A stretch of 64,000 nucleotides of DNA from Candidatus Aminicenantia bacterium (GTDB taxonomy: Bacteria; Acidobacteriota; Aminicenantia; UBA2199), in assembly GCA_965225955.1 (NCBI GenBank), contig CBDDBX010000027.1, positions 9,057-73,056 on the forward strand, given 5' to 3'. Of this stretch, positions 1 to 64,000 are shown in pieces. Within the stretch, counting starts at the first letter, position 1. Every line of letters begins with the position of its first letter. The notes below the pieces were generated by a model. It was not told the DNA's origin. It saw only the letters and a list, made by a program, of their open reading frames with translations, and ran no database searches. Both the position numbers and the translations under genes were made by a program.

Positions 1-453
1 GCAGATGAGTACTACTCTTCATCAGTATCTTATGAGGTCGATTCAAATGTAACAGTTGAACCATGGGAGATGAATATTACTGCTCTTCTGGATAAGAAAA
101 ATCTCAAGTGGGGTCATCTTGTAAAAAAGAATACTCCTCTTCCAACACCATGGGGTAAGAAGGCATTTGATACACTTGGTGCGAAAGTAAAGAAAAAGAG
201 AGCTGAGCTTAGAGCAAAGAAGGTTGATGAATCTGTTATGGAAAAACTCTTTACAGATCAGAAGAGCCAGGAACAGGCGATGTTTGGGAAGATGAAATAT
301 AATGGAACCGTTGGGGCTTTCGAAGGTGCAGGGTATCTGTCAAAGGGACTCTACAGATCTTCTACAGACTGTATTATGTTTACCAGAAGTGATGAGTTCT
401 GTCCTGTATGCTGTGATGCTCTCACAAAAGTTATTAATCAGTACAATAAGTAG
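1..453 (+). CDS. Hypothetical protein, 5'-partial (reading frame stays open to window start); C-terminal CPVCC motif.
   Basis: The ORF-track ORF at 70..453 has no in-frame stop between position 1 and 70, so the CDS continues upstream of the window. No recognisable family. Confidence 0.35.
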   Translation, partial: ADEYYSSSVSYEVDSNVTVEPWEMNITALLDKKNLKWGHLVKKNTPLPTPWGKKAFDTLGAKVKKKRAELRAKKVDESVMEKLFTDQKSQEQAMFGKMKYNGTVGAFEGAGYLSKGLYRSSTDCIMFTRSDEFCPVCCDALTKVINQYNK

Positions 454-464
454 AAGGAAAGAAG

Positions 465-1832
465 ATGAAAAGTATAGAGTATCTTAATAGTAGAAAAAGT
501 GAGTCAATGGAGGAGCTTAAAGAGTTGCTCCGTATTCCAAGTATAAGTGCTCAGTCAAAATATAAGAGAGATATGTCTGTCTGTGCAGAGTGGGTGGAAA
601 CTTTTCTGAAGAGGAGAGGTTTTGAAACCAGAATAATTGAAACACCAGGTTATCCTGCTGTTTATGCAGAGATGATGGTTTCAGATGACCTGCCTACAGT
701 CCTGGTTTACGGCCACTACGATGTTCAGCCGGTTGATCCTGTTGAGGATTGGTTTACAGACCCTTTTAATCCAATAGAGAAAGATGGGTACCTTATTGCC
801 CGGGGGGCCAGCGATGATAAAGGGCAGTTCTTTACCCATATGAAAAGCTGTGAAGCTCTGATAGAGGCTGAAGGTGGTCTTCCTCTGAATGTTAAGTTTC
901 TTATCGAAGGTGAGGAAGAGGCTGCCGAGAATCATCTTGATGAGCTTATTGAAGAACATAAGGAGTTGTTAAAGGCAGATGTGGCTCTTGTTTCAGATAG
1001 TGCTCAGTATGGAATTGACCTGCCTGCAATAACTTATGCCTTAAGAGGCATTACTGCTATGGAAATTACTGTTACAGGCCCTGATAAAGATCTCCATTCC
1101 GGTGCTTTTGGTGGAGCTGTTCCCAATCCTGTTAATACTCTCTGCTCAATTATCGGGAAACTACAGGATGAGAAGGGCAGAATTACTGTTCCTGGTTTCT
1201 ATGATAGTGTAAGAGATCAGACTGAATGGGAGAGAGATCAGGCTGCAGCACTTCCTTTTAATCATGATGAGTTTCTTGAGTATACAGGTTGCAAAAGTCT
1301 TCATGGAGAAGAGGGGTTTACTACAACAGAGAGAAAGAGTGCAAGACCTACTCTGGACTGCAACGGTATATTCGGAGGTTATCAGGGTGAAGGTCTGAAG
1401 ACTATTGTTCCTTCCACAGCTACAGCAAAACTCTCTATGCGCCTTGTTGCAGATATGGATCCTGCTGATACATATAAGAAGGTGGAAAAATACATTCTGG
1501 AGCTTTGTCCCGACTATGTAGATGTTAAGATAACAGATCTTGGTGGTGCATATCCTGTTCAGGTTCCTGTAGAAAGTGACTGGCTTAAAGCAGCAGGTGA
1601 GGCTGTAAAGGAAGGGTTTGGTAAGAAGCCTCTCTTTACAAAAGATGGTGGTTCAATACCTGTAGTTGGTACTTTCAGTAAAGTACTGGGTATTGATACA
1701 CTGCTTATTGGCTGGGGTCAGGAAGATGACAATATCCACTCTCCAAATGAGAGATTCAGAATAGAAGACTTTCACAGAGGTTGCACTACTTCAGCTATGA
1801 TTCTTAAGAGACTTTCAGAAGTTAAAAAATGA
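465..1832 (+). CDS. M20 family metallopeptidase (ArgE/DapE/ACY1/CPG2-type dipeptidase).
   Basis: 455 aa. M20 signatures are present: the HYDVQP metal-binding region, GASDDKG, and an EGEEE acidic catalytic stretch. RBS-like purine run upstream. Confidence 0.85.
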   Translation: MKSIEYLNSRKSESMEELKELLRIPSISAQSKYKRDMSVCAEWVETFLKRRGFETRIIETPGYPAVYAEMMVSDDLPTVLVYGHYDVQPVDPVEDWFTDPFNPIEKDGYLIARGASDDKGQFFTHMKSCEALIEAEGGLPLNVKFLIEGEEEAAENHLDELIEEHKELLKADVALVSDSAQYGIDLPAITYALRGITAMEITVTGPDKDLHSGAFGGAVPNPVNTLCSIIGKLQDEKGRITVPGFYDSVRDQTEWERDQAAALPFNHDEFLEYTGCKSLHGEEGFTTTERKSARPTLDCNGIFGGYQGEGLKTIVPSTATAKLSMRLVADMDPADTYKKVEKYILELCPDYVDVKITDLGGAYPVQVPVESDWLKAAGEAVKEGFGKKPLFTKDGGSIPVVGTFSKVLGIDTLLIGWGQEDDNIHSPNERFRIEDFHRGCTTSAMILKRLSEVKK

Positions 1833-2758
1833 TAATAAGCGCAAGCCGGCGGACAGATCTGCCGGCTTTCTATGGGGACTGGCTGCTCAATAGATTAAAG
1901 GAAGGTGTAGTTGATAGAGTTAACCCTGTGAACCCCCTTCAGGTAAGCCGTCTCCTTTTTACTCCTCAAACCATCGATTCAATAGTTTTCTGGACGAAGA
2001 ACCCTTCAGCTTTTCTGGTTAATCTGGATGAGGTGTTGAAGATGGGATACAGAGGGATGTTTCTTTTTACTCTCAACTCTTATACTCAGGAAGTTGAGCC
2101 AGGTATCGGAGATCTGAATTCAAGAATTGAAGCTTTCAAAGCAGTCTCAAAGATAGTCGGGAAAAGAGCTGTTGCCTGGAGATATGATCCTGTAATTCTC
2201 AGTACCAGTTTTACATCTGAATGGCATTTTGAGCAGATTGAGAAGATCTATAATAAACTTTCCGGTTATACAAACCGCCTGATTCTGAGTTTCTACGACT
2301 ACTACTCAGCACCACAGAAAAGGATGGCAGGAATTGATTCTCTAGATATGAGTGGTTGCTGTGACCATCTTAAGAGTCAGTTTATGAAGAGATTATCTGA
2401 TATGTTCAGAGAGGAAGAGATTGAGATCTCACTTTGTGCCCAGAAGGAAGACTACTCAGATTGTGGAATATACAACAGAGGCTGTATAGAAGGGAGAGAT
2501 ATAGCAGATCTCTTTGGGCTTAACATTAAGGCGGAGAGAGATAAAGGGCAGAGAGGAAGTTGCCTCTGTACCCGGTCTTTTGATATCGGAGCATACGAAA
2601 CCTGCAGATATAACTGCATCTACTGCTATGCAGATAAGAGGCGAAACAGAAATAAGCCTCATAAATACCACCATAATCCCGCCTCAATATCACTAATCCC
2701 TTACCCCCGAAACGCAAAAATCACAGTAAAAGATTTGACCTCCGGGTTATTCTGTTAA
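1829..2758 (+). CDS. DUF1848 family protein with a C-terminal CX3CX2C cysteine cluster.
   Basis: N-terminal SASRRTDLPAFYGDW is the DUF1848 hallmark as I recall it. C-terminal CRYNCIYCYADKR. ATGA start/stop overlap with the upstream M20 peptidase, so the two are translationally coupled. Confidence 0.6.
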   Translation: MIISASRRTDLPAFYGDWLLNRLKEGVVDRVNPVNPLQVSRLLFTPQTIDSIVFWTKNPSAFLVNLDEVLKMGYRGMFLFTLNSYTQEVEPGIGDLNSRIEAFKAVSKIVGKRAVAWRYDPVILSTSFTSEWHFEQIEKIYNKLSGYTNRLILSFYDYYSAPQKRMAGIDSLDMSGCCDHLKSQFMKRLSDMFREEEIEISLCAQKEDYSDCGIYNRGCIEGRDIADLFGLNIKAERDKGQRGSCLCTRSFDIGAYETCRYNCIYCYADKRRNRNKPHKYHHNPASISLIPYPRNAKITVKDLTSGLFC

Positions 2759-2759
2759 A

Positions 2760-3286
2760 AAATCACACAGATATTAACCCAATTGCAGGGATTTAATGTT
2801 GCATTGGTCAGGTATGCCACGCCCTTGCTACCTTTCATTCAGGCGTGCTGGGTAATAAACAGTTAAAAAATTGGTTTGACCTGTTAAACGGGCGCATACT
2901 CCGTTATGGTAGAACCATAACTCCGATGCGCCCCTACAAATCTCTCCTGTATATCAAATTTTGCAGGCCACGGCATAACTCTTATAACAAATTTTGACAT
3001 TAATCACTTGAAAATTAACCGCCAACACACGCCAATAAAAACAAATGCACACGAATAAATACACCGGTTGCAACCACACCTGACCCAATGATAAGAGACA
3101 CGGTTTGTAGGGGCGTATCGACGAGATTGCTATTGCAATCAAGGAGTATGCGCCCGTTTATCAGGCCACGGTATAATCTGAAAATTGTACAACGTGTTTC
3201 TTATTGTCAGATGAGGACTTCTGTTTGCCTTATTGTTAAGGCGTGTGGGTGAGGGGCGATCTAAGGTAGATCGCCGGTTTTATGGA
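2760..3286. repeat. REP/BIME-like modular repeat cluster A. Modules: 'ggcatgcca(c/a)gcccttgctacc', 'ggtttgacctgttaaacgggcgcatactccg..cgatgcgcccctacaaa' (forward at 2873..2940, inverted at 3104..3160), and a 'ctgtatatcaaattttgcagg' tail.
   Basis: The same modules recur at 4786.., 5771.., 6768.., 7065.., 9046.., 9255.. and 63820... Imperfect palindromes with an adjacent CTAC/GTAG. Confidence 0.8.
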
Positions 3287-4648
3287 TTATTTTGCCTGGT
3301 TCAGCAGGTTGCGATAGGTTTCTATCATTTCTGCTGTTGAAGTTGCAGCTTTTCTTTTCTTTGAATCTACAGATATATTTTCGTATTTGGATATAAGGTT
3401 CTGCATTGGCAGGTTAAGTTCTGCTGCTCCGGTTTTTATTCTGTCTTCAAGTATTGGAAGAGCAGCAAAACCAAGTGCTTCAATTTGTCTGCTTTTTTCA
3501 TCAGGTGATTCTGAAGAGTAGAGTATTGCATCTACTTTTTCAGGTAGTCTGGTTAAAAATCTATCCCAGCTGAACACCCAGCCTGATCCTGTTTCCCATT
3601 TTCCTGATACTGCTTTAAGATCTACAGCGGCAATTTTTTCAGCAGCTATTGCAAGAATATAATCTATCAGGCCATTCTCTTTAGTAGATTTGATTCTGTT
3701 CTTTATGGTTTCGAGAGCTTTGGGGCCCATTGCTACAATCTTTCTGAAACCATCATTATTGATATAGTCGTAAGGATTAGATGAATTCACATATCTGTTA
3801 ATATTAAATTCAAGTTCAGCAACGTGGTTCATTAGATCTCTGTCAGTTTCTGTATATGCTTTACGAAGTTCAGGGTCGCCACTCTCAACACTTAAGAAGT
3901 CAGAAGCATATTTACCGTTACTGTCGGTTACTGAAACCTCCAGCTCAAGACCGGAGTTTGAGGGCATCTGTGCTGAAGTGGAACTCTCTGTTCCTCCATC
4001 TATTGTGTCTTCGTATCTATTTGAGATCATCCAGCTGTATGTGTATGGCGGAACTCCGTTTTTGACTCTTACACTCCAGATCTGAGTAGTGTTTGGAGCT
4101 GCTCTGTTTGGGCCACGGATTTCAGCTGTCATACTCTTATAGTAGACTTTGACTTTTGCCCCGTAACCGGCTCTCTGCTGAGTGTATGGGTAGTTATACA
4201 ACTTGTGAGTGTAGTAGGTATTGTATGGGTCCCATGAATTGTGCTGCAGAAGGTTCAGGCCGCCGCATTTAGCCTGGCAGGCAGAAGAGCTTATCACTTT
4301 ACTGAAATGCCCAATGCTGTTTGTTGTTCCATAAGATATGATTTTTGCATAATGCCCATATGTTCTGTAACCTTTACTACTCATATAGGTGTTAACCTGA
4401 TTACTTGTAGGATTACTGCTTCCCCATGGCCATACCCACTGGTTTGTAATGCCAATAGAGTATGCAAGGCAGTTATAAGTGCCTGTACAGGGCCCAAGAT
4501 ATGACCAGGTGGTGCAGAAACTGTTGTAAAATTCCGTTGGGGTACCGTTATAGTCTGAAGGCTTGCATAACTGCTGCCCATAAGTATTGCCTGTTAAAAA
4601 CAGAAAAGTTATTAACAGAAAAATGGTAGCTGAAAATTTTTTAGACAT
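3287..4648 (-). CDS. Secreted multidomain protein of unknown function (signal peptide; Cys/His-containing N-terminal domain; PKD/Ig-like 'GVPPYTYSW' motif; helical C-terminal domain).
   Basis: 453 aa. N-terminus MSKKFSATIFLLITFLFLTGNTYG is a typical Sec signal. The YNCLAYSIG ... GHYAKI / IGHFSKVI spacing resembles papain-like/CHAP-type Cys-His hydrolases (weak). The gene sits between two REP clusters. Confidence 0.5.
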   Translation of the reverse strand: MSKKFSATIFLLITFLFLTGNTYGQQLCKPSDYNGTPTEFYNSFCTTWSYLGPCTGTYNCLAYSIGITNQWVWPWGSSNPTSNQVNTYMSSKGYRTYGHYAKIISYGTTNSIGHFSKVISSSACQAKCGGLNLLQHNSWDPYNTYYTHKLYNYPYTQQRAGYGAKVKVYYKSMTAEIRGPNRAAPNTTQIWSVRVKNGVPPYTYSWMISNRYEDTIDGGTESSTSAQMPSNSGLELEVSVTDSNGKYASDFLSVESGDPELRKAYTETDRDLMNHVAELEFNINRYVNSSNPYDYINNDGFRKIVAMGPKALETIKNRIKSTKENGLIDYILAIAAEKIAAVDLKAVSGKWETGSGWVFSWDRFLTRLPEKVDAILYSSESPDEKSRQIEALGFAALPILEDRIKTGAAELNLPMQNLISKYENISVDSKKRKAATSTAEMIETYRNLLNQAK

Positions 4649-4979
4649 TTGTCCTCCTTTCCCGCATGTTTTGAAAAACTAATAATCTCACAGCAGGATT
4701 TTGCTAAATATTTACCATTAAAACCATTGTATAAGATCCAGAAGAATTGTTCAAAGAATATGAAGATCAATAACTTTGCAGGTGCCAGGCATGCCAAGCC
4801 CTTGCTACCTTTTATTCAGGCGTGCAGGGGAGTGAGAGTCAATCTTGCAGATTCGGAGGATGCCGATTTTATCATAATAATGCATGGGTCAGGCATGCCT
4901 GACACCCTACACAATCATTGTATTACAAGACTTTACAGACCTGTTAAATAATAAGACACACCCAGGAATTTATCATTTT
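4649..4979. repeat. REP/BIME-like cluster B, including a P1 REP copy (gggtcaggcatgcctgacaccctacac at 4886..4912).
   Basis: Contains a 16-nt perfect palindrome gtcaggcatgcctgac plus a flanking CTAC. Shares the 'ggcatgccaagcccttgctaccttttattcaggcgtgcagggg' module with clusters A, C and D. Confidence 0.8.
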
Positions 4980-5498
4980 TTATAATAGTGGTGAATTCAT
5001 CTGATCTGTATCCCAATTTTTAGGATTATTGATTATGTATTCCCGGATAATATTTAATTCCCGGTCATTCCTTATGACTCTTTCCCAATAGTTACGCTGC
5101 CAAATTTTTGTTTTATCCCCTGAATTCATTTCATTTATTTTTCTGGTAACAGTTGATTTGAAAGACCCTATAATTGTAGATAATGATTGTTTAGTGGGTA
5201 ATATGCGAGAATGTAGGGGCTTGCCATGGCACGCCCCTGGAGATACTGTCATACAGATTATGCCGTGTACGTGATTTGGCATTACTATAAATTTATCGAG
5301 GGAGATATTTGAAAAATGGTTGGGGATTTCATTCCAGATAGAAAAGGCGATTTTCCCATACTGGCTTAATGACATTCTGTTATTGATGATATTGCCAAAA
5401 TAATGTTTTTTCTCATGTGTACATATAGTTACATAGTATGCACCAGCAGATGAATAATCCCTCTGGGGTAATCTGATTGATTGTCTGTTATGTTGCAT
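4980..5498 (-). CDS. REP-associated tyrosine transposase (RAYT; IS200/IS605 TnpA-like Y1 HUH enzyme).
   Basis: 172 aa. HUH motif in 'MPNHVHGIICM'; catalytic Tyr context 'IWQRNYWERVIRND'; size and motif order typical of RAYT/TnpA_REP. Flanked on both sides by identical P1 REP palindromes (4886..4912 and 5662..5688). Confidence 0.8.
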   Translation of the reverse strand: MQHNRQSIRLPQRDYSSAGAYYVTICTHEKKHYFGNIINNRMSLSQYGKIAFSIWNEIPNHFSNISLDKFIVMPNHVHGIICMTVSPGACHGKPLHSRILPTKQSLSTIIGSFKSTVTRKINEMNSGDKTKIWQRNYWERVIRNDRELNIIREYIINNPKNWDTDQMNSPLL

Positions 5499-5938
5499 TG
5501 TATATTTTGTTAATATAAAAAATATATGTTATTTGGAGTGATTAATCAAGAAGAAAATTTAAGAATAAATGCAGAGATCTTTGCGTGTGATCTTGTTGTA
5601 ACACCATATTAGAGGATAACGAATGCAGTTCAAGGGGAAGTGTTGTGTTGTTATGTTGCATGGGTCAGGCATGCCTGACACCCTACACGTCATTGTATTA
5701 AAAGGCTGTACAGATCTGTTAAATAATAACTGTACGGCTGATTAAAGGATTGCTGAATTGTGGTTGGGTAGGGGCTTGGCATGCCACGCCCTTGCTACCT
5801 TTTATTCAGGCGTACGGGGGTAATATAAGCAGTTAAAAAATTGGTTTGACCTATTAAATGGGCGCATACTCCGTTTGATTGGTTACGGCAATACTGTTTT
5901 ATATATTAGGTTTGTTTTTCAGATACCATTTGTGAGGG
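5499..5938. repeat. REP/BIME-like cluster C, including a P1 REP copy (5662..5688) and R2/R3 modules (5771..5885).
   Basis: Direct sequence identity to modules in clusters A, B, D and E. Confidence 0.8.
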
Positions 5939-6412
5939 TTACTGTTTTTGTTTGAGAGCCAGAAGTTCTTCTACGTCAAGTTTATCTTTTGTTCTGTTAA
6001 CAAGCCTCTTAGCTTCTATCAGTTCATCCATTCCAAGGATTCTGATTTTAAGGTTATCTACTACATCTTCAACTATATTGTTAAAATATTGAGCTGTTTT
6101 TTCTGTAGAGATACTGGTTATTATATCGATTGCATTTGGCTCTGCTCCAAGGTGAATAGCAGCACCTTCTTTAGTAAAAACTTCCGGGTCAATTCCAGCA
6201 TTTCCAAACCCGAAATCCGTTAACGCAATCATGACTTTTTCTGCGTTTTCTCTATTGGGGTTTATAAGAATATCAAAGTCAAATGTTGCTCTCATGTAGC
6301 CATAATAACTGACTGCATATCCGCCACAGACGGCATAATCTACATTATATTCATTAAAGAGCTCTATCAGCTCCTTCATATCATTTGTCAGTTTCAGCAT
6401 TGTCAAAGTCAA
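5939..6412 (-). CDS. Nucleotidyltransferase-fold protein (Pol-beta superfamily; AbiEii/DUF1814-like 'GG..x..R.T.DFD' motif). Putative toxin/effector of a two-gene module.
   Basis: 157 aa. 'VCGGYAVSYYGYMRATFDFDILI' fits the hG[GS]-x(9-13)-DhD nucleotidyltransferase signature. Its start overlaps the stop of the upstream 62-aa ORF. Embedded between REP clusters. Confidence 0.5.
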   Translation of the reverse strand: MTLTMLKLTNDMKELIELFNEYNVDYAVCGGYAVSYYGYMRATFDFDILINPNRENAEKVMIALTDFGFGNAGIDPEVFTKEGAAIHLGAEPNAIDIITSISTEKTAQYFNNIVEDVVDNLKIRILGMDELIEAKRLVNRTKDKLDVEELLALKQKQ

Positions 6413-6569
6413 GTTTGCGGATTTTTACTATTTTTTCGATTGGTTTGTTCCATGTACCCATGCGTTTTGCTAATAGGAGCATACGTTCAGGACCGGTCAT
6501 CTTGAGAATCTCTTCACGGCGGATCTGATCCTGATCTTCCACTCTGGCGATTTTTACAACCTTTTCCAT
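6381..6569 (-). CDS. Small hypothetical protein (62 aa), operonic partner of the nucleotidyltransferase; candidate antitoxin or regulator.
   Basis: Overlaps the 5' end of the NTase ORF by ~30 nt (or abuts it if the NTase starts at Met12). Charged, helical composition. No recognisable family. Confidence 0.35.
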   Translation of the reverse strand: MEKVVKIARVEDQDQIRREEILKMTGPERMLLLAKRMGTWNKPIEKIVKIRKLDFDNAETDK

Positions 6570-7357
6570 GTGTTAAATATATAATGCAGGGGAGTAGGAG
6601 TCAATCTTGCAGATTCAGGAGATGTCGATTTTGTTTTATTTCCGCATGGGTCAGGCATGCCTGACACCCTACACAATCATCAGGCGGTGATTTGACAGAA
6701 ATTATTACTGTTATCTGAAAAGGACTGTAAAAATTAAAAATTGACGCGCAATATTAATAAATTGTAGGGGCCTGGCATGCCACGCCCTTGCTACCTTTTA
6801 TTCAGCCGTGCGGGGGTAATAAGCAGTTAAAAAATTGGTTTGACCTGTTAAACGGGCGCATACTCCGATACGCCCCTACAAACCGCTTCTCTTATTATCA
6901 ATCGGGGATTGTTTAATAATGTTTTGATTCTAATCTTTATGTTTATTCGCGTGTATTTGCGTCTTTTTTGGCGTCCATTCGCGGTTAATGCTGATTTTTA
7001 AACCGTTCGGGAATTCTGTTTGTCTTATTTTAAGGCGTGCGGGGAGATAAACATCTGATAAATTGGTTTGACCTGTTAAACGGGCGTATACTCCGTTATG
7101 GTGGAACCATAACTCCGATACGCCCCTACAAATCTCTCCTGTATATCAAATTTTGCAGGGCACGGCATAATCTGAAAATTGTACAATGTGTTTCTTATGA
7201 TTGGGTAGGGTGTGGTTGATTTATTCGTGTGTATTTGTTTTTATTGGCGTGTGTTGACGTTCGGGTATTTGTTTGGTGTTTATTTGTGTGCATTGGTGGT
7301 TCCTTCTGTGTTATGTTTCGGGTTTCTGGTATACTTTCGGATTATTATGGAGGAGTT
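6570..7357. repeat. REP/BIME-like cluster D: P1 copy at 6649..6675, an R3 short form at 6837..6880, an R3 long form at 7065..7133, and the module 'ttattcgcgtgtatttgcgtcttttttggcg...cggttaatgctgattt'.
   Basis: The modules repeat nearly verbatim at 9125..9235 and 9340..9440. The 5' leader of the C69 dipeptidase gene is built from these modules. Confidence 0.8.
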
Positions 7358-8941
7358 ATGTCAATTAAGAATTTTTTGATTGGAGGGCTTTTATCTGCCC
7401 TTGTTATGACACCTGTTTTTGGTGAGGATGATGCTTGTACTACTATTACAGTTGGTAAGAAGGCTTCAACTGATGGTTCTGTTATGACTTCACACACCTG
7501 TGATTCAAGAACCACAAGAACATGGATAGATATTGTGCCTGGAAAGAAGCATAAACCCGGTACAATGAGAAAGGTTTATGGTTCAACTGAGAGAACTGTC
7601 AGTGCAGACAACTTATCAGCAAGAAAGCTGAGAGGTGAGATTGCTCAGCAGGCAAGAACCTATAAGTATTTCAACTCTGCTCTGCCTTTTATGAATGAGA
7701 ATCAGGTTGGTATTGGTGAAGCTACTTTTGGTGGCAAAAAAGAGATGAAAAGTGATAACGGACTCATCGACTACAGGGAGCTTAACCGCCTTATGGCTGA
7801 GAGAGCTACTTCTGCAAGAGATGCTATCAGAGTTGCTGATGAGGTAACTAAGAAGTATGGTTATATCTCCGGTGGTGAGTGCTTCACTATTGCTGATACT
7901 AAAGAGGTGTGGCATCTTGAAATTGTTGGCCCTGGTAAGGGTAAAAAAGGTGCTGTATGGGTTGCTCAGAGAGTACCGGATGATCATGTTAGTGTAAATG
8001 CAAACGCTTCAAGAATCAGAGAAGTAAAGACTAATGATAAAGAGAACTTCATGTATTCAGAGAATGTCTTCTCAGCTGCTGAAGAGGCTGGTCTCTGGAG
8101 TAAATCAAGTGGTAAAACATTTGAGTTCTGTTATGTTTACGGTTCAAGAAGAAGTATGGCTTCAAGAAGAAGAGAGTGGAGGGTATTTGATCTCCTGGCT
8201 CCTGGTCTTAAACTAGATCCTAATGGAGAGAATTTTCCTTTTTCAGTAAAACCTGAAAAAAAGGTTGCCCCTTCAGATATTATGAGAATCTTCAGAGATA
8301 CTTATGAAGATACACCTTTTGATATGACCAAATATATGCTGGTTCAGGAGAAGGACGATAAAGGAAAACTTACAGGTAAGTTTGTAAAGAGTCCTTATGC
8401 TAACCCTTTTATGCACTACGATATGATGCCTCTCTTTAAAGTCAATGGTGGTTGGAATGAGATGGGGGAGAGATGTATTGCAAGATACTACTGTACTTAT
8501 GTTACCGTAATTCAGCTGAGAGACTGGCTCCCTAATGAGATCGGTGGTCTTACATGGTTTGGTCTTGATAATACAGCAACCACTTCATATGCTCCTCTCT
8601 ACGCAGGTATGACATCTGTTCCCCAGAGTTACAGAATCTGCGGTCGTCCCGGCTTTAACAGAGATAGTGCATGGTGGGCTTTTAACCGTGTTGCTGACCT
8701 TGCTGCTCAGAAATGGGGCTATATGAGAAAAGATTGTAAGAAGGTCTGGAGTGTTTATGAGAAAGAGGCCTTTGATAAACAGGCTGATATTGAAAAAGAG
8801 GCACTGCGTCTTCATAAAAAAAGTAAAAAGAAAGCATCTAAATACCTCAACAAGTACAGTAACGACTGGATGAACAAACTGGTTAAAGCGTACTGGAAAC
8901 TTGGAGATGATCTCTGGAGTAAATACACAGGAAAATTCTAA
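7358..8941 (+). CDS. Peptidase C69 family dipeptidase (secreted; Cys nucleophile right after the signal peptide).
   Basis: 'ACTTITVGKKASTDGSVMTSHTCD' matches the C69 N-terminal nucleophile region. Signal peptide MSIKNFLIGGLLSALVMTPVFG. GGAGGAG RBS 6 nt upstream of the ATG at 7358. The longer ORF-track start at 7229 reads through repeat sequence and is rejected. Confidence 0.8.
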   Translation: MSIKNFLIGGLLSALVMTPVFGEDDACTTITVGKKASTDGSVMTSHTCDSRTTRTWIDIVPGKKHKPGTMRKVYGSTERTVSADNLSARKLRGEIAQQARTYKYFNSALPFMNENQVGIGEATFGGKKEMKSDNGLIDYRELNRLMAERATSARDAIRVADEVTKKYGYISGGECFTIADTKEVWHLEIVGPGKGKKGAVWVAQRVPDDHVSVNANASRIREVKTNDKENFMYSENVFSAAEEAGLWSKSSGKTFEFCYVYGSRRSMASRRREWRVFDLLAPGLKLDPNGENFPFSVKPEKKVAPSDIMRIFRDTYEDTPFDMTKYMLVQEKDDKGKLTGKFVKSPYANPFMHYDMMPLFKVNGGWNEMGERCIARYYCTYVTVIQLRDWLPNEIGGLTWFGLDNTATTSYAPLYAGMTSVPQSYRICGRPGFNRDSAWWAFNRVADLAAQKWGYMRKDCKKVWSVYEKEAFDKQADIEKEALRLHKKSKKKASKYLNKYSNDWMNKLVKAYWKLGDDLWSKYTGKF

Positions 8942-9433
8942 ACAGGCATTCTGCCATTAAATATCATGGGTCAGGCATGCTTCAGCAAGCTCAGGACTGG
9001 TTGCCTGACCCCTTACATACGTTACCGTATTATGAAATCTTTCAGACCTATTAAACGGGCGCATACTCCGTTACGGTAAAACCATAACTCCGATACGCCC
9101 CTACAAACCGTGTTTCTTATTATCAATATGTTTATTCGCGTGTATTTGCGTCTTTTTTGGCGCCTATTCGCGGTTAATGCTGATTTTTAAACCGTTCGGG
9201 AATTCTGTTTGTCTTATTTTAAGGCGTGCAGGGGGATAAACATCTGATAAATTGGTGTGGCCTGTTAAACGGGCGTATACTCCGTTACGGTAAAACCATA
9301 ACTCCGATACGCCCCTACAAACCGTGTTTCTTATTATCAATTGGGATTGTTTAATAATGTTTTGATTCTAATCTTTATGTTTATTCGCGTGTATTTGCGT
9401 CTTTTTTGGCGTTTATTCGCGGTTAATGCTGAT
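8942..9433. repeat. REP/BIME-like cluster E: an interrupted P1 copy (8968..9017 with a ~23-nt insertion), two R3 long forms (9046..9104 and 9255..9319), and duplicated 'ttattcgcgtgtatttgcg...' modules.
   Basis: Direct sequence identity to clusters A-D. The cluster abuts the stop codon of the downstream minus-strand MATE gene. Confidence 0.8.
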
Positions 9434-10837
9434 TTAAACCGTGCGGGTTTTCCATTTGCCTTTTCTGAAGAGGTAGAGTCCTGTTATTGCCATTACTCCT
9501 TCAGCAATGATTATTGCCAGATAGACCCCTTTTGCATCCAGAGTAGAGTGGAGTGCAAGGTATATCGCCAGAGGGATTTCAAGAGCCCAGAAGCAGAATA
9601 TGTTTATAATAGTTGGAGTCATTGTATCTCCTGCTCCGTTAAAGGACTGTACCATAACCATTCCTATTCCGTAGAAGATGAATCCGTAACTTATAAATCT
9701 CAGAGCCGTTGCACCATGCTCTATAAGCAGAGGATCTGCAACCTGATTTATGTTGATGAGTTTTATGAAAACTTCAGGTATTGTAGCGAATACAATTCCC
9801 AGAATCCCCAGAATAGCAACATTGGTCATACTGGCAATCCATACAGCTCTTTCAGCTCTGTCAGATCTTTTTGCACCAAGGTTCTGACCTACAAGGGTAG
9901 CCGCTGCATTACTCAGTCCAAGAGACGGAAGAAGTGCAAAGATGATAACTCTTATGGCAATAATGTATCCTGAAGCTACCTTTGCTCCGAAGTTGTTAAC
10001 TATCTTCATGAGAATGATCCAGCTGGAAGTAACAATAATTGATTGCCCTATTCCACCTATAGATAGTTTGAATATTCTCTTCATTATGGATAAGTCGGGA
10101 ATAAAACTCTTAATATCTACTTTTACAACCCCTTTGCCCCCAAACAGAAGGTAGAACTGGTATATAACAGCAACACCACGACCTATATTTGTGGCAACTG
10201 CTGCTCCGGTAACACCCATTTCAGGAAAAGGGCCTAAACCGAAAATAAGACAGGGGTCCAGAATAATATTCAGAAGGTTTGCGAGCCACAGTACCCTCAT
10301 GGACCTTGCAGCATCACCGGAACTTCTGAAAACAGCATTAATTACAAAAAGAAGAAGAATTACACCATTTCCTGTAAGCATAACCTTTGCATAGTTACTG
10401 CCAATGGCTATAGATTCTGCAGGAGCATCCATAAGATGCAGCAGATCTGTAGAGAAGAAGAAGCCAATTGCTGCAATAACTGCAGATACAGCAATTGCAG
10501 CTACAATAGCCTGTCCTGTTACCTTTGATGCCAGTTCAGGTCTCTTTTCACCAATTCTCCTTGCAACCATGGCGGTTGTTGCTGCACTAAGGCCCACGCC
10601 AATTGAGTATACAATTGTTATAAGGGATTCGGTTGTACCAACAGCTGTAATTGCGGAGTCTCCCAGTTTTGAAACAAAGGCTATATCCACAACTGCAAAT
10701 ATTGATTCCATAACCATTTCCAGAATCATTGGAATGGAGAGGAGAAGAATTGAGCGTCCCAGAGGAAGAGAGGTGTAGTCTCTCTGAACGCCTCGAATTG
10801 AGTCAATAATATCTTTTAGTAGTCTTCTGTAGTTCAT
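9434..10837 (-). CDS. MATE family efflux transporter.
   Basis: 467 aa, ~12 predicted TM segments. N-terminal 'LLLSIPMILEMVMESIFAVVDIAFVSKLG' is typical of the MATE/NorM family. Confidence 0.8.
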   Translation of the reverse strand: MNYRRLLKDIIDSIRGVQRDYTSLPLGRSILLLSIPMILEMVMESIFAVVDIAFVSKLGDSAITAVGTTESLITIVYSIGVGLSAATTAMVARRIGEKRPELASKVTGQAIVAAIAVSAVIAAIGFFFSTDLLHLMDAPAESIAIGSNYAKVMLTGNGVILLLFVINAVFRSSGDAARSMRVLWLANLLNIILDPCLIFGLGPFPEMGVTGAAVATNIGRGVAVIYQFYLLFGGKGVVKVDIKSFIPDLSIMKRIFKLSIGGIGQSIIVTSSWIILMKIVNNFGAKVASGYIIAIRVIIFALLPSLGLSNAAATLVGQNLGAKRSDRAERAVWIASMTNVAILGILGIVFATIPEVFIKLININQVADPLLIEHGATALRFISYGFIFYGIGMVMVQSFNGAGDTMTPTIINIFCFWALEIPLAIYLALHSTLDAKGVYLAIIIAEGVMAITGLYLFRKGKWKTRTV

Positions 10838-11019
10838 TTTCTCTCTTTTTGTTGGGATGGAAAACAGTATAGCATCTATATCCTGCCTGTCAATTATTAA
10901 TTTAAGAAGAAAGAACTGCCTCTTCAGGCAGTTCGTTGGGATTAAAAATCTTAAGGAGAACTTCTCTGTTCAAATTCAGGGATGAGTGTAGTGAAGGAAT
11001 AGTTGCAGAAAAATTTTTT

Positions 11020-12348
11020 TTAACTATTTTCTGCTGAAGTAATCTTTATAAATCTTAAGAAAAGAAGGATTGCAGCCAGAGTGAGGCCAATCAGAAGACC
11101 TGTCCAGATTCCTTTAACTCCCATATTTCCATGAAGAGACAGATACCATGCAGCAGGAAATCCAACTACCCAGTATGAGAATATAGCAATAACTGTAGGC
11201 ATTTTGGCGTCAGCCATTCCTCTCAGAGCTCCAAGGCAGACTACCTGAACGCCGTCAGATATCTGGAAAAGAGCTGCAATTATAAGAAGAGGGGAGGCCA
11301 GAGCTATAACATTGAGATCTTCACTGTACCAGGTTGGCATAACATCTCTCATAAGAGTGAATACAATACCGCATAATCCCATAAATGTTCCGGTTAATTT
11401 AACCGCAGTTACTCCTGCACTTCTTGCTCCAGTCAGATCTTTCCTGCCAAGAGCATTTCCTACTCTTACTGATGCTGCAGCTGAGACTCCAAGTCCCGCC
11501 ATATATGTTATTGATGCAAGGCTTATTGCTACCTGGTGAGCTGCAAGAGGGGCTGAACCAAGCTTACCTGCCAGAACTGCTGCTCCGGTAAATGCACCGA
11601 CTTCAAAAAAGTATTGCATACCACTGCCAAGGCCAAGTTTAAAGATCCTTTTTACACTTTTTCTTTCAGGTTTTCCGGGTATAAGTCTAAGTTTGTATTT
11701 CCTGAGTGACGGACTTCTCAGTATGTACCACACCATGGCTACAGCCATTAAGGTTCTGGTAAATAGGGTGGAATAACCAGCTCCATCAAGGCCCATTGCC
11801 GGAAACCCAAGTTTTCCGTGAATAAATACCCAGTTGAATAGTGCGTTAAAAATATTGGCAGCAATTGTTATTACCATAGCAGGAATCATAAGAGATAAGC
11901 CTTCAGCAAACTGCCTGTATATCTGAAAAACAATGAAGGGAATGATGGACCAGCCTATTATATGCAGATAGCTTGATGCCTGGGCTGCTACCTCTGCGGG
12001 CTGATCAAAACGGTGAGTGTGGTTTGAGAGAATAATAACTGCAACAAATAGTATTGCTCCTACAGCGAGAGAGATAATAGCACCTGCATTCATAACAGTT
12101 GAACACTTTCTACTGTCTCCTTTACTTTTTGCCATTGCTACATAAGGAGTAATGGCGTAGGTAAAGCCAAGACCAATAACTAAAAGAAGGAAGAATAGTG
12201 CATTTGAGAAAGATGAGGCTGCAAGAGGAACTGTACCTACTGAACCAACCATAAGACTGTCTACAACTCCCATCATAATGTGCCCCAACTGGCCTGCAAC
12301 AACGGGATATGCAAGCTTAAGTGTCTCTCTGTATTCTTTTGTATCCAT
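11020..12348 (-). CDS. MATE family efflux transporter (second, tandem copy).
   Basis: 442 aa polytopic protein. 'LAYPVVAGQLGHIMMGVVDSLMVG' is typical of the MATE N-terminus. Confidence 0.8.
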   Translation of the reverse strand: MDTKEYRETLKLAYPVVAGQLGHIMMGVVDSLMVGSVGTVPLAASSFSNALFFLLLVIGLGFTYAITPYVAMAKSKGDSRKCSTVMNAGAIISLAVGAILFVAVIILSNHTHRFDQPAEVAAQASSYLHIIGWSIIPFIVFQIYRQFAEGLSLMIPAMVITIAANIFNALFNWVFIHGKLGFPAMGLDGAGYSTLFTRTLMAVAMVWYILRSPSLRKYKLRLIPGKPERKSVKRIFKLGLGSGMQYFFEVGAFTGAAVLAGKLGSAPLAAHQVAISLASITYMAGLGVSAAASVRVGNALGRKDLTGARSAGVTAVKLTGTFMGLCGIVFTLMRDVMPTWYSEDLNVIALASPLLIIAALFQISDGVQVVCLGALRGMADAKMPTVIAIFSYWVVGFPAAWYLSLHGNMGVKGIWTGLLIGLTLAAILLFLRFIKITSAENS

Positions 12349-12501
12349 TTTTTACAACTTTTCTCCCGTCAGATTCTACCTCATAAACTCAAATACAGAA
12401 AGTACATAGAAAATTTTAGTAAAAAAACTTTTATGGTGACACTTGTATCCTGAAGGTGTGTTTAATCATGTTCAATAAGAAAAAAGGTCAGGTATTTAAG
12501 C

Positions 12502-13968
12502 GTGTGTATTAGTTTTTTGAGAAACAAAGAGATCCGTTCCTACTGGATCTTCATTATTTTAACGTTCAATCTGGTCTCCTTTATTCCTTTTAGTAACGAA
12601 GAGACCTATTTTGCACTGGCAAAGCAGTTTGTTGATCCCCAATGGATTCCAGGCTCCTTTACTTTAACAGAGTGGCCCGGAACAAGACTGGTATCCCAGT
12701 ATATTATCGGAGGGCTTCTTAAATATATGAGTTTTGAAGCTCTTGCTTTCTGGGGAAGAGTAGCTGTTTTTGCCTTAACATCCATTCCTCTGGCGGGTTT
12801 GCTGAAGCATTTCAGATTCAGACTACTGGATGGATTGCTGCTTATACAGGTATATGTGATTGCATGGCAGTCATTTTTTGCCGGAGAGTGGATATTCAAA
12901 GCCTTTGAAGGAAAGACTATAGCCTATATTTTTGTTTTCTATTCCCTCATGGCTGTATTTAAGAGGAGATATACAACTGCAGTTACCATGGGTGCTCTTG
13001 CAACCTGGTTCCATGTGCTTGTTGGTGGCTGGTTTATGCTGGCAATCCTTCTCTGGAGACTGGTTGAGTCCGGAAAGTTTTTCAAAGTGGTAAAAGAGGG
13101 ACTTCTTTATACACTTCTGATCTCTCCATTTATATACTATCTGGGAAAGACAATTCTGATGGATAGCAGATCTGTAATAAAAGGGGTAAATCTGGACTGG
13201 GTATATGTGTACTTCAGAAATTCCCACCACACAGCTCCTTTTGGAACTATCGACTGTTTTCTGAAAAATTTTGCCCTTGGTATCGTTCTTTCAATTGTTG
13301 CTTTGGTATTCTTTGTTAAGATCCGTAAAAAACTGGAAGGACCCATAGCAGCTCTTAATAATCTCAATATTGTTATCTTCTCAATCCTTTTTCTCTTTCT
13401 GCTGATAGGAGTATTTGATGTTAACGGTTCAATACTGAAATTCTATACATTCAGACTTTCAGGTTTATCTCTGTTTTTAACCTTTATGGAGCTATTTATT
13501 CTGTTCAGGCTTTTTAAAAAAGATGTAATGGAGAGAAGTAAATTTCAGAGAAATAGTACTGTTGCTCTTCTCCTGCTTTTTATAGCCGGAACAGCGGGAA
13601 ATCTGTACAGCATGAAAAAAGGTATAAGCAGACTTGAATCTATTGGAGCTGTAGCAGTAGGAGCTGCTGAGATTTCTAAAACCGGAGATGTTTTTATGTT
13701 TCTTGAGGATGATGCAGTTGAGTTTATTCGCAAATCCCGGCGTGAACGATTTGTAGTTTATAAGTTTGATCCGGGAGGCGGGGAGAAGATATACGATTGG
13801 TACGTAAGGGTTCTTGCCAAAAGGAAGGTTGAGAAGGATATCTCAGAGCTTGATGAGCTGAAAAAGAGTTACCGTATCGACTTTCTTATAAGTAGCAAGC
13901 CACTGGTTTCTGCCTCTCTTGAAGAGAAGTGGAAGAATAATAAATACTGGATTTATGGTGTCCTATGA
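12502..13968 (+). CDS. Polytopic membrane protein, GT-C-like glycosyltransferase (ArnT/PMT-like candidate) with a C-terminal soluble domain.
   Basis: 488 aa, >=10 hydrophobic segments. The first loop carries an acidic 'SNEETYFALAKQF' motif resembling the DE/DExY loop motif of GT-C enzymes. Stop overlaps the fdtA-like start (ATGA). Confidence 0.4.
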   Translation: MCISFLRNKEIRSYWIFIILTFNLVSFIPFSNEETYFALAKQFVDPQWIPGSFTLTEWPGTRLVSQYIIGGLLKYMSFEALAFWGRVAVFALTSIPLAGLLKHFRFRLLDGLLLIQVYVIAWQSFFAGEWIFKAFEGKTIAYIFVFYSLMAVFKRRYTTAVTMGALATWFHVLVGGWFMLAILLWRLVESGKFFKVVKEGLLYTLLISPFIYYLGKTILMDSRSVIKGVNLDWVYVYFRNSHHTAPFGTIDCFLKNFALGIVLSIVALVFFVKIRKKLEGPIAALNNLNIVIFSILFLFLLIGVFDVNGSILKFYTFRLSGLSLFLTFMELFILFRLFKKDVMERSKFQRNSTVALLLLFIAGTAGNLYSMKKGISRLESIGAVAVGAAEISKTGDVFMFLEDDAVEFIRKSRRERFVVYKFDPGGGEKIYDWYVRVLAKRKVEKDISELDELKKSYRIDFLISSKPLVSASLEEKWKNNKYWIYGVL

Positions 13969-14399
13969 TAGTTAAACAGAGCGGATTAATAGAGTTGCCG
14001 GTAATACCGGATGGTGTGGATGGTATGCTTTCAGTTGGTGAAGCAGAGAAGCATATTCCTTTTGACATAAGAAGAGTCTACTATATCTACAACCTCTGCA
14101 GTTCACAATCTGTAAGAGGTAAGCATGCTCATAAAGAGCTGGAGCAGGTAATATTCTGCCTGAACGGGAGTTTTACTCTTTCTCTTGATGATGGGGAGAA
14201 TCGTGAGGATATTATTATGGATCGTCCTAATAAGGGTATCGTACTTGGTAAAAGACTGTGGCATACAATGCACTCTTTTACAAGGGATACAATAATTATG
14301 GTTCTTGCTTCAGACTACTATGAAGAAGCTGATTACATAAGAGATTACAGAGAATTCAGGGAATATGTGGAAAAGGTGGACACAGATGATAATGTTTAA
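13965..14399 (+). CDS. fdtA: WxcM/FdtA-like cupin, dTDP-4-dehydro-6-deoxyglucose 3,4-ketoisomerase family.
   Basis: 144 aa. 'RRVYYIYN...SVRGKHAHKELEQVIFCLNGSF' matches FdtA/WxcM-family isomerases. Confidence 0.65.
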   Translation: MIVKQSGLIELPVIPDGVDGMLSVGEAEKHIPFDIRRVYYIYNLCSSQSVRGKHAHKELEQVIFCLNGSFTLSLDDGENREDIIMDRPNKGIVLGKRLWHTMHSFTRDTIIMVLASDYYEEADYIRDYREFREYVEKVDTDDNV

Positions 14400-15471
14400 T
14401 GATTTTAAAAGTGAATATAGAGAGCTGCGCTCAGAAATTGACAGTGCAGTGAAAAGAGTTCTTGAGAGTGGATGGTTTATTCTCGGTGAAGAGCTGAGGA
14501 AGTTTGAAGAAGAGTTTGCATCTTATAATGGGGCACAGTACTGTGTCGGGGTAGCAAGTGGAACAGATGCTATAACTCTTGGGCTTAAAGCAATGGGAAT
14601 AAAGGCTGGAGACGAGGTCCTGACAACTTCTGTAACAGCTTATCCAACGATTACAGGTATAGTTCGCAGTGGGGCTATTCCTGTAGTTGTGGATATAGAT
14701 CCTGAAAACGGACTTATAGATATTAATAAGGTAAAAGAGGCAGTTACAGAAGATACTAAAGCTATAGTTCCGGTTCATCTATATGGAGAGGTATGCAATA
14801 TGGATGAACTGATTAGCTTCTCTGAGGAAACCGGTATTCTTATTCTTGAAGACTGTGCTCAATCTGCAGGGTCAACATGGAATGGGAAGAGAGCCGGAAC
14901 CTTTGGGAGCTGCGGTGCTTTCTCTTTCTACCCAACCAAAAATCTTGGAGCTTATGGAGATGCAGGAGCTGTAGTAACAAATAGTAAAGAGATATATGAG
15001 AGAATGGTGGAACTCAGAAATTACGGAGAATCATCAAGATATCACCACACTTCAGAGGGAATAAACAGTCGCCTTGATGAGATCCAGGCAGCTATACTCC
15101 GTACAAAACTTCCTTTTCTGGACAACTGGAATAAGAAGAGAAGTGAGAATGCCGCTTTTTATAGAGAAAACCTCAGACAGGTTGAGTTTATGAAGCCTGG
15201 TGATGAGTCTGAATCCAACTATCACCTCTTTGTAATTAAAGTTGATAACAGAGATAAGTTTCTTGAGTTCCTTAAAGAGAGAGGAGTTGCTTCACTTATG
15301 CACTATCCTCTTCCTGTACATCGTCAGGAGGCTTATAGCGGCATGGTTTACGGTAATACTGTACATGCTGACAGATTTACTACTTCAATATGCTCTCTTC
15401 CGATACACCCATGGCTGACCCGGGAGGAGCTTACTGAAATTGCAGGAGTTATTAATGAGTACCGCAGATAA
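14392..15471 (+). CDS. DegT/DnrJ/EryC1/StrS family PLP-dependent sugar aminotransferase (FdtB/ArnB-like).
   Basis: 'GWFILGEELRKFEEEFASY', 'VGVASGTDAITL' and 'FSFYPTKNLGAYGDAGAV' are hallmark DegT motifs. Start chosen at MFNDFKS, overlapping the fdtA-like stop by 8 nt. Confidence 0.8.
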   Translation: MFNDFKSEYRELRSEIDSAVKRVLESGWFILGEELRKFEEEFASYNGAQYCVGVASGTDAITLGLKAMGIKAGDEVLTTSVTAYPTITGIVRSGAIPVVVDIDPENGLIDINKVKEAVTEDTKAIVPVHLYGEVCNMDELISFSEETGILILEDCAQSAGSTWNGKRAGTFGSCGAFSFYPTKNLGAYGDAGAVVTNSKEIYERMVELRNYGESSRYHHTSEGINSRLDEIQAAILRTKLPFLDNWNKKRSENAAFYRENLRQVEFMKPGDESESNYHLFVIKVDNRDKFLEFLKERGVASLMHYPLPVHRQEAYSGMVYGNTVHADRFTTSICSLPIHPWLTREELTEIAGVINEYRR

Positions 15472-16402
15472 ACTGATATCTGTTGTTATTCCTGTCTATA
15501 ATAGCGAAGATACTATTCCCAGAGTAGTGGAATCTGTACTCGGGGTACTCGATAATGTTGAAATAGTATTGGTTAACGATGGATCAGCAGACAATTCACA
15601 TGAGGTCTGCTCTGATCTGACAGAGAAGTTTAGTGGAAAGGTGCGCTACTACTCTCTTGCCCGTAATGTAGGTGAGCATAACGCAGTAATGGCTGGTCTC
15701 AACTGCTGCAATGGAGATTATGCGGTTATTATGGATGATGATTTTCAGAATCCCGTAAGTGAAGTTAAAAAGCTGGTGAATTATGCACTGGAAAACAGTT
15801 TTGATGTGGTTTACACATATTATGCAGAGAAAAAACACCATCTGTTCCGTAATCTGGGGAGTAAGTTTAATGATAAAGTTGCGAACCTGATGCTTAAGAA
15901 GCCAAAAGGCCTCTATCTTTCCAGTTTTAAGATTCTCAACAGATTTCTTATAGATGAAGTTATAAAATATAGCCTTCCTTTTCCATATATCGATGGCCTG
16001 ATACTCCGTTCAACAGCAAATATAGGGACACTTCAGGTTAAACATGAAGCCCGGGAAACAGGGAAATCCGGCTATACATTTATGAAGCTGCTCTCATTGT
16101 GGTCAAATATGTTTGTGAACTTTTCGGTTCTTCCTCTGAGAGTAACCACTATTGCAGGGTTTATCTTTTCGGGACTGGGTTTTATTCTGGGAATCACAGC
16201 AGTAGTTGAAAAGTTTCTGAATCCTCATCTACCTGCAGGTTATACCCTGCTGGTAACTGCAATAACTATCTTCTCAGGTATTCAGCTGATTGCAGCAGGA
16301 ATGCTGGGGGAGTATCTGGGGCGGATGTTTCTATCACAGAACAGGACTCCCCAATACACTATAAGAGAGAGCTTTGGTACTGAAGAGTTGAAAAAAAAGT
16401 AA
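15455..16402 (+). CDS. GT2 family polyprenyl-phosphate glycosyltransferase (ArnC/GtrB/DPM1-like) with C-terminal TM helices.
   Basis: 'ISVVIPVYNSEDTIPRVVESV...VLVNDGSADNS' and 'VIMDDDFQNP' (DXD); two C-terminal hydrophobic helices. AGGAG RBS 6 nt upstream of the chosen ATG. Confidence 0.75.
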   Translation: MSTADKLISVVIPVYNSEDTIPRVVESVLGVLDNVEIVLVNDGSADNSHEVCSDLTEKFSGKVRYYSLARNVGEHNAVMAGLNCCNGDYAVIMDDDFQNPVSEVKKLVNYALENSFDVVYTYYAEKKHHLFRNLGSKFNDKVANLMLKKPKGLYLSSFKILNRFLIDEVIKYSLPFPYIDGLILRSTANIGTLQVKHEARETGKSGYTFMKLLSLWSNMFVNFSVLPLRVTTIAGFIFSGLGFILGITAVVEKFLNPHLPAGYTLLVTAITIFSGIQLIAAGMLGEYLGRMFLSQNRTPQYTIRESFGTEELKKK

Positions 16403-16435
16403 TTTATCGTTAATTTCATTTCAGGAGGAACAAGT

Positions 16436-17242
16436 ATGAGCTATTCTGAAACAGATACTTTTTTTGAGAACCTGAAGAGAAGATACCGTAAAGTATATCC
16501 TGCTTCTGAGAGAGTTGAAGAGATTCTCGGGAATGGTAATGGAGAGATTATTAATGATCACATTGCCTTTCGTACTATTGATCACCCGAAGGTGAATATT
16601 GAGAGAATTGCAGGCTTCATACTTAATCTCGGATATGAAGAGAAGAAGAGATATGTAATCGATTCAAAACATCTTCTTGCAAGGCATTATGAGCATAAGA
16701 GTGGTAACTATCCCAGAATATTCATAAGTGAGCTGAGGCTTGCTGATTTTTCTGATAAGTTCAGAAAGATCTTTAACGATATTGTGGAGCAGATAGATGA
16801 TAGTTATCTTCAGAGTGAAGCTGTTTTCTATAGTGGTAAAATGTGGGACATCAGCTATGAGAACTATAATGAATTGCTGAAAGAGAGTCAGTATGGAGCA
16901 TGGTTCTCAACTATGGGATATATTGCAAACCACTTTACTGTTAGTGTTAATAAGCTGGAGAAGTTTGAAAATCTTGTTCAGGTTAATGAGGCTCTTAAAG
17001 CCGGAGGCTTTAAGATGAATCAGTCTGAAGGGGAGATCAAGGGTTCACCTGAACTTCTGCTTGAACAGTCATCGGTAATTGCTGATGATACTGAGGTGAC
17101 ATTTACAGAAGGGGTAAAAGCTGTACCAGGATGTTACTATGAGTTTGCTCTGAGATACAGAGATAAGAGTGGTAATTTATTTAACGGATTCATTGCGCAG
17201 TCTGCTGAAAAAATTTTTGAAAGCACAGATACTGCAGAATAG
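16436..17242 (+). CDS. DUF1338 family protein (HglS/YdcJ-like 2-oxoadipate dioxygenase/decarboxylase family).
   Basis: 268 aa. 'INDHIAFRTIDHP' N-terminal motif characteristic of DUF1338. AGGAGG RBS upstream. Confidence 0.6.
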   Translation: MSYSETDTFFENLKRRYRKVYPASERVEEILGNGNGEIINDHIAFRTIDHPKVNIERIAGFILNLGYEEKKRYVIDSKHLLARHYEHKSGNYPRIFISELRLADFSDKFRKIFNDIVEQIDDSYLQSEAVFYSGKMWDISYENYNELLKESQYGAWFSTMGYIANHFTVSVNKLEKFENLVQVNEALKAGGFKMNQSEGEIKGSPELLLEQSSVIADDTEVTFTEGVKAVPGCYYEFALRYRDKSGNLFNGFIAQSAEKIFESTDTAE

Positions 17243-17256
17243 ATTAAGAGAAATTA

Positions 17257-17283
17257 ATCCTCAGCATATCGGATGCTGAGGAT
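17257..17283. terminator. Bidirectional rho-independent terminator-like hairpin between convergent genes.
   Basis: 'atcctcagcat atcgg atgctgaggat' forms an 11-bp stem, followed by 'tatattatgatttta' on the plus strand and a T-rich run on the minus strand. Confidence 0.55.
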
Positions 17284-17295
17284 TATATTATGATT

Positions 17296-17610
17296 TTATA
17301 AACCTAAAGCTTCTGAAAGAGTTTCCAGGTTCTGGACACCCAAAAAGTTTTTTTCTGCTTTTCCATCTTTAAAAACAATAAGGGTGGGGATGCTTCTGAT
17401 ACCAAATTTTGCAGCTACCTGAGGACTTTCGTCTACATTCAGTTTGCAAATTTTAGCTTTACCTTCAGCTTTTTCAGCTACTTTATCAAGAATTGGAAGC
17501 TGCATTTTGCAGGGACCACACCATTCTGCCCAGAAATCTACCAGACATACTCCATCTTTAATTGTTTCTTCAAAATTATCTGCGTTGAGTTTCAAAACTT
17601 TATCTGACAT
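17296..17610 (-). CDS. trxA: Thioredoxin.
   Basis: 104 aa with the 'WAEWCGPCKM' active site. Confidence 0.95.
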   Translation of the reverse strand: MSDKVLKLNADNFEETIKDGVCLVDFWAEWCGPCKMQLPILDKVAEKAEGKAKICKLNVDESPQVAAKFGIRSIPTLIVFKDGKAEKNFLGVQNLETLSEALGL

Positions 17611-17767
17611 TTTATCCTCCCTTTAGTTGCTACTAGCAACAATACAATATTATAGTATTTTTTATTTTTTTGTCAACTGCATGTGTAAGTCCTTACCAGT
17701 TGTAATATCTGCCATCTTTAATATAATAGTGTACATGAAGTGCGAGATTCAGGTTATCGATCTAATT

Positions 17768-18151
17768 ATGGAACTTAAAAAGAAATGTCTGCAGGTGGAA
17801 GAGGAGATTCTTGGGAAATTTAAACTCTCTTCCGCTGAGTACCATGCAGTAATGCTTACCGGAAAGGAAGAGAAGCTTTCATGTGTATTACTGGCAGACA
17901 GAATAGGGCTTTCACGTTCCAGAGGTAGCAGAATTATTGAACGTCTTGTTACTAAAGGCTATATGAAAAAAGAGCTGGATCAGAGTGACGGAAGGGTGGT
18001 TACTGTATCTCTTACAGATGACGGTATTACTGTTAAAGGTGAACTTGAACGTTTTAAGCTGGAGTGTGGCGAGAAGATAACAGGGCATCTCAATTCTGAA
18101 GAGATGATTGTACTGACAGATAATCTTTCAAAAATGATAAACCTGCTGTAG
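17768..18151 (+). CDS. MarR family transcriptional regulator.
   Basis: 127 aa from Met at 17768. 'LSSAEYHAVMLTGKEE...LADRIGLSRSRGSRIIERLVTKGYMKKELDQSDGRVVTVSLTDDG' is a winged-helix MarR pattern. Confidence 0.65.
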   Translation: MELKKKCLQVEEEILGKFKLSSAEYHAVMLTGKEEKLSCVLLADRIGLSRSRGSRIIERLVTKGYMKKELDQSDGRVVTVSLTDDGITVKGELERFKLECGEKITGHLNSEEMIVLTDNLSKMINLL

Positions 18152-18321
18152 TAGAAAAAATATCCATTAATTAAACCTCTATTAAAATAGCAAAATTTAT
18201 TTATTTTTAAGTGAAAATATTGTAAGATTGTAATGCCCGGTAGCAGGGTAGCTTAGATGCAGAACTTCTAAATCATAATTCATGATCCTGAGTTCGGGAA
18301 TTTAGTATCTGCTTCAGGCAG

Positions 18322-20586
18322 TTGGACTTTAAGATAATGCTCAGTTTTATAAAAAGATTAAAACTCAAAAACAAGTTGATAGTCGTAATCCTCAGCATTA
18401 CATCGTGCATTATTATTCTGGGTTCAACTCTGCTGACCTATTTCAACTACTCAAGACTTAAAGACAATATGATTAAAACCACAAGAGTTCTGGCTCTTGT
18501 AACAGGTAACAGTCTTATACCTGAACTCAGTTTTGATCGTCCCGATGATGCCCACGATGTTCTGGATAAGATAAGAAATATTTCACGTATTAAAAACGTA
18601 TTTGTTTTTGATGAAACCGATAAACTCTTTGTTTCATATACATATTCAAATGATTATGAGATGAAGACACCGGAACTTAAGAAGAAGTTTAATGCCTGGT
18701 TCAGTGAGCAGTATCTGCACCTTTTCCAGCCAATAATACACAGAAATGTTATATATGGAGTAATCTATCTGCGGGTTTCCACAAAACAACTAGATGAAGA
18801 TATTGAGAAGAACATTCTTCTGGTTGCCGGGGTAATTGTGCTCCTGATTATTATATCTTTTGTACTTGCGATTCTTCTGCAGAATGTTATTTCAGAGCCA
18901 ATACTCAAACTTGCTGAAGTTGCCAACAGAATCTCTTCTCTTGGTAATTACGGAATAAGAGTAGAGTATAGTTCTTCCGATGAGATAGGGCAGCTTTATC
19001 AGGGGTTTAACTCAATGATAAGGCAGATTCAGAAGAGAGAACGTCAGCTTGATGCTGCCCGTACTTTTCTGACAGATATTATTGAATCAATGCCTTCAGT
19101 ACTTATTGCAATAAACGGTGATGAAGAGATTACCCACTGGAACAGAGCTGCAACAAATATGCTCGGAATTGTGTCTCTTAATGCTATAGGGCAGAAACTG
19201 TGGGATGTGTCACCGGAATTTGAAACTTACAGAAGCAGTATTATTTCTGCTCTTCAGAAAAAAGAGACTCTTACTTACCATAAGAAAATCTTCAGAAGAG
19301 GTCATGAGAAAAACTTTGTAAATCTCTCTTTCTACCCTATAACCACCAATGGTCTTAACAGCATGGTAATCATGGCCGTTGATGTTACAGAAATTGAGAC
19401 CAAGGAGCAACAGCTCAGACAGGCCCAGAAAATGGAAACGGTTGGTACTCTGGCAGGGGGACTTGCTCACGATTTTAATAATGTACTCGGGGGTATAATA
19501 GGAACTCTCTCTCTGGTTAATGTTAAGATGAAGAGAGAGCAGCTATCTATGGATGGTGTCAAGAGCTATCTTAATGATATTTCAAACCTTGCAAGCAGAG
19601 CTACAGATATGGTACAGCAACTACTTGCTCTTTCAAGAAAAGAGGAACTGACATTCTCTACAATAGATCTCTCAAGAACCATTGAGAGTGTAATGAAAAT
19701 ATGTAAAACCACCTTTGATAAAAGTATTGAGGTTATTTCAGAATTTGATGCTGAGCCTGTAATAATTCATGCTGACCAGACTCAGATTGAGCAGGTTTTC
19801 CTCAACTTATGTGTTAATGCGGCTCATTCAATGACGATTATGAGACCTGGAGGAGACCGGTGGGGTGGTCAGATTAATCTGAGTTACAGAAAGATATATG
19901 CTGATGATGAACTTATAAATGCACAGCCTGAAGCAAGACCAGGGTGGTACTGGGCTGTACGGATAAAGGACCAGGGAGTTGGTATAGATTTAAACTCTCT
20001 TAACAAGATCTTTGACCCCTTCTATACAACAAAAGAGAAAGGTGTTGGTACAGGTCTCGGGCTTGCAATGGTTTACAATATTATTCTTCAGCATAAAGGT
20101 TTTATTAAAGTGGAGTCTGAACCTGGAAGAGGTACTTCATTTACAATCTATCTGCCTGAAATGGTGGCAGGTAACGACTCTATGATGATAAAGCAATCAC
20201 GACATGTATCAGTTAAGTGTGATGGTATAGTACTTGTGATTGATGATGAACTGGTTTTGAGAAAACTGGCTACCCATATTCTTGAAGATATGGGGCTTTC
20301 AGTAATGGTTGCAGAAGATGGGGAAAAAGGAATTGAGATCTTCAGGCAACATAAAGATAAAATAGATCTTGTTATACTTGATATGCTTATGCCAAGAAAA
20401 TCAGGTATAGAGGTTTATGAGAGTTTGAAAGCGTCAAAAGATGATGTAAAAGTAATTCTTGCATCAGGGTTCAGAAAAGATGAGAGGGTTGAGAAGGTTA
20501 TTGAGATGGGGGTGGATAAGTTTATTGAGAAACCCTATACTTATGAAACTCTTTCAGAAACTGTTGTGGAAGTTCTTAAGAGCTGA
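18322..20586 (+). CDS. Hybrid sensor histidine kinase / response regulator (TM sensor, HAMP, PAS, HisKA, HATPase_c, C-terminal REC).
   Basis: H-box 'LAGGLAHDFNNVLGGI'; G-boxes 'GVGIDL...GTGLGLAMV'; receiver 'VLVIDDE...DLVILDMLMPRKSG'. Confidence 0.85.
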   Translation: MDFKIMLSFIKRLKLKNKLIVVILSITSCIIILGSTLLTYFNYSRLKDNMIKTTRVLALVTGNSLIPELSFDRPDDAHDVLDKIRNISRIKNVFVFDETDKLFVSYTYSNDYEMKTPELKKKFNAWFSEQYLHLFQPIIHRNVIYGVIYLRVSTKQLDEDIEKNILLVAGVIVLLIIISFVLAILLQNVISEPILKLAEVANRISSLGNYGIRVEYSSSDEIGQLYQGFNSMIRQIQKRERQLDAARTFLTDIIESMPSVLIAINGDEEITHWNRAATNMLGIVSLNAIGQKLWDVSPEFETYRSSIISALQKKETLTYHKKIFRRGHEKNFVNLSFYPITTNGLNSMVIMAVDVTEIETKEQQLRQAQKMETVGTLAGGLAHDFNNVLGGIIGTLSLVNVKMKREQLSMDGVKSYLNDISNLASRATDMVQQLLALSRKEELTFSTIDLSRTIESVMKICKTTFDKSIEVISEFDAEPVIIHADQTQIEQVFLNLCVNAAHSMTIMRPGGDRWGGQINLSYRKIYADDELINAQPEARPGWYWAVRIKDQGVGIDLNSLNKIFDPFYTTKEKGVGTGLGLAMVYNIILQHKGFIKVESEPGRGTSFTIYLPEMVAGNDSMMIKQSRHVSVKCDGIVLVIDDELVLRKLATHILEDMGLSVMVAEDGEKGIEIFRQHKDKIDLVILDMLMPRKSGIEVYESLKASKDDVKVILASGFRKDERVEKVIEMGVDKFIEKPYTYETLSETVVEVLKS

Positions 20587-20671
20587 AGCATATTTCCGTC
20601 TCTTCTGATTCTTTTGTTTCAGCTGGTCATATTTTTGTAATATGTTAAAATATTGACAGGAGTAATTATAA

Positions 20672-22858
20672 TTGAAGAAATTTCCGGTTTATATACAGCA
20701 TGACGCTATGGATTGTGGGCCTACATGCCTGCGTATGGTTGCAGAGCATTACGGGAAAAGATACTCTCTTCAGACACTGAGAGATAAGAGTTTCATAACC
20801 AGAGAAGGTGTTTCCATGCTTGGGATCAGTGATGCTGCTGAATCCATTGGTATGAGAACAATGGGTGTAAGAATCTCTTTTAATAAACTAAAAACAGAAG
20901 GTGTTCTGCCCTGTATAGTTCACTGGAAACAGAACCATTTTGTAGTTGTGTTCCGTTTCCATAAAGGACTTGTATATGTATCTGACCCTGCACACGGAAT
21001 AGTTAAATATACAGAAGAGGAGTTCTGTGCAGCCTGGGCTACTACCAGAGATGGTGGTGAGGATCAGGGACTTTGTCTTCTTCTTGAACCTTCTCCCGAG
21101 TTCTATAAAATGGAAGATGAGAAGATAGACAAGAAGGGGCTTAAGTTTATGCTAAGGTATCTTAAACCTTATAAGAAACTTATAAGCCAGCTCTTTCTTG
21201 GGATGGCTACAGGAAGTTTGCTCCAGCTGATTTTTCCTTTTCTTACCCAGTCCATTGTGGATGTCGGTATTAACAATCAGGATATAAATTTTGTATATCT
21301 TATTCTCATTGCACAGCTTGTGCTTTTTGTAAGTCAGACAGCAGTGGGAATGATAAGGAGCTGGATACTACTCCATATAAGTAGCCGTATAAACATCTCT
21401 CTTATTTCAGATTTCCTTATGAAACTTCTGAGGCTTCCTATAGGTTTCTTCGATACGAAAATGATAGGTGATATTCTGCAGAGAATAGGGGATCATACAA
21501 GAATCGAATCTTTTCTTACCTCTTCAACTCTCAGTATAATCTTTTCGATGTTCAATCTGGTTATTTTTTCAGTGGTTCTTGGAATCTACAATATGAAGAT
21601 TTTCGGAATCTTCATTCTTGGTTCTGTACTCTATTTCATCTGGGTATATCTCTTTATGAAGAAGAGAAGAGAGCTGGACTTTAAAAGATTTGCCCAGATG
21701 TCAAGCAACCAGTCTTCTCTGATTCAGCTTATAAACGGGATTCAGGAGATTAAGCTGAATAATTGTGAGAAGCAGAAGAGATGGGAGTGGGAAAAGATCC
21801 AGGCCCAGCTGTTTAAAATCAATGTAAAGAGTATGGCTCTTAACCAGTATCAGCAGTCAGGTTCAGGCTTTATTAATGAAATCAAGAATATCTTTATCTC
21901 ATTTTTTGCTGCAAGCAGCGTGATAAACGGAGATATGACCCTTGGTATGATGCTATCAGTTCAGTATATCATCGGTCAGCTCAATGCACCTATTGAGCAG
22001 CTTATCGGTTTTGTTCATTCAGCTCAGGATGCAAAAATGAGTGTGGAGCGTCTTGGGGAGATACACAATAAAGAGGATGAAATTAATGAAGATGTTCACG
22101 TCTCAGATCTGCCTGAAGAGAAAGGGTTCAATATAAAAGATCTCTCTTTTCAGTACGAAGGCCCCCATTCAGAGAGAGTTCTTAAGAACCTCAATCTTGC
22201 TATTCCTGAGAATAAAACCACAGCTATAGTTGGAGCAAGTGGTAGTGGTAAGACCACTATGGTAAAGCTTTTACTTGGGTTCTATCCTCCTGCAGATGGG
22301 GAGATTCAGGTGGGGCGGATGAATCTTGCAGATATAAATCCTTCTATATGGCGACAGAACTGTGGTGTAGTAATGCAGGATGGTTTTATATTCTCAGATA
22401 CTATTGCACGAAACGTAGCAGTAAGTGATGAGGTTGTAGATAAAAAACGACTTGTTAATGCAGTAAAAACTGCCTGTATATACGATTTCATCAAATCTCT
22501 GCCTCTGGGGTTCAATACAAAAATCGGTGCTGATGGTCACGGGTTGAGTCAGGGGCAGAAACAGAGACTTCTTATTGCAAGAGCTGTATATAAGAACCCC
22601 TCTTTTCTCTTTCTGGATGAAGCTACTAATGCTCTGGATGCAAACAATGAAAGAGCAATTATGGATAATATGAATGAGTTCTTTAAAAACAGAACTGTTG
22701 TAGTTGTAGCTCATAGATTAAGTACAGTTAAAGATGCAGATCAGATTGTTGTACTGGATAATGGGCAGATAATTGAAATTGGCACCCATAACGAACTTAC
22801 TTCTGCCCGGGGGGCTTACTATATGCTTGTAAAAAATCAATTGGAGCTTGGTAACTGA
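20672..22858 (+). CDS. Peptidase C39 domain-containing ABC transporter (bacteriocin/double-glycine-leader peptide exporter, permease plus ATPase).
   Basis: N-terminal 'QHDAMDCGPTCLRMVAEHYG' gives the C39 Cys. Walker A 'GASGSGKTT', ABC signature 'LSQGQKQRLLIARA', Walker B 'FLFLDEATNALD'. TTG start with an AGGAG RBS. Confidence 0.85.
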   Translation: MKKFPVYIQHDAMDCGPTCLRMVAEHYGKRYSLQTLRDKSFITREGVSMLGISDAAESIGMRTMGVRISFNKLKTEGVLPCIVHWKQNHFVVVFRFHKGLVYVSDPAHGIVKYTEEEFCAAWATTRDGGEDQGLCLLLEPSPEFYKMEDEKIDKKGLKFMLRYLKPYKKLISQLFLGMATGSLLQLIFPFLTQSIVDVGINNQDINFVYLILIAQLVLFVSQTAVGMIRSWILLHISSRINISLISDFLMKLLRLPIGFFDTKMIGDILQRIGDHTRIESFLTSSTLSIIFSMFNLVIFSVVLGIYNMKIFGIFILGSVLYFIWVYLFMKKRRELDFKRFAQMSSNQSSLIQLINGIQEIKLNNCEKQKRWEWEKIQAQLFKINVKSMALNQYQQSGSGFINEIKNIFISFFAASSVINGDMTLGMMLSVQYIIGQLNAPIEQLIGFVHSAQDAKMSVERLGEIHNKEDEINEDVHVSDLPEEKGFNIKDLSFQYEGPHSERVLKNLNLAIPENKTTAIVGASGSGKTTMVKLLLGFYPPADGEIQVGRMNLADINPSIWRQNCGVVMQDGFIFSDTIARNVAVSDEVVDKKRLVNAVKTACIYDFIKSLPLGFNTKIGADGHGLSQGQKQRLLIARAVYKNPSFLFLDEATNALDANNERAIMDNMNEFFKNRTVVVVAHRLSTVKDADQIVVLDNGQIIEIGTHNELTSARGAYYMLVKNQLELGN

Positions 22859-24159
22859 TGTGTGAAGAGAATTATGACAATATCGAACTGAGAAGTGAAG
22901 AAGTTCAGGAGATAATGGGATATGTGCCACACTGGGTGGTTAGAAGTGGTATTGCTACGGTTTTTGCGGTTCTTCTGCTTCTTCTTACCGGAAGCTGCTT
23001 TTTTAAATATCCCGATGTAATAGAATCAACTGTACTTATAACAACAGCAAACCCTCCGGCTAAGGTTGTGGCTGCTATCTCTGAAAAGATTGAAGAGATA
23101 AAAGTGAAAAATGAAGAGATCGTTAAAGAGGGTGATGTTCTTGCTGTGCTCAGGAGTTCTGCAGCTGCTTCAGATATGCTTACTCTCAAGAGTGAACTTG
23201 GAGATTTCCGTAAAGGTTTTGTAAAAGACAGGAATACAGAGCTCTCTTTTAAAAATTATACTCTTGGGGATCTGCAGAGCAGATATGAGAACCTCATAAT
23301 AGCTATAAACGATTACAAAGACTTTATGGATCTGGACTATTACGGAAATAAGATCGCCGGAGCTAAAGAGAGATTGAAACAGTATCGTTCCAAAACAGAT
23401 GTTGTTGTGGAGCAGGTGAAGCTTAAAAAGAGAGAGCTTACTCTTGGAGAGAGGCATTTTAAAAGAGCTGAAGATCTTTACAGGAAAGGAATTCTTTCAA
23501 AAGAGGCTTATGACGATGCTGAAGGCAGGTGGCTGGCAGTTCAGAACAGTTATGAATCTGCCAAAGGACTGGAAGCAGATACACATATTCAGGTACAGAA
23601 TCTTAAGGAATCCATTGGAGAGCTTGAGCTCAAACAGCTGGGAGATCGCAGAAAGTATGAGTATAAGGTAAAAGAGTCTGTAGATATTCTGAGAAGCAGT
23701 ATCTCAAACTGGGAACTGAAGTATCTGCTGGTAGCACCGGTTAGCGGGAGAGTGGCATTCAGTGAATTCTGGAGTGTAAACCACAATGTAAAGGCCGGAG
23801 CAACTGTAATGACAGTGATACCTGAGGGAACAAACAAGAAAATAATCGGTAAAGTGGTTCTGCCTCTCCAGAGATCCGGTAAAGTGAAAGAGGGGCAGAG
23901 AGTTAATATAAAAGTACACAACTACCCCCATATGGAGTATGGAATGTTAAAAGGAGTGGTGCAGAAAGTAGCACTGATACCTTCTGATGACAGCTATGTT
24001 GTAGACGTATCTTTGCCGGAGCGTCTTAAAACAAATTATGGTAAGAAGCTCAAATTTATTGAAGAGATGAGAGGACAGGCAGAGATTATCACAGAGGATA
24101 TGAGGTTAATTGAGAGATTCATTAACCCTATTATTTCTCTCTTTAAAAAGAGTAGTTAA
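22858..24159 (+). CDS. HlyD family secretion protein (membrane fusion protein partner of the ABC exporter).
   Basis: 433 aa: one N-terminal TM, long coiled-coil region, C-terminal beta domain. Start overlaps the ABC stop. Confidence 0.75.
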   Translation: MCEENYDNIELRSEEVQEIMGYVPHWVVRSGIATVFAVLLLLLTGSCFFKYPDVIESTVLITTANPPAKVVAAISEKIEEIKVKNEEIVKEGDVLAVLRSSAAASDMLTLKSELGDFRKGFVKDRNTELSFKNYTLGDLQSRYENLIIAINDYKDFMDLDYYGNKIAGAKERLKQYRSKTDVVVEQVKLKKRELTLGERHFKRAEDLYRKGILSKEAYDDAEGRWLAVQNSYESAKGLEADTHIQVQNLKESIGELELKQLGDRRKYEYKVKESVDILRSSISNWELKYLLVAPVSGRVAFSEFWSVNHNVKAGATVMTVIPEGTNKKIIGKVVLPLQRSGKVKEGQRVNIKVHNYPHMEYGMLKGVVQKVALIPSDDSYVVDVSLPERLKTNYGKKLKFIEEMRGQAEIITEDMRLIERFINPIISLFKKSS

Positions 24160-24192
24160 GAAAAAAGGTTGTAAAGAGTTATATAGATATTC

Positions 24193-25446
24193 ATGGAATG
24201 GGAAAGAAGTGATAAGAGTGGTAAGGCTCTGCCCATAAAATCCTGGTGCAGAGATATTGAAAATGAAGCTTTAAAACAGGCAAAAGATCTTGCTAATCAC
24301 CCGGCAGTAGAGGGGCATGTTGCTCTTATGGCGGATTGTCATATTGGGTACGGGATGCCTATTGGCGGGGTTATTGGTTGTAAAAATGCAGTAATTCCAA
24401 ATGCAGTGGGAGTAGATATCGGTTGTGGTATGGGAGCAGTTCAGACCTCGCTGCACTCAGATAGTGTTGGAAAAGAAACTGTAAGAAGCATTCTTGCTGA
24501 AGTTAAAAAAGCAGTGCCTGTTGGAGAAGGCAGATCACATAAAAGTCCTCAGAGTTGGGATGGATTTGGAGCTTATCTGAATTCAGCAGGTGTTGAAGAA
24601 GATGACTATAAATCCAGGAAAGCTCCAGGGTGGAGAGATAAAAGGGGCTGGGAACTTGCGCTCCTTAATCTTGGGTCTCTGGGGGGAGGTAATCACTTTA
24701 TAGAACTCCAGGTAAGCAGAGATGGGTTCATATGGCTGATGCTACATTCAGGTTCAAGAAATCTTGGATACAGAATTGCAAACTACTACCATAAACTGGC
24801 ACTTCAGAAAAATGAGAGAGACAGGATTGTTCTTCCATCAAAAGAGCTGGCCTTTTTTGATGCAGAAAGTGGTAAAGGGAAGGCTTATATAAGGGATATG
24901 CAGTTTGCTCTGGAGTATGCAGCTGAGAATCGCAGAAGAATGATGCAGATTTTTAAAGAGTCTGTAGCAGAAATTATCGGGAATATTGAGTTTGTAAGAG
25001 AGATAAATATCCATCACAACTATGCATCTCTGGAAACATTTGGTGAGCAGGAGTTGTGGATTCACAGAAAAGGAGCTACTTCTGCCAGAAAAGGGGAAGC
25101 TGGTATAATTCCCGGAAGTATGGGAACAAACTCATATATTGTAAAAGGTCTTGGTAATAATGAATCCTTTCAATCCTGTTCTCATGGGGCAGGAAGAGTA
25201 ATGGGGCGTAAAGAAGCAGGGAGAGTTCTGACTCTTGAGGAGTGTAACCGTTCAATGGAAGGTGTGGTTTTTGATGGGTGGAATCACTATGTGTCTTATG
25301 GGGGAAGAAAGAGAAACAGTGATCCGGTTTTCGATTTTGGAGAAGCCCCGGGAGCATATAAAAATATAGATGAAGTGATTGCTGCTCAGAAAGATCTTAT
25401 AGAACCTGAAGTTATACTTAAACCTCTTGGGGTAATAAAGGGATAA
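24193..25446 (+). CDS. rtcB: RtcB family RNA-splicing ligase.
   Basis: 417 aa. 'ADCHIGYGMPIGGV', 'NAVGVDIGCGMGA' and 'GGGNHFIELQ' metal-binding motifs typical of RtcB. Confidence 0.7.
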   Translation: MEWERSDKSGKALPIKSWCRDIENEALKQAKDLANHPAVEGHVALMADCHIGYGMPIGGVIGCKNAVIPNAVGVDIGCGMGAVQTSLHSDSVGKETVRSILAEVKKAVPVGEGRSHKSPQSWDGFGAYLNSAGVEEDDYKSRKAPGWRDKRGWELALLNLGSLGGGNHFIELQVSRDGFIWLMLHSGSRNLGYRIANYYHKLALQKNERDRIVLPSKELAFFDAESGKGKAYIRDMQFALEYAAENRRRMMQIFKESVAEIIGNIEFVREINIHHNYASLETFGEQELWIHRKGATSARKGEAGIIPGSMGTNSYIVKGLGNNESFQSCSHGAGRVMGRKEAGRVLTLEECNRSMEGVVFDGWNHYVSYGGRKRNSDPVFDFGEAPGAYKNIDEVIAAQKDLIEPEVILKPLGVIKG

Positions 25447-25655
25447 AAAAAAATTTTGGAAAACCGGTTTTTTACAATCGGTTTATATGTTCCTGATAAC
25501 TGTTTTATATATTTCTGCTAACCGGAACCGGTAAAACTGATGTCAAAAACAGGAAAACTGAAGTTTTATGTTTTTTGAGGTCTGTTGCAACTGTTTGACA
25601 GAAACTGAATTCAACTGATAAAGTTCTCTATACAAAATATCAGGGAGAGATGTAT

Positions 25656-27743
25656 ATGAAGAGCAAATTTGGTTCACAGGTCTTTGATTTTGCTAAAATT
25701 GAAGATAAACTTCCGGCTACAATATTTAAAAAGTTCCGTAAATCTGTAGATGCCAGACGTTCTCTGGATGCAGATGTAGCAGAGTTTCTGGCTCATGAGA
25801 TAAAAGAGTGGGCAGAAGAGATGGGAGCTACCCATTTTACTCACTGGTTTTTACCTCTTACAGGAATCACTGCCGGTAAGCAGGAAACATTTCTTAAGCC
25901 GGATGGTGAAGGAAGAATAATCTCTTCTTTCTCAGGTAAGGATCTTGTTAAAGGAGAACCTGATGCCTCATCTTTTCCTCACGGTGGAATGCGTTCAACC
26001 TTTGAAGCCCGTGGTTATACTGCATGGGATCCTGCTTCTCCTGTTTTTATTGAGAAAAAAGGGAAAGGAGCTCTTCTCTATATTCCTTCTGTATATTTTG
26101 GATATAACGGGAAAGTTCTTGATAAAAAGACTCCTTTATTAAGGTCTCTCAGACTTATTAATGATGTGTCACTTAATATTCTGCGCCACCTCAATCAGAA
26201 TGTGAGCTGGGTAAAGAACATGATTGGTGCTGAACAGGAGTTTTTTCTTATAAATGAGGACGATTACAGAGCCCGTCCTGATCTTCGTACAGTAGGAAGA
26301 GCTATCTTTGCTGCACGTCCTCCTAAAGGACAGCAGATGGGGGATCACTATCTGGGAGAGATACCTGAAAAGGTGTTGTCTTTCTATGAAGATCTTGAAG
26401 AGGAGGCATTCAAATTAGGGATTCCCGTAAAAACAAGACACGGTGAAGTCGCTCCAAACCAGTTTGAAATAGCTCCGATTTTTGAAGAAGCAAATATTGC
26501 GGCAGATCACAACCAGATGTTAATGGAAATTCTGGCGAGAGTTGCACGTAAACATAAAATGGTATGTCTTTTCCATGAGAAGCCTTTCAAGTGTTTTAAT
26601 GGAAGTGGTAAACATATAAATTGGTCATTAATGGACAGTAAGGGAAGAAACCTTCTGTCTCCGGGTTCAACAAGGGGAACAAGAATCATATTTCTAACAT
26701 TCCTGGCAGGTTTTCTTGATGGAATAAAAAGACATAATGGTCTTTTACAGGCCTCCCTTGCCTCAGCAGGCAATGAATTCCGATTGGGGGGGCATGAAGC
26801 CCCACCCTCAATAATTTCAGTAAATCTCGGTGAAGAGCTGCAGACTATAATAAATAATCTGGAAGCATTTTTATCAGGGAAACTTAAAAAAGCAGAATTT
26901 CTGCGTTTTGAATCCTTTATTCCTCCTATACTGCACGATCTGTCTGACCGGAACAGAACATCACCTGTTGCATTTACAGGAAATAAGTTTGAGTTCAGAA
27001 TGCCGGGATCTTCAGCATCAATTGCCTTTCCGGTATCTGTAATAAACCTGATTGTAGGTGACGGACTTGATAGAGTTTATCGCCGGATTTCCGGTCACGA
27101 TAATGAGGATAAGGTTTTGAGTGAAATCAGTTCCATTCTTTCAGAATCCATGGATATAGTCTTTGATGGGGATAACTACGACAATAACTGGAAGGAGGAA
27201 GCTGAAAGAAGAGGCCTCTACATTCCTGAATCTGTTCCTGAAACTGTCTCAGTTATGAGAAACGATGAATCTGTAAAACTATTTGAGAAACACTCTGTAC
27301 TAAATGAAGATGAGCTTCATGCCAGAGCAGCAATTAAGAATGAAATGTATGTGAAAATAGTTGAAATGGAACTGAGGGTAGCGCGTTATATGCTAAGGGC
27401 TTATGTTATTCCCGCAGCTTTGAAGAATCAGACTATGCTTATTAATGCAGTTAAGGATTTTCCACCTGAACTTCTTAAGGCAAACAGTTCTCTTCTGGAC
27501 AATCAGTACAGGTTTATTGGTAAATTTGCTGATAAACTTGAGCGTACAATGGAGATGCTCTCTGTTCTTGATGACAACAATGAAAAGATTAAAGAGGGTA
27601 CTCCTGAAGAACAGGCTGCTTTCTGTTCTGATATTGTAAGAAAGAACATAGAGAAGACAGCTCTGGTTGTTGAAAAGATCGAAGAGAGGGTGGATCGTGG
27701 GGTCTGGACAATTCCAAGGATTACTGATATGCTTTTCCGGTAA
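25656..27743 (+). CDS. glnN: Glutamine synthetase type III.
   Basis: ~695 aa, the length typical of GSIII. GS catalytic motifs 'HGEVAPNQFEIAP' and 'FHEKPFKCFNGSGKHINWSL'. Confidence 0.8.
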   Translation: MKSKFGSQVFDFAKIEDKLPATIFKKFRKSVDARRSLDADVAEFLAHEIKEWAEEMGATHFTHWFLPLTGITAGKQETFLKPDGEGRIISSFSGKDLVKGEPDASSFPHGGMRSTFEARGYTAWDPASPVFIEKKGKGALLYIPSVYFGYNGKVLDKKTPLLRSLRLINDVSLNILRHLNQNVSWVKNMIGAEQEFFLINEDDYRARPDLRTVGRAIFAARPPKGQQMGDHYLGEIPEKVLSFYEDLEEEAFKLGIPVKTRHGEVAPNQFEIAPIFEEANIAADHNQMLMEILARVARKHKMVCLFHEKPFKCFNGSGKHINWSLMDSKGRNLLSPGSTRGTRIIFLTFLAGFLDGIKRHNGLLQASLASAGNEFRLGGHEAPPSIISVNLGEELQTIINNLEAFLSGKLKKAEFLRFESFIPPILHDLSDRNRTSPVAFTGNKFEFRMPGSSASIAFPVSVINLIVGDGLDRVYRRISGHDNEDKVLSEISSILSESMDIVFDGDNYDNNWKEEAERRGLYIPESVPETVSVMRNDESVKLFEKHSVLNEDELHARAAIKNEMYVKIVEMELRVARYMLRAYVIPAALKNQTMLINAVKDFPPELLKANSSLLDNQYRFIGKFADKLERTMEMLSVLDDNNEKIKEGTPEEQAAFCSDIVRKNIEKTALVVEKIEERVDRGVWTIPRITDMLFR

Positions 27744-27763
27744 ACTTTTTTACGGAAATAAGC

Positions 27764-28576
27764 ATGATTGTAAAATACCTTCTTCAATTGTACAGATTTG
27801 ACGTTTTTATTGTAACAACTATAACGGCTCTACTGGGATATACATTTCTTGATGTGGAACCAGGACTGAAAGAGATTGGTATATGTCTCTTTATATCAGC
27901 CTTTATATATAATTATGTCTATATTATAAATGCTCTGGCAGATATAAAAGAGGATATGATAAACAAGGCAGACAGACCTCTGCCTTCAGGACGCCTGAGT
28001 AAAAAAACTGTTTACATATATCTTGCTGTAATAACGATTGTCTCTGTAACAGGTATTCAGATATTCTTTACAGGGCTCTCTTTATATATGGCATGGTTCG
28101 TTATTCTTATGGGGATACTCTATTCTGTTCCTCCGGTTGCTTTAAAAAGAATACCCATATACGGAGCTTTTGTAACAGGATGGGGGCTTATTCACCCTAT
28201 TTTCATAACCGGGGATATGAGAATTCTGTGGGATGCAGTTATACTTATTCTTCTGGCTTTCGGTAATACAATTCTAAAAGATCTTTCAGATATTGAAGGA
28301 GACAGAGCTGCAGGCAGAAGAGTTGTTACAGATTTCATGTCTGTCAAGGGAGTACTGTTAATAGCTATCGGGCTTCTTGTTACTTCATCTGTACTTGGTA
28401 TTTTCTATCTCAGAAACAGCCTTTTATCAATACTCCCCGCAATAACAGCTGTTAATCTTTTAGTTCACCTCTTCAAAGTCGATGAAGATACTATCTGTAA
28501 AAAGATATACGACAGAGCTATTATGTCTACAGTTCTTTCAGCAGTAATTGTTGTAGGGCTATCATATTTCGTTTGA
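27764..28576 (+). CDS. UbiA family prenyltransferase (membrane).
   Basis: 'NALADIKEDMINKADRPLPSGRLS' (NxxxDxxxD Asp-rich motif). Polytopic. Confidence 0.7.
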   Translation: MIVKYLLQLYRFDVFIVTTITALLGYTFLDVEPGLKEIGICLFISAFIYNYVYIINALADIKEDMINKADRPLPSGRLSKKTVYIYLAVITIVSVTGIQIFFTGLSLYMAWFVILMGILYSVPPVALKRIPIYGAFVTGWGLIHPIFITGDMRILWDAVILILLAFGNTILKDLSDIEGDRAAGRRVVTDFMSVKGVLLIAIGLLVTSSVLGIFYLRNSLLSILPAITAVNLLVHLFKVDEDTICKKIYDRAIMSTVLSAVIVVGLSYFV

Positions 28577-28909
28577 TATTCCTGCTGGTTCACCTGTTAA
28601 GATAGCTGCACAAATTACCATTGAATAGCAGAAAGCCCCTCCTTTCCTCACCTGACTGTATTGGCGAGTCACTTTATTTAAAGATTTGATGGAAAACTCA
28701 TAGTTCGTAAAACATCAAAAATCAAGGAGGGGGGGGCAGCAAACTGAGAGCTTTAGCGAATCAGTGTAGCTGACGGGGTGGTCCTGGAAAGTCCTGCAAC
28801 ATTTAGAATAAATCTGATTGAGCAAAAAATGCTTAAGCTAGTGGCATTCCTGTTTGTTATTGAATGTCAAGGCGAAGCCGTGTTCTTTGTGTTGCTGTTC
28901 ATAAAACGA

Positions 28910-29866
28910 TTAAATCCAGCTTTGAAGCACAAGGAACCAGAAGGGTAGGGATATAAGTGACAGCAGTGTTGAGAATCCGATAATCCCCGCTATAAGTTCC
29001 TGATCTATCTCTGTAAAATCCCCGAAAAAAGGAGCCATTGCTGCAGTAGGCATAACAGACTCCAGAAGTATAACTCTTGTAGTAGCTATATCTACAGTAA
29101 AGAGCTGTTTAACAATCCATAGAGTAGCCAGTCCCACAACTATACCACCACCAAGCCTTGTGGCAGAAGAGAGGATTACTGGTTTAAGATGCTCTTTTTT
29201 AATTCTTAACTTAAAGTTAAGTCCAATAGTAAAGAGTATCATTGGTATGGTTATACCGGAGAACTGGGTTATAAATTTCATACCAAACTGTGGTACTTCG
29301 ATTTTTGTAAGATTAAGAGCAATTGCCAGAGCAGCTGTTGCAAGAGGAATAGAGGCGTTGTTCTTCAGAATAGCAAAGAAGTTTATCTTATCTGATTCAG
29401 AATGGCGATTTTTTCTGTTCATCATCCAGAAACCGCAGAAAAGAAACATTGGCCAGAAGAATATAGTAAAGAAAACAGCTCTTGTAAACTCCTGGTTTCC
29501 GTAGAATGTAAAGAGCACACCCCACCCAAGGTAGCTGTAGTTACCTACAAATACAGAATACATAAAACTCTTCTGTTGTGCCGGATCTTTCGAAGAGTAG
29601 CCTGCAAGAGTAAGGGCTGCCAGAGTGAATATAGCAGTCATGATTACAAAAGCAGTACCGTTGGGGAGGAACTGCTTAATACTTGCAATATCTGCAAGGT
29701 AGAGGTTTTTAAATATAATAAAAGGAACAGATACTCTTATTACAAATTTCCTCAGTGTTACAGTTTCTGATTTCGAAAAAAGGTTCAGATGCCTGAAAGC
29801 ATATCCAAACCCTATAGGCAGAAGAACTGGTAAGACAGCCAGCACCAGTGAGTTAAAATTATCCAT
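28910..29866 (-). CDS. AEC (auxin efflux carrier / malate permease-like) family transporter.
   Basis: 318 aa, ~10 TM, two-repeat architecture typical of AEC. Confidence 0.65.
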   Translation of the reverse strand: MDNFNSLVLAVLPVLLPIGFGYAFRHLNLFSKSETVTLRKFVIRVSVPFIIFKNLYLADIASIKQFLPNGTAFVIMTAIFTLAALTLAGYSSKDPAQQKSFMYSVFVGNYSYLGWGVLFTFYGNQEFTRAVFFTIFFWPMFLFCGFWMMNRKNRHSESDKINFFAILKNNASIPLATAALAIALNLTKIEVPQFGMKFITQFSGITIPMILFTIGLNFKLRIKKEHLKPVILSSATRLGGGIVVGLATLWIVKQLFTVDIATTRVILLESVMPTAAMAPFFGDFTEIDQELIAGIIGFSTLLSLISLPFWFLVLQSWI

Positions 29867-29905
29867 TGATGAATTTTAACACAGCAGTCAGGTGACAGGA
29901 AAGAC

Positions 29906-30577
29906 CTATTTATCGAAGTAGTATTTTTCGATATACTCCTGCTGAACTTTAAATGACCAGTGAATGTTGTGGATCTCATTGGCTGCACGCTCAACATCAC
30001 CTTTCTTCAGAAGGTCAATGAGCTGCTGATGCCATTTAATTGAAAGGTATTCCCACTCTTTAATGCACTGGGTTTTTTTAATAAAGTCGTATAGCCTCTT
30101 TTTGAGAGTGTTTACAGTTTTGATGAGTACTTTGTTCTGTGACAGATCTATATAGACGTTGTGAAATTTCAGATTATATTTGTGAAACTGGTTGAAGCTG
30201 TCACGATCAAGAGCCGCAAGCATCTTGTCGTTATACGTCTGCATCAGGTCAATTTCATGTTGTGTGAATTTACCAAATGAGAGCTCAAGGGCAGATCTTT
30301 CGAGTGCTCCAATGATCTGATAATACTCTTTAATATCCTCTTTGGTCAGTTCGTTTACATATATTCCCTTACGGGCTTTAATAGTAACAAAACCTTCCAT
30401 TTCAAGCTGAATAAGTGCATCTCTCAGAGGTGTTTTACTTATTCCAAGCTTTTCGCTGGTTTCGTTCATATTAATTGCTGCGCCGGCTTTGAATTTACCC
30501 TGCTGAATCTGATCTCTAAGGTATTCATATACCTGTTCTTTTAAGGATTTTGTTATTATTCTGGTTTCTCTGCTCAT
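29906..30577 (-). CDS. GntR family transcriptional regulator (FadR/FCD subfamily).
   Basis: wHTH 'ETSEKLGISKTPLRDALIQLEMEGFVTIKARKGIYV' plus an all-helical C-terminal domain. Confidence 0.8.
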   Translation of the reverse strand: MSRETRIITKSLKEQVYEYLRDQIQQGKFKAGAAINMNETSEKLGISKTPLRDALIQLEMEGFVTIKARKGIYVNELTKEDIKEYYQIIGALERSALELSFGKFTQHEIDLMQTYNDKMLAALDRDSFNQFHKYNLKFHNVYIDLSQNKVLIKTVNTLKKRLYDFIKKTQCIKEWEYLSIKWHQQLIDLLKKGDVERAANEIHNIHWSFKVQQEYIEKYYFDK

Positions 30578-30731
30578 AATTGATTTATAGCATAGTATTT
30601 TTCTTATTGCAACTGAAATTTAATTAGATAAAACGATGTTTCGTAAAATATTTTAAGGTTGAACAGAGAGAGTTCCGAAGAGACGGGAGGTAATATGTCC
30701 CGTCTCCGTTTATAATTGGGTGTTCAAAAAG

Positions 30732-31754
30732 TTAAAGTTTAATTTTAATTAATTCCCAGGTCTCATCATCCACATTTTCAACAAACTTATAAAAGTGACC
30801 TTTATGGATTATATATGGAGAAGTAAATCCAAGACCATAAGTATGAGGAATCGGAAGATATACTTTCTTAATCTCTTTTCCTTTTGTATCTGTAATGATG
30901 CACTCTCTATCTTCCCCTTTCATATTATTTGTAAAGATATTAAGTCTGTTTCCGTCAGGCCACATGAAGAATATAGGAGGAAAAGCTTCTCTGAAGCTGA
31001 TTCTGTTTTTAAAGAAGCTGTACATATTTTTGTAATTAGGATCTGTTTTAAACCATTCTGTTGTTTTATTTTTATAGTCAGCAGGAACAGGTAGTTTTTT
31101 AACTTTCTTCCTGATCTTATTTACAATATCCCCGTTTGTGTTGTATTCGTTTATAGCAAAGCCTTCACGCCCAACAGTAATATATAGTTTATCTCCTTCA
31201 GGTGTAGGATAGAAAGGAGCTATCGGGAAGTTGAACTGTACATTCATTCCGGTCTGGAAATCTGTTTTATATAGAAGCTTTCCCTTTTTGAATTTACTGT
31301 CTGCAAGAAAAAGAGCCAGAACTCTCAGCTGGGGATTACCGTCCTTTTCTGCTGTGGACATACAAACATACTTATCTCCAAAAGGAAAGTATGAATCAAA
31401 GGGAGCGATCTTGTGCTCTTCTATAAAATCTCCGGTTTTACTGAATACTGATACTTTGGAAGAACTACTTATATACACTTTATCGTTATGTGGCATTACA
31501 ACCAGCGGAGCTCCGAACATCATCTTCTTCAGTTCTCCCGGGCCTTCGCCGTTTTTCCCGAACTTTTTGACAAAAGTAAAATCTGACTCTTTATAAATAT
31601 ATATGGTAGTACCTTCCAGAACATACATATATCCATTACCAAATGTTACAGATTCCGGTTTACCAAACTCTTCCATAGTAGCGACAACGTTGTTATTGCT
31701 GTATCCACAAACCGTTACAGCAATTAGCAATATAAAAAATACAACTTTTTTCAT
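30732..31754 (-). CDS. Hypothetical lipoprotein/secreted protein (beta-propeller-like).
   Basis: N-terminus MKKVVFFILLIAVTVCG with a lipobox-like Cys. No recognisable catalytic motifs. Confidence 0.5.
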   Translation of the reverse strand: MKKVVFFILLIAVTVCGYSNNNVVATMEEFGKPESVTFGNGYMYVLEGTTIYIYKESDFTFVKKFGKNGEGPGELKKMMFGAPLVVMPHNDKVYISSSSKVSVFSKTGDFIEEHKIAPFDSYFPFGDKYVCMSTAEKDGNPQLRVLALFLADSKFKKGKLLYKTDFQTGMNVQFNFPIAPFYPTPEGDKLYITVGREGFAINEYNTNGDIVNKIRKKVKKLPVPADYKNKTTEWFKTDPNYKNMYSFFKNRISFREAFPPIFFMWPDGNRLNIFTNNMKGEDRECIITDTKGKEIKKVYLPIPHTYGLGFTSPYIIHKGHFYKFVENVDDETWELIKIKL

Positions 31755-31935
31755 TCTTATTCTCCTGAATATATTGGCCATTTTATGACGAATGTATAAT
31801 ATAAATATATTTTTAATGAATTACAACACAAAAATTAATTGGTGAAGTGCCATCTTTCTGCTATAATAGCGTCTCAACTTTGTCTCACATATTTCCGGGA
31901 CAGGAAATCGACATTGAATCTTTCGGGAGAAGTTT

Positions 31936-33750
31936 ATGAAAAAGATAAAGAATATTGCAATTATTGCACACGTAGATCATGGTAAGACAACACTTATAGA
32001 TGCTGCTCTAAGACAGGCGGGTATTTTCCGCAGCAATCAGAAGGTTGCAGAAAGAGTTATGGACTCAAATGATCTGGAGAGAGAAAAGGGGATTACCATT
32101 TTCTCAAAAAATGCAGCCTTCAGTTACAGGGATTTTAAAATCAACATTGTTGATACTCCGGGACATGCTGATTTTGGTGGTGAAGTTCAGAGAATAATGA
32201 AGATGGTTGATTCAGTACTTCTTCTGGTAGATGCTTTTGAAGGAGCTATGCCCCAGACAAAATATGTTCTGAAGAAATCTCTTGAACAGGGACTGAAACC
32301 TATTGTTGTTATAAATAAGATAGATAGACCCAATGCAAGGCCTGACGAGGTACTTGATCAGGTTTTTGATCTTTTTGTTGAACTTGAGGCAAATGAAGAA
32401 CAGCTTGATTTTCCTATAGTGTATGCTTCAGCAAAAGAGGGCTTTGCTATGCTGGATACTTCAGAAGAGGGGAAAGATCTTACTCCGCTTTTTGATACTA
32501 TTATAGAAAATGTCAAAGAGCCGGAAGGAGATGAAAACGCTGATTTTCAGTTCTTCACATCTGCTGTAAGTTTTGATAACTATATTGGTAAAATCGGAAC
32601 AGGAAGAATCCATAACGGTACAATAAAACATGGTGAAGAGGTAACTCTTATAAAACGTAATGGTTCAACAGTTGATTTTAAAATAACCAAACTGTTTACT
32701 TATGACGGTCTTGGAAGAGTTGCTGTTAAAGAGGCTAAAGCGGGAGATATTATTTCGATTGCAGGAATAGATTCTGTAGATGTTGGAGAAACTATTGCTT
32801 CTAAAAATAACCCTGTTGCTCTTCCGGGAATAGCTATAGATGAGCCAACTCTGGCTATGACCTTTCTTGTTAATGATTCACCTTTTGCAGGTAATGAAGG
32901 TAAGTATGTAACCTCAAGACATGTGAGGGAAAGGTTGCAGAAGGAGCTTCTTACCAATGTTAATCTCAGAGTTGAAGAGACAGATGTGATGAATGCTTTC
33001 ACAGTAAAAGGCAGAGGCGCACTTCAGTTATCAATTCTTATAGAAAACATGAGGCGTGAAGGCTACGAATTCCAGGTGTCAAGGCCGGAAGTTATAATGA
33101 AAGAGATTGATGGTGTTATGTGTGAGCCTATTGAAACAGTCACTGTTGATGTGGAAGATGAGTTCTCCGGTGTGGTTATTGAAATGTTCGGACAGAGAAA
33201 AGGTGAACTAAAGAATATGGTATCAGGTAATGGTGGGTACACCCGCCTGGAGTTTATGATGCCTGCGAGAGGTCTTATTGGAATTAATAATGAGTTTCTT
33301 ACTTCTACAAGAGGTACAGGTATACTGAATCACAGTTTTTACGGCTATGAGCCTTTCAGAGGTGAGTTGAGTCGTAAATCCAAAGGCGTGCTAATTGCTC
33401 TTGAGCCCGGAACAACTGTTCCTTTTGCTCTCTTCAATCTGCAGGATAGGGGAGTAATGTTTGTAAATAGCGGAATTCCAGTCTATCCGGGAATGATTAT
33501 CGGGGAACACAGTAAAGATAATGATCTGGTTGTAAATGCCTGTAAAACAAAAAAACTGACCAATATGAGATCTTCTGGAGCAGATGATGCGGTAAGAGTT
33601 ACTCCTCCAAGGCAGTTTACTCTTGAACTTGCACTTGAGTACATCGGTGATGATGAACTGCTTGAAGTTACTCCTCAGAATATAAGAATGAGAAAGAAGA
33701 TTCTGGATCACAATCTCCGCAAAAGAGATGAAAAAAAGAAGAGTGCTTAA
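31936..33750 (+). CDS. typA: Translational GTPase TypA/BipA.
   Basis: 'NIAIIAHVDHGKTTL', 'DTPGHADF', 'NKIDR'; 604 aa. Confidence 0.95.
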   Translation: MKKIKNIAIIAHVDHGKTTLIDAALRQAGIFRSNQKVAERVMDSNDLEREKGITIFSKNAAFSYRDFKINIVDTPGHADFGGEVQRIMKMVDSVLLLVDAFEGAMPQTKYVLKKSLEQGLKPIVVINKIDRPNARPDEVLDQVFDLFVELEANEEQLDFPIVYASAKEGFAMLDTSEEGKDLTPLFDTIIENVKEPEGDENADFQFFTSAVSFDNYIGKIGTGRIHNGTIKHGEEVTLIKRNGSTVDFKITKLFTYDGLGRVAVKEAKAGDIISIAGIDSVDVGETIASKNNPVALPGIAIDEPTLAMTFLVNDSPFAGNEGKYVTSRHVRERLQKELLTNVNLRVEETDVMNAFTVKGRGALQLSILIENMRREGYEFQVSRPEVIMKEIDGVMCEPIETVTVDVEDEFSGVVIEMFGQRKGELKNMVSGNGGYTRLEFMMPARGLIGINNEFLTSTRGTGILNHSFYGYEPFRGELSRKSKGVLIALEPGTTVPFALFNLQDRGVMFVNSGIPVYPGMIIGEHSKDNDLVVNACKTKKLTNMRSSGADDAVRVTPPRQFTLELALEYIGDDELLEVTPQNIRMRKKILDHNLRKRDEKKKSA

Positions 33751-33772
33751 AAATAAAATAGACGGATACTGT

Positions 33773-33796
33773 AAGGACGCAATATTTTGCGTCCTT
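33773..33796 (+). terminator. Rho-independent terminator-like hairpin downstream of typA.
   Basis: 'aaggacgcaa tatt ttgcgtcctt' gives a 10-bp stem, followed by an A/T-rich run. Confidence 0.5.
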
Positions 33797-34153
33797 AATA
33801 AAATCTTTAAAATTCACCCGGGGACTTCAAAATATTAACCAGTTACGTTAAGCCTTCCATAAAAAAACCTGTTTATCTTTGCCTTTTTTCTTTTTTTTCA
33901 ATTTTTGAAAAATTAATAATTGAAAAAAAAAGAGAAAAAATTTTATTATCTATAGAAATGTATTTCCGATTAAGGTATAACAAGCTTTTAACGGCATGAA
34001 CATATTTGAATTGAGAAAACGTGTTACTTTAAATTCCCTTGTGTGATTGCTTTAGTTCTTTGTTTATAAAATTGTTACATAAAGATCTGGTTCACAGTAC
34101 TGGGATTATAGTTTTTCAGAGTGGGTCAGGAAATTAATTTCAAGGAGACATTT

Positions 34154-34435
34154 ATGAGTAACAGGAAAGTTTATGTAGGGAATATCCCTTATTCAACTCA
34201 GGAAGATGATCTGACTGCTATTTTTTCAGAATGCGGTGGCATTGAAGAAATAAAAATTATCAGAGATTATGAAACCGGCAGATCAAAGGGTTTTGCATTT
34301 ATCACATTTGAAACACCAGAAGGAATGCAGAGTGCACTTGCAAAAGATGGTAATGACATGGGTGGAAGAAACCTCAGAGTTAATGAAGCCGAAAACAAAA
34401 GAAGAAACTCAGACAATTTTCGTAAAAACTATTAA
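34154..34435 (+). CDS. RRM-domain RNA-binding protein.
   Basis: RNP-2 'VYVGNI', RNP-1 'KGFAFITF', Gly/Arg-rich tail. Preceded by a ~400-nt A/T-rich non-coding leader. Confidence 0.85.
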   Translation: MSNRKVYVGNIPYSTQEDDLTAIFSECGGIEEIKIIRDYETGRSKGFAFITFETPEGMQSALAKDGNDMGGRNLRVNEAENKRRNSDNFRKNY

Positions 34436-34548
34436 TTGAGCTTTTAAGTATAAATTTGCTTTAGTTTCGATCTTAGAGAGAATTTAATCTGTATCTGTTT
34501 TGAAAATCCCGGAGTCTTCCGGGAGTAGTTAGTTGTAGATTTGATTCC

Positions 34549-35040
34549 ATGAAAAAAACATTGATTGTTTATACCACCAATCATGGTACTACTGAGAAAG
34601 CAGCAAAGATGATTTCTGATCATTTATCCGGTTCTGCTCAAATGATAAATATCAAAAAAGAGAAGATACCGGACGTTAATCTGTACGATCAGGTCATTAT
34701 TGGTGGTTCAATTTATGCAGGTAAGACGGGGCGGCGTCTTATTCGATTCTGCAGAGAAAATCTTGATATTCTTATTAAGAAAAATATAGCTCTTTTTATC
34801 TGCTGTTTTGAGCAGTCACCTAAAAGAGAAGAGCAGTTTGCTGCCTCATTTCCGGTTGAACTGAGGAGGGTATCTCTTATTGACGGTTTTTTCGGTGGAG
34901 AGTTCATTGTTAATGATATGAACTTTTTCGAAAAGCTTGTCGTTAAAAAGGTGGCTTCAGCAAAATCATCTGTATCTTTCTTTGATAAAGAAGCAGTAGG
35001 TGTTTTTGCTGAAGGATTCAGGCGAAGGTGTGAGTTCTAA
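34549..35040 (+). CDS. Flavodoxin-like domain protein.
   Basis: 'LIVYTTNHGTTEKAAKMI' is a flavodoxin FMN-loop-like N-terminus. Confidence 0.6.
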   Translation: MKKTLIVYTTNHGTTEKAAKMISDHLSGSAQMINIKKEKIPDVNLYDQVIIGGSIYAGKTGRRLIRFCRENLDILIKKNIALFICCFEQSPKREEQFAASFPVELRRVSLIDGFFGGEFIVNDMNFFEKLVVKKVASAKSSVSFFDKEAVGVFAEGFRRRCEF

Positions 35041-35690
35041 ACAGCAGTTTTAAGGGCTTCTCTCAGTTCTAGGCATTTTGCTTCAACTTTTTCCGGGGAT
35101 TTTTTCTTAAATTCCACGACGAAGTTCTTAAGAGCATTAATTGTTTTTTTGACCTCTTTTACTACTTTACTTTTGAAGAGTCCGGCAAAAACAGATTTAG
35201 GTACAACGAAACTCTTGTATATCAGAATAGTACGATTCCCGGAAGGAATGAATCTGGCCCATCCCTTACTGTCTTTGGCAGAACTTGAACTTACCTGATA
35301 CCAGCTGATTATGTAGCTGTTATCATCTCTGGATATAACATTCCCTGTAACATATTTTGAATTGGCTGCAGGAAATGGCAGATCCATTTCAAAATCAACA
35401 TGTTTTTCGACAGGGGAGATAATCTTTACGATATCTGCTTTTATGAGTCTTGGAACATAAGTCTTCTGCAGAGGATAATCTGTAAATATTGCCATAGCTT
35501 CCTCAGCTGTAGATTCAATAGTGTCATAAATGATTACTTCAGGCCAGACAAAGCCTTTCAGTTTTGTAACAACTGCTACCTGCTCGCCTTTAAGAGCTTT
35601 TTCAACCATAGATTCATCAGGTGTGAATTCGGTATTTGAAAAGAGAAAGCCTGAAGTCAGTACAAAAAAAATAAAAATCCTTGTTAACAT
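35037..35690 (-). CDS. Hypothetical secreted protein.
   Basis: Signal peptide MLTRIFIFFVLTSGFLFS. No family recognised. Confidence 0.45.
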   Translation of the reverse strand: MLTRIFIFFVLTSGFLFSNTEFTPDESMVEKALKGEQVAVVTKLKGFVWPEVIIYDTIESTAEEAMAIFTDYPLQKTYVPRLIKADIVKIISPVEKHVDFEMDLPFPAANSKYVTGNVISRDDNSYIISWYQVSSSSAKDSKGWARFIPSGNRTILIYKSFVVPKSVFAGLFKSKVVKEVKKTINALKNFVVEFKKKSPEKVEAKCLELREALKTAV

Positions 35691-35852
35691 ATTTACTCCC
35701 ATAATTAAAAAAACATTATAGCCTATTGAAAGGGAAGGTGCTACTCAATACCCGCTTTTATACGGATTTAAAATATTAAACCCCTACATTTATCTATCAT
35801 CCAAACCAACCCCTGAATTGCTAAAAAACAGGTGCTATGTTATATTTGGCAG

Positions 35853-36695
35853 ATGAAAATCAGAGCAATACAATTCGCCCCTGTTCTGGGGAATATGGAT
35901 AAGAATTTTGAGTTCCATGTCGAGAAAATAGAAGCAGCAGCTGTTGATGGAGTTGACCTTATTATTTTCCCTGAACTCAGTATTACAGGTTACGATCTGA
36001 AGGATCTTGTTTATGAAAATTCATTTAATAAAGATCATAAAATGCACAGAGAGTTTCTCAGGTTAAGTAAAAGTACGGATATTCTTATTGGAGCCCCCTG
36101 GGAAGAAGAAGCGGGAATAATCTATAATGCAGCAATTCTCTATTCTGCCGGTGAAGTTGTACATATTCATAAGAAGGTTCAGCTTCCCAATTTCGGAATG
36201 TTTGAGGAAGCAATGAATTTCAGAAAGGGAGATAGTTTTATGGCTTTCCCTTACAGAGGCTTTACTGCGGGAATCATAATCTGTCGTGAAATTCTCTTTC
36301 CATCTATTGCCTGGCTCTACTTTATGCAGAAAACAGACCTGCTTCTTGGAATATCAAACAGTCCTTTCAGAGGCCTGGGGGATAAAGGATTCTCTTCTCT
36401 GTCTCTCTGGGAAAGAGCTGGTGAGGTTAATGCTGTTAACTACCATCAGAACTATCTCTTTGTAAACAGAACGGGGTTTGAAAATGGTATGGGATTTGGA
36501 GGCGGCTCGTTCTATGCAGCTCCAGGTAAAGGTATTGTTGATAAGTGTCTCTATTTTGATGCAGATGAGATGGATGTGGAATTTGAACCGGATGCTGCAA
36601 GAAATGCAAGATTTTCAGCTAACTATCTCAGAGACGAAAATCCTGAAATAATAATGAATGAGTTGAAGAGGATTACAGATGTTCACAATAGATAA
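35853..36695 (+). CDS. Carbon-nitrogen hydrolase (nitrilase superfamily) family protein; probable glutaminase subunit for NadE.
   Basis: Catalytic E (FPELSITGY), K (HIHKKVQLP) and C (GIIICREI). Its stop overlaps the nadE start by 17 nt. Confidence 0.7.
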   Translation: MKIRAIQFAPVLGNMDKNFEFHVEKIEAAAVDGVDLIIFPELSITGYDLKDLVYENSFNKDHKMHREFLRLSKSTDILIGAPWEEEAGIIYNAAILYSAGEVVHIHKKVQLPNFGMFEEAMNFRKGDSFMAFPYRGFTAGIIICREILFPSIAWLYFMQKTDLLLGISNSPFRGLGDKGFSSLSLWERAGEVNAVNYHQNYLFVNRTGFENGMGFGGGSFYAAPGKGIVDKCLYFDADEMDVEFEPDAARNARFSANYLRDENPEIIMNELKRITDVHNR

Positions 36696-37494
36696 TAGTG
36701 TTACAGAGCATGTGCTATGTAGTTTTATAAAGGATAATGTGCATAAAAACGGTTTTAAAAAAGCCATTCTCGGAGTTTCCGGTGGTCTGGATTCCGCTGT
36801 TGTGGTTACTCTTTGCGCAAAGGCTCTTGGTTCTGAAAATGTGCATGGAATCCTGATGCCTTATAAGCTGTCTTCAAAAGAGAGTCTTGAGGATGGAGAA
36901 AAGATCTGTAAGCAGCTTAATGTATCTTATGATGTAATTGAGATTACAGACTCTGTAGATGCGTATTTTTCAAAGTTTCCCCCTGAGCATCCAATGCAGC
37001 TTGGTAATAAGTGTGCACGGGAAAGGATGTCAGTACTTTATGACTTCTCAGACAGAAAGAGAGCGCTTGTTGCAGGAACATCCAATAAGAGTGAACTTCT
37101 GATTGGCTACTCTACAATCTGGGGAGATTCAGCAGCAGCATTCATGCCTATCGGAGATCTTTACAAAACCCAGATTTTTACCTTTGCAGAATACCTTGGT
37201 GTTCCTGAATCCATAGTAAAAAAACAGCCATCAGCTGACTTGTGGGAAAACCAGACTGATGAAGGGGAGATCGGTTTTACATACAGAAGACTTGATGAGA
37301 TTCTCATGCGTTATGTGGACTGGAGAATGACACCTGAGCAGATTGTAGAAGATGGCTATGGTGAAGAGGATGTGCAGAGAGTTATAAAACTTATTGTTAA
37401 TTCACAATATAAGAGAACCATGCCATCAGTGGCAAAGCTTCAGAACAGAACTATAGGCATCGATTTCAGAATGCCCCGGGACTGGAAGAGGTAG
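36679..37494 (+). CDS. nadE: NH3-dependent NAD+ synthetase.
   Basis: PP-loop 'LGVSGGLDSAVV'; 271 aa. Confidence 0.85.
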   Translation: MFTIDNSVTEHVLCSFIKDNVHKNGFKKAILGVSGGLDSAVVVTLCAKALGSENVHGILMPYKLSSKESLEDGEKICKQLNVSYDVIEITDSVDAYFSKFPPEHPMQLGNKCARERMSVLYDFSDRKRALVAGTSNKSELLIGYSTIWGDSAAAFMPIGDLYKTQIFTFAEYLGVPESIVKKQPSADLWENQTDEGEIGFTYRRLDEILMRYVDWRMTPEQIVEDGYGEEDVQRVIKLIVNSQYKRTMPSVAKLQNRTIGIDFRMPRDWKR

Positions 37495-37495
37495 T

Positions 37496-38287
37496 GTGAC
37501 TCTCTATCTTGTTCCGGTTCCTGTTGGTAACCTCGATGATATAACCCTGCGTGCAGTAAAAATCCTTAAAGATGTGGATTTTATTATTGCAGAAGATACC
37601 AGATACTCTCTTAAACTCCTTAACCACCTGGATATAAGAAAACGGATGGTTAGCTATTACAGACCAAAGGAGCATGAAAAAGCAGGACGTATTGCAGATG
37701 AGATAGAGAAGGGGGCAACAGCAGCCCTTATTACTGACTGTGGGTCTCCATGTATCTCTGATCCGGGATATGTACTTGTAAATGAAGTGGTTTCAAGAGG
37801 AATAGATATCGTTGCCCTACCGGGGCCAACAGCTTTTGTACCAGCACTTTCAGCTTCAGGTATAGTAACGGATCGATTTCTTTTTGCAGGTTTTCCGCCC
37901 CGTAAAAAAGGGGAACTGATTAAATTCTTTGAAAAACTTGAAAATGAAACTGCTACAATGATTTTTTATGAATCCCCTAAGAGAGTTGAGGCTTTTCTCA
38001 GAGTTGCTGCAGAAGTTTTTGGAGAAAGGAAATTTGTACTGGCCAAAGAGTTAAGCAAAAAGAATGAAAAATACATCAGGGGAAATCTTTGCAGCATAGA
38101 TGAGGTTCTTGAGAATGAGGTGCTTCTTGGGGAGTTTGTGGTTATTCTTGAGGGAACTGTGGAAAGCAGCAGAGAAGAAGTACCGGAACTCAGTTCAATT
38201 GATGATATCTATGCCTATTTTATGAAAAAATACGGAATATCCAAAAACACCATTAAACAAATATTTATGACCAGAAACAGCAAATAG
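37496..38287 (+). CDS. rsmI: 16S rRNA (cytidine1402-2'-O)-methyltransferase RsmI (tetrapyrrole-methylase fold).
   Basis: 'LYLVPVPVGNLDDITLRAVKILKDVDFIIAEDTR'. GTG start. Confidence 0.85.
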   Translation: MTLYLVPVPVGNLDDITLRAVKILKDVDFIIAEDTRYSLKLLNHLDIRKRMVSYYRPKEHEKAGRIADEIEKGATAALITDCGSPCISDPGYVLVNEVVSRGIDIVALPGPTAFVPALSASGIVTDRFLFAGFPPRKKGELIKFFEKLENETATMIFYESPKRVEAFLRVAAEVFGERKFVLAKELSKKNEKYIRGNLCSIDEVLENEVLLGEFVVILEGTVESSREEVPELSSIDDIYAYFMKKYGISKNTIKQIFMTRNSK

Positions 38288-38363
38288 AGCAGTAATTGTA
38301 AGAATTATGCTGTTTCTTTCTTCAATTTACTTAAATAGTCATTAATGATATAATTCACGGAGT

Positions 38364-39002
38364 ATGAAAAGGCTGAAATATATTGTAGTTGATGGGCTTG
38401 TGAAGTCTGGTAAAACAGAACTCGCCAGAATCCTTTCTGAAAGACTTGGAGGGCGACTATTACTTGATAATACTGAGAGTCCTTTTGCATCAGATTTCTG
38501 TAATGGCCTCAATAGTGGTGATAGTTCCAGTTTTCTTAAGCATCAGCTGATTTTCCTTCTTAACAGATATCAGCAGCAGACAGAAGCTGCTCAGAAAGGA
38601 CTGTTTCATAAACTGACAATAAGTGACTATATATTTCTCCGTGATGCTATTTATGCGCACTCTGTACTTAGTGATGAAGAGCTTAAACTCTATAAAAAAA
38701 TGTTTGAGTTTCTTTCCAAAGATTCGGTAAAACCTGATCTTGCAGTATATCTCCAACTCTCATATTCAGAAATGCTCAAGAGAATAAAAGAGAACGGTAC
38801 AGAGGCTGAGAAGAAAATCCCCCGTGAATACTGGAGGGATGTTTTTGAATCGTACAATTTCTATTTCTTCAATTACAAGTTGTCTCCTCTTCTGGTTGTT
38901 AATATGGAAAAACTTGATCTTAACGATGAGAAAGAGGTGGATAATCTGGTGAATGAAATTTTAAACCATACAACAGGAACCAGTTACTATGCACCAGCCT
39001 AG
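38364..39002 (+). CDS. Deoxynucleoside kinase family protein.
   Basis: P-loop 'VDGLVKSGKTELARIL'; dNK-like length and motifs. Confidence 0.65.
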   Translation: MKRLKYIVVDGLVKSGKTELARILSERLGGRLLLDNTESPFASDFCNGLNSGDSSSFLKHQLIFLLNRYQQQTEAAQKGLFHKLTISDYIFLRDAIYAHSVLSDEELKLYKKMFEFLSKDSVKPDLAVYLQLSYSEMLKRIKENGTEAEKKIPREYWRDVFESYNFYFFNYKLSPLLVVNMEKLDLNDEKEVDNLVNEILNHTTGTSYYAPA

Positions 39003-39846
39003 AAAAGTTACTGCAAAATCCTTAAAACGTATCAAAAAGAACGGTGGCAGAATCTCTGCCATAACAGCCTATGATTATACAATGGCTTCCATTGTTTCGA
39101 GAGCCGGAATAGATATCATTCTCGTAGGGGATTCTCTCGGAATGGTTCTTCAGGGAGCCCCTCATACACTTAAAGTGACTATGGATCAGGTAGTTTATCA
39201 TACTACCATGGTTTCATCGGCTAAACCTGAAGCTCTTGTAATTGCAGATATGCCTTACGGCTCTTACCACGTTTCTGAAGAAGAGAGTGTAAGAAATGCT
39301 CTCAGATTCATAAAAGAGGGGGGCGCGGAGGCTGTAAAGCTGGAAGGGGGGGATAAAAGATTATCCCATATAAAGAGCATTCTTAATGCAGAGATACCTG
39401 TAATGGGGCATCTGGGACTGACTCCCCAGTCAGTGCATTCGATAGGTGGATTCAGAGTACAGGGTAAAATTAAAAGAAGAGCCCGGGAGATATTTGATCA
39501 GGCACTCCGTCTACAGGATGCAGGAATATTTGCTCTTCTTCTTGAGTCTATTCCTTATGAACTTGGTAAAAAGATCTCAGAAACTCTTGAAATCCCATGT
39601 ATCGGTATTGGTGCCGGCGCCGGCTGTGATGGGCAGATTCTGGTATGCAATGATCTTCTGGGACTTACAGATATGTACATGCCGAGTTTTGTACGGAAAT
39701 ATGCCAGCCTTAACAGTACAATTGAAGATGCTGTTAAGACATATATTGGGGAGATAAAGAACGGAGAATTCCCGGGTGAAAAAGAGACCACCTATCTTAA
39801 TAGTGATATAGAGGAATTTCTTAATGATAATAGTAAAAAAAATTGA
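38989..39846 (+). CDS. panB: 3-methyl-2-oxobutanoate hydroxymethyltransferase.
   Basis: 'ITAYDYTMASIVSRAGIDIILVGDSLGMV'. Confidence 0.9.
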   Translation: MHQPRKVTAKSLKRIKKNGGRISAITAYDYTMASIVSRAGIDIILVGDSLGMVLQGAPHTLKVTMDQVVYHTTMVSSAKPEALVIADMPYGSYHVSEEESVRNALRFIKEGGAEAVKLEGGDKRLSHIKSILNAEIPVMGHLGLTPQSVHSIGGFRVQGKIKRRAREIFDQALRLQDAGIFALLLESIPYELGKKISETLEIPCIGIGAGAGCDGQILVCNDLLGLTDMYMPSFVRKYASLNSTIEDAVKTYIGEIKNGEFPGEKETTYLNSDIEEFLNDNSKKN

Positions 39847-40666
39847 TGAACTGAAATCAATTCTGCGAAATGATCACAAATCAACAGGATTTGTGCCAAC
39901 AATGGGTTACCTCCATGAGGGGCATCTGAGTCTTGTAAAGGAGTCTGTCAGGCAGAATCAGAGAACAGTAGTTTCTATATATGTAAATCCTTCACAGTTT
40001 GGCGCAGGGGAAGATCTTGATAAATATCCAAGAGATATTGAGAGAGATATTGAGTTACTGGAGAGAGAAGGAACAGATATCCTTTTCCTGCCGGATAACA
40101 GAGAGATGTACCCTGCTGGTTATCTTACCTGGACTGAAGTATCAGAGCTGGACTCCCATCTATGTGGAGCTTCAAGACCTGATCACTTCAAAGGGGTTGT
40201 AACAATAGTTCTTAAATTTTTCAATATTGTAAGACCAGATAGAGCCTATATGGGACTTAAGGATGCACAGCAATACATAATTATCAGGAGAATGGTAAAA
40301 GATCTTAATCTGGATACAGATGTTGTAGGAATGCCTCTTGTAAGAGACAGAGATGGTATTGCTCTGTCCTCCAGAAACAGATACCTCTCTGAGATTCAGC
40401 GTAATCAGGCCTTATGTCTCAGTCGTAGCCTGAAGAAGATCAGGGCTTCTGTTGAGAATGGTGTGACTTCTGTTGAGAAACTCAGAGAAATAGTAGAAAA
40501 TGAAATATCAGAAAGCAGTGAGGCTGTAATAGATTACCTGGCCTTTGTATCAGTTAAAACTCTTGAGCCTCTTTCAGAAATAGATATTGACGGGAGCCTT
40601 ATTGCTATGGCTGTCAGATTTGGAAAAACAAGATTAATAGATAATTTAATTTTAGGAGATATATAG
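39824..40666 (+). CDS. panC: Pantoate--beta-alanine ligase.
   Basis: 'GFVPTMGYLHEGHLSLV'. Confidence 0.9.
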   Translation: MIIVKKIDELKSILRNDHKSTGFVPTMGYLHEGHLSLVKESVRQNQRTVVSIYVNPSQFGAGEDLDKYPRDIERDIELLEREGTDILFLPDNREMYPAGYLTWTEVSELDSHLCGASRPDHFKGVVTIVLKFFNIVRPDRAYMGLKDAQQYIIIRRMVKDLNLDTDVVGMPLVRDRDGIALSSRNRYLSEIQRNQALCLSRSLKKIRASVENGVTSVEKLREIVENEISESSEAVIDYLAFVSVKTLEPLSEIDIDGSLIAMAVRFGKTRLIDNLILGDI

Positions 40667-41032
40667 ATGTTAATTGCACTTTTGTCTGCGCGTATAGATA
40701 ATCTCAAAGTAACATCCGGCAGTTATGCAGTTCCACTTGCTGTTGGTATTGATGGTGATATTGTTGAAAAAGCAGGCATAAAAGATTATCAGGAGATCAG
40801 GGTATATAATAGAAAAAGTGGTAAGAGTGTAACTGGTTATGCTGTTTCTCTGCCGGAAGGTTCAGGTAGGGTTGAACTGGATAGTGCCTCTTTTGGTGCA
40901 GAAGCCGGAGATGTGCTTGTAATTTCTGCTTTCAGCTATCTGCCTGAAAAGGATCTTGGGTCCAGAGATATAAATATTGTACACGTTGATGAAAATAACG
41001 CCATAGCCCGGGTATCTACTGGAAAAATTTAA
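40667..41032 (+). CDS. panD: Aspartate 1-decarboxylase (pyruvoyl-dependent).
   Basis: 121 aa. 'KVTSGSYAVPLAVGID' contains the Gly-Ser self-cleavage site. Sits directly after panBC. Confidence 0.75.
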   Translation: MLIALLSARIDNLKVTSGSYAVPLAVGIDGDIVEKAGIKDYQEIRVYNRKSGKSVTGYAVSLPEGSGRVELDSASFGAEAGDVLVISAFSYLPEKDLGSRDINIVHVDENNAIARVSTGKI

Positions 41033-41049
41033 TTGGAGACAGGAGAATA

Positions 41050-41358
41050 ATGATGAACGACGGATATTGTGAGACAGATTCAGAAGTAATTTTTATGGAA
41101 GATCTGAAGCAGGAGTTTCTTGAAGGTATACCTGAACAAATTAAGGATATGCGAAGCTTTCTTACAGAAGGAGAGCTTGATGAAGTAACCAGAATAGCTC
41201 ACGATATAAAGGGGACAGCCGGAGTTTTTGATATGGATGAAGGGTCTGATATAGCACTTTCTCTACAGGTAGCTTCTGCTGAGGATCGCCTGGAAGATTG
41301 TGTTGTACTTGTTGAGAAGCTGGCCTGCTATATGAGAGCTAAAGGAGCTTCTATTTAA
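41050..41358 (+). CDS. Hpt (histidine phosphotransfer) domain protein.
   Basis: 'AHDIKGTAGVF' Hpt motif with the phospho-accepting His. Confidence 0.65.
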   Translation: MMNDGYCETDSEVIFMEDLKQEFLEGIPEQIKDMRSFLTEGELDEVTRIAHDIKGTAGVFDMDEGSDIALSLQVASAEDRLEDCVVLVEKLACYMRAKGASI

Positions 41359-41383
41359 AATTTGATAATACTGGAGAAAAAAA

Positions 41384-42367
41384 ATGAAGAAAATTACGGG
41401 AATTGGAAATGCTCTTGTGGATATACTGATTAGAACAGAAGAGAGTGTACTTGATAAAAACGAGCTGCCTAAAGGTAGTATGATACTTGTTGATAGTGAC
41501 AGATCACTTTCAATACAGAAGAGTCTTGAGAACGAGCAAAAAGATATGTCATCAGGTGGATCAGTTGCCAATACTATAAGAGGCATTGCTGATCTGGGTG
41601 GTAAAGCAGGATATATAGGTAAAGTAGGGAATGACCAGTATGGTGATTTCTATGAAAACTATATGAGAGATAAAGGAATTGAGACATTTGTAGGAAGAGG
41701 TAATGAACGTACAGGATGTTGTACTGTACTTATAACAGAAGACAGCGAAAGAACTTTTGCCACATACCTTGGCGCAGCAATTGAGCTGGGAGTAGATGAT
41801 ATTACTGAAGATCTTTTCAAAGGTTACTCATACTTTCATATAGAAGGGTATCTTGTACAGAATAAACCTATGCTGGATAAAGCAATGGAAGTTGCTAAAG
41901 CTGCGGGTGTAACCTGTTCAATAGATCTGGCAAGTTATAATATGGTGGATGAGAACAGAGAATACTATCTGAAAAAGATCGCTGAATCTATAGATATTGT
42001 TTTTGCAAATGAAGAAGAAGCTGCTTCTCTTACTGGTAAACAGAATCCTGCAGAAGCACTTGAAATAATTGCAGAGATGACTGAAATTGCTGTGGTAAAA
42101 TGCGGTGGTGATGGATCTCTCATTGCTGTCGGGAATGAAAGATATACAGTTGCACCTTTCAAAGTTGAAGCTGTTGATACAACCGGAGCAGGTGACTACT
42201 ATGCAGCTGGTTTTCTCTATGGCCTTGCAGCGGGGTACTCTTATGAAGAGAGTGGAATGATTGGTTCACGTCTTGCTTCAGAAGTAGTAAGAATTATAGG
42301 TACAACTCTTAGTGAAGAGAAAATAGATGAGATAAATAAGTGGGTTAAATCTGAACTGAAAAAATAA
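41384..42367 (+). CDS. PfkB family carbohydrate/nucleoside kinase (adenosine kinase/ribokinase-like).
   Basis: 'DTTGAGDYYAAGFLYGL' ATP-binding signature. Confidence 0.8.
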   Translation: MKKITGIGNALVDILIRTEESVLDKNELPKGSMILVDSDRSLSIQKSLENEQKDMSSGGSVANTIRGIADLGGKAGYIGKVGNDQYGDFYENYMRDKGIETFVGRGNERTGCCTVLITEDSERTFATYLGAAIELGVDDITEDLFKGYSYFHIEGYLVQNKPMLDKAMEVAKAAGVTCSIDLASYNMVDENREYYLKKIAESIDIVFANEEEAASLTGKQNPAEALEIIAEMTEIAVVKCGGDGSLIAVGNERYTVAPFKVEAVDTTGAGDYYAAGFLYGLAAGYSYEESGMIGSRLASEVVRIIGTTLSEEKIDEINKWVKSELKK

Positions 42368-42384
42368 CCCGGTAAAATATTGAG

Positions 42385-42409
42385 GTAACCGGTTTTTATA
42401 ACCGGTTAC
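42385..42409. terminator. Bidirectional terminator-like hairpin between convergent pfkB-like and cheZ-like genes.
   Basis: 'gtaaccggtt tttat aaccggttac' gives a 10-bp perfect stem. Confidence 0.5.
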
Positions 42410-42422
42410 ATATTAAAGATTT

Positions 42423-43256
42423 CTATTTCTGCTGGCTGTTAAAGTCAGCAATTATTTTGTCAACATCAGAAAGATCTGCGTCTACTGAAGCTGCAGCTCT
42501 TGATCCTGTAACCTCATGTTCATCATCAACTGCTGCTGAGGCGTCAATCTGTCCCCCCTGAAAATCATTGATAATCTGGTCTACGTCACTTTTATCCTGA
42601 TCAGAAACCATAGTTTTATTGTCGATCTGGTGACCGAAATGATCAGGTTTATCTGCTTCATATCCAAGAAGATCATTAAGATATTCATTCAGTTTGGCAA
42701 GAGTATACATTACCTTCATCAGTTTCTGACGGTTAATATCCTGAAACTGGAAAGCATCCATTGCGTCAAATATTGTATTCTCAATGGACTGGCTGTACTC
42801 TTTTAAATACTGCATCACTTCGGCAACATCAACAGCTCCGGGACAATTCTCATTTAATTTTGAAATGTCTCCAATAAACTTGTTCTGTTGTGAAATGAGT
42901 GTAAGTACCTTGTCAAGGTAATTCATAACAAGGTTGGTACCCTCTTCAGAAGCCTCAGTAACTTTGGAGATCTGCCCCATAACCTTACCACGCTTCTGCG
43001 CTTCAGTAACAGCTGCCTGCTGTGGAGTTGGTTCAGGTTCAGCTGTTTCAGTGACAGGTTCTGCTACTGGTTCAGTTGCAGCTGCAACACCAGTCGCTTC
43101 TGCAGCAATACTCTCTGCAACAGCCTGAAAATCTACTTCAGCTTCGTCTGTTTCTTCAGTTTTACTTGTTAGATTTTCGTAAATCTCCTGCTGTTTGTTA
43201 TCTTCTTCAGCAAAACTACCGCTTTTCAGAAGCTCATCAATGGCATTCTGATCCAT
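42423..43256 (-). CDS. cheZ: CheZ-like CheY-P phosphatase (acidic protein).
   Basis: 'DAFQFQDINRQ' resembles the CheZ active-site 'AQDFQDLTGQ' (D..Q). Acidic C-terminus. Immediately downstream of cheY in the same operon. Confidence 0.5.
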   Translation of the reverse strand: MDQNAIDELLKSGSFAEEDNKQQEIYENLTSKTEETDEAEVDFQAVAESIAAEATGVAAATEPVAEPVTETAEPEPTPQQAAVTEAQKRGKVMGQISKVTEASEEGTNLVMNYLDKVLTLISQQNKFIGDISKLNENCPGAVDVAEVMQYLKEYSQSIENTIFDAMDAFQFQDINRQKLMKVMYTLAKLNEYLNDLLGYEADKPDHFGHQIDNKTMVSDQDKSDVDQIINDFQGGQIDASAAVDDEHEVTGSRAAASVDADLSDVDKIIADFNSQQK

Positions 43257-43257
43257 T

Positions 43258-43608
43258 TTATTTGAGTACCGCCTCTACTTTCTCTTTCAGTGTTTCTGGT
43301 GTAAAGGGTTTTACGATGTAGTTGTTCACTCCGTTTTTCAGAGCTGACACGATATCATCTTTCGCAGCATTTGTTGTAACCATTAATATCGGAATAGATG
43401 CATTACCTGTTCTGACGTTCTTTACAAATTCAAGACCATCCATTTCAGGCATATTCCAGTCGGTAAGGATGATGTCAATACCACCAAGTTTAGTTAAAGC
43501 ATCCTGTCCGTTTTCTGCTTCAACAATATCTTCGTAACCAATTCTTTTTAAGGTGTTTTTAATTATTCTTCTCATTGTTGAGGAATCATCTACGACTAAA
43601 AATTTCAT
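43258..43608 (-). CDS. cheY: Single-domain response regulator CheY.
   Basis: 116 aa. 'FLVVDDSSTMRRI', 'ILTDWNMPEMDGL', and the conserved K in 'YIVKPF'. Confidence 0.85.
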   Translation of the reverse strand: MKFLVVDDSSTMRRIIKNTLKRIGYEDIVEAENGQDALTKLGGIDIILTDWNMPEMDGLEFVKNVRTGNASIPILMVTTNAAKDDIVSALKNGVNNYIVKPFTPETLKEKVEAVLK

Positions 43609-43775
43609 TCTTTATCTCCTGCCGTTATTCATATTAATATCATATAATTTAAAATTATTATTCTAAAAAGTCAACCGATTCGTAATCCATTATACCATAA
43701 TCTCTTTTAAAAAACTTTTCCTCCAGGTAAAAGAGGTCAGGATTGACATCATTTTGCTGTGTATATATATTTTTA

Positions 43776-44228
43776 ATTATGACAGATATATATAAAGTTC
43801 CAAAGAAAGAGAAGGATGTAATTGTTCAACTTGATGGTAAAGCGGGGACACCGGAAAAATACACTGTTTTTCTGAACTGTATTTCAAGATATGGCAATAC
43901 AGAAGAGACAGTGGATGAATTTCTCAAAGAGTCTGTGGACTTTTTTGGGGTAAGAGCAGTTGAAGATGGACGTTTTTCAATAATTAATTATGAGGCTATT
44001 GTCTATGTAATGGAAACCGAAGCCTTTGATCACGAAGCCAGAGACAGTTACAAACTGGTACTTGCAGGTGGTGAAGAGATTGATGTTCTTGATTACACTC
44101 AGAGACCCTCTCAATACTCCAGAATACTCGACTATCTTAATAGTGGGGAAAAGTTTCTCTCTTTTATCTGTGATAACAGGCGTATTTACGTCAATCGTGC
44201 CAAAATTCTGAGAGTTGAAGTCAAATGA
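43776..44228 (+). CDS. Hypothetical protein (150 aa) translationally coupled to the PilT-like ATPase.
   Basis: ATGA overlap with the downstream ATPase. No recognisable family. Confidence 0.45.
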   Translation: MMTDIYKVPKKEKDVIVQLDGKAGTPEKYTVFLNCISRYGNTEETVDEFLKESVDFFGVRAVEDGRFSIINYEAIVYVMETEAFDHEARDSYKLVLAGGEEIDVLDYTQRPSQYSRILDYLNSGEKFLSFICDNRRIYVNRAKILRVEVK

Positions 44229-45664
44229 GCAGCAATATAGAGAAGTTCCTTGATGCATTCCTTAACTGGAATGGTGAGAGGCTTATCGTTGCACTGGGTA
44301 AGCAGGTTTGTGTTGAAAAAGATACTTCTCTGGTGCCAATAATTAAAAAAGAACTGAATGAAAGGGAGTTTCAGCTCCTTAAATCTGAGTTCAGTAAAAT
44401 TTTTGGTGATAACAGATCTATTGAATTCAGAGGCAGAGAAATATTTGTCTCTTCAAATGAGAGTGAGTTAATATTCTCGGTTGCTGACGATAGCCAGATA
44501 ACCGGTGCATTTGCACGGGGTGATGTTGAAAAGAGTATGAGTAGCCCTGAACCAGTTGCAGAAGAAGAACCAGTAGTACAGGGGAGTGCGGAATTTAATC
44601 TCCAGAGTCTTCTTAAGCTGATGGTTGATAAAGGCTGTTCTGATCTGCACTTATGTACAGGATGCTACCCTTACATGAGACTTGACGGGGACATGATTAC
44701 CTTTGAAGAGTACGGTAAGATTGAAGAGAAGGTGCTGTGGGAACAGCTGGAAGAGATAACACCTGGTATCAATGTTGACGAGTTCAGAAAAGATAATGAC
44801 ACTGATTATGCATACTCCCGGAAAGGGCTTGCACGGTTCAGGGCAAACCTTTTTAAAGACAACAGAGGTGTTGGAGCTGTTTTTCGTCAGATTCCCGAAA
44901 AGATACTTACTGTTGACCAGCTTGGAGTACCTGAAGCGGTAGTGAATCTCTGTTCTATTCCTAAAGGACTTATTCTGGTAACAGGGCCTACAGGAAGTGG
45001 TAAATCAACTACTCTGGCAGCACTGATAGATAATATAAACAGAACTCAGAAAAAGCATATAATTACAATTGAAGATCCAGTGGAATTTGTGCATGAAAAC
45101 CAGCTCTCACTTGTTAATCAGAGAGAGATAAGTACTCATACACACTCATTTAAAAGAGCCCTGAGGGCTGCTTTAAGAGAAGATCCCGATGTGATTCTTG
45201 TTGGTGAGATGAGAGATCTGGAAACTATTGCAATTGCAATTGAAATGGCTGTTACAGGGCATCTTGTATTTGGAACCCTGCATACTTCTACAGCTATGGG
45301 AACTGTAGATCGTATAATTGATCAGTTTCCTGCAGATGAGCAGCCCCAGATCAGAACAATGCTTGCTGATTCACTTAAAGGAGTTGTTTCACAGACTCTG
45401 CTTAAAAAGAAGAAAGGGGGAAGAGTTGGAGCTTATGAAGTTCTGATTTCAAGTCCTGCAATAGCAAATCTTATCAGAGAAGGGAAAACCTTCCAGATTG
45501 CAACTCTCATGCAGACAGGTAAAGCTCAGGGAATGCAGATGATCAATTCTGTACTTGCTGATCTTGTAGCTTCAGGTGAGGTTGATGCTGATGAGGCCGT
45601 TATGAAAGCTGTAGACAAAGATAATCTGAAAATGCAGCTTAAAGGAAAAGGACTTATGGATTAA
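44225..45664 (+). CDS. PilT-family type IV pilus retraction-type ATPase with a ~125-aa N-terminal extension.
   Basis: Walker A 'GPTGSGKSTT', Asp box, His box 'HLVFGTLHT', and the PilT signature 'AIANLIREGK'. Confidence 0.8.
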   Translation: MSSNIEKFLDAFLNWNGERLIVALGKQVCVEKDTSLVPIIKKELNEREFQLLKSEFSKIFGDNRSIEFRGREIFVSSNESELIFSVADDSQITGAFARGDVEKSMSSPEPVAEEEPVVQGSAEFNLQSLLKLMVDKGCSDLHLCTGCYPYMRLDGDMITFEEYGKIEEKVLWEQLEEITPGINVDEFRKDNDTDYAYSRKGLARFRANLFKDNRGVGAVFRQIPEKILTVDQLGVPEAVVNLCSIPKGLILVTGPTGSGKSTTLAALIDNINRTQKKHIITIEDPVEFVHENQLSLVNQREISTHTHSFKRALRAALREDPDVILVGEMRDLETIAIAIEMAVTGHLVFGTLHTSTAMGTVDRIIDQFPADEQPQIRTMLADSLKGVVSQTLLKKKKGGRVGAYEVLISSPAIANLIREGKTFQIATLMQTGKAQGMQMINSVLADLVASGEVDADEAVMKAVDKDNLKMQLKGKGLMD

Positions 45665-45717
45665 GTTCTTTTCTGCTCAGGATCTTTGTTATTAAAAAAA
45701 AGACTATTTATTTCATA

Positions 45718-45743
45718 AAAAGACAGTAATTTTACTGTCTTTA
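45718..45743 (+). terminator. Rho-independent terminator downstream of the pilT-like gene.
   Basis: 'aaagacagta attt tactgtcttt' followed by 'att'. Confidence 0.6.
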
Positions 45744-45863
45744 TTCCTAATCGTAAAAAAAATTTTTTTTTGCTTTAAAATCCTCTATATAAGTGAGCCG
45801 GAAAGGGGATACTGCTGTTCTGACAGAGTTGACTTTTGATCTGAATAACGATATAAAATCTCT

Positions 45864-47321
45864 ATGTGTGGCGTAATAGGAATATATGACAGTGAAGAAG
45901 TAATTGCAAAAATGTACTCAGCAATGCTGACACTTCAGCATAGAGGACAGGATTCAGCAGGAATAGTAACCTTTGATGGTGCAAGATACCATATGAAAAA
46001 AGGGAACGGGCTTATAAGGGATATCTTTGACACAAATAATGTCTCCCGTCTTACCGGAGATGTTGCAATTGGTCATACAAGATATCCTACAGTAGGTGGT
46101 GGTATCAGTGAGGATGCCCAGCCTTTCTGGATTAATCAGCCATTTGGTATGGCAGGAGCTCACAATGGAAATGTAACAAATTTCTATGAACTGAAAAAAG
46201 AGCTCTTTGAGAAGTCCCAGAAAATTGTTAATTCCAACTGTGACGGAGAGGTTATTCTCCACGTTTTTGCAGAATATATAGATCGTTATAAGAAAAAGAA
46301 GATCACTCCGCAGATTATCTTCGGAGCAGTAAGACATGTATATAAGAAAGTTAAAGGCAGCTATTCAGCAGTAATTCACATTGCCGGTATAGGTATGGTG
46401 GCTTTCAGAGATCCATGGGGACTGAGACCTCTGGTGTTTGGTCAGAAAGACAATAAAACCTTTGGCTTTGCTTCTGAAAGTATTTCCCTGGATATTGTTG
46501 GTCTTGAAAATATTGTTGATGTTGAACATGGCGGAGCAGTTTTTATTAACAGCGAAAAGAAGGTTTATAAGAAAAAGGTACTTAATAAACCATTCAGGCC
46601 ATGTATTTTTGAATATATCTATTTTGCCCGCCCTGATACTGTAATTAACGGTATAAATGTAGATGCGGCAAGAGTTTCTCTTGGAAGAAAACTGGCAAGA
46701 AAAATCAGAAAGGAGAATCTGGATATTGATGTTGTTATTCCGGTTCCCGATTCAGCCAGAGCAGCTGCTATTGAAATTGCCCGCTCACTTCGTGTTAAGT
46801 ATCGTGAAGGTCTGGTTAAAAACAGATACATCGGTCGTACTTTCATAATGCCGGGAAATAGTGTAAGAAAAAAATCCATCAGGGAAAAACTGAATCCTAT
46901 CGTTGATGTAATTAAAGATAAAAGTGTTCTGATTGTAGATGACTCAATTGTAAGAGGTAATACTTCCAAATCAATAGTTGAAATGGTAAGAGAGACGGGG
47001 GCTAAAAAAGTCTATTTTGCATCTTACTCTGCGCCTCTTGTTGAACCTTGCGTCTATGGTATTGATATGCAGACCAGAGGCGAATTTATCGCAGTTGATG
47101 CAACTGATAAGGAAGTTGCTGAAAAACTTGGGGCAGATGCAGTTATCTACCAGAATGTAGCAGATATGGAGCTTGCTGTAAGAGAGCAGAACATGAAAAT
47201 TAAATCTTTCTGTAAAGCCTGCTTCAATGGAATTTATCCTACTAAAGATGTTTCAGATGAGACACTTGAATCCATTGAAGAAGAGAGACTTGATATAAGC
47301 AGAAAGAATGAGAATGAATGA
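45864..47321 (+). CDS. purF: Amidophosphoribosyltransferase.
   Basis: N-terminal 'MCGVIGIY' (Ntn Cys) and a PRTase domain. Confidence 0.9.
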   Translation: MCGVIGIYDSEEVIAKMYSAMLTLQHRGQDSAGIVTFDGARYHMKKGNGLIRDIFDTNNVSRLTGDVAIGHTRYPTVGGGISEDAQPFWINQPFGMAGAHNGNVTNFYELKKELFEKSQKIVNSNCDGEVILHVFAEYIDRYKKKKITPQIIFGAVRHVYKKVKGSYSAVIHIAGIGMVAFRDPWGLRPLVFGQKDNKTFGFASESISLDIVGLENIVDVEHGGAVFINSEKKVYKKKVLNKPFRPCIFEYIYFARPDTVINGINVDAARVSLGRKLARKIRKENLDIDVVIPVPDSARAAAIEIARSLRVKYREGLVKNRYIGRTFIMPGNSVRKKSIREKLNPIVDVIKDKSVLIVDDSIVRGNTSKSIVEMVRETGAKKVYFASYSAPLVEPCVYGIDMQTRGEFIAVDATDKEVAEKLGADAVIYQNVADMELAVREQNMKIKSFCKACFNGIYPTKDVSDETLESIEEERLDISRKNENE

Positions 47322-47333
47322 GAATAACTTTTA

Positions 47334-48470
47334 ATGACAAATAGTGCCGTAGCCAGCTCCGGTAATTTAAGGGGGGTAGAACTTCTGCCTCTCTATTTCA
47401 GACTTTATCGTGAAAAACTTACCTGTACTCTGGTAATAACAAGTGACAGATTTGAGAGAAAAATCTATGTTGTGGATGGAAAACTGATCTTTGCATCTTC
47501 AAACGCTGTAGATGATTCCCTCGGTCGTTTTATGGTGAGAACCCGTATTATTGATGAAGATATCTTCGCCCGGGCCAGTCGCCACATGAAAGACAGGAAA
47601 GTACGTTTTGGTCGTGCTCTTCTGGAAATGAAGCTGATAGATTATGAGAGACTCTGGTATTCAGTGAAACAGCATATGAAGGAGATTATCTTCAGAACTA
47701 TGCAGATTTCAAGAGTTGATTACAGAATCATTCATGATCAACAGGGAATAGAAGAGAATATTACTCTCGATTCGGAGATACCGGAAATTCTGGCAGATTC
47801 TTTGAGACAGGTTAAGAATCAGCAGGATTTTATAACCGATTACTTCGCAGATATAACAAATATATATGTCAGGAATCCGGCTCATGCGGATAGTATCTCT
47901 TTAAGAGAGTATGAAAAACATGTTCTGGATCTTGTAAAAAGAGGGAGTGAGCTTGAAACTCTGATAGAGCAGTGTGAGCTTCTTAAAGAAGATACTCTGA
48001 AGATATTGTACCTGTTTTTATCACTGGGAATTGTTTCAACAGATATCTCCTGTCAGATGAAGAGTGTAAAAGAAGAACCTTCCGGGGATGTTTCATCAGC
48101 ATCTATACCATCCTCTTCCTCTTTCTCATCTTTTGAAGAGGCTCTCGGGTACTATAACAGAAAATATGTAATGGTTTTTAAATCCCTTACCAAAGAGATA
48201 GGCCCAATTGCGTACTCCATTATTTCAAAAGCTCTGGACGAGGTTTCTGAAACTCTTCCGGGGACTCTTAAAAAAGTCAGTCTCTGTTATGATGGAAGAA
48301 TAGAAGAAGAACCCATTCTTAAAGCTGTATGGTATCACGATTTTGATAAGCATATTGCAGAGTTTGTAAGAGGGCTGGAAGAGCTCTTATATGCAGAACT
48401 CTTTGCTATAAAAAAACATCTTGGACCTGCCTATGAGCAGCAGATACTTAAATGGATCAATACTCAGTAA
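47334..48470 (+). CDS. Hypothetical protein (possibly DUF4388/PATAN-like N-terminal domain).
   Basis: 378 aa. No catalytic motifs recognised. The family call is from memory and weak. Confidence 0.4.
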   Translation: MTNSAVASSGNLRGVELLPLYFRLYREKLTCTLVITSDRFERKIYVVDGKLIFASSNAVDDSLGRFMVRTRIIDEDIFARASRHMKDRKVRFGRALLEMKLIDYERLWYSVKQHMKEIIFRTMQISRVDYRIIHDQQGIEENITLDSEIPEILADSLRQVKNQQDFITDYFADITNIYVRNPAHADSISLREYEKHVLDLVKRGSELETLIEQCELLKEDTLKILYLFLSLGIVSTDISCQMKSVKEEPSGDVSSASIPSSSSFSSFEEALGYYNRKYVMVFKSLTKEIGPIAYSIISKALDEVSETLPGTLKKVSLCYDGRIEEEPILKAVWYHDFDKHIAEFVRGLEELLYAELFAIKKHLGPAYEQQILKWINTQ

Positions 48471-48534
48471 AACTTGAGAAGAAGCAGCTGGTTTTTCTGC
48501 GGATAATCTATTTTATTCTGCTCTTTTTCTGCCT

Positions 48535-49452
48535 ATGAAAAAAAATATTGTACAGATTCTGGGACCCACCGGAACAGGTAAAACCCGTATCACAATAGAT
48601 CTTTGTAAAAGAATCAGAGGAGAGGTTATTTCAGCTGATTCAGTTCAGGTTTACAAGGGGTTTGATATTGGATCAGATAAAATAGGAAAAGATGAAATGG
48701 AGGGGGTTCCCCACTTTATGATTGATGTCTTTGATCCGGCAGAGCAGTTTAATGCATCGATATTTCTGGAACACTCTTATAAAATAGCTGACGATATCGT
48801 TGCCAGAGGGGGAGTGCCCGTGGTATGTGGTGGTACAGCTCTGTACCATAGAGTGATGATAAAGGGGCTGTTTCAGGATAAGGGAGCAGTCAGAATCCGA
48901 CGGGAAAAACTTGAAGCCCTTGCTGATTCACTGGGAGTAGAGAGATTGTGGAACCGTGTCAGGGAGTTTGACCCGGAATATGCGGAAACTATAAAAGTTA
49001 CTGATAGAAAACGGATTTTAAGAGCTCTGGAGATCTACTACAACAACGGTATAATACCTTCCAGACTTTCTGAACATAATGTAACCCCTTATAGTGGGTG
49101 GAATTTTATAAGAATCGGTCTTGAAAGGGAGAGACAGCAACTATACAGACGTATTGAAAAAAGGGTTGACCAGATGGTTCACAAAGGCTTGTTTGAAGAG
49201 GTCGCAGCTCTGTTGAAGATCTATCCTGAGAGTGTACCTCCGTTTCAGGCAATTGGTTACAGGGAAGTTGTTCAGTATCTGAATGGTGAACTCTCATACG
49301 ACAGATCTGTTGAGCTGATCAAGCAGCACACGAGGAATTTTGCCAAAAGACAACTCTCCTGGTACAGACAGGAAGAGGATATAATCTGGTTTAATCCAGA
49401 CAAACCTGATGAAATAGTAGATATAGTTTCTGAAATTATTGCTGGTAAATGA
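48535..49452 (+). CDS. miaA: tRNA dimethylallyltransferase.
   Basis: P-loop 'ILGPTGTGKTRI'; 305 aa. Confidence 0.9.
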   Translation: MKKNIVQILGPTGTGKTRITIDLCKRIRGEVISADSVQVYKGFDIGSDKIGKDEMEGVPHFMIDVFDPAEQFNASIFLEHSYKIADDIVARGGVPVVCGGTALYHRVMIKGLFQDKGAVRIRREKLEALADSLGVERLWNRVREFDPEYAETIKVTDRKRILRALEIYYNNGIIPSRLSEHNVTPYSGWNFIRIGLERERQQLYRRIEKRVDQMVHKGLFEEVAALLKIYPESVPPFQAIGYREVVQYLNGELSYDRSVELIKQHTRNFAKRQLSWYRQEEDIIWFNPDKPDEIVDIVSEIIAGK

Positions 49453-49516
49453 GAATAATTTATTCAGATTTTGCGATATGGGAATATAGTGATAAAATTG
49501 TACATCCGGAGGCACA

Positions 49517-50818
49517 ATGTATTATAAACCCCTTATACTCATTTTAGTTCTTGTTTTTCTTGGGTCATGTTCAGCTGGTAAAAAAGTATATCAGATAATT
49601 GATATTCCTGAGATGTCAGCATCACCCTGCGAAGATTTTAATTATAAAAACGGCATGGTACAGCTGAAAACAGGAAGAGCTGAAGAAGCAATCAGGCTTA
49701 TCAGTAGTAGTAGCTGCCCTGATGATGTTAAAAATGTTGGCCTTGGTTATGCCTATATGACAATGAAGAGAAGCGACATGGCTGAAGAGAGTTTTAAAAA
49801 AGCTCTTGAGGTTAATCCGGAAAATATCGATGCATCAGTAGGTTTGGCGAAAATTTATGAAGAGAAGGGTGATAAGAAACAGGCCTGGCATACATACTCA
49901 TCAATTCTTACAAGAGAACCTGAAAACAGGGAAGCAAAAGAGAAGTTTGTTCTCCTGAGCAGCAGTGGAAAAGAAGAGAAACTAAAAGAGGCTCAGAACT
50001 ATTTTGATAAAGGTGAGCAGGATAAATACATTGAAGCTCTTGAAGAGGCGGCAGCATATTCAGCAGATGATCCGGAGCTGTTGAAAAGAATTGCTGATTA
50101 CTTTTTTGAAAATCAGAACTATACAAGTGCTCTGAAATATTTTGAGAAATTAAGGGATATTGACGGAGAAGATTCTGTTATAGATCAGCTTGCAGTCTGT
50201 TATGAAAATACTGATAAAATCGATGCAGCAATAATTCTGTACAGCAGGCAGTTGCAGAAGAATCCCGGAAGTATTGAGTTGCAGAATAAGATCAATGAAC
50301 TGAAAGCACGATTTGTAGATACTGAACTGCCAAATCAGTTTAAAGATATCTTCTTCAAAGATGAACTTAACAGAGAAGATCTTGCAATACTTATAGGTCA
50401 CTATTTTGAAAACTACCTGGATCTGAATAACCGTCCTGTGATCATCACAGATATTAACAGAACATTTTCCAGAAACTATATTATAAAAGTCTGTACTCAC
50501 GGAATCATGCAAATCAGACCTGATCACTCTTTTGGTGGAAATCTGAAAGTTAACAAAATCGAATTTGCTTCAGCAATGAAGAAGCTGATGGAAGTGCTTC
50601 TTAAAAGAGGAGATGTGCAGTTCTCTCTGAATCCTTCTGAAAAACCAGCTCCTTCAGATATCGATGAAGCTCACAGATATTTTCAGACTATAAATTTTGT
50701 AACAGGGTACGGAATTATGGAACTTGACGATGAAAACAGATTTAATGCTTCAGAAATTATGAATCCCGTAAAGAGTCTTGAGGTTATAAGAAGAATTCTG
50801 AATCTTATTGAGTCCTGA
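49517..50818 (+). CDS. TPR-repeat lipoprotein.
   Basis: Lipobox 'FLGSCS'; multiple TPR-like helical repeats. Confidence 0.6.
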   Translation: MYYKPLILILVLVFLGSCSAGKKVYQIIDIPEMSASPCEDFNYKNGMVQLKTGRAEEAIRLISSSSCPDDVKNVGLGYAYMTMKRSDMAEESFKKALEVNPENIDASVGLAKIYEEKGDKKQAWHTYSSILTREPENREAKEKFVLLSSSGKEEKLKEAQNYFDKGEQDKYIEALEEAAAYSADDPELLKRIADYFFENQNYTSALKYFEKLRDIDGEDSVIDQLAVCYENTDKIDAAIILYSRQLQKNPGSIELQNKINELKARFVDTELPNQFKDIFFKDELNREDLAILIGHYFENYLDLNNRPVIITDINRTFSRNYIIKVCTHGIMQIRPDHSFGGNLKVNKIEFASAMKKLMEVLLKRGDVQFSLNPSEKPAPSDIDEAHRYFQTINFVTGYGIMELDDENRFNASEIMNPVKSLEVIRRILNLIES

Positions 50819-50883
50819 TATATCTATACATAATAGCAGAATATTGTTGCTATCTTCATTTTAATGAACTATTCTGAATAGTA

Positions 50884-53800
50884 ATGGAAGTAAGCATATT
50901 TAAGCAGCCGGGTTTTAAGTTCAGAGTACTGCTTTCAGTTGTTCTGATACTACTATTTACGGAAATATCTTATGCTCACGCATATAGCCTTAAATTCAGT
51001 TTTTATGGTCCACGAGACGGTATTGCGGGAAATCAGGTTAATGCTGTTGTACAGGGAAGATCCGGCTACATGTGGTTTGGTACTGAGGATGGAATAAGTC
51101 GGTTTGACGGCTATGAATTTCTGAATCCTGATCAGGAAACCCTCCTCCCCGACAGTAGAGTCTTCTCACTGTGCAGTAGTCTGGATGGCAGCCTCTGGGC
51201 AGGTACACAAAGCGGTATCAGTAGAATTAATACAGCAGATCTTACAAGCAGATTGTTCTATTTCTATTCAGATCATGGAGTGGAAAAGCCTCTGGATTCA
51301 GTGAGAGTTATTATACAAAGCAGAGAGGAACGAATCTGGGCAGGTACTGGTGAGGCTCTACTCTTTTTCAATGAAGATCGTGGAAGATTTGAGAAAGTTG
51401 CAGATATTGATGTTACTGCTCCAGGTATTTTCAGCATTGTTGAAGGAATGGGGTCCTACTTATGGATTAGCACCGGAACCCGGTTATTAAGATACGATAC
51501 AGAAACCTACGAAGTTTTAAGTATAGAAGGAAAAGATATCGACCCGAAATCAGGGGCTGATACATTTATTCTCAGTCTCAACTCAAAAAAAGATGGAAAA
51601 CTGTGGATAGGTACAAATAACGGACTTTTTCTTTACGAATACTCTCCTGAAGAAAAGTTCAGTGCAGGACAGGTTGCACATGTTCTGAAAAGTGAGATGA
51701 TACTGGATATATTCATCTCTCCTGATGAAGATATGTGGCTTGGTACCATGAACGGTCTGATAAGAATACAGAATAAAGGACGGAGATCTATAAGGTATTC
51801 CGAAAACTATCTTACTACCCATAATCTCAGAGGCAATGCTGTTTATGCAATGTTTATGGATAGAGCCGGAATATTCTGGGCCGGTACAAACAGGGGTATT
51901 AATAAGTTTGACTGGGGAAAGCAGAGATTCAGATATATTGCAGATAAAAAAAACTCATCAGAGAGTTTTAAAGATAATATCCTGTCAGTATCAAAAGGGA
52001 GTCAGGGAATCTGGATCGGTACAGGCAGGGGAGTCTGGTACTACAAATGTGGTAGTAGCCAGTCTGGTTTTATAAAAAAGCTTAATGGTCAGAAAGAGTT
52101 TAACACTCCTGTATCTGTTATTTTTGAAGATAGTCGTAAGAGACTCTGGCTAAGTAGTATAAACGGTTTCTATTGCTATCACATATCAACCGAAGTATTT
52201 GAAGTTATAAGTGTGCTGGAAGAGGGAGAGAGGGGTGAAAATATCAACGCCCTTTTTGAAGACAGCACAGGTAGAATATGGATCGGATCTGACAGAGGGA
52301 TAAGCTATTTCAGGGAAACAGACCACACTCTTGTATCGGTTAAATGCAGAAAGAGAGGAGATGTTAATGTAACCTCTTTTTATGAAACCAGTAATAAGAA
52401 GCTCTATGCAGGCACAACAGATGCGGGTCTCTTTGTACTGGAAAAAGGTGGTGGTTCTTCAGGTATCTATTTCGATCATATAGGATGGGAAGACAACACC
52501 TCGTTCAGAATCAATACTGTTTCTGAGGATTTTGACGGAAAAGTTCTGGCAGGAACCGACAGAGGACTCCTGTGTATTGATGAAAGAGGTAAGATGGTTA
52601 AAGTACCATGGCTTCAGAACCATCTTGCAGGAAGAGTAATAAACTTCATTATACCTGTAAGGAACCGTATGACTCACAGTAATGAGTTGTGGTTTGGTAC
52701 AGAAACAGGTCTGTTAAGAATCAATAAAAAAAGTGGCACATATACAGATTACAGAGTTGATGACGGACTTCTTAATGAGTATTTTACCCACGGTGTTATT
52801 GCGGATGACGGAACAGTTTTTGCCGGAACACTGAAAGGAGTCACAATATTTAAAGCTGAAGAGATAAATCCAAATCTCTTCTCTCCTGAAATTGTTCTGG
52901 CTAACCTGAAGATTATGGGGAAAGCCCGAAAGAGACCTGAACCTGGTAAGGATGGAGTAAGTTTTATCAGAGTACCTTATGATCAGAATGTAATTTCACT
53001 GAAATTTGCAGCTCTTAATTTTTCCGAGCCATCCAAAAACAGATATGCATACAGGCTTGGTGGAGTTAACAGTAAATGGATTGATCTTGGAACTAAAAGA
53101 GAGATTACTCTCTTTAATCTCAATCCAGGGGAATACCAGCTTGAAGTGATTGCTTCAAACAGTGATAAAATATGGAATAGACAAGGGAGACTCTTTCTGA
53201 TTGAAGTAACCCCTCCATTATGGATGACCACTACTTTCAGAGTTATTATAGGGCTTATCTTAATGGTTGTAGTTCTGTTCATATATAATGCCAGAATACG
53301 TATTGTAAGAAGGCAGAACAGAAGGCTTCAGGAGCTTGTTGATGCAAGAACCGGTGAATTGAAGAGAGCCAACGAAGAGCTTGAAAAGCTGGCTCAGCTG
53401 GATTCCTTAACTCAGCTGCCAAACAGAAGAAGCTTCTTTGAGAGAGCGGACCGACTGTTTTCAATGGCTGAAAGGGAAAAGTATCCTGTTGCAATTATTA
53501 TGGTGGATGTGGATTACTTTAAAAGATATAACGACTCATACGGCCATCAGGCAGGAGATGAGTGCCTGGTGGAGATGGGCAGTGTGTTGCGGAAATCTGT
53601 GAAGAGATCAGGAGATATTGTTGCAAGATATGGTGGGGAAGAGTTCATTGTGCTTCTATACAATACTGAAAAAGAAGGAGCTCTTAAGGTTGCCGGAAGA
53701 ATCAGAAAAAGGCTACATAAGAAAGATATCGGTTTTGATAAATCGGAGATATCTGACAGAGTCACTGTGAGTCAGGGAATTGCTGTAATGGTTCCCGATG

Positions 53801-53952
53801 AAAAGTTCAATTCTGATATAGCTATTCTTGCAGCAGATACAGCACTTTATCAGGCAAAAGCCAGTGGACGTAACTGTGTATTCTTTTTTAATGAAGATCT
53901 TGTAGCTGTAAACGGGGATTATACAAAAAATAAGGATTCTGTGAGAATTTAA
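50884..53952 (+). CDS. Diguanylate cyclase with periplasmic two-component-regulator beta-propeller (Y_Y_Y-type) sensor, one TM and a C-terminal GGDEF domain.
   Basis: Repeated 'WIGT/WFGT/WAGT' propeller motifs; TM 'IIGLILMVVVLFIY'; GGDEF 'RYGGEEF'. Confidence 0.8.
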   Translation: MEVSIFKQPGFKFRVLLSVVLILLFTEISYAHAYSLKFSFYGPRDGIAGNQVNAVVQGRSGYMWFGTEDGISRFDGYEFLNPDQETLLPDSRVFSLCSSLDGSLWAGTQSGISRINTADLTSRLFYFYSDHGVEKPLDSVRVIIQSREERIWAGTGEALLFFNEDRGRFEKVADIDVTAPGIFSIVEGMGSYLWISTGTRLLRYDTETYEVLSIEGKDIDPKSGADTFILSLNSKKDGKLWIGTNNGLFLYEYSPEEKFSAGQVAHVLKSEMILDIFISPDEDMWLGTMNGLIRIQNKGRRSIRYSENYLTTHNLRGNAVYAMFMDRAGIFWAGTNRGINKFDWGKQRFRYIADKKNSSESFKDNILSVSKGSQGIWIGTGRGVWYYKCGSSQSGFIKKLNGQKEFNTPVSVIFEDSRKRLWLSSINGFYCYHISTEVFEVISVLEEGERGENINALFEDSTGRIWIGSDRGISYFRETDHTLVSVKCRKRGDVNVTSFYETSNKKLYAGTTDAGLFVLEKGGGSSGIYFDHIGWEDNTSFRINTVSEDFDGKVLAGTDRGLLCIDERGKMVKVPWLQNHLAGRVINFIIPVRNRMTHSNELWFGTETGLLRINKKSGTYTDYRVDDGLLNEYFTHGVIADDGTVFAGTLKGVTIFKAEEINPNLFSPEIVLANLKIMGKARKRPEPGKDGVSFIRVPYDQNVISLKFAALNFSEPSKNRYAYRLGGVNSKWIDLGTKREITLFNLNPGEYQLEVIASNSDKIWNRQGRLFLIEVTPPLWMTTTFRVIIGLILMVVVLFIYNARIRIVRRQNRRLQELVDARTGELKRANEELEKLAQLDSLTQLPNRRSFFERADRLFSMAEREKYPVAIIMVDVDYFKRYNDSYGHQAGDECLVEMGSVLRKSVKRSGDIVARYGGEEFIVLLYNTEKEGALKVAGRIRKRLHKKDIGFDKSEISDRVTVSQGIAVMVPDEKFNSDIAILAADTALYQAKASGRNCVFFFNEDLVAVNGDYTKNKDSVRI

Positions 53953-54018
53953 AAAAGCTATTAAAATCAAATTTATAGTATGCTAGAATTGTGATTATTT
54001 AATCAGGAGAAGAGATAT

Positions 54019-54465
54019 ATGAAAAAGACAATTTTAATTCTTATGATCTGCTTTGCTTTTGTTATGACAGCGAGCGCAAAAGATTATTCAGACCTCAAAG
54101 CTGTTATGACTAAAATGGTAGATGCAACAGAAGCTTTTGCTAAAGAAGCTAATGTTGTAAAAGATGCTGCTGGTGCAGCTAAAGCAATCAGAAACTATAC
54201 AAAGAATGTTACTCCAATTGTAGAAGATATGGTTAAGCTGCCTAAAAAGTATCCTGAACTGGAAGGTATGGAAAAAGATCCATCAAAACTTCCTGCTGAA
54301 CTCAAAGATCTTGGTGCAAGAATGGAAAAAATGCAGCCAATGATGCAGACAGCAATGATGAAAATCATGGCTTATGGAAACGATCCTGAAGTTCAGAAAG
54401 CAACAATGGAAATGCAGCAGGTCTGGATGAAAATGGCAGCAGCTGCAAAAAAAGACAAAAAGTAG
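54019..54465 (+). CDS. Small secreted Met-rich helical protein of unknown function.
   Basis: Signal peptide MKKTILILMICFAFVMTASA. C-terminal half has 'MEKMQPMMQTAMMKIMAYG...MEMQQVWMKM'. Confidence 0.5.
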   Translation: MKKTILILMICFAFVMTASAKDYSDLKAVMTKMVDATEAFAKEANVVKDAAGAAKAIRNYTKNVTPIVEDMVKLPKKYPELEGMEKDPSKLPAELKDLGARMEKMQPMMQTAMMKIMAYGNDPEVQKATMEMQQVWMKMAAAAKKDKK

Positions 54466-54541
54466 ATCTTATCAGTAAAAAAACGGGCAGTATCTCTTAC
54501 TGCCCACCCATCACTCAATAATTAAATCAGGAGAATCCATA

Positions 54542-56329
54542 ATGATTAAAAACAGATTAGAAAAACTGAGAAAACTTATGTCTGAAAAAGGAGTTAAAAC
54601 TTATATAATTCCCGGAACAGACCCACATGGTAGTGAATATCTGCCGGAACTCTGGAAAAGGAGAGAGTGGTTAAGTGGTTTTGACGGATCTGCCGGAGAT
54701 CTTGTGGTGTCAATGGATTCTGCTGGTTTATGGACAGATTCAAGATATTTTATTCAGGCTGAAAAACAGCTTGAAGATACAGGTATAACTCTTTTTAAAT
54801 TGAGACAGCCTGAAACACCTGAACTTTTCGACTGGGTTGAATCAACTCTTAATGAAGGGGAAGTGGCAGCAGTAGATCCTCTTTTAACCTCTTACGGGGA
54901 ATTCAGGATTCTGGAAAACAGATTCAGAGCTAAAGGACTGGTTCTCAGGGGGCTTGAAGAAAACCTGGTGGATCTTATAAGGGAAGATACTCCCTCAATG
55001 CCAATGGAGCCTATTGTAACTCTGGATATTGAATTTGCCGGTGTAACTGCTGCAGATAAGCTTGAAAATCTCAGAAATGCATTCAGAAGCAGAGGGGCAG
55101 ATTCTATTGTTCTGACTCAGCTTGATGATATCTCATGGCTCTTCAATGTAAGAAGCTGTGATGTTATGTACAACCCTGTAGTAATATCTTATGCCTGGGT
55201 AACTGTTGACAGAGCGGTTTTATATGTAGAAGCCGGTAAAGTTACTGATGAGGTAAAAAAGCATGCTGAAGAGAACTCTTTCGAGTTAAGGGATTACGGT
55301 CTTTTTATAAAAGATCTTAAAGAAGGATACTGTGAATCTTCAGCTCTGATGATAAATGAGGGAGCAGTAAGTTACTGTGTCAGAGGTTCGGTAAGTGCCG
55401 GGAAGGTTATAAACAGCGAAAGTCCTGTTGTATATATGAAAGCTGTTAAGAACGCAGCTGAACTTGAATGCTTCCGTAAAGCTCATGTTGCTGACGGAGT
55501 AGCAATGGTAAGGTTTATTAAATGGCTGAAAGAGATTGCAGATATAGAAACTGTAACTGAGCTTGACGCTTCTGATAAACTTGAAGAGTTCAGGCAGATG
55601 GGTGAGGAATACAGAGGTAAAAGCTTTTCAACAATTTCTGCTTTCGGGCCAAATGGAGCAATTGTTCATTATGAAGCAACTGAGGCGGAGAATGCTCAGT
55701 TTAAAAAAGATCAGCTCTATCTCATAGATTCCGGTGGTCAGTATAACGGGGCCTTAACAGATATCACCAGAACCCTTCTTACAGGCACTCCTTCTGCTAA
55801 TATGAAGAAGCACTATACTCTTGTATTAAAGGGGATGATTAATCTTTCCGCTGCAGCTTTCCCTGCAGATACTTCAGGTGTAAGGCTCGATACTCTTGCA
55901 AGATCGCCCTTGTGGGAGCATGGCATAAACTATATGCACGGAACAGGCCATGGAGTCGGGGCAGGATTGAGTGTTCATGAATCTCCTCCGTCAATATCTT
56001 TTTATGGTCCAAGCCACAGATTAATTAAGGCTGGTATGGTTAATTCTATCGAGCCGGGAATCTATCTGGAAGGGGAGTATGGCATCAGGCTTGAGAATAT
56101 TGTCCAGGCTGTTAAGGATGAAGCCATATCGTCAGAAAGTAGTGAGTATCTGAGGTTTGACTACTTTACTCTCTGTCCTTTCGAAAAAGAGCTTATTGAT
56201 GTAACTCTTCTCTCTGAAAGAGATAGGGCTTATATTAATAAATATCACTCAGAAGTCTATAGAATACTGAAAGAGCACCTCTCAGATGAGGAAAAAGAGT
56301 GGTTAAGAAGAGCAACTGAAGAAATATAA
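54542..56329 (+). CDS. Xaa-Pro aminopeptidase (M24B aminopeptidase P, three-domain type).
   Basis: 595 aa; M24 metal ligands 'HGTGHGVG' and 'DSGGQY'. Confidence 0.8.
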   Translation: MIKNRLEKLRKLMSEKGVKTYIIPGTDPHGSEYLPELWKRREWLSGFDGSAGDLVVSMDSAGLWTDSRYFIQAEKQLEDTGITLFKLRQPETPELFDWVESTLNEGEVAAVDPLLTSYGEFRILENRFRAKGLVLRGLEENLVDLIREDTPSMPMEPIVTLDIEFAGVTAADKLENLRNAFRSRGADSIVLTQLDDISWLFNVRSCDVMYNPVVISYAWVTVDRAVLYVEAGKVTDEVKKHAEENSFELRDYGLFIKDLKEGYCESSALMINEGAVSYCVRGSVSAGKVINSESPVVYMKAVKNAAELECFRKAHVADGVAMVRFIKWLKEIADIETVTELDASDKLEEFRQMGEEYRGKSFSTISAFGPNGAIVHYEATEAENAQFKKDQLYLIDSGGQYNGALTDITRTLLTGTPSANMKKHYTLVLKGMINLSAAAFPADTSGVRLDTLARSPLWEHGINYMHGTGHGVGAGLSVHESPPSISFYGPSHRLIKAGMVNSIEPGIYLEGEYGIRLENIVQAVKDEAISSESSEYLRFDYFTLCPFEKELIDVTLLSERDRAYINKYHSEVYRILKEHLSDEEKEWLRRATEEI

Positions 56330-56457
56330 TAAAAGATTAAATTTTATATAAAGAAAGTTAATGACTCAAAAAGTAGTGGTGGTCAGTGATGCAGGGAAAA
56401 GGTTGAATTTTCGTATGCTAAAAACCAGAAAATTCAGTATAAATTCTGCGCAGAATA

Positions 56458-56486
56458 TTGACACACCACCACATCTTTGATAGAAT
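56458..56486 (+). promoter_or_regulatory. Sigma70-type promoter candidate for the tRNA-Ser gene.
   Basis: TTGACA (56458..56463), a 17-nt spacer, TAGAAT (56481..56486); about 13 nt upstream of the tRNA 5' end. Confidence 0.45.
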
Positions 56487-56499
56487 TACTTTCGTTGAC

Positions 56500-56589
56500 G
56501 GAGAGTTGGCAGAGCGGTTGAATGCGGCGGTCTTGAAAACCGTTGAGCCTTTGCGGGTTCCCGGGGTTCGAATCCCTGACTCTCCGCCA
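56500..56589 (+). tRNA. tRNA-Ser (anticodon UGA), class II with long variable arm, CCA encoded.
   Basis: Hand-folded: 7-bp acceptor stem GGAGAGT/ACTCTCC, a D arm, anticodon stem GCGGT/ACCGT with loop CUUGAAA (UGA at positions 34-36), a ~19-nt variable arm, T arm CGGGG-TTCGAAT-CCCTG, discriminator G, CCA. Confidence 0.9.
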
Positions 56590-57129
56590 TACATCCCTTT
56601 CAAAATCACAAACTTCTCAAATCAAAGAAAATTCCATATTGAATAGATGCGTCTCAGGGATGAGAATCCCGGAGGGGTTTGATTAAATCAGCTTGCTGAT
56701 TAAAGAAACCTGAGCTTGCGAAGGTTCCCGAAGGGTGAGCGTAGCGAATCAATCTCTGACTCTCCGCCATTTCTTTCTTTTTTAAAATTACAAAATTCAC
56801 AACTTAATAATAATTTTTCATCCTTCTTTATTTCGGGATTCGAACATTTATGTAGTGATAAGCTGCGTTCCTCGCTTATTCCCATCTGCGACATTACTCA
56901 TCCTTCACTTCGTTACGTCCTTCGTTCGCAGACCCTGACTCTCCGCCATACATCCCTTTCAAAATCACAAACTTCTCAAATCAAAGAAAATTTCATATTG
57001 AATAGATGCGTCTCAGGGATGAGAATCCCGGAGGGGTTTGATTAAATCAGCTTGCTGATTAAAGAAACCTGAGCTTGCGAAGGTTCCCGAAGGGTGAGCG
57101 TAGCGAATCAATCCCTGACTCTCCGCCTC
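56590..57129 (+). repeat. Tandem array of three ~180-bp units directly abutting the tRNA-Ser 3' end. Units U1a (56590..56769), U2 (56770..56948) and U1b (56949..57127) each end in a 14-16-nt copy of the tRNA 3' end ('ccctgactctccgcca'). U1a and U1b are near-identical; U2 is unrelated internally.
   Basis: Direct sequence comparison. U1 also carries a degenerate ~40-nt copy of the tRNA 3' half ('ggttcccgaagggtgagcgtagcgaatcaatctctgactctccgcca'). Confidence 0.8.
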
Positions 57130-57167
57130 TCCGCAGAAGCAGTGAGCCTGCGAACTCCTGTAAGGAA

Positions 57168-57190
57168 TAAAAGCAAAGGACTTTGCTTTT
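57168..57190 (+). terminator. Terminator-like hairpin downstream of the tRNA-linked array.
   Basis: 'aaagcaaaggactttgcttt' followed by 'tatataat'. Confidence 0.35.
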
Positions 57191-57441
57191 ATATAATCCC
57201 GCATAATGTTTAATGCTTTCGCTTCGCTACAGATATTAAAATCGGGATTGCGGAGATGGGAGCAAGCTCCAGCTTGTCACTTTATACGATTTTAAATTTT
57301 TAAGTCTTATTGGACTTTCTAATACCACCCCACCTGGAGTACCAGGCACCCCTCCTTAAAAGAAGGGGAGTTCTGTTTGTCTTGCAAAGAGCTACCTTTG
57401 GATGAATTCGCCTTCTGGTTCAAATATGTTACGATAAGCAT

Positions 57442-57708
57442 ATGTGGTATTTATATATTCTCAGATGTTCAGACGATTCCCTCTATACAGGTATAACAAC
57501 TGATGTAGAGAAACGGATTAAAGCTCACAGAGGTGAAATTCCCGGAGGGGCTAAGTATCTGAGAGGAAGAGCCCCTTTCGAACTTGTATTCCAGGTAGAA
57601 GCCGGCACAAAGAGTGATGCTTCCAAACTTGAACTACGTGTAAAAAAATTAACAAGAAGAGGCAAAGAGGCTCTTCTGGAAGACGCCTCTTTAATAGAAA
57701 AACTCTGA
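57442..57708 (+). CDS. GIY-YIG nuclease family small protein (UPF0213/YhbQ-like).
   Basis: 'LYILRCSDDSLYTGITTDVEKRIKAH' GIY-YIG motif; 88 aa. Confidence 0.7.
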   Translation: MWYLYILRCSDDSLYTGITTDVEKRIKAHRGEIPGGAKYLRGRAPFELVFQVEAGTKSDASKLELRVKKLTRRGKEALLEDASLIEKL

Positions 57709-57717
57709 ATATTCAGG

Positions 57718-59601
57718 CTACCAGTTCCACACCTGAACCCCTATGTAACCATTAATGAGAAGATAAACAGCTACAGTAAGATGAACAAGAGATGCTGCTG
57801 CAGAGTGGCTGTAGAGTAAAACAGATATTTCAGCTTTTCTGTTTCTGAAAATATAGAGGGCAGACCATACTGATAGAATTCCAAAAAGAAGAGAGAGCAG
57901 CATAAACATGATAGATCCAGTATTAACTGTTCCCATTAATCTCAGAAAACCGTAATGAGTATCTGCCATCATAACAGCAGGCGAAAGAGCAAATATACAG
58001 AGACTGGTGAGAAAAGGAAGTATGTTGATAAGAAGAGCTTTTTTATCTCTTCTGGAAGGGAAAAGAAAAATAATGCCTCTTATCAGAGCTGTAACAGGAG
58101 TTGTAATAAGAACCAGAAACCATAAAACAAGAACAGATAGTTGAAAAAACACTATAAAGCGGGATGTTTTTCTCAGCACAATCTCTCCGGCGTGTATTAC
58201 TTCTCCTTCAATCGGGTCATTTGCCAGAGCCATTCCGACTCTTCCGGTTTTAACAGATATGAAACGGTTGTTCTGAGTAGCTTTAAACTCTTTGGGACGT
58301 TTATTAAAGATATCGGTTTTAACAATTTTATCTTCTTTATGGAACAGCTTTACCAGTCTCTTCAGTTTTGTAAAAGGAGCAAAGAATCTGAATTTCGGAT
58401 TAACCGGCATGTAGTACCCGGTAAGATCTCTATCTGAAATAACTGCAGGTTCTGTCTCAACTGGAGGTACTGTAAGATTGCTGGTCTGAAACCCTTTAAT
58501 GAGATTTACTATTCTGGTCAGAGCCTCCTGGTTATTTGTATTAATCATCACCGCATAACCGGTATTCATGCCGGGGAGATATGCAAAATCTGCATCTCCT
58601 CCGGGTACACTGCCTCCATGAGAACGATAGATAAACTGTTTATAGGGAGCAGCGTGGTTTGCAAGTCCATACAGAAACATTCCTGATGACGAAACTGGCA
58701 GGGTTTCTGATCTTTCCATGCGGTCAAAAGAGTCTGGTTTAAGTATTTGATTGTCCTGAATCGTTCCCCGGTTAATAAACAGTCTTATCATTTTTAGCAT
58801 ATCTTCTGGAGAAGCATTAAGTGAACCAGAGGGCCTCATGAGCATATGGAAATACTCCGTTTTGTGGTTGTTATCATATAGATGAGCTCTGTGTTTTTTG
58901 TAATAAGGGGAGTTGAAGAAGGTCATATACTCAGAGTTCATAGGTTTAAAGAAGTATTCAGCTATATAATTTTCAAAACTCCTGCCACTTAGTTTTTCTA
59001 CAATATATGCTGCTACAGCGGGGCCGGAGTTACTGTAAAGATGTCGCGTCCCCGGAACCCATTGGGAGGTTCTGGAATCAGGGTACATATTAAGAGCATC
59101 TTTAAGTTTCAGAGGCGTTGGGTCGTTACTTGCAAATTCTGCAAATTTCCAGTAACACCAGCCGGTTGTATGTTCAAGGAGTTGTTCAACAGTAACAGGA
59201 TTGCTGTCTGACCAGGGATTATAGAATTTAATTTCCGGAACTAAATCCCTGACTCTGTCTTTAAGAGTAAGTTTCTCTTCCTCTTTCAGTTTTAATATTG
59301 CCAGAGCGACATACATCTTGGATATAGAACCTAATCTGAACATGGTTTTTCCGGTTGTTCTTATGCGATTGTCAAAATCAGAATACCCAAAAGCTTCCAT
59401 CCACTCACTACCATCAGGGTTTATGGTTGCTATACCTGCGGCTTTAATTCCAGCCTCTTTCAGAACGGCTTTGATGGATGCTTTAAGTTCTTCATGTGTC
59501 TTCGGTGGTTCTGAATATCTTTTATGGAGGTCCTGAGCTTTAACAGGATTTGTAATTAATAGAATAATAAGGATAAGTTTTGTACATAAACTGAATTGCA
59601 T
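57718..59601 (-). CDS. Serine hydrolase of the beta-lactamase/DD-peptidase family with a C-terminal multi-TM domain.
   Basis: Signal peptide; SxxK motif 'LGSISKMY'; four C-terminal hydrophobic helices. Confidence 0.7.
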   Translation of the reverse strand: MQFSLCTKLILIILLITNPVKAQDLHKRYSEPPKTHEELKASIKAVLKEAGIKAAGIATINPDGSEWMEAFGYSDFDNRIRTTGKTMFRLGSISKMYVALAILKLKEEEKLTLKDRVRDLVPEIKFYNPWSDSNPVTVEQLLEHTTGWCYWKFAEFASNDPTPLKLKDALNMYPDSRTSQWVPGTRHLYSNSGPAVAAYIVEKLSGRSFENYIAEYFFKPMNSEYMTFFNSPYYKKHRAHLYDNNHKTEYFHMLMRPSGSLNASPEDMLKMIRLFINRGTIQDNQILKPDSFDRMERSETLPVSSSGMFLYGLANHAAPYKQFIYRSHGGSVPGGDADFAYLPGMNTGYAVMINTNNQEALTRIVNLIKGFQTSNLTVPPVETEPAVISDRDLTGYYMPVNPKFRFFAPFTKLKRLVKLFHKEDKIVKTDIFNKRPKEFKATQNNRFISVKTGRVGMALANDPIEGEVIHAGEIVLRKTSRFIVFFQLSVLVLWFLVLITTPVTALIRGIIFLFPSRRDKKALLINILPFLTSLCIFALSPAVMMADTHYGFLRLMGTVNTGSIMFMLLSLLFGILSVWSALYIFRNRKAEISVLLYSHSAAASLVHLTVAVYLLINGYIGVQVWNW

Positions 59602-59750
59602 TTTTTCACCTCAGATATTAAGAACGGTAGTCAAAGGAATCTGTTCCTGAAATTATCCACAAAATGAAGACTATTCTGAATCGATAATGCATAAATACTC
59701 AGATGCAGTTTCTGTAGATGATATCTGAAGGGAACAGAGGAACTGCCAGT

Positions 59751-60152
59751 TTATTTTATTCCTGCTTTTTTCATAGCTTCAGCATAGTCCTGATCAGACA
59801 TTAATATGTGATTTATTACCCAGTCCATCAGAAATATCATTATATCTTTGAGGCTAAGCTGATTTCCCGCAATTCGCTGTTCTTCAAAATCTTTTACTAC
59901 TCTTATAAATTCCTGATGCTGCTTCTTGTGGGAAGGAAGATCTTTGTATCCTGCCAGATTCATATATCTCTCTTCCAGGGAAAAATGTTCTTCAGTATAT
60001 TTAAAAAGTTCCTGAATTATTTCGCCGATTTCTTCCTTCTTTCTGTTTGCTTTTATGAGATCACTGCATCTGCCTATCAGATCTATCAGGTGTGCATGCT
60101 GTTTATCAAGAGTTTCAACCCCAACACTATGTTTTATATCCAGATTTTCCAT
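59751..60152 (-). CDS. Hemerythrin-like metal-binding protein (bacteriohemerythrin).
   Basis: 'HFSLEERYM...HKKQHQEF' His/Glu ligand pattern; 133 aa. Confidence 0.75.
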   Translation of the reverse strand: MENLDIKHSVGVETLDKQHAHLIDLIGRCSDLIKANRKKEEIGEIIQELFKYTEEHFSLEERYMNLAGYKDLPSHKKQHQEFIRVVKDFEEQRIAGNQLSLKDIMIFLMDWVINHILMSDQDYAEAMKKAGIK

Positions 60153-60291
60153 TAGAACTCCTCAATATATTTTAATCTGATTCCCGTTTTAAACTTATAA
60201 AAAAAGTTAATAGGGCAATTATTATATGAGGACTATTAAGAATTATTAATTGGAGAGAAGGGCAGGGAGAACCCTGCCCGGAGTTTTTATG

Positions 60292-62286
60292 TCAATCTGT
60301 TTTAAACTGGTTAACGATTTCTTTCAGCTGCTCAGCTTCATTGGCAAGGCTTTCGGTGTTTTCTGCAACATTGGTAACAGCTTTTGAAGTCTCTTCAAGG
60401 CCTGCAGCTATATTCTGAACATCATTGTTTATACTCTCAATCTTGCTGTTCTCATCTTCAATTGAGCCGGTTATAAGCTGTGACGATTCTTTAATTTCAA
60501 TACTGTGAGTAACTATCTCTTCAAGAATAACCATAGACTCTTTATTCTTTTCAGAACCACTGTCTATTGCGGAAGCTACGTTATCCATTGAAGTTTTGGC
60601 TTTAATGGATTCACTCTGGAGAGTGCTGATAATATGTTCGATTTCGCTTGTAGCATTTCCTGTTCTTTCAGCAAGCTTTCTTACCTCATCAGCAACAACC
60701 GCAAACCCCCGGCCGGCTTCACCGGCTCTTGCAGCTTCAATAGCAGCATTAAGAGCAAGAAGATTGGTCTGATCAGAAACATCTGTAATTACTTCAACAA
60801 TTTTACCGATCTTTTCTGAAGATATTGTCAAATTCTCTATAATAGTTCTTAGTTCAGATGAGTGGTCTGAAATAGATTTAAAAATCTTATCAGATTCTTT
60901 TATAATAACCTCTTCTTTTACTGTTATCTGATGGGATTTTTCCATCTGGTCATAAGAGTGGTGGGCAGCATCAGATATTTTTACAGATGTTTCTGAAAGT
61001 TCATTAAGAGTCTCTGTAAGATTCTGGCACAACCGGTTCTGTTCATTAACGGTAAGAGAGAGCTCCTCAGTTGTTGATGAGATGTCAATTGAGTGGGATG
61101 TTACATCTGATGTTTTCAATTTAGTAACAGCTACAAGTTTATCAATCCTTTCTACAAATGTGTTGAACCACTGGGATAATTCCCCAAGTTCGTCGTTGGA
61201 ATCAACTTTAATTCTTACAGTCAGATCAGAATCACCTGTAGCTATATCTTTAACAGTGTCTACAAGAGAGTTTATAGGTTTTGTAATAGATGCAGCCAGC
61301 AGTGATAACATCAGCACAAGAAGGCCTGATACAATTAATATAGTAAGAAGAAGGGTATTTGAGAGATCATTGACCGGAGCATTAATTTCACTGTCATCAA
61401 CACTTAATACCAGATATCCGTTGAAGTTTTTAATATAGACGTAGAAGAAGTAGTAGAGTGAACCGTTATACTCATATTTTGTTACACCACTCTCTCCGTT
61501 TTTACTCTCTGTAATGAACTCCTTTATCGCCTGAAACTCTTCCTGTTCCTTTTTATTGAGATTTTTGTCTGAAGCTTTGTTCAGAAGAATCAGTTTACTG
61601 TTTTTATGGTAGATTATCTTAAGAGGAGAGCCGGTTTTATCTTCTCCAACCATGAAGATGTTGCCTGTTTTAAAAATGTTTACTTTATCAAAGAAGGCTG
61701 TAATGGTGGAAGGATTAAAATCGAAGCCACTTACACCAACCAGATTGCTGTTGAAGTATACCGGTGCTCTGTAGTTTATAAGAAGCTCTCCGGTTTCAGC
61801 TGCATAATCCACATCCCAGCAGGGTTTACCGTGAGATTTTGTTCTGGTGTACCAGTCTCTTGTATTAAGTCTGTAGTTGGCCTGGAATTTTCTTTTGGTA
61901 TTATCGTAATACATCTGACTCTTCTCTGACGCCAGAAAAGCAGTATTTATATCTCCGTTATTTCTTACTATACGGTTGAGCTGTTCAAAAACCTTTGCTG
62001 TTTCAGGCTCTTCATGATCAAGAACTCTCAGTTCATTGGTACTAAGCCATGATTCAGTCTGACGGTTTTTGGAAAATGTATCGATTGCTTTTGCATGGAT
62101 ATTCAGAAAGCCGTTAAAGTCGCTTGAGATTTTTTTTACAGCTTCAATAGCTCTACCATGGGTCTGATCAATTAAGATGTTCTGAAAGTAGATTTTGAAC
62201 ATCATAAGGAGAGCGATAAACATAACTAAACATACACTAAGGGTCGAAAATAGAAGTTTCTTTTTGATATTAAAGTTTTTAAGCAT
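60292..62286 (-). CDS. Methyl-accepting chemotaxis protein with a periplasmic Cache-like sensor and HAMP domain.
   Basis: The C-terminal MCP signalling domain has the characteristic Ala/Glu-rich heptads and the highly conserved '[34 protein letters not shown]' block. Confidence 0.85.
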
Positions 62287-62984
62287 ACACCTGACCTTTC
62301 TTAACAGATTTTTAACAATATTTCATATTAGCATATAGGAAAAAAAATTTGCAACCGATAAAAAAATGTAAGAATAATAAGGCTATGAGAGGGTTTAGGT
62401 GGAGTATGATATATCAGGTCTGTTTCTTTGTAATGTTACAAATAGTTACGCTTATTACCTGAGAAAAGTAGGTAACCAGCTCAACTGGTCAGAGGAAATT
62501 ACCTGATTAATTTTAAATAAACTTTTTATACAAATTTTAGTGTAAAAAATTGATGCCGGATATTTTTTATTCTACTTTTCCTGAAAATTCTGATCAGATT
62601 AGAATATTTTCTGAATTTTCATTGCTTAATTGAATTTATAAGTTTTTTTTATTAACAGAATGGTATGAACTCATGCTCATAATCTATGTTACAGGTTGTT
62701 TTTGGTTTTTCAGGGGAGTAGTATTGAATAGTACAATTGCAGATTAAGAGTGAAGAAAGATTGGGTTCTTTTCGTCACAAATCAATGCTTTTTATGCCAT
62801 AATTCATTGATGGAGTCTGCTGTAAAAAGATTTGCCCGCAGTGTTTACTTTTTTATAAGTATAAACAGAAGGAGAAACTCACCCCCGGAGTTCCATAACC
62901 ATTAAGAGATACCTCTCAACCCACTCCAATTAAGAGTAAGAATAACAAGCCGGTAATTTCAAAAAAATAAAGGAGGGTATCTCT

Positions 62985-63497
62985 ATGCTTTTTATTACTA
63001 ACAGGTCTCCAAAAGGGTCATCACGATCTAAAAATGGAAGATCTTTTAAATTTGATCTAAATGAAAATGAACCCAGAAGTCAGGTTTACTGCTGCAGAAG
63101 AAATGGTTCTGGCGATTATACTGAAATAGGGGCAAAGGGTTTACTTGATGATCTCAGGAAGAATAAGTACAAACAAATTCTTCTGTATGTGCATGGTTAT
63201 TCGAATCTGCCAGAGCCTGATATTTTTCCAAGAGCTATAAAACTGCAGAAGTTCTTTGACCAGAAATCACCAGATAATGTAGCTGTTGTTGTGTTGAAAG
63301 GACATAACAGAAATGAGAACAAAGTTAAAGGTGCTTTGTTGTTTTATGACGGTAATGTGTATAAAGCAAGATTAATTAGAGGTTCTTATCTTATTAGGAA
63401 TGGATATTTTTATAATGTTATTGAATCAATTAGCAATGGAGCTGTATTAAAACTAAATGATAATTCATTGTGGTCAGTGCCTGATTATGATCAGTAG
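62985..63497 (+). CDS. Hypothetical protein (170 aa); weak resemblance to the N-terminal part of DUF900-type alpha/beta hydrolases ('LLYVHGYSN'). Possibly a truncated gene.
   Basis: AAGGAGGG RBS upstream; no catalytic Ser motif seen. Followed by a REP cluster. Confidence 0.4.
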   Translation: MLFITNRSPKGSSRSKNGRSFKFDLNENEPRSQVYCCRRNGSGDYTEIGAKGLLDDLRKNKYKQILLYVHGYSNLPEPDIFPRAIKLQKFFDQKSPDNVAVVVLKGHNRNENKVKGALLFYDGNVYKARLIRGSYLIRNGYFYNVIESISNGAVLKLNDNSLWSVPDYDQ

Positions 63498-63689
63498 GAT
63501 ACTAATTATTGGTTACCACCATACCCTGTAATCATTTCTTATGACCGACTGTTTATGATAAATGTAAAAAAAGGAAAGCAGATATGGGTTAATAAAATTA
63601 GGTGATTTTATTAAAATTTACTAATCTTATTTGCTTGATAACGCCTTAATAATACTAAAAGATAAAAAAAGTAACAAATTGAGGTAGTT

Positions 63690-64000
63690 TGGTTGAGGGC
63701 GGATACAATACTTTCCCTATGATAGGGCAAAGTAAGATCCGCCCCTACGGGTGATTTGAGTATTAATATGTGCGTTTAGGTTTTACAAGTATGTTGGGGG
63801 AGTGAGCGGATGGTGGGTTGGTTTGGCCTGTTAAACGGGAGCATACTCCGTTATGGTAAAACCATAACTCCGATGCTCCCCTACAAATCGTGTCTCTTAT
63901 CATAATATCGGTGTTGTTTTTTGTGCTGTTATTCGCAAGCTCACTACTCCTGCGGAGACCCCTGCAAATCGTGTTTCTTATCATGATGTTGGTGTTATTA
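63690..64000. repeat. REP/BIME-like cluster F at the window end. Palindrome 'gggcggat...atccgcccctac' (63694..63748), R3 long form (63820..63880), and a duplicated 'ccctacaaatcgtgt(c/t)tcttatcat' tail.
   Basis: Same module family as 2760..9433. The R3 copy carries compensatory changes (gggagcat / atgctccc) that preserve the stem. Confidence 0.75.

Follow-up and report, generated by a model that had tools for sequence, protein, structure and literature searches.

What has produced the close alternation of repeats and genes between the DUF1848 and MATE genes of this Candidatus Aminicenantia contig: the movement of genes, or the growth of repeats around genes already in place? The island is bounded by the stops of these two genes (2758 and 9434), as an earlier note on the window (the whole 64,000-nt stretch analysed) had proposed. 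The five intergenic repeat clusters that it described, alternating with single genes or a gene pair, are likewise borne out, at 528, 331, 440, 788 and 492 nt. Its figure of roughly half repeat DNA is too high, since self-similar DNA makes up 1,594 of the 6,674 nt at 2760-9433 (24%) and all intergenic sequence 2,579 nt (39%). The gene units between the clusters, of mixed strand (-, -, -, +), are as follows.

3287-4648, minus strand: secreted protein, 453 aa, with signal peptide, DUF7689 domain and weak PKD-like match (Pfam)
4980-5498, minus strand: RAYT (TnpA_REP), 172 aa, Y1_Tnp in Pfam
5939-6569, minus strand: two-gene NTase unit
5939-6412, minus strand: minimal NTase-fold protein, DUF6036/NTP_transf_5-like, sub-threshold
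6381-6569, minus strand: 62-aa ORF, upstream of and overlapping the NTase gene
7358-8941, plus strand: C69 family dipeptidase, 527 aa (Pfam)

The identities first given to the DUF7689/PKD-like protein, RAYT and C69 hold in Pfam, as do MatE and DUF1848 for the flanking genes; that of the NTase is less secure, its matches being weak and below cut-off (NTP_transf_5, E=1.2e-4, under the cut-off; DUF6036, E=0.02).

The repeats are genuine and far above chance level. Shuffles give an expectation of zero matches for every module quoted, whereas each is multi-copy in the real sequence, as had been claimed: P1 occurs as three exact copies and one variant, M2 in four copies, R3 in seven within the island, and the 'ttattcgcg' linker in three exact and two diverged copies. 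In all three palindromes a GTAGGG head stands directly 5' of a G/C-rich stem, at the hairpin foot, bearing out a reading of these elements as REP/BIME-type. The 'at least five module types' are all present but are not independent, collapsing to two REP families and their flanks. The reverse complement of P1 aligns with M2 as a single REP family in opposite orientations, and the two are orientation variants of one family, REP-1, as are Y and Z in E. coli. R3 is a second GTAG-headed REP family, a long nested hairpin in a composite unit. R3, the 'gtgtttcttat' tail and the 'ttattcgcg' linker form successive parts of one such unit of ~214-250 nt, and these units are tandem and alignable end to end. 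All 75 pair cells of the R3 stem are paired (75 of 75). Two pairs have changed in a compensatory way, and where one side alone has changed the result is always a G-T wobble, with the change on the GTAG strand. The clusters, to which no strand is assigned, and their parts are listed here.

2759-3286: cluster A, where the DUF1848 and DUF7689 genes converge
2799-2835: cluster A, degenerate M2
2877-2942, GTAG head on minus strand: cluster A, R3
3020-3101: cluster A, inverted linker
3103-3168, head on plus strand: cluster A, inverted R3
3202-3239: cluster A, weak MATE-tag-like segment
3255-3275: cluster A, terminator-like hairpin
4649-4979: cluster B, between the DUF7689 and RAYT genes
4778-4808, head on plus strand: cluster B, M2
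4880-4912, head on minus strand: cluster B, P1
5499-5938: cluster C, between the RAYT gene and NTase unit
5655-5690, head on minus strand: cluster C, P1, its extension reaching 5729
5768-5800, head on plus strand: cluster C, M2
5847-5873: cluster C, decayed R3, left arm only
6570-7357: cluster D, the largest, in a divergent promoter region
6585-6680: cluster D, module containing P1 at 6641-6676 (minus strand)
6764-6796, plus strand: cluster D, M2
6841-6884, minus strand: cluster D, short R3 lacking the inner hairpin
6905-7036: cluster D, linker, including the MATE-derived tag at 6997-7034
7069-7134, minus strand: cluster D, full R3
7135-7198: cluster D, 55-nt insert and tail
7199-7290: cluster D, diverged linker
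8942-9435: cluster E, where the C69 and MATE genes converge
8958-9012, minus strand: cluster E, P1 variant with expanded loop
9044-9109 and 9258-9323, both heads on minus strand: cluster E, R3 of two tandem units
9110-9257 and 9324-9435: cluster E, linkers
63697-64000: second R3-type cluster, continuing past the window end
63697-63748, minus strand: second R3-type cluster, variant REP
63827-63887, minus strand: second R3-type cluster, R3 with compensated stem changes
~63945-63985: second R3-type cluster, partial third copy

The arrangement of the repeats recalls REPINs in its inverted doublets and BIMEs in its tandem composite units. The two R3 copies of cluster A together make a REPIN-like long hairpin (2865-3180 folds at -59.7 kcal/mol, z=-7.3), and in cluster B M2 and P1 form an inverted REP-1 doublet, also REPIN-like (-25.8 kcal/mol, z=-2.8). 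Inverted copies of R3 and the linker occur in cluster A only; R3 units are tandem and direct, whereas classical BIMEs alternate. P1 with its extension recurs in direct copies bracketing the RAYT (4867-4954 and 5643-5729). The REPs nearest the RAYT are direct rather than inverted, inverted pairs appearing only if the M2 copies are counted. Because the second R3 cluster lies 54 kb away, the R3 family is dispersed and the repeats are not limited to the island.

The divergent promoter region that holds cluster D is a location usually avoided by REPs (PMC3733652). Repeat sequence reaches to within 16 nt of the ATG of the 62-aa ORF and ~70 nt from the C69 ATG, which weakly favours the proposal that promoters and 5' leaders here are built from repeats; sigma-70-like sites, however, are not enriched (21 found, 18.9 +/- 4.2 expected).

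Which enzyme would act on these elements? The RAYT has intact motifs: the HUH as NHVH (H76, H78), W133-Q134, and the catalytic-tyrosine motif Y154-IINNP. NHVH, WQ and Y-IINNP are invariant in this protein and 11 homologues (44-58% identity; several named RayT), and the NHVH / WQ / YIINNP set is identical to that of the subclass 2.4 REPtron (PMC6006769; RAYT group 4 of Bertels et al. 2017, PMC5581495), for which the signature is NH[IFV]H / WQ / YIxNNP. Between its HUH and tyrosine motifs the gene also carries a palindrome.

5213-5239, plus strand: REP-like palindrome GTAGGGGCTTGCCATGGCACGCCCCTG, in frame in the RAYT gene

This internal REP codes for ..PGACHGKPLH.. and recurs in all seven relative RAYT genes examined, six by palindrome scan and one (L035) by reading and alignment; an in-gene REP has been described as a 'unique feature of subclass 2.4' (PMC6006769). 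By sequence the RAYT fits subclass 2.4 in the TnpA_REP classification of Quentin et al. 2018, group 4 of Bertels. From the subclass 2.4 motifs and the in-frame REP, we therefore regard the region as very probably a REPtron whose clusters resemble BIMEs and REPINs: one HUH/Y1 transposase gene, single-copy and domesticated, with cognate REPs of two families in five consecutive gaps. The intact HUH and tyrosine motifs and the GTAG-headed hairpins also support the earlier choice of the RAYT as the enzyme of these repeats.

Further likenesses to subclass 2.4 are the long REPs with at least three G-C pairs at the stem foot, the tendency of M2 to a 'double-foot' (GTAG...CTAC), and the non-proteobacterial host. 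The locus differs in its shorter RAYT (172 aa; median 194), in the second, nested-hairpin family R3 with its conserved ~130-190-nt linkers, in arrays that fill five consecutive intergenic gaps, and in local REP density. Six related subclass 2.4 loci have short intergenic gaps and 0-1 external REP copies within ~7 kb, and the flanking 16-mers of RAYT group 4 are reported as merely modestly abundant; the far higher density here is atypical for the subclass for these two reasons. We count this density against the REPtron model, together with the direct P1 pair at the RAYT, the non-alternating R3 and the placing of cluster D in a promoter region.

RAYTs are always flanked by REPs, and a third lie directly beside BIMEs (Nunvar 2010, PMC2817692). 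As in the E. coli yafM REPtron, REP clusters stand on both sides of the RAYT gene, the REPs are GTAG-headed, and two related variants are opposed (P1 and M2 in this locus, Y and Z2 in E. coli). The E. coli enzyme, in contrast, is of subclass 2.2 (DHLH / YIHYNP), its clusters are confined to the two immediate flanks, and its BIMEs alternate where the R3 units are tandem and direct. The REPIN clusters of Pseudomonas fluorescens SBW25 have been described as tandem repeats 'including the flanking sequences', and notable ones adjoin RAYT genes (Bertels & Rainey 2011, PMC3116915). The present locus shares that position, the ordered repeats of a unit and its flank, and the inverted doublets forming long hairpins; it differs in its RAYT group, in copies spread over several adjacent intergenic regions, and in a copied flank that demonstrably contains the 3' end of an adjacent gene. 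That gene is the MATE gene.

9433-9470, minus strand: last 12 codons and stop of the MATE gene, source segment of the tag

Decayed copies of this segment lie at 6997-7034 and 9186-9223 (29 of 38 nt identical, in register), and 35 coding nt at the 3' end of the MATE gene fall within the extent of the repeat unit (26 of 35 identical, in register). The MATE C-terminus, FRKGKWKTRTV, fits the family consensus FRxGxWKxxxV and ends at the same point as in homologues. It is native, and the units therefore appear to have picked up a stretch of a resident gene by copying and to have taken it to cluster D, implying that the arrays expanded next to resident genes as segments were copied locally. In the REPtron model the substrate would be single-stranded DNA, on which the RAYT would bind a hairpin and the GTAG foot 5' of it, cleave and rejoin, seeding new REP and REPIN copies with nearby sites preferred. 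Local arrays would then have grown by non-reciprocal copying or unequal recombination, in segments of at least 200 nt with flanking DNA included.

Clusters D and E share a 212-nt segment (92% identical) and exact repeats of 70 and 64 nt, and the contig (88.6 kb) comes from a metagenome, its lineage being uncultured and lacking close relatives in the collections searched, so that a mis-join at shared repeats might have created the apparent mosaic. We regard this as extremely improbable. The largest k-mers usual in metagenome assemblers exceed exact repeats of 70 nt, and paths through the clusters are resolvable because the flanking repeat copies are only 86-92% identical. Moreover, the GC of the window is common to all units and its codon usage to most, and the MATE tag ties cluster E, in register, to the adjacent gene.

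The same repeats on either side of C69 would be adequate substrates for recombination. An older, large REP array could thus have taken in the NTase pair, and possibly C69, as a recombination hotspot without gene transfer by the RAYT; the NTase pair is flanked by a decayed R3 and a truncated module, and REPs are known targets of IS insertion, ISPpu9 being an example. This is very improbable, since neither unit D2 nor the E1 composite is split or incomplete at the C69 borders, and the gene units of the island show no target duplications or mobile-element ends around them. C69 is also among the best host-adapted genes of the window and the most host-like of the island in codon usage (0.227; window 0.161 +/- 0.038). 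The DUF7689 protein (0.121) and NTase (0.126) are, with C69, typical of the window in GC too, and only the RAYT (-0.006) and the 62-aa ORF are atypical in codon usage or GC.

These properties bear equally on the integron-like cassette island and accessory-gene hotspot of the earlier note, in which REP-bounded single genes would be mobilised, gained and lost as units, with the RAYT as a recombinase acting through single-stranded DNA. The clusters do bracket each gene unit, and P1 hairpins point the same way in all four clusters from B to E. For Y1 HUH enzymes like those of IS200/IS605 elements, any DNA between same-strand hairpins is in principle movable (IS608); the RAYT has this fold, and the P1-plus-extension hairpins on either side of its gene recall LE and RE. 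Some related RAYTs lie among toxin-antitoxin, integrase and retroelement genes. The NTase pair, with its decayed R3 and truncated-module borders, is the only unit of accessory flavour, because its distant homologues are plasmid-borne in several phyla.

Gene mobilisation of this kind is nevertheless decidedly improbable. The likeness to integron arrays, structured imperfect palindromes alternating with single genes, is superficial: the island has no tyrosine-recombinase IntI, no uniformly oriented attC at cassette 3' ends and no attI/Pc, and its genes, native in composition, lie on both strands with space for their own upstream regions. No integrase or recombinase besides the RAYT occurs between 1 and 13 kb of the window, as first noted; no module holds a constant position relative to each island gene, and attC-like regularity is absent among the island repeats. 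Unlike IS200/IS605 elements, the RAYT has a Y...NP rather than a Y...Q motif and is single-copy in 64 kb with no tnpB, and its flanking hairpins belong to a dispersed REP family. The C69 borders split no unit, and the MATE-derived tag indicates that repeats were copied around genes already resident, not that genes entered arrays. Synteny is not common to the closest relatives in the searched collections (54-60% protein identity; of the window's proteins six are present in the collection, all singletons at 90% identity). This might seem to favour cassettes, but at 58-60% identity the difference is uninformative. We know of no report of gene movement by a RAYT.

We conclude that, as part of the REPtron explanation and with the same high probability, the DUF7689, C69 and MATE genes are residents of the chromosome and not cassettes that move; the small NTase pair may have been acquired on its own, as an accessory module. 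RAYT genes between BIMEs, and a position beside RAYTs for the largest REPIN clusters, have already been described (PMC2817692, PMC3116915, PMC6006769). This locus stands out by the expansion of its arrays, which unusually fill five successive intergenic gaps.

The island at 2760-9433 runs from the stop codon of the DUF1848 gene (2758) to that of the MATE gene (9434), and the gene identities read from the DNA in the earlier note are borne out by Pfam, that of the NTase only below threshold.

Genes of the island and its borders (window positions, strand, product)
465-1832, +, M20 peptidase (Pfam)
1829-2758, +, DUF1848 protein (Pfam)
3287-4648, -, secreted DUF7689 / PKD-like protein (Pfam)
4980-5498, -, Y1_Tnp protein of 172 aa, the RAYT (Pfam)
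5939-6412, -, minimal NTase-fold protein (sub-threshold matches only)
6381-6569, -, ORF of 62 aa, overlapping the NTase gene
7358-8941, +, C69 dipeptidase (Pfam)
9434-10837, -, MATE protein (Pfam)

The five intergenic gaps, which hold repeat clusters A to E, measure 528, 331, 440, 788 and 492 nt, against a median of 76 nt elsewhere in the window. GC content is flat across the region. To call roughly half of this stretch repeat DNA was an overstatement, since self-similar DNA accounts for 1,594 of the 6,674 nt (24%) and all intergenic DNA for 39%.

The modules quoted earlier do recur, each being present in multiple copies where zero matches are expected in shuffled sequence. All three palindromes, P1, M2 and R3, carry GTAGGG directly 5' of a G/C-rich stem and so have the layout of a REP, an imperfect hairpin with a 5' GT[AG]G 0-2 nt from its foot. 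The alignment of P1 (minus strand) with M2 (plus strand) shows them to be oppositely oriented variants of a single REP family, as Y and Z are in E. coli. The third palindrome, R3, forms a long nested hairpin. In its five full copies every one of the 75 pair cells is paired, compensatory double changes are found at two stem positions, and changes on one side of the stem are confined to G-T wobbles on the strand with the GTAG head. Two of the supposed free modules, the gtgtttcttat tail and the linker ttattcgcg...cggttaatgctgattt, prove to be consecutive parts of a composite R3 unit of ~214-250 nt with conserved linkers, optionally with a 55-nt insert (ctgtatatcaaattttgcagg...). Clusters D and E contain this unit head-to-tail, cluster A in inverted form and cluster C in a decayed one. 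Tandem Repeats Finder does not detect it because of indels, and an Rfam search of 2700-9500 gave no family match, even at E <= 1.

Strand of the GTAG head of each hairpin, in island order
Cluster A: M2deg (+), R3 (-), R3 (+)
Cluster B: M2 (+), P1 (-)
RAYT gene: internal REP (+)
Cluster C: P1 (-), M2 (+), decayed R3 (-)
Cluster D: P1 (-), M2 (+), short R3 (-), R3 (-)
Cluster E: P1 variant (-), R3 (-), R3 (-)

Two of these clusters contain an inverted REP pair with a short spacer that folds as one long hairpin, as in a REPIN: the two inverted R3 copies of cluster A (-59.7 kcal/mol, z=-7.3) and the M2/P1 doublet of cluster B (z=-2.8). A BIME has regularly spaced REPs that alternate in orientation, with recurring linker motifs; here P1(-) and M2(+) alternate in clusters B, C and D, and the R3 units, with their conserved linkers, repeat directly in tandem with a period of 214-249 nt. 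Altogether at least 15 hairpins occur at two loci in the 64 kb, all of them extragenic save the copy within the RAYT gene.

The second locus, a BIME-like R3-family cluster at 63697-64000, reaches the edge of the window, and the repeats are thus not confined to the island. Among its elements is a variant REP (63697-63748) whose inner hairpin differs, and its R3 copy has a double compensatory change in the outer stem (GGGAGCAT/ATGCTCCC). The cluster shows the R3 family to be, in all probability, both dispersed and structurally constrained. A separate motif, AGGCGTG(C/T)(A/G)GGG, is found at junctions of different modules (2840, 3237, 4817, 5807, 6803, 6585 (partial), 7032 and 9221), followed downstream by either the R3 leader or the P1 leader; such a motif may mark a point of recombination or cleavage.

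The RAYT has ~1,760 homologues, several of which, among the 120 listed, carry the label "REP element-mobilizing transposase RayT"; none of the solved structures matches it by sequence. In an alignment of 12 sequences (the window protein and 11 homologues of 44-58% identity) the HUH motif N75-H76-V-H78 is invariant, and W133-Q134 and Y154-I-I-N-N158-P159 are invariant or nearly so. These residues correspond to the NH[IFV]H, WQ and YIxNNP signature (for class 2 as a whole, Y...NP) of TnpA_REP subclass 2.4 (Quentin et al. 2018, PMC6006769, Table 1), which is the counterpart of Bertels group 4 (PMC6006769). The gene also contains a palindrome of its own at 5213-5239 (GTAGGGGCTTGCCATGGCACGCCCCTG), with a GTAGGGGC head, and an internal palindrome of the same type is present in seven of the seven relative RAYT genes examined, six by palindrome scan and that of locus L035 by reading and alignment. 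A REP within the RAYT gene has already been described for subclass 2.4 (PMC6006769), and we have dropped it as a new observation. As a known hallmark of the subclass it fixes the classification, and the window protein is a predicted TnpA_REP of subclass 2.4.

In one of these relatives (L036) the internal REP is identical (29/29 nt) to an external copy just upstream of the gene. In L035, a 1.3-kb contig with the closest RAYT homologue found and with neighbours unrelated to those in the window, the internal REP at 700-730 is identical over 26 of 26 nt to the window's external M2 at 5768-5793. Conservation is thus far higher for the REP than for its carrier protein, for which identity is 59%. The window's own internal REP differs from the L035 copy by a palindrome-preserving change, GCATGC to CCATGG.

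GT[AG]G REPs flank the RAYT gene as expected for a REPtron, P1 and M2 being present within 300 nt on either side; the two REPs closest to the gene are in direct orientation, and inverted pairs arise only if M2 is counted. There is one RAYT copy in the 64-kb window. The gene is also bracketed by direct copies, 85-90% identical, of P1 with a 40-nt extension (4867-4954 and 5643-5729). The extension is the start of an R3 left arm and breaks off at an identical point in both copies (between cctgttaaa and taataa). The pair resembles the LE and RE hairpins that IS200/IS605 elements carry on one strand.

Since the RAYT gene is embedded in its putative cognate REPs, we regard the locus as a REPtron of an uncultured bacterium, and as an expanded one, which combines a predicted subclass 2.4 RAYT with arrays of REP, REPIN and BIME-like type. 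The REP, BIME and RAYT identification of the earlier note was right, and the arrangement is of a kind already described. RAYT genes are always REP-flanked and one third directly adjoin BIMEs, E. coli yafM having BIME-2 on both sides (PMC2817692). The ordered REPIN clusters of P. fluorescens are tandem repeats "including the flanking sequences", with notable ones adjacent to each RAYT (PMC3116915). The local density of REPs is at the high end, with at least 15 hairpins in five consecutive gaps and an additional nested-hairpin family whose linkers are conserved. At six related subclass 2.4 loci the RAYT genes are tightly packed and 0-1 external copies of the REP lie within ~7 kb, and the 16-mers flanking group 4 RAYTs are reported as only modestly abundant.

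The core REP type is widespread, since a metagenome scan with the M2 core matched at least 120 stretches from other organisms. Among the 80 of these loci that were fetched, a RAYT is present in only two, and none contains other window genes, R3 or the linkers. A 30-nt R3 pattern found no matches in the metagenome collection, and in a scan of genome contigs the R3 core had only 34 matches, each single and in unrelated taxa, which we read as chance. The composite modules appear, on these searches, to be lineage-specific. Among related subclass 2.4 RAYT genes on other metagenomic contigs (L163, 3077-6953, and L167, 1-5050), some adjoin mobile or accessory genes of several kinds: integrases or resolvases, a retron/DGR-like bAvd-RT pair, and toxin-antitoxin pairs (ParE, DUF433/PIN, Polbeta-NTase/HEPN, AbiEii). 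Others are wedged between housekeeping genes (miaB-RAYT-miaA).

Are the genes between the clusters mobile cassettes, or have the repeats spread around genes that were already there? The end of the MATE gene gives a direction. Similarity in register with the last repeat unit runs 35 nt into the MATE coding sequence (26 of 35 positions identical, or 29 of 38 with the stop region). The MATE C-terminus might be a product of repeat insertion, but this is ruled out by its tail, LFRKGKWKTRTV, which fits the FRxGxWKxxxV consensus of the family, in which W462 is invariant, and has the same end point as 17 of 18 homologues. The gene end is thus native, with decayed copies of it at 9186-9223 and 6997-7034. 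Hence a repeat unit would have arisen at the MATE junction, duplicated in tandem, and then been copied across the C69 gene into cluster D, where a 212-nt segment is 92% identical to that in cluster E. The converse, that C69 was inserted into an existing array, is argued against by the repeat units at its borders, which are complete and unsplit. The MATE-derived tag shows what is probably the co-copying of at least 200 nt of non-REP flanking DNA between intergenic regions. Mis-joining of the contig, which comes from a metagenome assembly, is unlikely, as the longest exact repeats in the island are 70 and 64 nt.

The integron-like cassette reading of the earlier note is not supported by any test run, whether codon fit, orientation, boundaries or the direction given by the MATE tag. 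The score for synonymous-codon fit to the rest of the window (0.161 +/- 0.038 for 40 reference genes outside the island) is 0.227 for C69, 0.126 for the NTase and 0.121 for the DUF7689 protein, and is atypical only for the RAYT (-0.006) and the 62-aa ORF (-0.053). As the earlier note had said, there is no integrase: the RAYT aside, no ORF from 1 to 13 kb has an integrase or recombinase domain, and the intI tyrosine recombinase of an integron, with its attI and Pc, is lacking. Nor is there the layout of integron cassettes, mostly promoterless and in one orientation, each ending 3' in an attC site. The gene orientations here are -, -, -, +, the boundary modules differ between units, and no constant element occupies a fixed place relative to each gene unit of the island. 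Only the NTase pair has something of an accessory character. Its distant homologues (28-37%), some of them annotated as DUF6036 nucleotidyltransferase, lie on cyanobacterial, Acidobacteria and Bacteroidetes plasmids, and the pair adjoins a decayed R3 and a truncated module. PADLOC and NCBIfam returned nothing for this pair or the DUF7689 protein. It is very improbable that the subclass 2.4 RAYT excises and reinserts kilobase segments with same-strand REP hairpins as their ends, the intervening genes being cassettes in an HUH-driven counterpart of the integron; gene units moving with the repeats would, if true, be a new route of gene mobility. We conclude that the arrays have most probably spread around resident genes.

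Relatives of the window's proteins add little on gene order. The window proteins found in the collection (~15 billion proteins) are singletons at 90% identity in six of six cases, and the nearest DUF1848 homologue, 54% identical, is on a 1.5-kb contig. The best M20 homologues (58-60% identical) belong to FCB-group and Zixibacteria organisms, and synteny through them is uninformative because their loci have the order M20-SDR-EamA-M29, without DUF1848 or MATE.

The proposal that promoters and leaders of the island genes are built from repeat modules finds weak support. Repeat-derived sequence reaches to ~70 nt upstream of the C69 ATG, and one of the three top-scoring sigma-70-like sites (10/12), on the minus strand, would serve the small ORF and the NTase pair, with its candidate -35 (TTGACT, 6604-6599) within a repeat module. 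Its -10 (TATATT, 6581-6576) is in unique DNA, and sigma-70-like sites are not enriched (21 found, 18.9 +/- 4.2 expected). Since the repeats come this close to C69 and cluster D occupies a divergent promoter region, where REPs are not usually found (PMC3733652), an influence on expression is plausible.

Elsewhere in the window, within 56500-57130, the 3' end of tRNA-Ser(tga), ccctgactctccgcc, is present four times (56574, 56754, 56933 and 57113), and two 195-nt units (56574-56768 and 56933-57127) are 99% identical; these look like att-type duplications or remnants of tRNA-integrated elements. Downstream, a small ORF (57400-57708) appears by eye to have a GIY-YIG-like motif (..GIY.., YTG.T.D) and sits in a 1.4-kb stretch (56330-57717) without an ORF of at least 150 aa.

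Finally, the locus is a well-resolved addition to the REPtrons of subclass 2.4 (group 4), and it comes from a deep lineage without cultured members. Its unusually dense arrays, which extend across several intergenic gaps, are of possible interest for REP and REPIN dynamics. The MATE-derived tag would provide a built-in marker of the direction of spread, with composite units, including their non-REP flanks, apparently copied between neighbouring gaps.

Follow-up and report, generated by a model that had tools for sequence, protein, structure and literature searches.

In E. coli, a single HuH/Y1 enzyme, TnpAREP, acts on the folded GTAG strand of the REP (PMC8266576; PDB 4ER8). It binds the GTAG strand only and acts on three REP types, while mismatches in the stem impair the cleavage of REPs with a perfect stem (PMC8266576). 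TnpAREP proteins of subclass 2.4, which equals Bertels group 4 (PMC6006769), are recognized by the motifs NH[IFV]H, WQ and YIxNNP and by a variable insertion between the HuH and Tyr motifs that holds an in-frame REP (PMC6006769, Table 1), and the in-frame REP has been described as unique to this subclass (PMC6006769). The REPs of subclass 2.4 are long hairpins with a GT[AG]G foot and three basal G-C pairs, and 'double-foot' forms are also known (PMC6006769). The report of compensatory changes in REP/REPIN hairpins dates from 2011 (Bertels & Rainey, PMC3116915), and that of REPs within the tnpAREP genes of subclass 2.4 from 2018 (Quentin et al., PMC6006769).

Our analysis concerns R3, which is an ordinary intergenic hairpin repeat (REP) near a REP-associated transposase gene (RAYT). 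In the window, that is, the whole 64-kb stretch of DNA analyzed, R3 is present in seven complete copies and one truncated copy, all of them intergenic, with a chance expectation of approximately zero. The core pattern, in which the stem positions were left free (TAAAY-N8-ACTC-N(0-30)-CGAT-NNN-CCCCTACAAA), had seven matches in the window against 0.00 expected from shuffles, so the family described in an earlier note on this DNA does exist at the coordinates given there. Half-site patterns led to the truncated eighth copy (start 5860), and an HMM built from the R3 alignment detected no copy in the 64-kb window beyond those already known. The truncated copy and the minus-strand copy at 3107-3155 were absent from the earlier list. 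The eight copies and one sister element are distributed in two clusters within this one 64-kb window:

2890 to 2937, plus strand: R3 long form, GGGCGCAT-ACTCC-GTTATGGT-AGA-ACCATAAC-TCCG-ATGCGCCC-CTAC, perfect outer stem with C-G at pair 6
3107 to 3155, minus strand (copy 3155): R3 long form with another inner hairpin, outer stem GGGCGCAT/ATACGCCC with C·A (G·T on the GTAG strand)
5860 to 5897, plus strand: truncated R3, left arm GGGCGCAT and ACTCCG, right arm gone after ATAC
6854 to 6879, plus strand: R3 short form, GGGCGCAT-ACTCCG-ATACGCCC-CTAC, with a C·A mismatch
7082 to 7129, plus strand: R3 long form, GGGCGTAT/ATACGCCC, perfect stem with T-A at pair 6; doublet A, upstream of the C69 dipeptidase gene
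9057 to 9104, plus strand: R3 long form, outer stem GGGCGCAT/ATACGCCC with C·A, inner stem GTTACGGT/ACCATAAC also with C·A
9271 to 9318, plus strand: R3 long form, GGGCGTAT/ATACGCCC with T-A, inner stem with C·A; doublet B
63697 to 63748, plus strand: sister element, GGGCGGAT-(32 nt with a CCCTA-TGA-TAGGG hairpin)-ATCCGCCC-CTAC
63837 to 63884, plus strand: R3 long form, GGGAGCAT/ATGCTCCC, pair 4 changed from C-G to A-T on both sides, perfect stem

The long form is laid out as TAAAC / GGGCGCAT / ACTCC / GTTATGGT-NNN-ACCATAAC / TCCG / ATGCGCCC / CTACAAA and has a conserved 17-nt extension, GGTTTGACCTGTTAAAC, on its 5' side. In each of the seven complete copies the outer stem has a length of 8 bp and a GGG/CCC base. 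In agreement with the earlier note, which had placed CTAC/GTAG immediately outside the stem, CTAC directly abuts the 3' arm in these seven copies as well as in the sister element, and is read as GTAG at the 5' foot of the other strand. The loop is occupied either by 6 nt (ACTCCG) or by one among several unrelated small hairpins. In copy 3155 this hairpin is GATTGC-AATA-GCAATC, in register with the usual one, and the interior of the truncated copy resembles it (TTGATTG...GCAAT); the distance between this truncated copy and the start codon of the RAYT gene is 362 nt. The sister element has the outer stem of R3 except for G-C at pair 6, together with an unrelated interior; it is situated 90 nt upstream of copy 63837. 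The only inverted pair of whole copies is formed by 2890 and 3155, approximately 170 nt apart. Between the convergent genes that enclose these two copies a single site is terminator-like, namely a 9-bp G+C-rich hairpin followed by GGTTTTATGG (3255-3275), and plus-strand transcripts may thus read through both copies.

The outer stem of R3 is kept paired mostly, but not always. The earlier note had considered it perfectly complementary in every copy, which is incorrect: it is perfect in four of the seven complete copies and mismatched in three (3155, 6854, and 9057). The stems that it gave for 2873..2940, 7065..7133, 9255..9319, and 63820..63880 were all recovered, at 2890-2937 (GGGCGCAT/ATGCGCCC), 7082-7129 and 9271-9318 (both GGGCGTAT/ATACGCCC), and 63837-63884 (GGGAGCAT/ATGCTCCC), and the inner hairpin is indeed cleanly absent from the short form (6854-6879). 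The copy at 9046..9104, on the other hand, had been misread as gggcgtat, the actual arms being GGGCGCAT...ATACGCCC with a C·A mismatch.

The number of independent observations is reduced by duplication. Two direct repeats of approximately 300 nt (6834-7142 and 9037-9331), 95% identical, lie on either side of the C69 dipeptidase gene and each contains two R3 copies, the first with C·A and the second with T-A. Copies 6854 and 9057 therefore represent one lineage and copies 7082 and 9271 another, which leaves five independent R3 lineages. The short form 6854 differs from 9057 by an exact gap of 22 nt bounded by ACTCCG direct repeats, and such a gap is, judging from its sequence, the signature of a slippage deletion.

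Across the seven complete copies pair 6 is C-G in two, T-A in two and C·A in three, and with the sister element included its paired states are C-G, T-A, and G-C. True double changes in the outer stem are the A-T of copy 63837, the T-A shared by 7082 and 9271 (one lineage) and the G-C of element 63697. The only two private core substitutions of copy 63837 occupy partner positions and are complementary (C>A / G>T). Copy 3155 has three pairs changed on both sides and two broken ones in its inner hairpin (GATTGC/GCAATC, compared with TATGGT/ACCATA). Exact permutation of the right arms among copies gave, for the outer stem, p = 0.095 with the seven R3 copies and p = 0.15 with the five independent R3 lineages. 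When element 63697 was added the values became p = 0.012 and, on independent lineages, 0.025, with 5 of 500 shuffles reaching the observed value. Pair 6 taken alone was not significant, as both T copies would meet an A with p = 0.48 given that A is found in five of the seven right arms. That all four variable columns of the outer stem form exactly two pairs has p = 0.015, while six of the eight substitutions in the inner hairpin of copy 3155 fall in three compensated pairs (approximately p = 0.009). Five double changes were counted at the true register vs. zero to two in controls with a slid register. The unpaired internal loops (ACTCC, TCCG) and CTACAAA were found to be conserved to the same extent as the stems.

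These results bear on the proposal of the earlier note that covariation in the stem implies selection on the hairpin. Its own C-G/T-A example carries no statistical weight: there are three mismatched intermediates, and the two T-A copies count as one event since 7082 and 9271 belong to a single 95%-identical duplication. The proposal as such is weakly favored by the other changes. The coordinated changes in 63837, 63697, and 3155 together are moderate evidence that pairing has been preserved, the sequences being too few for a formal demonstration, and the few coordinated base changes are modest evidence that the R3 hairpin is preserved. Given that template switching can yield paired changes in one step, selection on the R3 hairpin is not demonstrated by them.

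The two strands of R3 differ in their capacity to fold. All mismatches are C·A on the CTAC strand, which corresponds to G·T on the GTAG strand, so that the latter has standard pairs in 100% of the outer-helix cells and in 98.1% of all cells. The full 8-bp outer stem is predicted on the GTAG strand in all seven copies, with DNA folding energies of -6.3 to -15.5 kcal/mol and Z-scores of -2.7 to -6.0; for copy 2890 the DNA fold has -14.7 kcal/mol (z = -5.7). In the predictions for the CTAC strand, 3 bp of the stem are missing from each of the three mismatched copies, and the fold of copy 9057 (-6.1 kcal/mol, z = -0.9) is no better than those of shuffled sequences. Only two independent polymorphisms lie behind the restriction to G·T (approximately p = 0.25), and the strand asymmetry is thus weak by itself, although the GTAG strand is the one bound by E. 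coli TnpAREP (PMC8266576). R3 offers a small set of natural data bearing on the question of which strand is under constraint. Folding of approximately 200 nt around R3 gave no stable larger enclosing structure. The GTAG strand is on the C-rich strand in six of the seven copies. By GC skew the C-rich strand would be the leading-strand template, an orientation that is unexpected for an enzyme acting on single-stranded DNA of the lagging template.

The transposase gene and the palindromes of other families around it are the following:

4980 to 5498, minus strand: RAYT/TnpAREP gene, 172 aa, Y1/HuH transposase with a PF01797 match
5213 to 5237, minus strand: in-frame REP-like palindrome in the RAYT gene, GGGGCGTGCCATGGCAAGCCCC+TAC, between the HuH and Tyr motifs, encoding GACHGKPL
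5662 to 5688, plus strand: third palindrome family, CTAC-footed, GGGTCAGGCATGCCTGACACCCTACAC, with identical 27-mers also at 4886-4912 and 6648-6674
6764 to 6794, plus strand: 'double-foot' palindrome, GTAG-GGGCCTGGCATGCCACGCCC-TTG-CTAC, approximately 60 nt upstream of an R3 copy and with the opposite foot orientation

Many homologs of the protein carry the name 'REP element-mobilizing transposase RayT'. Among solved structures the best relative is E. coli TnpAREP (PDB 4ER8, profile E = 2e-5), ahead of ISDra2 TnpA; a single-sequence search returned no match. Against the NCBIfam model of REP-associated tyrosine transposases (NF047646) it scored 63 bits, below the cutoff of 80. The translation contains NHVH, WQ (IWQRN), and YIINNP, and the residues of WQ....E(R)..R, aligned to the region that contacts GTAG, are kept. 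The closest homolog (P0002, 59% identical) carries the same in-frame palindrome (L121:704-727). On the basis of the motifs and the in-frame REP, the gene at 4980-5498 is assigned to TnpAREP subclass 2.4. The REP/RAYT framing of the earlier note is supported by these subclass 2.4 motifs and by the GTAG foot and three basal G-C pairs of R3.

In a REPtron, the tnpAREP gene has copies of one and the same REP on its flanks, at a distance of up to approximately 1 kb. Regarding the relation of this enzyme to R3, the truncated copy 5860 is the only one within 1 kb of the RAYT gene. The palindromes that directly flank the gene belong to two families other than R3, and the GGGTCAGGCATGCCTGACACCCTACAC 27-mers at 4886-4912 and 5662-5688 do so in direct orientation. 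The closest RAYT homolog is likewise flanked by a REP of the GGCATGCC type and not by R3. R3 and the RAYT-flanking families have the same foot (GTAG) and the same stem base (GGG(C)), and, considering also the three REP types served by the E. coli enzyme, it is plausible by analogy that one RAYT acts on R3 and on the flanking families. Copies related to the double-foot palindrome were found at 2801-2831, 4778-4808, and 5768-5798; the left arm of this family is degenerate in two copies, and the copy at 2801 looks like a hybrid with the GGGTCAGGCATGCC family.

The surroundings of R3 are also structured. Three units are found together both at 2801-2937 and at 6764-6879, namely a palindrome of the GTAG-first type, a linker that is conserved, and an R3 copy of opposite foot orientation; a truncated version of this arrangement occupies 5768-5873. 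Around R3, the 5' and 3' flank modules are present in all four combinations (segments 2830-2990, 6794-6940, 7022-7190, and 9211-9380): the 5' type is shared by 2890 with 6854 and by 7082 with 9271, and the 3' type by 2890 with 7082 and by 6854 with 9271. This points to recombination or independent joining at R3. Judged by its REP types, linkers and flank combinations, the region reads as a BIME-like mosaic. A 93-nt module containing TTATTCGCGTGTATTTGCGTCTTTTTTGGCG was also observed three times beside R3 copies (6905-6997, 9094-9186, and 9343-9435). The synteny of the C69 dipeptidase gene, which stands between the two direct R3 doublets (95% identical), is not conserved in relatives. Its neighbors there (L118-L120) are different, and it may have relocated together with the repeats of approximately 300 nt. 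Judging from the homologs of this dipeptidase, the organism is close to Candidatus Aminicenantes, and it is probably an uncultivated member of that lineage.

A number of searches were also performed beyond the window. No R3 was found with specific R3 patterns in JGI metagenomes and IMG/VR, nor in approximately 50 kb of DNA from relatives, and the relatives with a 78-81% identical C69 dipeptidase (L118-L120) had neither R3 nor GC-rich CTAC-footed hairpins. Scanning a collection of genome contigs with the loose pattern TAAAYGGGNNNATACTCC gave 117 stretches, all of them chance matches and none with the right arm. Ten spurious ORFs of the window that read across R3 had no counterpart (0/10) in the protein collection.

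Several other identities were considered for R3 and rejected. With respect to known Rfam RNAs, only a tRNA-Ser passed the gathering threshold, and the region 2700-9500 had no match even at E <= 1. This tRNA-Ser gene (56500-56589) is the only tRNA gene, and within its last 16 nt begins a 195-nt direct repeat (56574-56768 and 56933-57127, 99% identical), which may have been left behind by an integrated element or have arisen by duplication in place. No R3 copy appeared in the scan for intrinsic terminators, the total count of which was below the shuffle expectation, and the stem is followed by CTACAAA with no T-run; no promoter signal was found at R3 either. An integron attC site is suggested by eye, the 5' flank GTTAAAC fitting GTTRRRY, but a complementary inverse core is lacking on the 3' side of the element. 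Finally, R3 is not a REPIN, as neither of its arms, GGGCGCAT and ATGCGCCC, forms a hairpin by itself, each being a half-site of 8 nt.

We consider it rather probable that R3 is a REP whose GTAG-strand hairpin is a putative substrate of the RAYT for copying or recombination, with hairpin-competent variants spreading and resident copies decaying through wobbles. The functional core would be the 8-bp outer stem with its GGG/CCC base and the GTAG that abuts it on one strand. Folded as single-stranded DNA, the GTAG strand would be the form that the RAYT recognizes, cuts or joins, and copies or variants able to fold on this strand would be propagated or recombined, in which case new variants would appear with both arms changed. 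Residents would then decay by single transitions, here only those that give G·T wobbles on the GTAG strand, while the short form would have arisen by a slippage deletion between two ACTCCG direct repeats.

Three other explanations of the paired changes have to be weighed against this one. Intramolecular template switching in one step (quasipalindrome correction), or arm-to-arm conversion during replication, would copy one arm from the other and thereby produce complementary stems with no selection for hairpin function. As an inverted repeat of DNA whose spacers are short, R3 is a substrate for this mechanism (PMC7202029), which is known to create and 'compensate' hairpin stems (PMC8794818). 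Read palindromically, each of the two double changes is also one and the same substitution on both strands (pair 4, C>A; pair 6, C>G), and the exchange or deletion of the inner hairpin at ACTCCG repeats indicates replication-slippage activity at this locus. However, such an origin leaves unexplained why three copies still have an uncorrected C·A / G·T, why the flanks vary around a GTAG foot and a GGG/CCC base that do not, and why unrelated interiors all form hairpins. We regard it as unlikely on its own account, bearing in mind that template switching and selection are not mutually exclusive. An absence of any constraint, with young duplicates whose covariation reflects shared ancestry and chance and whose stems are intact for lack of time, appears very doubtful. 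It would fit the conservation of the unpaired ACTCC, TCCG, and CTACAAA at the level of the stems, the location of the duplicates 7082/9271 and 6854/9057 within 95%-identical 300-nt repeats, and the permutation values for R3 alone (p = 0.095 to 0.15) and for T with A at pair 6 (p = 0.48). It does not fit the two private core substitutions of copy 63837, complementary and on partner positions (approximately 1/24 given one change per arm), the likewise complementary partner changes of element 63697, or the six pairs that the inner hairpin of copy 3155 keeps despite eight substitutions (approximately p = 0.009).

Selection could also act at the RNA level. The REPs of E. coli have been reported as barriers to 3' exonucleases or as processing sites, and R3 might similarly be selected as a UTR stem-loop, its RAYT neighborhood being incidental. 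In agreement with this, all copies are intergenic, the predicted hairpins are stable, and 2890, 3155, 9057, 63837, and 63697 each follow the nearest upstream gene and have the same orientation as that gene. Nevertheless, the sense transcript would carry the CTAC strand, on which C·A removes 3 bp in three of the seven copies, so that the strand compatible with the wobbles is the antisense one. Copies 6854 and 7082 are, moreover, upstream of a gene, and the lack of a T-run and of terminator or promoter signals at R3, as well as of any Rfam match even at E <= 1, also argues against an RNA function, which we consider very unlikely. Returning to R3 as a RAYT substrate, a stronger version would make its stem the in vivo cut-and-rejoin site of a subclass 2.4 RAYT, that is, a small site-specific recombination junction that reassorts flank modules, swaps loop hairpins and may have carried the C69 dipeptidase gene. 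Such a junction would explain all four flank combinations, and if true it would provide natural evidence of REP-mediated rearrangement, beyond REP proliferation. We believe that this version is distinctly unlikely.

Compared with the long REPs of subclass 2.4, R3 is alike in its GT[AG]G foot and in the three consecutive G-C pairs at the base of its stem (PMC6006769). The locus also resembles the REPtrons of this subclass in that several REP families are present per genome and the neighboring tnpAREP contains an in-frame REP (PMC6006769), and the palindrome GTAG-GGGCCTGGCATGCCACGCCC-TTG-CTAC fits the 'double-foot' form (PMC6006769). Unlike subclass 2.4 REPs, R3 either lacks a nested hairpin in its loop or has one, for which at least three unrelated sequences occur among the copies. 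It also has the 17-nt 5' extension GGTTTGACCTGTTAAAC, and no copy except the truncated one closely flanks the RAYT. The probable host lineage of R3, Aminicenantes, is absent from the taxa listed in PMC6006769, Table 1 (Cyanobacteria, Bacteroidetes, 'various phyla'). With the REP/BIME system of E. coli, R3 shares GTAG feet, several palindrome types, conserved linkers and alternating orientation between genes. However, E. coli REPs require a conserved bulge and a perfect stem abolishes activity (PMC8266576), whereas the consensus stem of R3 is perfect, like that of group 3 REPs, and the RAYT found near R3 is no more than a distant relative of 4ER8 (profile E = 2e-5). The REPINs of P. fluorescens SBW25 have, like R3, conserved inverted ends and a variable spacer, and hairpin formation is key in both (PMC3116915). 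A REPIN is nonetheless a doublet of two palindromic REPs (PMC3116915), whereas the arms of R3 are 8-nt half-sites, and REPINs are associated with group 2/3 RAYTs and reach hundreds of copies (PMC3116915), compared with eight copies of R3 in one 64-kb window.

The current understanding of REPs is left unchanged by these observations, given that both compensatory changes in REPs and in-gene REPs of subclass 2.4 have already been published. R3 appears to be a lineage-specific REP family, in which the nested exchangeable loop hairpin is a minor peculiarity. It adds a REP family with a nested exchangeable hairpin, together with a putative subclass 2.4 REPtron, from a poorly studied uncultivated lineage.

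Follow-up and report, generated by a model that had tools for sequence, protein, structure and literature searches.

A RAYT gene in a 64-kb stretch of DNA from an uncultured bacterium (the window), together with the GTAG-tagged palindromic repeats (REPs) around it, very probably forms a chromosomal REPtron of TnpAREP subclass 2.4 (Quentin et al. 2018, PMC6006769), which equals RAYT group 4 (Bertels et al. 2017, PMC5581495) and in which, by analogy with related enzymes, the gene product would process the REPs. The locus represents a known system in unexceptional form, namely, a domesticated single-strand DNA transposase among such repeats. It is one further RAYT/REP locus in a family catalogued in 2017-2018, and it shows the REP-associated subclass that has been studied least (2.4) in clean and compact form. 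The best-supported predicted substrates, as judged from their sequences, are the REPs with a GTAGGGGC foot (P2, module C, and a copy inside the gene itself), and the adjacent P1 repeat is a plausible additional one. All candidate substrates are found within 7 kb (P1, the double-foot P2, the long-loop module C, and the REP inside the gene), which makes them a convenient set for work in vitro.

Assays of RAYT enzymes have covered groups 2 and 3 only (PMC3479197, PMC8266576). By analogy with these enzymes, the RAYT would bind a folded REP on single-stranded DNA, read its 5' GTAG(GG) foot, and cleave near that foot to form a 5'-phosphotyrosyl link; strand rejoining would then copy or move REPs or REP doublets, with the RAYT gene itself remaining single-copy while the REPs spread. 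Subclass 2.4 is not among the groups assayed, so that the cleavage site, the strand, and the range of substrates given for this RAYT are predictions.

The RAYT gene and its product

The ORF reads ...MPNHVHGII... and ...WQRNYWERVIRND..., in agreement with the sequence-only reading, which had described 172 aa with an HUH motif on the minus strand (4980..5498, Table 1). That reading had also proposed profile searches. The Pfam profile PF01797 (Y1_Tnp) scored 30.8 bits, above its cutoff of 23, and the RAYT model REP_Tyr_transpos (NF047646) was the best match in NCBIfam, yet its 63 bits did not reach the curated cutoff of 80; this match falls into two stretches with the REP-encoded insert between them. 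The NCBIfam model transpos_IS200 scored 20.7 bits and did not reach its cutoff of 55. The protein has 1763 homologs, many of them called RayT by JGI, and is itself the sole member of its protein cluster, on a single contig. All 11 residues that are invariant across an alignment of 119 relatives are present in the RAYT, e.g., H76 and H78, Y154 and N158, and the N-terminal Thr T24. A pseudogene reading was rejected, as the ORF is of full length and keeps all 11 of these residues.

The AF2 model of the protein (pLDDT 86, pTM 0.82) was matched best by 4er8_A in Foldseek, with an rmsd of 3.2 A, and IS200, IS608, and ISDra2 gave 7-15 A; the best 30 PDB matches were all TnpAREP or the IS200, IS608, or ISDra2 TnpA, with a probability of 1.0. 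In the HMMER alignment to 4ER8, which stops at chain residue 121/165, Y154 pairs with Y115 of E. coli TnpAREP, the catalytic residue of that enzyme (PMC3479197). The catalytic Tyr had previously been placed in YWERVIRND; this residue, Y137 of NYWERVIRND, pairs with F98, which is not the catalytic position, and the assignment moves to Y154 in REYIINNP. W133, Q134, E139, R140, and R143 are the equivalents of the E. coli GTAG-contact residues W94, Q95, E100, H101, and R104, and the change of H101 to R140 is known from other subclasses as well. The gene product is an intact and probably monomeric HUH/Y1 single-strand DNA endonuclease-ligase, judging from its residues and modelled fold, with H76/H78 predicted to bind the metal and Y154 predicted to act as the nucleophile.

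Several features count against the REPtron reading, among them the RAYT-model score below its curated cutoff, the lack of P1 in 81 related RAYT loci, and the loss from the RAYT of the C-terminal tail that aids GTAG binding in E. coli TnpAREP. Only 13 residues follow YIINNP, there is no C-terminal tail domain, and H123 of E. coli TnpAREP corresponds to W162. The NP(L/V)(R/K)xG motif past the Tyr is not present in the RAYT, which has NPKNWD instead; this motif (Nunvar 2010) was based on gammaproteobacterial RAYTs of groups 2 and 3 only.

The gene occurs once in the window, in AT-rich host DNA (39% GC), and its contig also bears housekeeping genes. A BipA search matched proteins of MAGs at 90% and 78%, and matches from named organisms, at 72-75%, were spread over several phyla. 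The ORFs within about 10 kb are all unrelated to TnpB (an M20 peptidase, DUF1848, DUF7689, an NTase-like protein, a C69 peptidase, two MatE genes, and sugar-biosynthesis genes), and no TnpB was found among them, as had been stated before. Promoter and terminator scans of the locus gave nothing above background-level consensus matches.

Table 1. Positions of the RAYT gene, its motifs, and the repeats in the window
Feature	Position	Strand	Details
Hybrid REP	2800..2831	+	P1-like left arm, P2 right arm and CTAC foot; arms non-complementary (D7, D9)
Module C REP, GTAGGGGCGCAT...ATGCGCCC	2890..2937	-	long loop itself hairpin-forming; -15.5 kcal/mol, z -5.9
Module C REP	3107..3155	+	sole module C copy with GTAG on the + strand
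Degenerate P2/inverted-P1-like REP	4778..4808	+	left foot GCAG, right foot CTAC; 76 nt from P1 4886, doublet (D7)
P1 REP downstream of gene	4882..4954	-	core 4886-4912, GTAG on -; 40-nt tail; families D9, D15
RAYT / TnpAREP gene	4980..5498	-	intact, 172 aa; ORF, Pfam, NCBIfam, fold match
Y motif Y154-I-I-N-N-P159	5022..5039	-	Y154 predicted catalytic Tyr, from alignment to 4ER8
Internal in-frame REP, GTAGGGGCTTGCCATGGCACGCCC	5213..5236	+	GTAG on antisense strand; encodes PGACHGKPL
HUH motif H76-V77-H78	5265..5273	-	inside NHVH; invariant residues; subclass 2.4 HuH motif NH[IFV]H
Promoter-like site TTGATT-17-TATATT	5521..5549	-	between upstream P1 and ATG; consensus match only
P1 REP upstream of gene	5658..5729	-	core 5662-5688, ~164 nt upstream of ATG; oriented as downstream copy
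P2 double-foot REP, GTAG-GGGCTTGGCATGCCACGCCC-TTG-CTAC	5768..5798	+	head-to-head with P1 at 5662, 81 nt apart (D7)
Third exact P1 copy	6648..6674	-	5' flank 86% identical to 4823-4885 (D11)
Second P2 double-foot REP	6764..6794	+	91 nt from P1 at 6648, doublet
Module C REP, short form	6854..6879	-	loop deleted
Module C REP, stem variant GCGTAT/ATACGC	7082..7129	-	compensatory change
Degenerate P1, enlarged loop, GTAA foot	8968..9016	-	22-nt apex insertion; foot TTAC on + strand (D9)
Module C REP	9057..9104	-	repeat search
Module C REP	9271..9318	-	repeat search
REP GTAGGGGCGGAT...ATCCGCCC	63697..63748	-	loop differs; repeat search
Module C REP, stem variant GAGCAT/ATGCTC	63837..63884	-	compensatory change

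Repeats around the gene

P1 is a real dispersed REP. Its 27-mer, GGGTCAGGCATGCCTGACACCCTACAC, is found exactly at 4886-4912, 5662-5688, and 6648-6674, always on the plus strand, and did not occur in 100 dinucleotide shuffles (0 expected). The same 27-mer does lie on both sides of the gene, as previously noted, and each of these identical copies lies within 170 nt of a gene end; of the four copies counted in the window by the sequence-only reading, three are exact and the fourth, at 8968-9016, is degenerate. Within P1, GTCAGGCATGCCTGAC is indeed a perfect palindrome of 16 nt, but CTAC does not follow it directly: 'ACC' separates the two, and GG...(A)CC lengthens the stem with a 1-nt bulge. On the minus strand P1 reads GTAG-GG-T-GTCAGGC/GCCTGAC-CC, i.e., its foot is GTAGGGTG, its stem is bulged, and its apex is GGCATGCC. 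The 4886 and 5662 copies form the cores of direct repeats of ~72 nt (4882-4954 and 5658-5729). The two copies are thus direct and not inverted; the gene is bracketed in inverted fashion only by unlike REPs, namely, P1 4886 (GTAG on the minus strand) and P2 5768 (GTAG on the plus strand). Of 48 related loci, 0 had shared 14-mers in inverted orientation only, 4 had them in direct orientation only, and in 6 they were palindromic.

A gene with two P1 hairpins in the same orientation may also be read as an autonomous IS200-like element, with P1 providing the subterminal hairpins of its left and right ends on one strand, as in IS608. Like the end hairpins of IS200/IS605, the P1 copies beside the gene are repeated in direct orientation, the 5' tetranucleotide of both lies on the sense strand of the gene, and the fold is common to IS608 and ISDra2 TnpA. 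This reading is nevertheless highly improbable. The motifs are those of class 2 (NHVH, Y---NP) and not of class 1 (DH[VI]H, Y---Q), Y---NP marking class 2 (RAYT/TnpAREP) and Y---Q marking IS200 (PMC6006769); the IS200 model stays below its cutoff; the gene is present as a single copy in 64 kb, in a protein cluster of one member and without TnpB; the third P1 and those in another genome are solitary; monomeric TnpAREP fits the fold better (rmsd 3.2 vs at least 7 A); and the family is nearly missing from plasmids, where a relative was found in only 5 of 72,556. An IS200/IS605 identity was rejected on motifs, model scores, copy number, TnpB absence, and fold fit, and the earlier call of a RAYT was upheld by the class 2 motifs, the 4ER8 fold, the single copy in the window, and the near absence of relatives from plasmids.

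Outside the window, a contig scan with the P1 24-mer gave matches in one other, unrelated MAG only, which carries four identical P1 copies that are solitary and intergenic and lie on four contigs. No RAYT was found near these copies in the 2.5-7 kb fetched around them. Since a REP is usually confined to a single species, a 25-nt P1 that recurs unchanged in a genome of other composition (47-48% GC vs 39% here) is worthy of note; it may reflect horizontal spread of the REP family or a conserved host function.

In total, ~16 REP modules are present in the 64-kb window. Eleven hairpins have a GTAGGGG foot (10 with GTAGGGGC and 1 with GTAGGGGA), and their stems show compensatory changes. A GTAG-GGG...CCC start is common to P2, module C, and the internal REP, and P1 has it only in part (GG, bulge, G). 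Three head-to-head doublets of the P1/P2 type were found, each with its two REPs ~80 nt apart, and the gene is located between such doublets; the REP at 4778..4808 is complementary to P1 and P2 at 80-83% (I15, I17). As the arms of P1 and P2 are complementary only at ~70-80%, a long hairpin of REPIN type formed by the two was rejected, and the doublets are better termed BIME-like. Rfam gave no match to any repeat module, the sole match in the window being a tRNA-Ser. The sequence-only reading had missed that the flanking copies are direct, that P1 and P2 are organised as doublets, and that the gene contains a REP, which is the hallmark of subclass 2.4.

The intergenic REP density within 4 kb of the RAYT is ~10 times that of the other 54 kb, which fits local proliferation. 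REPs are located mainly at 3' or intergenic sites, P1 appears as a weak terminator-like site on the minus strand in the terminator scan, and GTAG is on the minus strand in 10 of the 11 single-foot REPs. By GC skew, this strand is the leading-strand template, for which the greatest exposure in single-stranded form would not be expected, and this counts against the REPtron reading. The site distribution, the terminator-like character of P1, and the strong orientation bias would suit a RAYT that is conserved but no longer mobilises REPs, the latter being kept as host terminators, mRNA 3' stabilisers, or protein-binding sites. In the same reading, which is quite unlikely in either part, REPs would spread and homogenise by recombination and template switching and not by RAYT catalysis; the P1/P2 hybrids suggest recombination at the common apex, and transposition in vivo has not been demonstrated for any RAYT (PMC8266576). 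Against this stand the catalytic and GTAG-contact residues, which are all intact and invariant in 119 relatives, the ~10-fold enrichment of REPs beside the gene, and the family-wide conservation of the GTAGGGGC foot on covarying stems, which is the pattern predicted by protein recognition.

The palindrome within the gene and the predicted substrates

The REP inside the gene is read in frame, and its peptide PGACHGKPL belongs to the SPGACHGKPLHS loop, a disordered loop at the surface that lies between the HUH strand and helix alphaC; in the AF2 model it has low pLDDT and is without secondary structure. The internal REP differs from P2 5768 at 2 positions and from P2 6764 at 3 (0 such matches expected by chance), and folding predicts a hairpin on either strand. 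Exact 12-mers shared between the internal REP and the flanks number 0 in the window itself because of two central substitutions, and the relation was found by a mismatch-tolerant search.

Of 67 related loci, 61 (91%) have an internal GT[AG]G hairpin; the rest of the ORF, which is four times longer, holds a hairpin in 10 of the 67, and 0.9 is predicted from shuffles. In almost every relative the internal foot is GTAGGGGC, and the stems covary freely. The internal REP can be identical to the flanking REPs, e.g., in relatives L006, L012, L027, and L037, and across related loci 12-mers common to the internal REP and the flanks amount to 5.6%, vs 0.94% for comparison. The closest homolog, L085, has 59% aa identity to the RAYT. 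Its gene contains a 24-mer identical to P2 of the window, and this REP has been kept at the same codons despite 41% protein divergence. The REP segment of the two genes is 88% identical at the nucleotide level and the whole gene 63%, and the sole central difference in the REP is a swap that keeps the palindrome while altering two residues.

An orthologous REP with a compensatory change, together with the 91% prevalence, points to a constraint at the DNA or RNA level on the in-gene palindrome. A further step would be to regard the internal REP as a selected cis-element of subclass 2.4 RAYTs and not as a tolerated insertion, which is considered unlikely. As such an element, it might, e.g., regulate its own gene as a hairpin in the single-stranded DNA or the mRNA of that gene, or be a protected 'master copy' that would keep enzyme and REP family matched.

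These comparisons bear on which repeats the enzyme would process. The sequence-only reading had put the upkeep of P1 first and that of other modules only as a possibility. This priority is reversed in favour of the GTAGGGGC-footed REPs on the strength of the internal REP, the 24-mer of the closest homolog, the 61 of 67 loci, and the absence of P1 from related loci (0/81); P1 stays a plausible substrate by the GTAGGG foot and GGCATGCC apex that it has in common with P2, with support from its adjacency only. It is possible, though rather unlikely, that P1 is not a substrate at all and that the enzyme serves only the GTAGGGGC-footed REPs (P2 and C), P1 then being a relic or belonging to another RAYT, with its flanking position resulting from REP crowding. 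This would accord with the absence of the P1 core from 81 of 81 related RAYT loci, with the P2-type character of the internal REP and of all REPs of the closest homolog, with the GTAGGGGC foot of almost all relatives, which the foot and stem of P1 do not resemble, with the P1 copies of the other MAG that lack a RAYT in the fetched 2.5-7 kb, and with the average of 1.5 tnpAREP copies per subclass 2.4 genome (PMC6006769). The foot and apex shared by P1 and P2, their three regular head-to-head doublets, the P1/P2 hybrid at 2800-2831, and the two identical P1 copies so close to the gene ends argue for P1 as a substrate, as does the finding that E. coli TnpAREP accepts varied stems given GTAG and a few other features (PMC8266576).

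Comparison with known systems

The signature of subclass 2.4 is NH[IFV]H, WQ, and YIxNNP (PMC6006769, Table 1), and the RAYT motifs NHVH (75-78), W133-Q134, and YIINNP (154-159) match it exactly. Further features in common are a variable beta3-alphaC insertion that is an in-frame REP, the missing C-terminal tail domain, long REPs whose stem bottom is GGG/CCC, among them 'double-foot' GTAG...CTAC REPs less than 1 kb from the gene, low copy number, a chromosomal context, and a patchy phylogenetic distribution. The GT[AG]G-footed REPs within 1 kb of the RAYT are P1 4886, P1 5662, P2 5768, and internal 5213. The locus differs from other members in the length of the protein (172 aa vs a median of 194 aa) with its single REP insert, in the nearest flanking REPs (P1), whose stem is bulged and whose foot is GTAGGGTG and not of the GTAGGGGC type, in the P1 copies forming ~72-nt direct repeats around the gene, and in its host, an AT-rich (39% GC) uncultured bacterium.

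E. coli TnpAREP/RayT (YafM), of subclass 2.2/group 2, is the best structural match (4ER8; TM 0.61-0.63, rmsd 3.2 A). It shares the HUH motif, the catalytic Tyr (Y115 = Y154), N119 (= N158), and the GTAG-contact residues W94, Q95, E100, and R104, and its gene too is flanked by BIMEs of two REP types. However, the identity between the two proteins is only ~17%, the E. coli motifs are DHLH, WE, and YIHYNP, its C-terminal extension (E161 region), which touches GTAG and the metal, has no counterpart in the RAYT, and its gene is without an internal REP.

The TnpA proteins of IS200/IS605 (IS608, ISDra2; class 1.1) have the same HUH/Y1 fold, and the subterminal hairpins of these elements, with a 5' guide tetranucleotide, are oriented on the same strand, as are the two P1 copies. 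Their motifs DH[VI]H and Y---Q (Y[IV]ENQ) are not found in the RAYT, nor is the obligate dimer with trans active sites seen here; such elements are multi-copy and near-identical, often accompanied by tnpB, and common on plasmids, unlike the present locus.

The REPIN-RAYT systems of Pseudomonas and Stenotrophomonas (group 3/subclass 2.5) likewise have a single-copy RAYT flanked by GTAG REPs, inverted REP doublets, and RAYT-REP co-evolution, but they differ in their short, perfect REPs, in the inverted orientation of those that flank the gene, in their motifs DH[LF]H and YI[VI]ANP, and in having no internal REP. Rickettsia palindromic elements (RPEs) offer a parallel for the palindrome inside the gene, being palindromic repeats that are in frame in protein-coding genes and lie in surface loops. 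These are CGTC-tagged, have no dedicated transposase, and occur in many unrelated genes, whereas the REP in the RAYT gene occupies a site that is conserved family-wide.

The RAYT protein

The 172-aa protein encoded by the ORF at 4980..5498(-) contains MPNHVHGII and WQRNYWERVIRND...REYIINNP, and the HUH motif HVHGII reported for it in the sequence-only reading is seen in its translation. In an alignment of 119 relatives, Y15, Y21, T24, G35, M73, H76, H78, K114, W133, Y154, and N158 are invariant. A database search returned 1763 relatives, many of them annotated as 'REP element-mobilizing transposase RayT'. The Pfam Y1_Tnp match (PF01797, the profile proposed earlier as a check) exceeds its cutoff, and the top NCBIfam model is REP_Tyr_transpos with 63 bits, which falls short of the cutoff of 80 bits owing to a match broken into two parts, vs 20.7 bits for IS200.

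HMMER alignment to 4ER8, the structure of E. coli TnpAREP (the yafM product), pairs Y154 with Y115 and Y137 with F98. In the E. coli enzyme, the catalytic residue is Y115 and the HUH motif is H59/H61 (PMC3479197); the catalytic tyrosine is thus predicted to be Y154 in REYIINNP, and not Y137 in YWERVIRND, where it had been placed before. The GTAG-contacting residues W94, Q95, E100, H101, and R104 correspond to W133, Q134, E139, R140, and R143, and the predicted active-site and GTAG-contact residues are intact. The AF2 model (pLDDT 86, pTM 0.82, disorder at approximately residues 84-105) is closest in the PDB to 4er8_A (rmsd 3.2 A, TM 0.61/0.63), the remaining top matches being IS200, IS608, or ISDra2 TnpA with rmsd 7-15 A; as modelled, the protein has the TnpAREP fold.

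REP elements around the gene

GTAG-footed hairpins are present around and inside the RAYT gene, and belong to several types (see table). The 27-nt P1 element lies in exact form on both sides of the gene, as had been noted, and occurs once more at 6648, so that the four copies counted earlier correspond to four sites, of which three are exact and one is degenerate. Its core is the perfect 16-nt palindrome GTCAGGCATGCCTGAC, with CTAC at the foot as described, but before this foot the stem is lengthened by GG...(A)CC with a one-base bulge; the - strand reads GTAG-GG-T-GTCAGGC/GCCTGAC-CC. The copies around the RAYT are direct repeats of approximately 72 nt (4882-4954 and 5658-5729), composed of an identical 31-nt core and a 40-nt tail at 90% identity.

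REPs are mostly species-specific. Solitary, intergenic, exact copies of the P1 24-mer were found on four contigs of the MAG CAZRLV01, which marks P1 as a genuinely dispersed REP. These contigs have no other DNA in common with the window, and no RAYT was found in the surrounding DNA examined. At these sites the P1 25-mer GGGTCAGGCATGCCTGACACCCTAC is identical, although CAZRLV01 differs clearly in composition (47-48% GC vs 39% in the window).

Repeat elements in the window and P1 copies in CAZRLV01
Element	Position	Remarks
P1 27-mer GGGTCAGGCATGCCTGACACCCTACAC, exact	4886, 5662, 6648	All + strand; 0 in 100 shuffles
P1, degenerate	8968-9016	Enlarged loop, TTAC/GTAA foot
P1 24-mer, CAZRLV01	L001:368-391, L002:5232-5255, L003:711-734, L004:1709-1732	
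P2, double-foot	5768, 6764	GTAG-GGGCTTGGCATGCCACGCCC-TTG-CTAC
P2, degenerate	4778-4808	Resembles inverted P1 with P2 right foot; arms not complementary
Hybrid REP	2800-2831	P1-like left arm and P2 right arm joined at shared GGCATGCC apex; arms not complementary
Internal REP GTAGGGGCTTGCCATGGCACGCCC	5213-5236	+ strand reading
Composite unit, ~140 nt	2838-2978, 7030-7170, 9219-9359, 63785-63925	P2-tail, linker, module C
AT-rich repeat, ~90-210 nt	6905-6997, 9094-9186, 9343-9435	TTATTCGCGTGTATTTGCGTCTTTTTTGGCG motifs
AT-rich repeat, inverted partial	3020-3065, 7214-7259	
tRNA-Ser(TGA) 3' end (CTGACTCTCCGCCA), four copies	56500-57130	~179-nt spacing
195-nt duplication	56574-56768 / 56933-57127	99% identity

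The two chimeric REPs at 2800-2831 and 4778-4808 suggest that REP types have been joined at the apex through recombination or template switching. Three P1/P2-type head-to-head doublets occur with 76-91 nt spacing (4778/4886, 5662/5768, and 6648/6764), and the RAYT gene therefore lies between two BIME-like doublets. Module C, with GTAGGGGCGCAT...ATGCGCCC stems and a long structured loop, has eight copies with compensatory stem variants; its mixed-stem copies carry G-T wobbles on the GTAG strand and C-A mismatches on the opposite strand. REPs are locally enriched around the RAYT, with approximately 12 modules in ~2.6 kb of intergenic sequence no more than 4 kb from the gene vs only 2 in ~4.9 kb of such sequence over the other 54 kb. 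Within 2890-9318 and 63697-63884, GTAG is on the - strand in 10 of 11 single-foot REPs (three P1, 7/8 module C-type), a strong strand bias, and the + strand shows positive GC skew over the whole window; the tagged strand would therefore be the leading-strand template, which calls for caution regarding mechanism.

The composite units, often followed by a conserved ...TTTGCAGGGCACGGCATAATCTGAAAATTGTACAA... stretch, suggest that the repeated unit consists of larger mosaic elements rather than single hairpins. A separate AT-rich family interleaves with the REP modules, with up to 98% identity between copies and no match in Rfam. The repeats at tRNA-Ser(TGA) resemble a series of att-site remnants, or a small duplication in tandem.

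The REP inside the coding sequence

The internal REP, missed in the sequence-only reading, encodes PGACHGKPL on the gene's sense strand as part of the loop SPGACHGKPLHS, and this peptide sits in the predicted disordered loop that joins the HUH strand to alphaC. The REP has 2 and 3 mismatches to P2 at 5768 and 6764, respectively (chance expectation 0), and folds into a hairpin on either strand. An in-gene REP is a feature of subclass 2.4 already described in the literature, and was re-tested here on 80 related metagenome loci and L085, the contig of the nearest RAYT homolog. Of 67 scorable loci, 61 have a GT[AG]G-footed hairpin within the variable region, compared with 10/67 for the remainder of the ORF, which is four times as long (shuffling expects 0.9). 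Across these loci, the foot is conserved family-wide (nearly always GTAGGGGC...GCCC); the inner stems vary and covary. For variable-region 12-mers, 5.6% of positions have a match in the flanks vs 0.94% elsewhere in the ORF, and four loci (L006, L012, L027, and L037) have identical internal and flanking REPs.

The L085 RAYT shares 59% aa, 63% nt, and 43% third-codon-position identity with that of the window, and has a REP at the same codons whose 24-mer equals the window's extragenic P2 exactly. In the window's internal copy, the central TGGCATGCCA is replaced by TGCCATGGCA, which keeps the palindrome, with W becoming C and A becoming G in the peptide, and the REP segment retains 88% nt identity; we infer that it is probably the DNA/RNA hairpin, rather than the peptide, that is under constraint or subject to gene conversion. 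Five relatives (L017, L044, L079, L080, and L081) carry tandem arrays of partial REP units in the variable region, which are read out as repeat peptides, among them (GTTNM)n, (VGAGS)n, (GRGTLH)n, and (PTPV)n; the site within the gene is thus capable of expansion. The locus is a good example with which to ask what role the near-universal in-gene REP may play.

Candidate substrates, proposed mechanism and relation to known systems

Not one of the 81 RAYT loci examined has the P1 core, but the P2 pattern GTAGGGGCNNGGCATGCCNNGCCC is present in 11/85 loci (10 metagenome-scan RAYT loci and L085), usually upstream, inside, and downstream of the RAYT gene; such comparative evidence ties this RAYT lineage to GTAGGGGC-footed REPs. 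The earlier proposal that this RAYT spreads P1, and possibly other modules, is thereby shifted towards these REPs, and it is quite possible that P1 is not a substrate; the P1-enzyme link rests on adjacency, the GTAGGG foot and GGCATGCC apex in common, the doublets, and the hybrid element. By analogy with group 2 and 3 biochemistry, the RAYT would bind folded REPs on single-stranded DNA, cleave beside them through Y154, and copy REPs or doublets by strand transfer. Possibly, the catalytically intact protein no longer mobilises REPs, which would be retained for host functions.

The RAYT is single-copy within the 64-kb window (tblastn and family HMM, six frames), on a contig bearing housekeeping genes including BipA, GS-III, and PurF, and relatives were found on only 5 of 72,556 plasmids, each of them large and non-mobilisable. 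As had been stated, no TnpB was found among neighbours within ~10 kb. Directly upstream of the RAYT is an overlapping gene pair, 5939-6412(-) / 6381-6569(-), that may be toxin-antitoxin-like; the product of the former, 157 aa long, matches a nucleotidyltransferase family (NTP_transf_5) weakly and under the Pfam cutoff, and the latter is a 62-aa ORF without family.

It is unlikely that the locus is an autonomous IS200-like element whose end hairpins are the P1 copies: the motifs, model scores, and fold fit speak against this reading, as do the copy number and the existence of solitary P1 copies. Class 1 (IS200) has DH[VI]H and Y[IV]ENQ (Quentin et al. 2018), whereas the window RAYT has NHVH and YIINNP. 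Subclass 2.4, equivalent to Bertels group 4, has NH[IFV]H, WQ, and YIxNNP as its HuH, W, and Y motifs, lacks a tail domain, carries a variable insertion between beta3 and alphaC, and has 1.5 copies per genome (Quentin et al. 2018, Table 1); the window RAYT likewise has NHVH, WQ, and YIINNP, without a tail. The locus is thus a known system and its RAYT a further member of TnpAREP subclass 2.4 / RAYT group 4; the assignment to RAYT rather than IS200/IS605 made from sequence was correct on its class-2 motifs, scores, and fold, although several details were wrong. The BIME-like doublets on either side of the gene resemble E. coli yafM, which is flanked by BIMEs composed of two REP types (PMC2817692), and the crowding of REPs around the window's RAYT resembles the local concentration described at Marinomonas REPtrons (PMC8266576).

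Follow-up and report, generated by a model that had tools for sequence, protein, structure and literature searches.

The window analysed here is a stretch of 64,000 nucleotides from a Candidatus Aminicenantia bacterium, in which two co-oriented and overlapping genes are found on the minus strand, the first coding for a protein of only 62 amino acids and the second for a nucleotidyltransferase (NTase). The pair is flanked by a RAYT-like transposase gene and by blocks of REP-type repeats. Both the two reading frames and their setting in a REP island had been described in the initial annotation of this DNA, and both are present at the places given there. The features of the locus are as follows.

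3287-4648, minus strand: gene coding for a DUF7689 protein
4778-4954: further repeat block
4980..5498, minus strand: RAYT-like transposase gene (30.8 bits with Pfam Y1_Tnp, whose cutoff is 23)
5643..5876, no strand assigned: composite block of REP-type repeats, a short way downstream of the NTase stop codon
6400..5939, minus strand: NTase gene, 153 aa, with an ATG at 6400; candidate toxin, a minimal MenT1-like nucleotidyltransferase
5939..6412, minus strand: alternative NTase reading frame from a TTG at 6412, giving 157 aa
6381..6400, minus strand: out-of-frame overlap of 20 nt between the end of the small open reading frame (ORF) and the start of the NTase ORF
6569..6381, minus strand: small ORF, 62 aa, ATG start, stop codon inside the coordinates; candidate antitoxin
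6576..6604, minus strand: promoter-like sequence TTGACT-17-TATATT with 10 of 12 consensus matches, its -10 ending 6 nt ahead of the small-ORF ATG
6585..6870, no strand assigned: composite block of REP-type repeats, a short way upstream of the small ORF
7041-7140: further repeat block

The NTase reading frame had initially been annotated as 5939..6412, which exists as an ORF of 157 aa when read from the TTG, but its start had to be revised. The homologues of the NTase share an N-terminus of the form M-[IL]-x-[LM]-T-x-D-M-K and a database protein of 153 aa (P0001) is identical to the window NTase, and we therefore take the ATG at 6400 as the true start. The resulting 20-nt overlap suggests that translation of both genes is coupled. 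The length of this overlap differs between relatives, from 4 nt (ATGA) in the closest ones, over 20 nt in the window, to 47-62 nt in one subfamily.

A Shine-Dalgarno sequence is not visible before the small ORF. The -35 hexamer of the promoter-like site is located inside repeat block D3, and the count of promoter-like sites in the region is not above the expectation from shuffled sequence. The mRNA may be leaderless, with a predicted start near 6569, and its transcription may be driven partly by the repeat. No intrinsic terminator was found at the module and an Rfam scan of positions 4500-7400 returned no RNA family. The G+C content of the module (0.36-0.37) is only slightly lower than that of its flanks (0.40-0.43).

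The REP setting and the genomic neighbourhood

The repeat units consist of two mutually inverted GTAG-plus-palindrome elements together with several common spacer modules. Matches between the repeat blocks, of which 0 are expected by chance, are confined to this region, as the repeats are found nowhere else in the 64 kb. Copies of one repeat unit lie approximately 990 nt apart, with the RAYT gene in one interval and the NTase module in the next. The REP hairpins are no more stable than shuffled sequence. The NCBIfam model REP_Tyr_transpos matches the RAYT-like gene with an E-value of 2.6e-17 and 63 bits, which is below its cutoff of 80, and does so in two stretches. The RAYT ORF itself contains a REP-like copy of family D5, TGTAGGGGCTTGCCATGGCACGCCCCTG, at 5212-5239 on the minus strand; this copy closely follows the HUH motif 'HVHGII' and encodes 'SPGACHGKPLHS'. 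A REP unit may have inserted here in frame with the transposase, and such an insertion could explain why the NCBIfam RAYT match falls into two stretches and remains below the cutoff. Furthermore, the repeat module D3 that precedes the small ORF (6585-6680) recurs at 4823-4918, about 180-270 nt upstream of the DUF7689 gene and on the same strand. More than one gene may draw regulatory sequence from the repeats.

Among the JGI metagenome contigs, none matches the REP sequence exactly, and neither a REP sequence nor a RAYT gene was found in any of the 89 related loci that are described below. Because of this absence from all 89 loci, we regard the REP setting as a local circumstance and not as a part of the system. 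For the same reason, REP/RAYT elements were rejected as carriers of the module, and placement in a repeat cassette, which had been put forward as an argument for a defence or addiction function, loses its weight.

The genes flanking the module and its repeats code for the DUF7689 protein, a C69 peptidase, an M20 peptidase, a DUF1848 protein and MatE transporters. Since these neighbours are housekeeping genes, the module does not lie in a defence island. Neither of the two proteins matches any family of PADLOC-DB at E<=1, the phage genome collection holds no homologue in any phage record, IMG/VR lends no support to a link with phages or defence, and BFVD gave only uncharacterised proteins with TM <= 0.6, which do not support such a link either. 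With peptidase and MatE neighbours, no PADLOC match and no phage homologues, the defence or abortive-infection role that had been proposed is left without support.

The nucleotidyltransferase and its relatives

Two motifs were located in the NTase, the first near its N-terminus and the second close to its C-terminus.

6272..6325, minus strand: motif I GGYAVSYYGYMRATFDFD, residues 26-43, containing G26, G27, R37, T39, D41 and D43
5975..6010, minus strand: C-terminal motif KRLVNRTKDKLD, containing K131, R136, D139 and D142

Motif I agrees with the Pol-beta NTase pattern hG[GS]-x9-13-Dh[DE]h, and the peptide on which the first assignment was based, CGGYAVSYYGYMRATFDFDIL, is indeed present, the stretch 6325..6272 coding for residues 26-43. 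In an alignment of 75 NTase homologues, G26, G27, D41 and D43 are conserved, and T39, D41, D43, K131, D139 and D142 each show full or at least 90% conservation; T39 is invariant among the aligned homologues and K131, R136, D139 and D142 form invariant columns. A profile alignment places T39, D41, D43, K131, D139 and D142 of the window NTase opposite T39, D41, D43, K137, D149 and D152 of the toxin MenT1 of Mycobacterium tuberculosis, and R136 opposite an Arg of MenT1. D41 and D43 are predicted to be the metal-binding carboxylates, and T39 the equivalent of the phospho-acceptor T39 of MenT1. In MenT1, toxicity needs D41, K137 and D152, and T39 is the residue that becomes auto-phosphorylated when the antitoxin induces it (PMC10435456, PMC11375011). 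The counterpart of T39 in MenT3 is S78. The window NTase thus carries a Ser/Thr two residues before the first catalytic Asp (T39) as well as the C-terminal catalytic Lys and Asp of motifs III and IV, and its fold is similar to that of the solved MenT toxins.

A word-indexed search yielded 95 NTase homologues of approximately 150 aa each, almost all of them unnamed, the nearest relatives originating from Victivallales and other Lentisphaerota MAGs. An HMM search that covered 1.84 billion representatives (50% identity) returned 30,524 matches at E<=1e-3, 10,219 at E<=1e-10 and 796 at E<=1e-30. When compared with known proteins, the NTase family profile matched MenT1 over its full length (E 3.6e-9), with LnuA as the runner-up (E 0.0065). 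The initial annotation had named a match to a housekeeping or resistance NTase, and a small ORF not conserved with the enzyme, as outcomes that would speak against it; instead, a toxin and not a resistance enzyme came out as the top profile match, and the NTase and the small ORF are conserved together.

The placement among Pfam families is less straightforward. No Pfam model is reached at threshold by the window NTase, and the sub-threshold matches are NTP_transf_5 (E 1.2e-4), MdcG, DUF6036 and Aminoglyc_resit, with DUF6036 (PF19502) at an E-value of 0.021 and 15.0 bits against a gathering cutoff of 23.6. Among the 75 aligned relatives, at E<=0.01, 63 match DUF6036, 50 match DUF2204 and 18 match AbiEii, so that Pfam puts these relatives in DUF6036/DUF2204 in preference to AbiEii, a difference from MenAT1. 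The window NTase itself is thus a divergent outlier of the DUF6036 family. DUF6036, DUF2204 (PF09970) and TM1012 (PDB 2ewr) are uncharacterised nucleotidyltransferases, and no paper on the function of DUF6036 or DUF2204, on a partner or on a role in toxin-antitoxin (TA) systems was found in the literature.

An AbiEii/DUF1814-like NTase had been proposed for this locus. The Pol-beta motif I and the superfamily assignment stand, but the Pfam AbiEii model (PF08843) gives no match to the window NTase at E<=1, and membership of that Pfam family was dropped. As PF08843 is unmatched by the window protein and matched by no more than the 18 relatives mentioned above, the relationship holds only at the level of the superfamily. 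Judged by these comparisons, the window NTase is a minimal, divergent member of the MenT/AbiEii superfamily that lies outside the Pfam AbiEii family.

The small partner protein and its linkage to the nucleotidyltransferase

The 62-aa protein has no relative in Pfam, NCBIfam or PDB, in agreement with the initial description of a partner without recognisable family. A search with the single sequence found nothing, and the protein offers no shared words for a word-based search. The family was recovered by collecting the ORFs of 57-75 aa upstream of the NTase homologues, combined with an iterated HMM started from the window protein. Its members are unnamed proteins of approximately 60-75 aa, which occur in three sequence flavours with one common core. 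In the alignment this core reads 'h-h-h-x-S...(M/K)TPxER-h..h..h(R/Q)...G...(R/K)-V-x-h', in the order of a beta-like hydrophobic stretch, an acidic segment, and the '(M/K)TPxER' motif that opens a helix, followed by a Gly and, at the end, by a strand '(R/K)-V-x-h'. A profile search with the family gave 5354 clusters at E<=1e-3, all of them annotated as 'hypothetical' and 0 with a Pfam domain.

The small protein is soluble and highly charged, without a membrane segment and without the Rx4-6H motif of HEPN proteins. Its AF2 model has a low pLDDT (61) and is partly helical, with helices at residues 18-23, 26-39 and 41-58; the model has no fold match in the PDB and we claim no fold for it. An antitoxin that becomes folded when it binds would be expected to give such a weak model, and the result may be read in that sense, although it is not a proof. 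A collection of approximately 15 billion proteins contains the NTase but not the exact 62-aa sequence, from which it is evident that the source annotation missed the small gene.

Besides the window, related loci were fetched, including 80 further loci from GTDB species genomes, to a total of 89 related loci for the ORF search. In 82 of these loci, which come from more than 15 phyla, the NTase gene is immediately preceded by a homologue of the small ORF, and this confirms the compact two-gene operon that had been proposed for the window. The source lineages of these loci comprise Victivallales and other Lentisphaerota, Acidobacteriota, Calditrichota, Fermentibacterota, Armatimonadota, Planctomycetota, Bacteroidota and others, and both protein families are present in Lentisphaerota, Acidobacteriota, Calditrichota, Cyanobacteria, Bacteroidota and other phyla. 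The small-protein HMM was also applied to the complete set of 10,043 six-frame ORFs from these 89 loci: 83 matches were upstream-adjacent to the NTase and only 2 were located elsewhere, one of these belonging to a second tandem module and the other to an in-frame fusion. The ratio of 83 NTase-adjacent matches to 2 others puts the pairing of the genes far beyond chance.

The two proteins also diverge together. Over 75 distinct pairs, the pairwise identities of the small protein and of the NTase are correlated (r = 0.84, Mantel p = 0.001), with a mean identity of 28% for the small protein compared to 44% for the NTase, meaning that the small protein diverges faster. In 7 of 245 homologues (P0077, P0090, P0292, P0301, P0320, P0334 and P0352), the small domain is fused in frame to the N-terminus of the NTase; these fusions may be genuine or may be frameshift artefacts in the overlap.

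A third conserved gene is not associated with the pair, the best other neighbour family being present in 6 of 84 loci. Neither at the window pair nor as a conserved neighbour in the 84 loci was a gene for a COG5340 antitoxin (AbiEi-type, winged-helix) found; a HEPN gene adjacent to the NTase is likewise absent from the window and the 84 loci, and the 62-aa partner has no HEPN match. The genomic contexts of the related modules vary widely, and plasmid copies adjoin IS6 elements, a RES toxin gene or an AbiEi/AbiEii pair.

Two loci show particular arrangements. On a Bacteroidetes MAG contig (locus L072), two paralogous modules are positioned in tandem at 2326-2920 and 3379-3976, approximately 460 nt apart, each with an out-of-frame overlap of 56-62 nt. 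On a plasmid of Fibrella sp. (CP155474; locus L091, 233-4408), a 635-aa 'DUF6036 family nucleotidyltransferase' adjoins a canonical AbiEi/AbiEii pair; the N-terminal part of this protein matches the window NTase, and its upstream 75-aa ORF is unlike the small-protein family.

A candidate toxin-antitoxin module and its alternatives

Research on MenT/AbiEii NTase toxins has centred on M. tuberculosis and streptococci, where the toxins are accompanied by large COG5340 antitoxins or by the rare MenA1. The closest known system to the window pair is MenAT1 of M. tuberculosis (MenA1/Rv0078B and MenT1/Rv0078A; PDB 8an4, 8an5, 8rr5), with which it has the toxin fold, the catalytic residues, the gene order and the partner size in common. 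The resemblance has its limits, as the window NTase is 23% identical to MenT1 and counts 153 aa compared to 196 aa, without the C-terminal tail of MenT1. MenA1 is a 68-aa protein without DNA-binding domain, predicted to be disordered and encoded upstream of menT1 (PMC10435456). The 62-aa partner is similarly short and encoded upstream, with no DNA-binding domain found, so a small partner of this kind is not as unconventional for this group of NTases as the initial annotation had supposed. This resemblance is functional and not one of homology: a profile of 47 small proteins, compared with all PDB chains including 8an5, found nothing better than E 0.09, and none of these matches was MenA1. AbiEi/AbiEii (COG5340-DUF1814) and MenAT3/MenAT4 differ in that their toxins of approximately 290 aa are accompanied by COG5340 antitoxins of approximately 200-300 aa with a winged-helix DNA-binding domain, compared to 153 aa and 62 aa for the window pair.

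We consider it probable that the two genes make up a bicistronic MenAT1-type toxin-antitoxin module, with the NTase as candidate toxin and the small protein as candidate antitoxin. This reading is carried by the homology and fold of the NTase, the conservation of its catalytic residues, the strict pairing and co-divergence of both genes, their fusions and their variable context. By analogy, toxicity would reside in the NTase, which would extend the 3'-CCA ends of tRNA and in this way block translation. The 62-aa protein, encoded just upstream and probably translationally coupled to the NTase, would bind the enzyme directly and occlude its active site, and could possibly also drive an inhibitory auto-phosphorylation of the invariant Thr39.

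Three other explanations of the pair have to be weighed against this one. The NTase could modify a small molecule, either in lincosamide or aminoglycoside resistance or as a metabolite-modifying enzyme, with the small protein as an accessory or regulatory subunit and without any TA function. This is rather improbable, as the profile similarity to ANT(2'')-Ia and LnuA is far weaker (E 0.0065) than that to MenT1, LnuA does not possess the Lys/Arg of the C-terminal MenT-type motif in the alignment, and these resistance enzymes have no comparable small, overlapping partner gene. NTases can also act as antitoxins, as is known from MNT, which AMPylates the HEPN toxin. By this precedent the roles might be reversed in a type VII-like manner, the NTase neutralising the small protein, then the effector or regulated factor, by modifying or sequestering it, and the conserved Thr/Ser in the 'TPxER' motif of the small protein could in principle accept a nucleotide. 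Yet this Thr is replaced by Lys in the closest relatives ('KMKGSER'), 'TPxE' resembles a helix N-cap, and a soluble, highly charged protein with neither the HEPN motif nor a membrane segment does not look like such an effector. As an upstream, faster-evolving and partly disordered partner it fits an antitoxin, and the window NTase aligns with a proven toxin and not with MNT, all of which makes the reversal of roles very improbable.

The third explanation, which we regard as unlikely, holds that the pair forms a non-toxic regulatory or RNA-repair system, in which a tRNA/RNA 3'-end NTase is tuned by a small subunit without addiction or growth arrest. It can draw on the housekeeping neighbours in the window and the lack of a defence signal, and on the fact that MenT2 was not toxic and that MenT1 is not toxic in E. 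coli (PMC10435456). The patchy distribution over phyla, the variable context, the tandem paralogues, the plasmid copies near IS elements or other TA genes and the fast-evolving partner argue against it, being marks of selfish TA modules and not of a housekeeping function.

Should the two genes prove to form a functional toxin-antitoxin system, they would provide the smallest known MenT-type toxin together with a new antitoxin family, and would offer a simple test case for the generality of antitoxin-induced Thr auto-phosphorylation. The module belongs to a large uncharacterised group, with approximately 10,000 NTase representatives (50% identity, E<=1e-10) and more than 5,000 unannotated partner clusters; the 5354 clusters of the small-protein family can be set against 21 menA1 genes (PMC10435456). 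We only tentatively extend the toxin-antitoxin reading to this whole group, as a very large, phylum-spanning and so far unrecognised TA family, in which an antitoxin of approximately 60 aa, from a new family unrelated to MenA1 and without DNA-binding domain, would control a minimal 150-aa MenT-like tRNA NTase through binding and induced auto-phosphorylation of Thr39. If this were true, antitoxin-triggered self-phosphorylation of NTases would be a general mechanism that has arisen repeatedly with unrelated small partners. The window pair itself is of interest to specialists of toxin-antitoxin modules, without being a surprise in principle.

More speculatively, the long conserved overlaps of 47-62 nt in one subfamily and the recurrent fusions could point to programmed frameshifting towards a self-inhibited fusion isoform. 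The pair is also of use for genome annotation, the small gene being one that is missed by gene callers.
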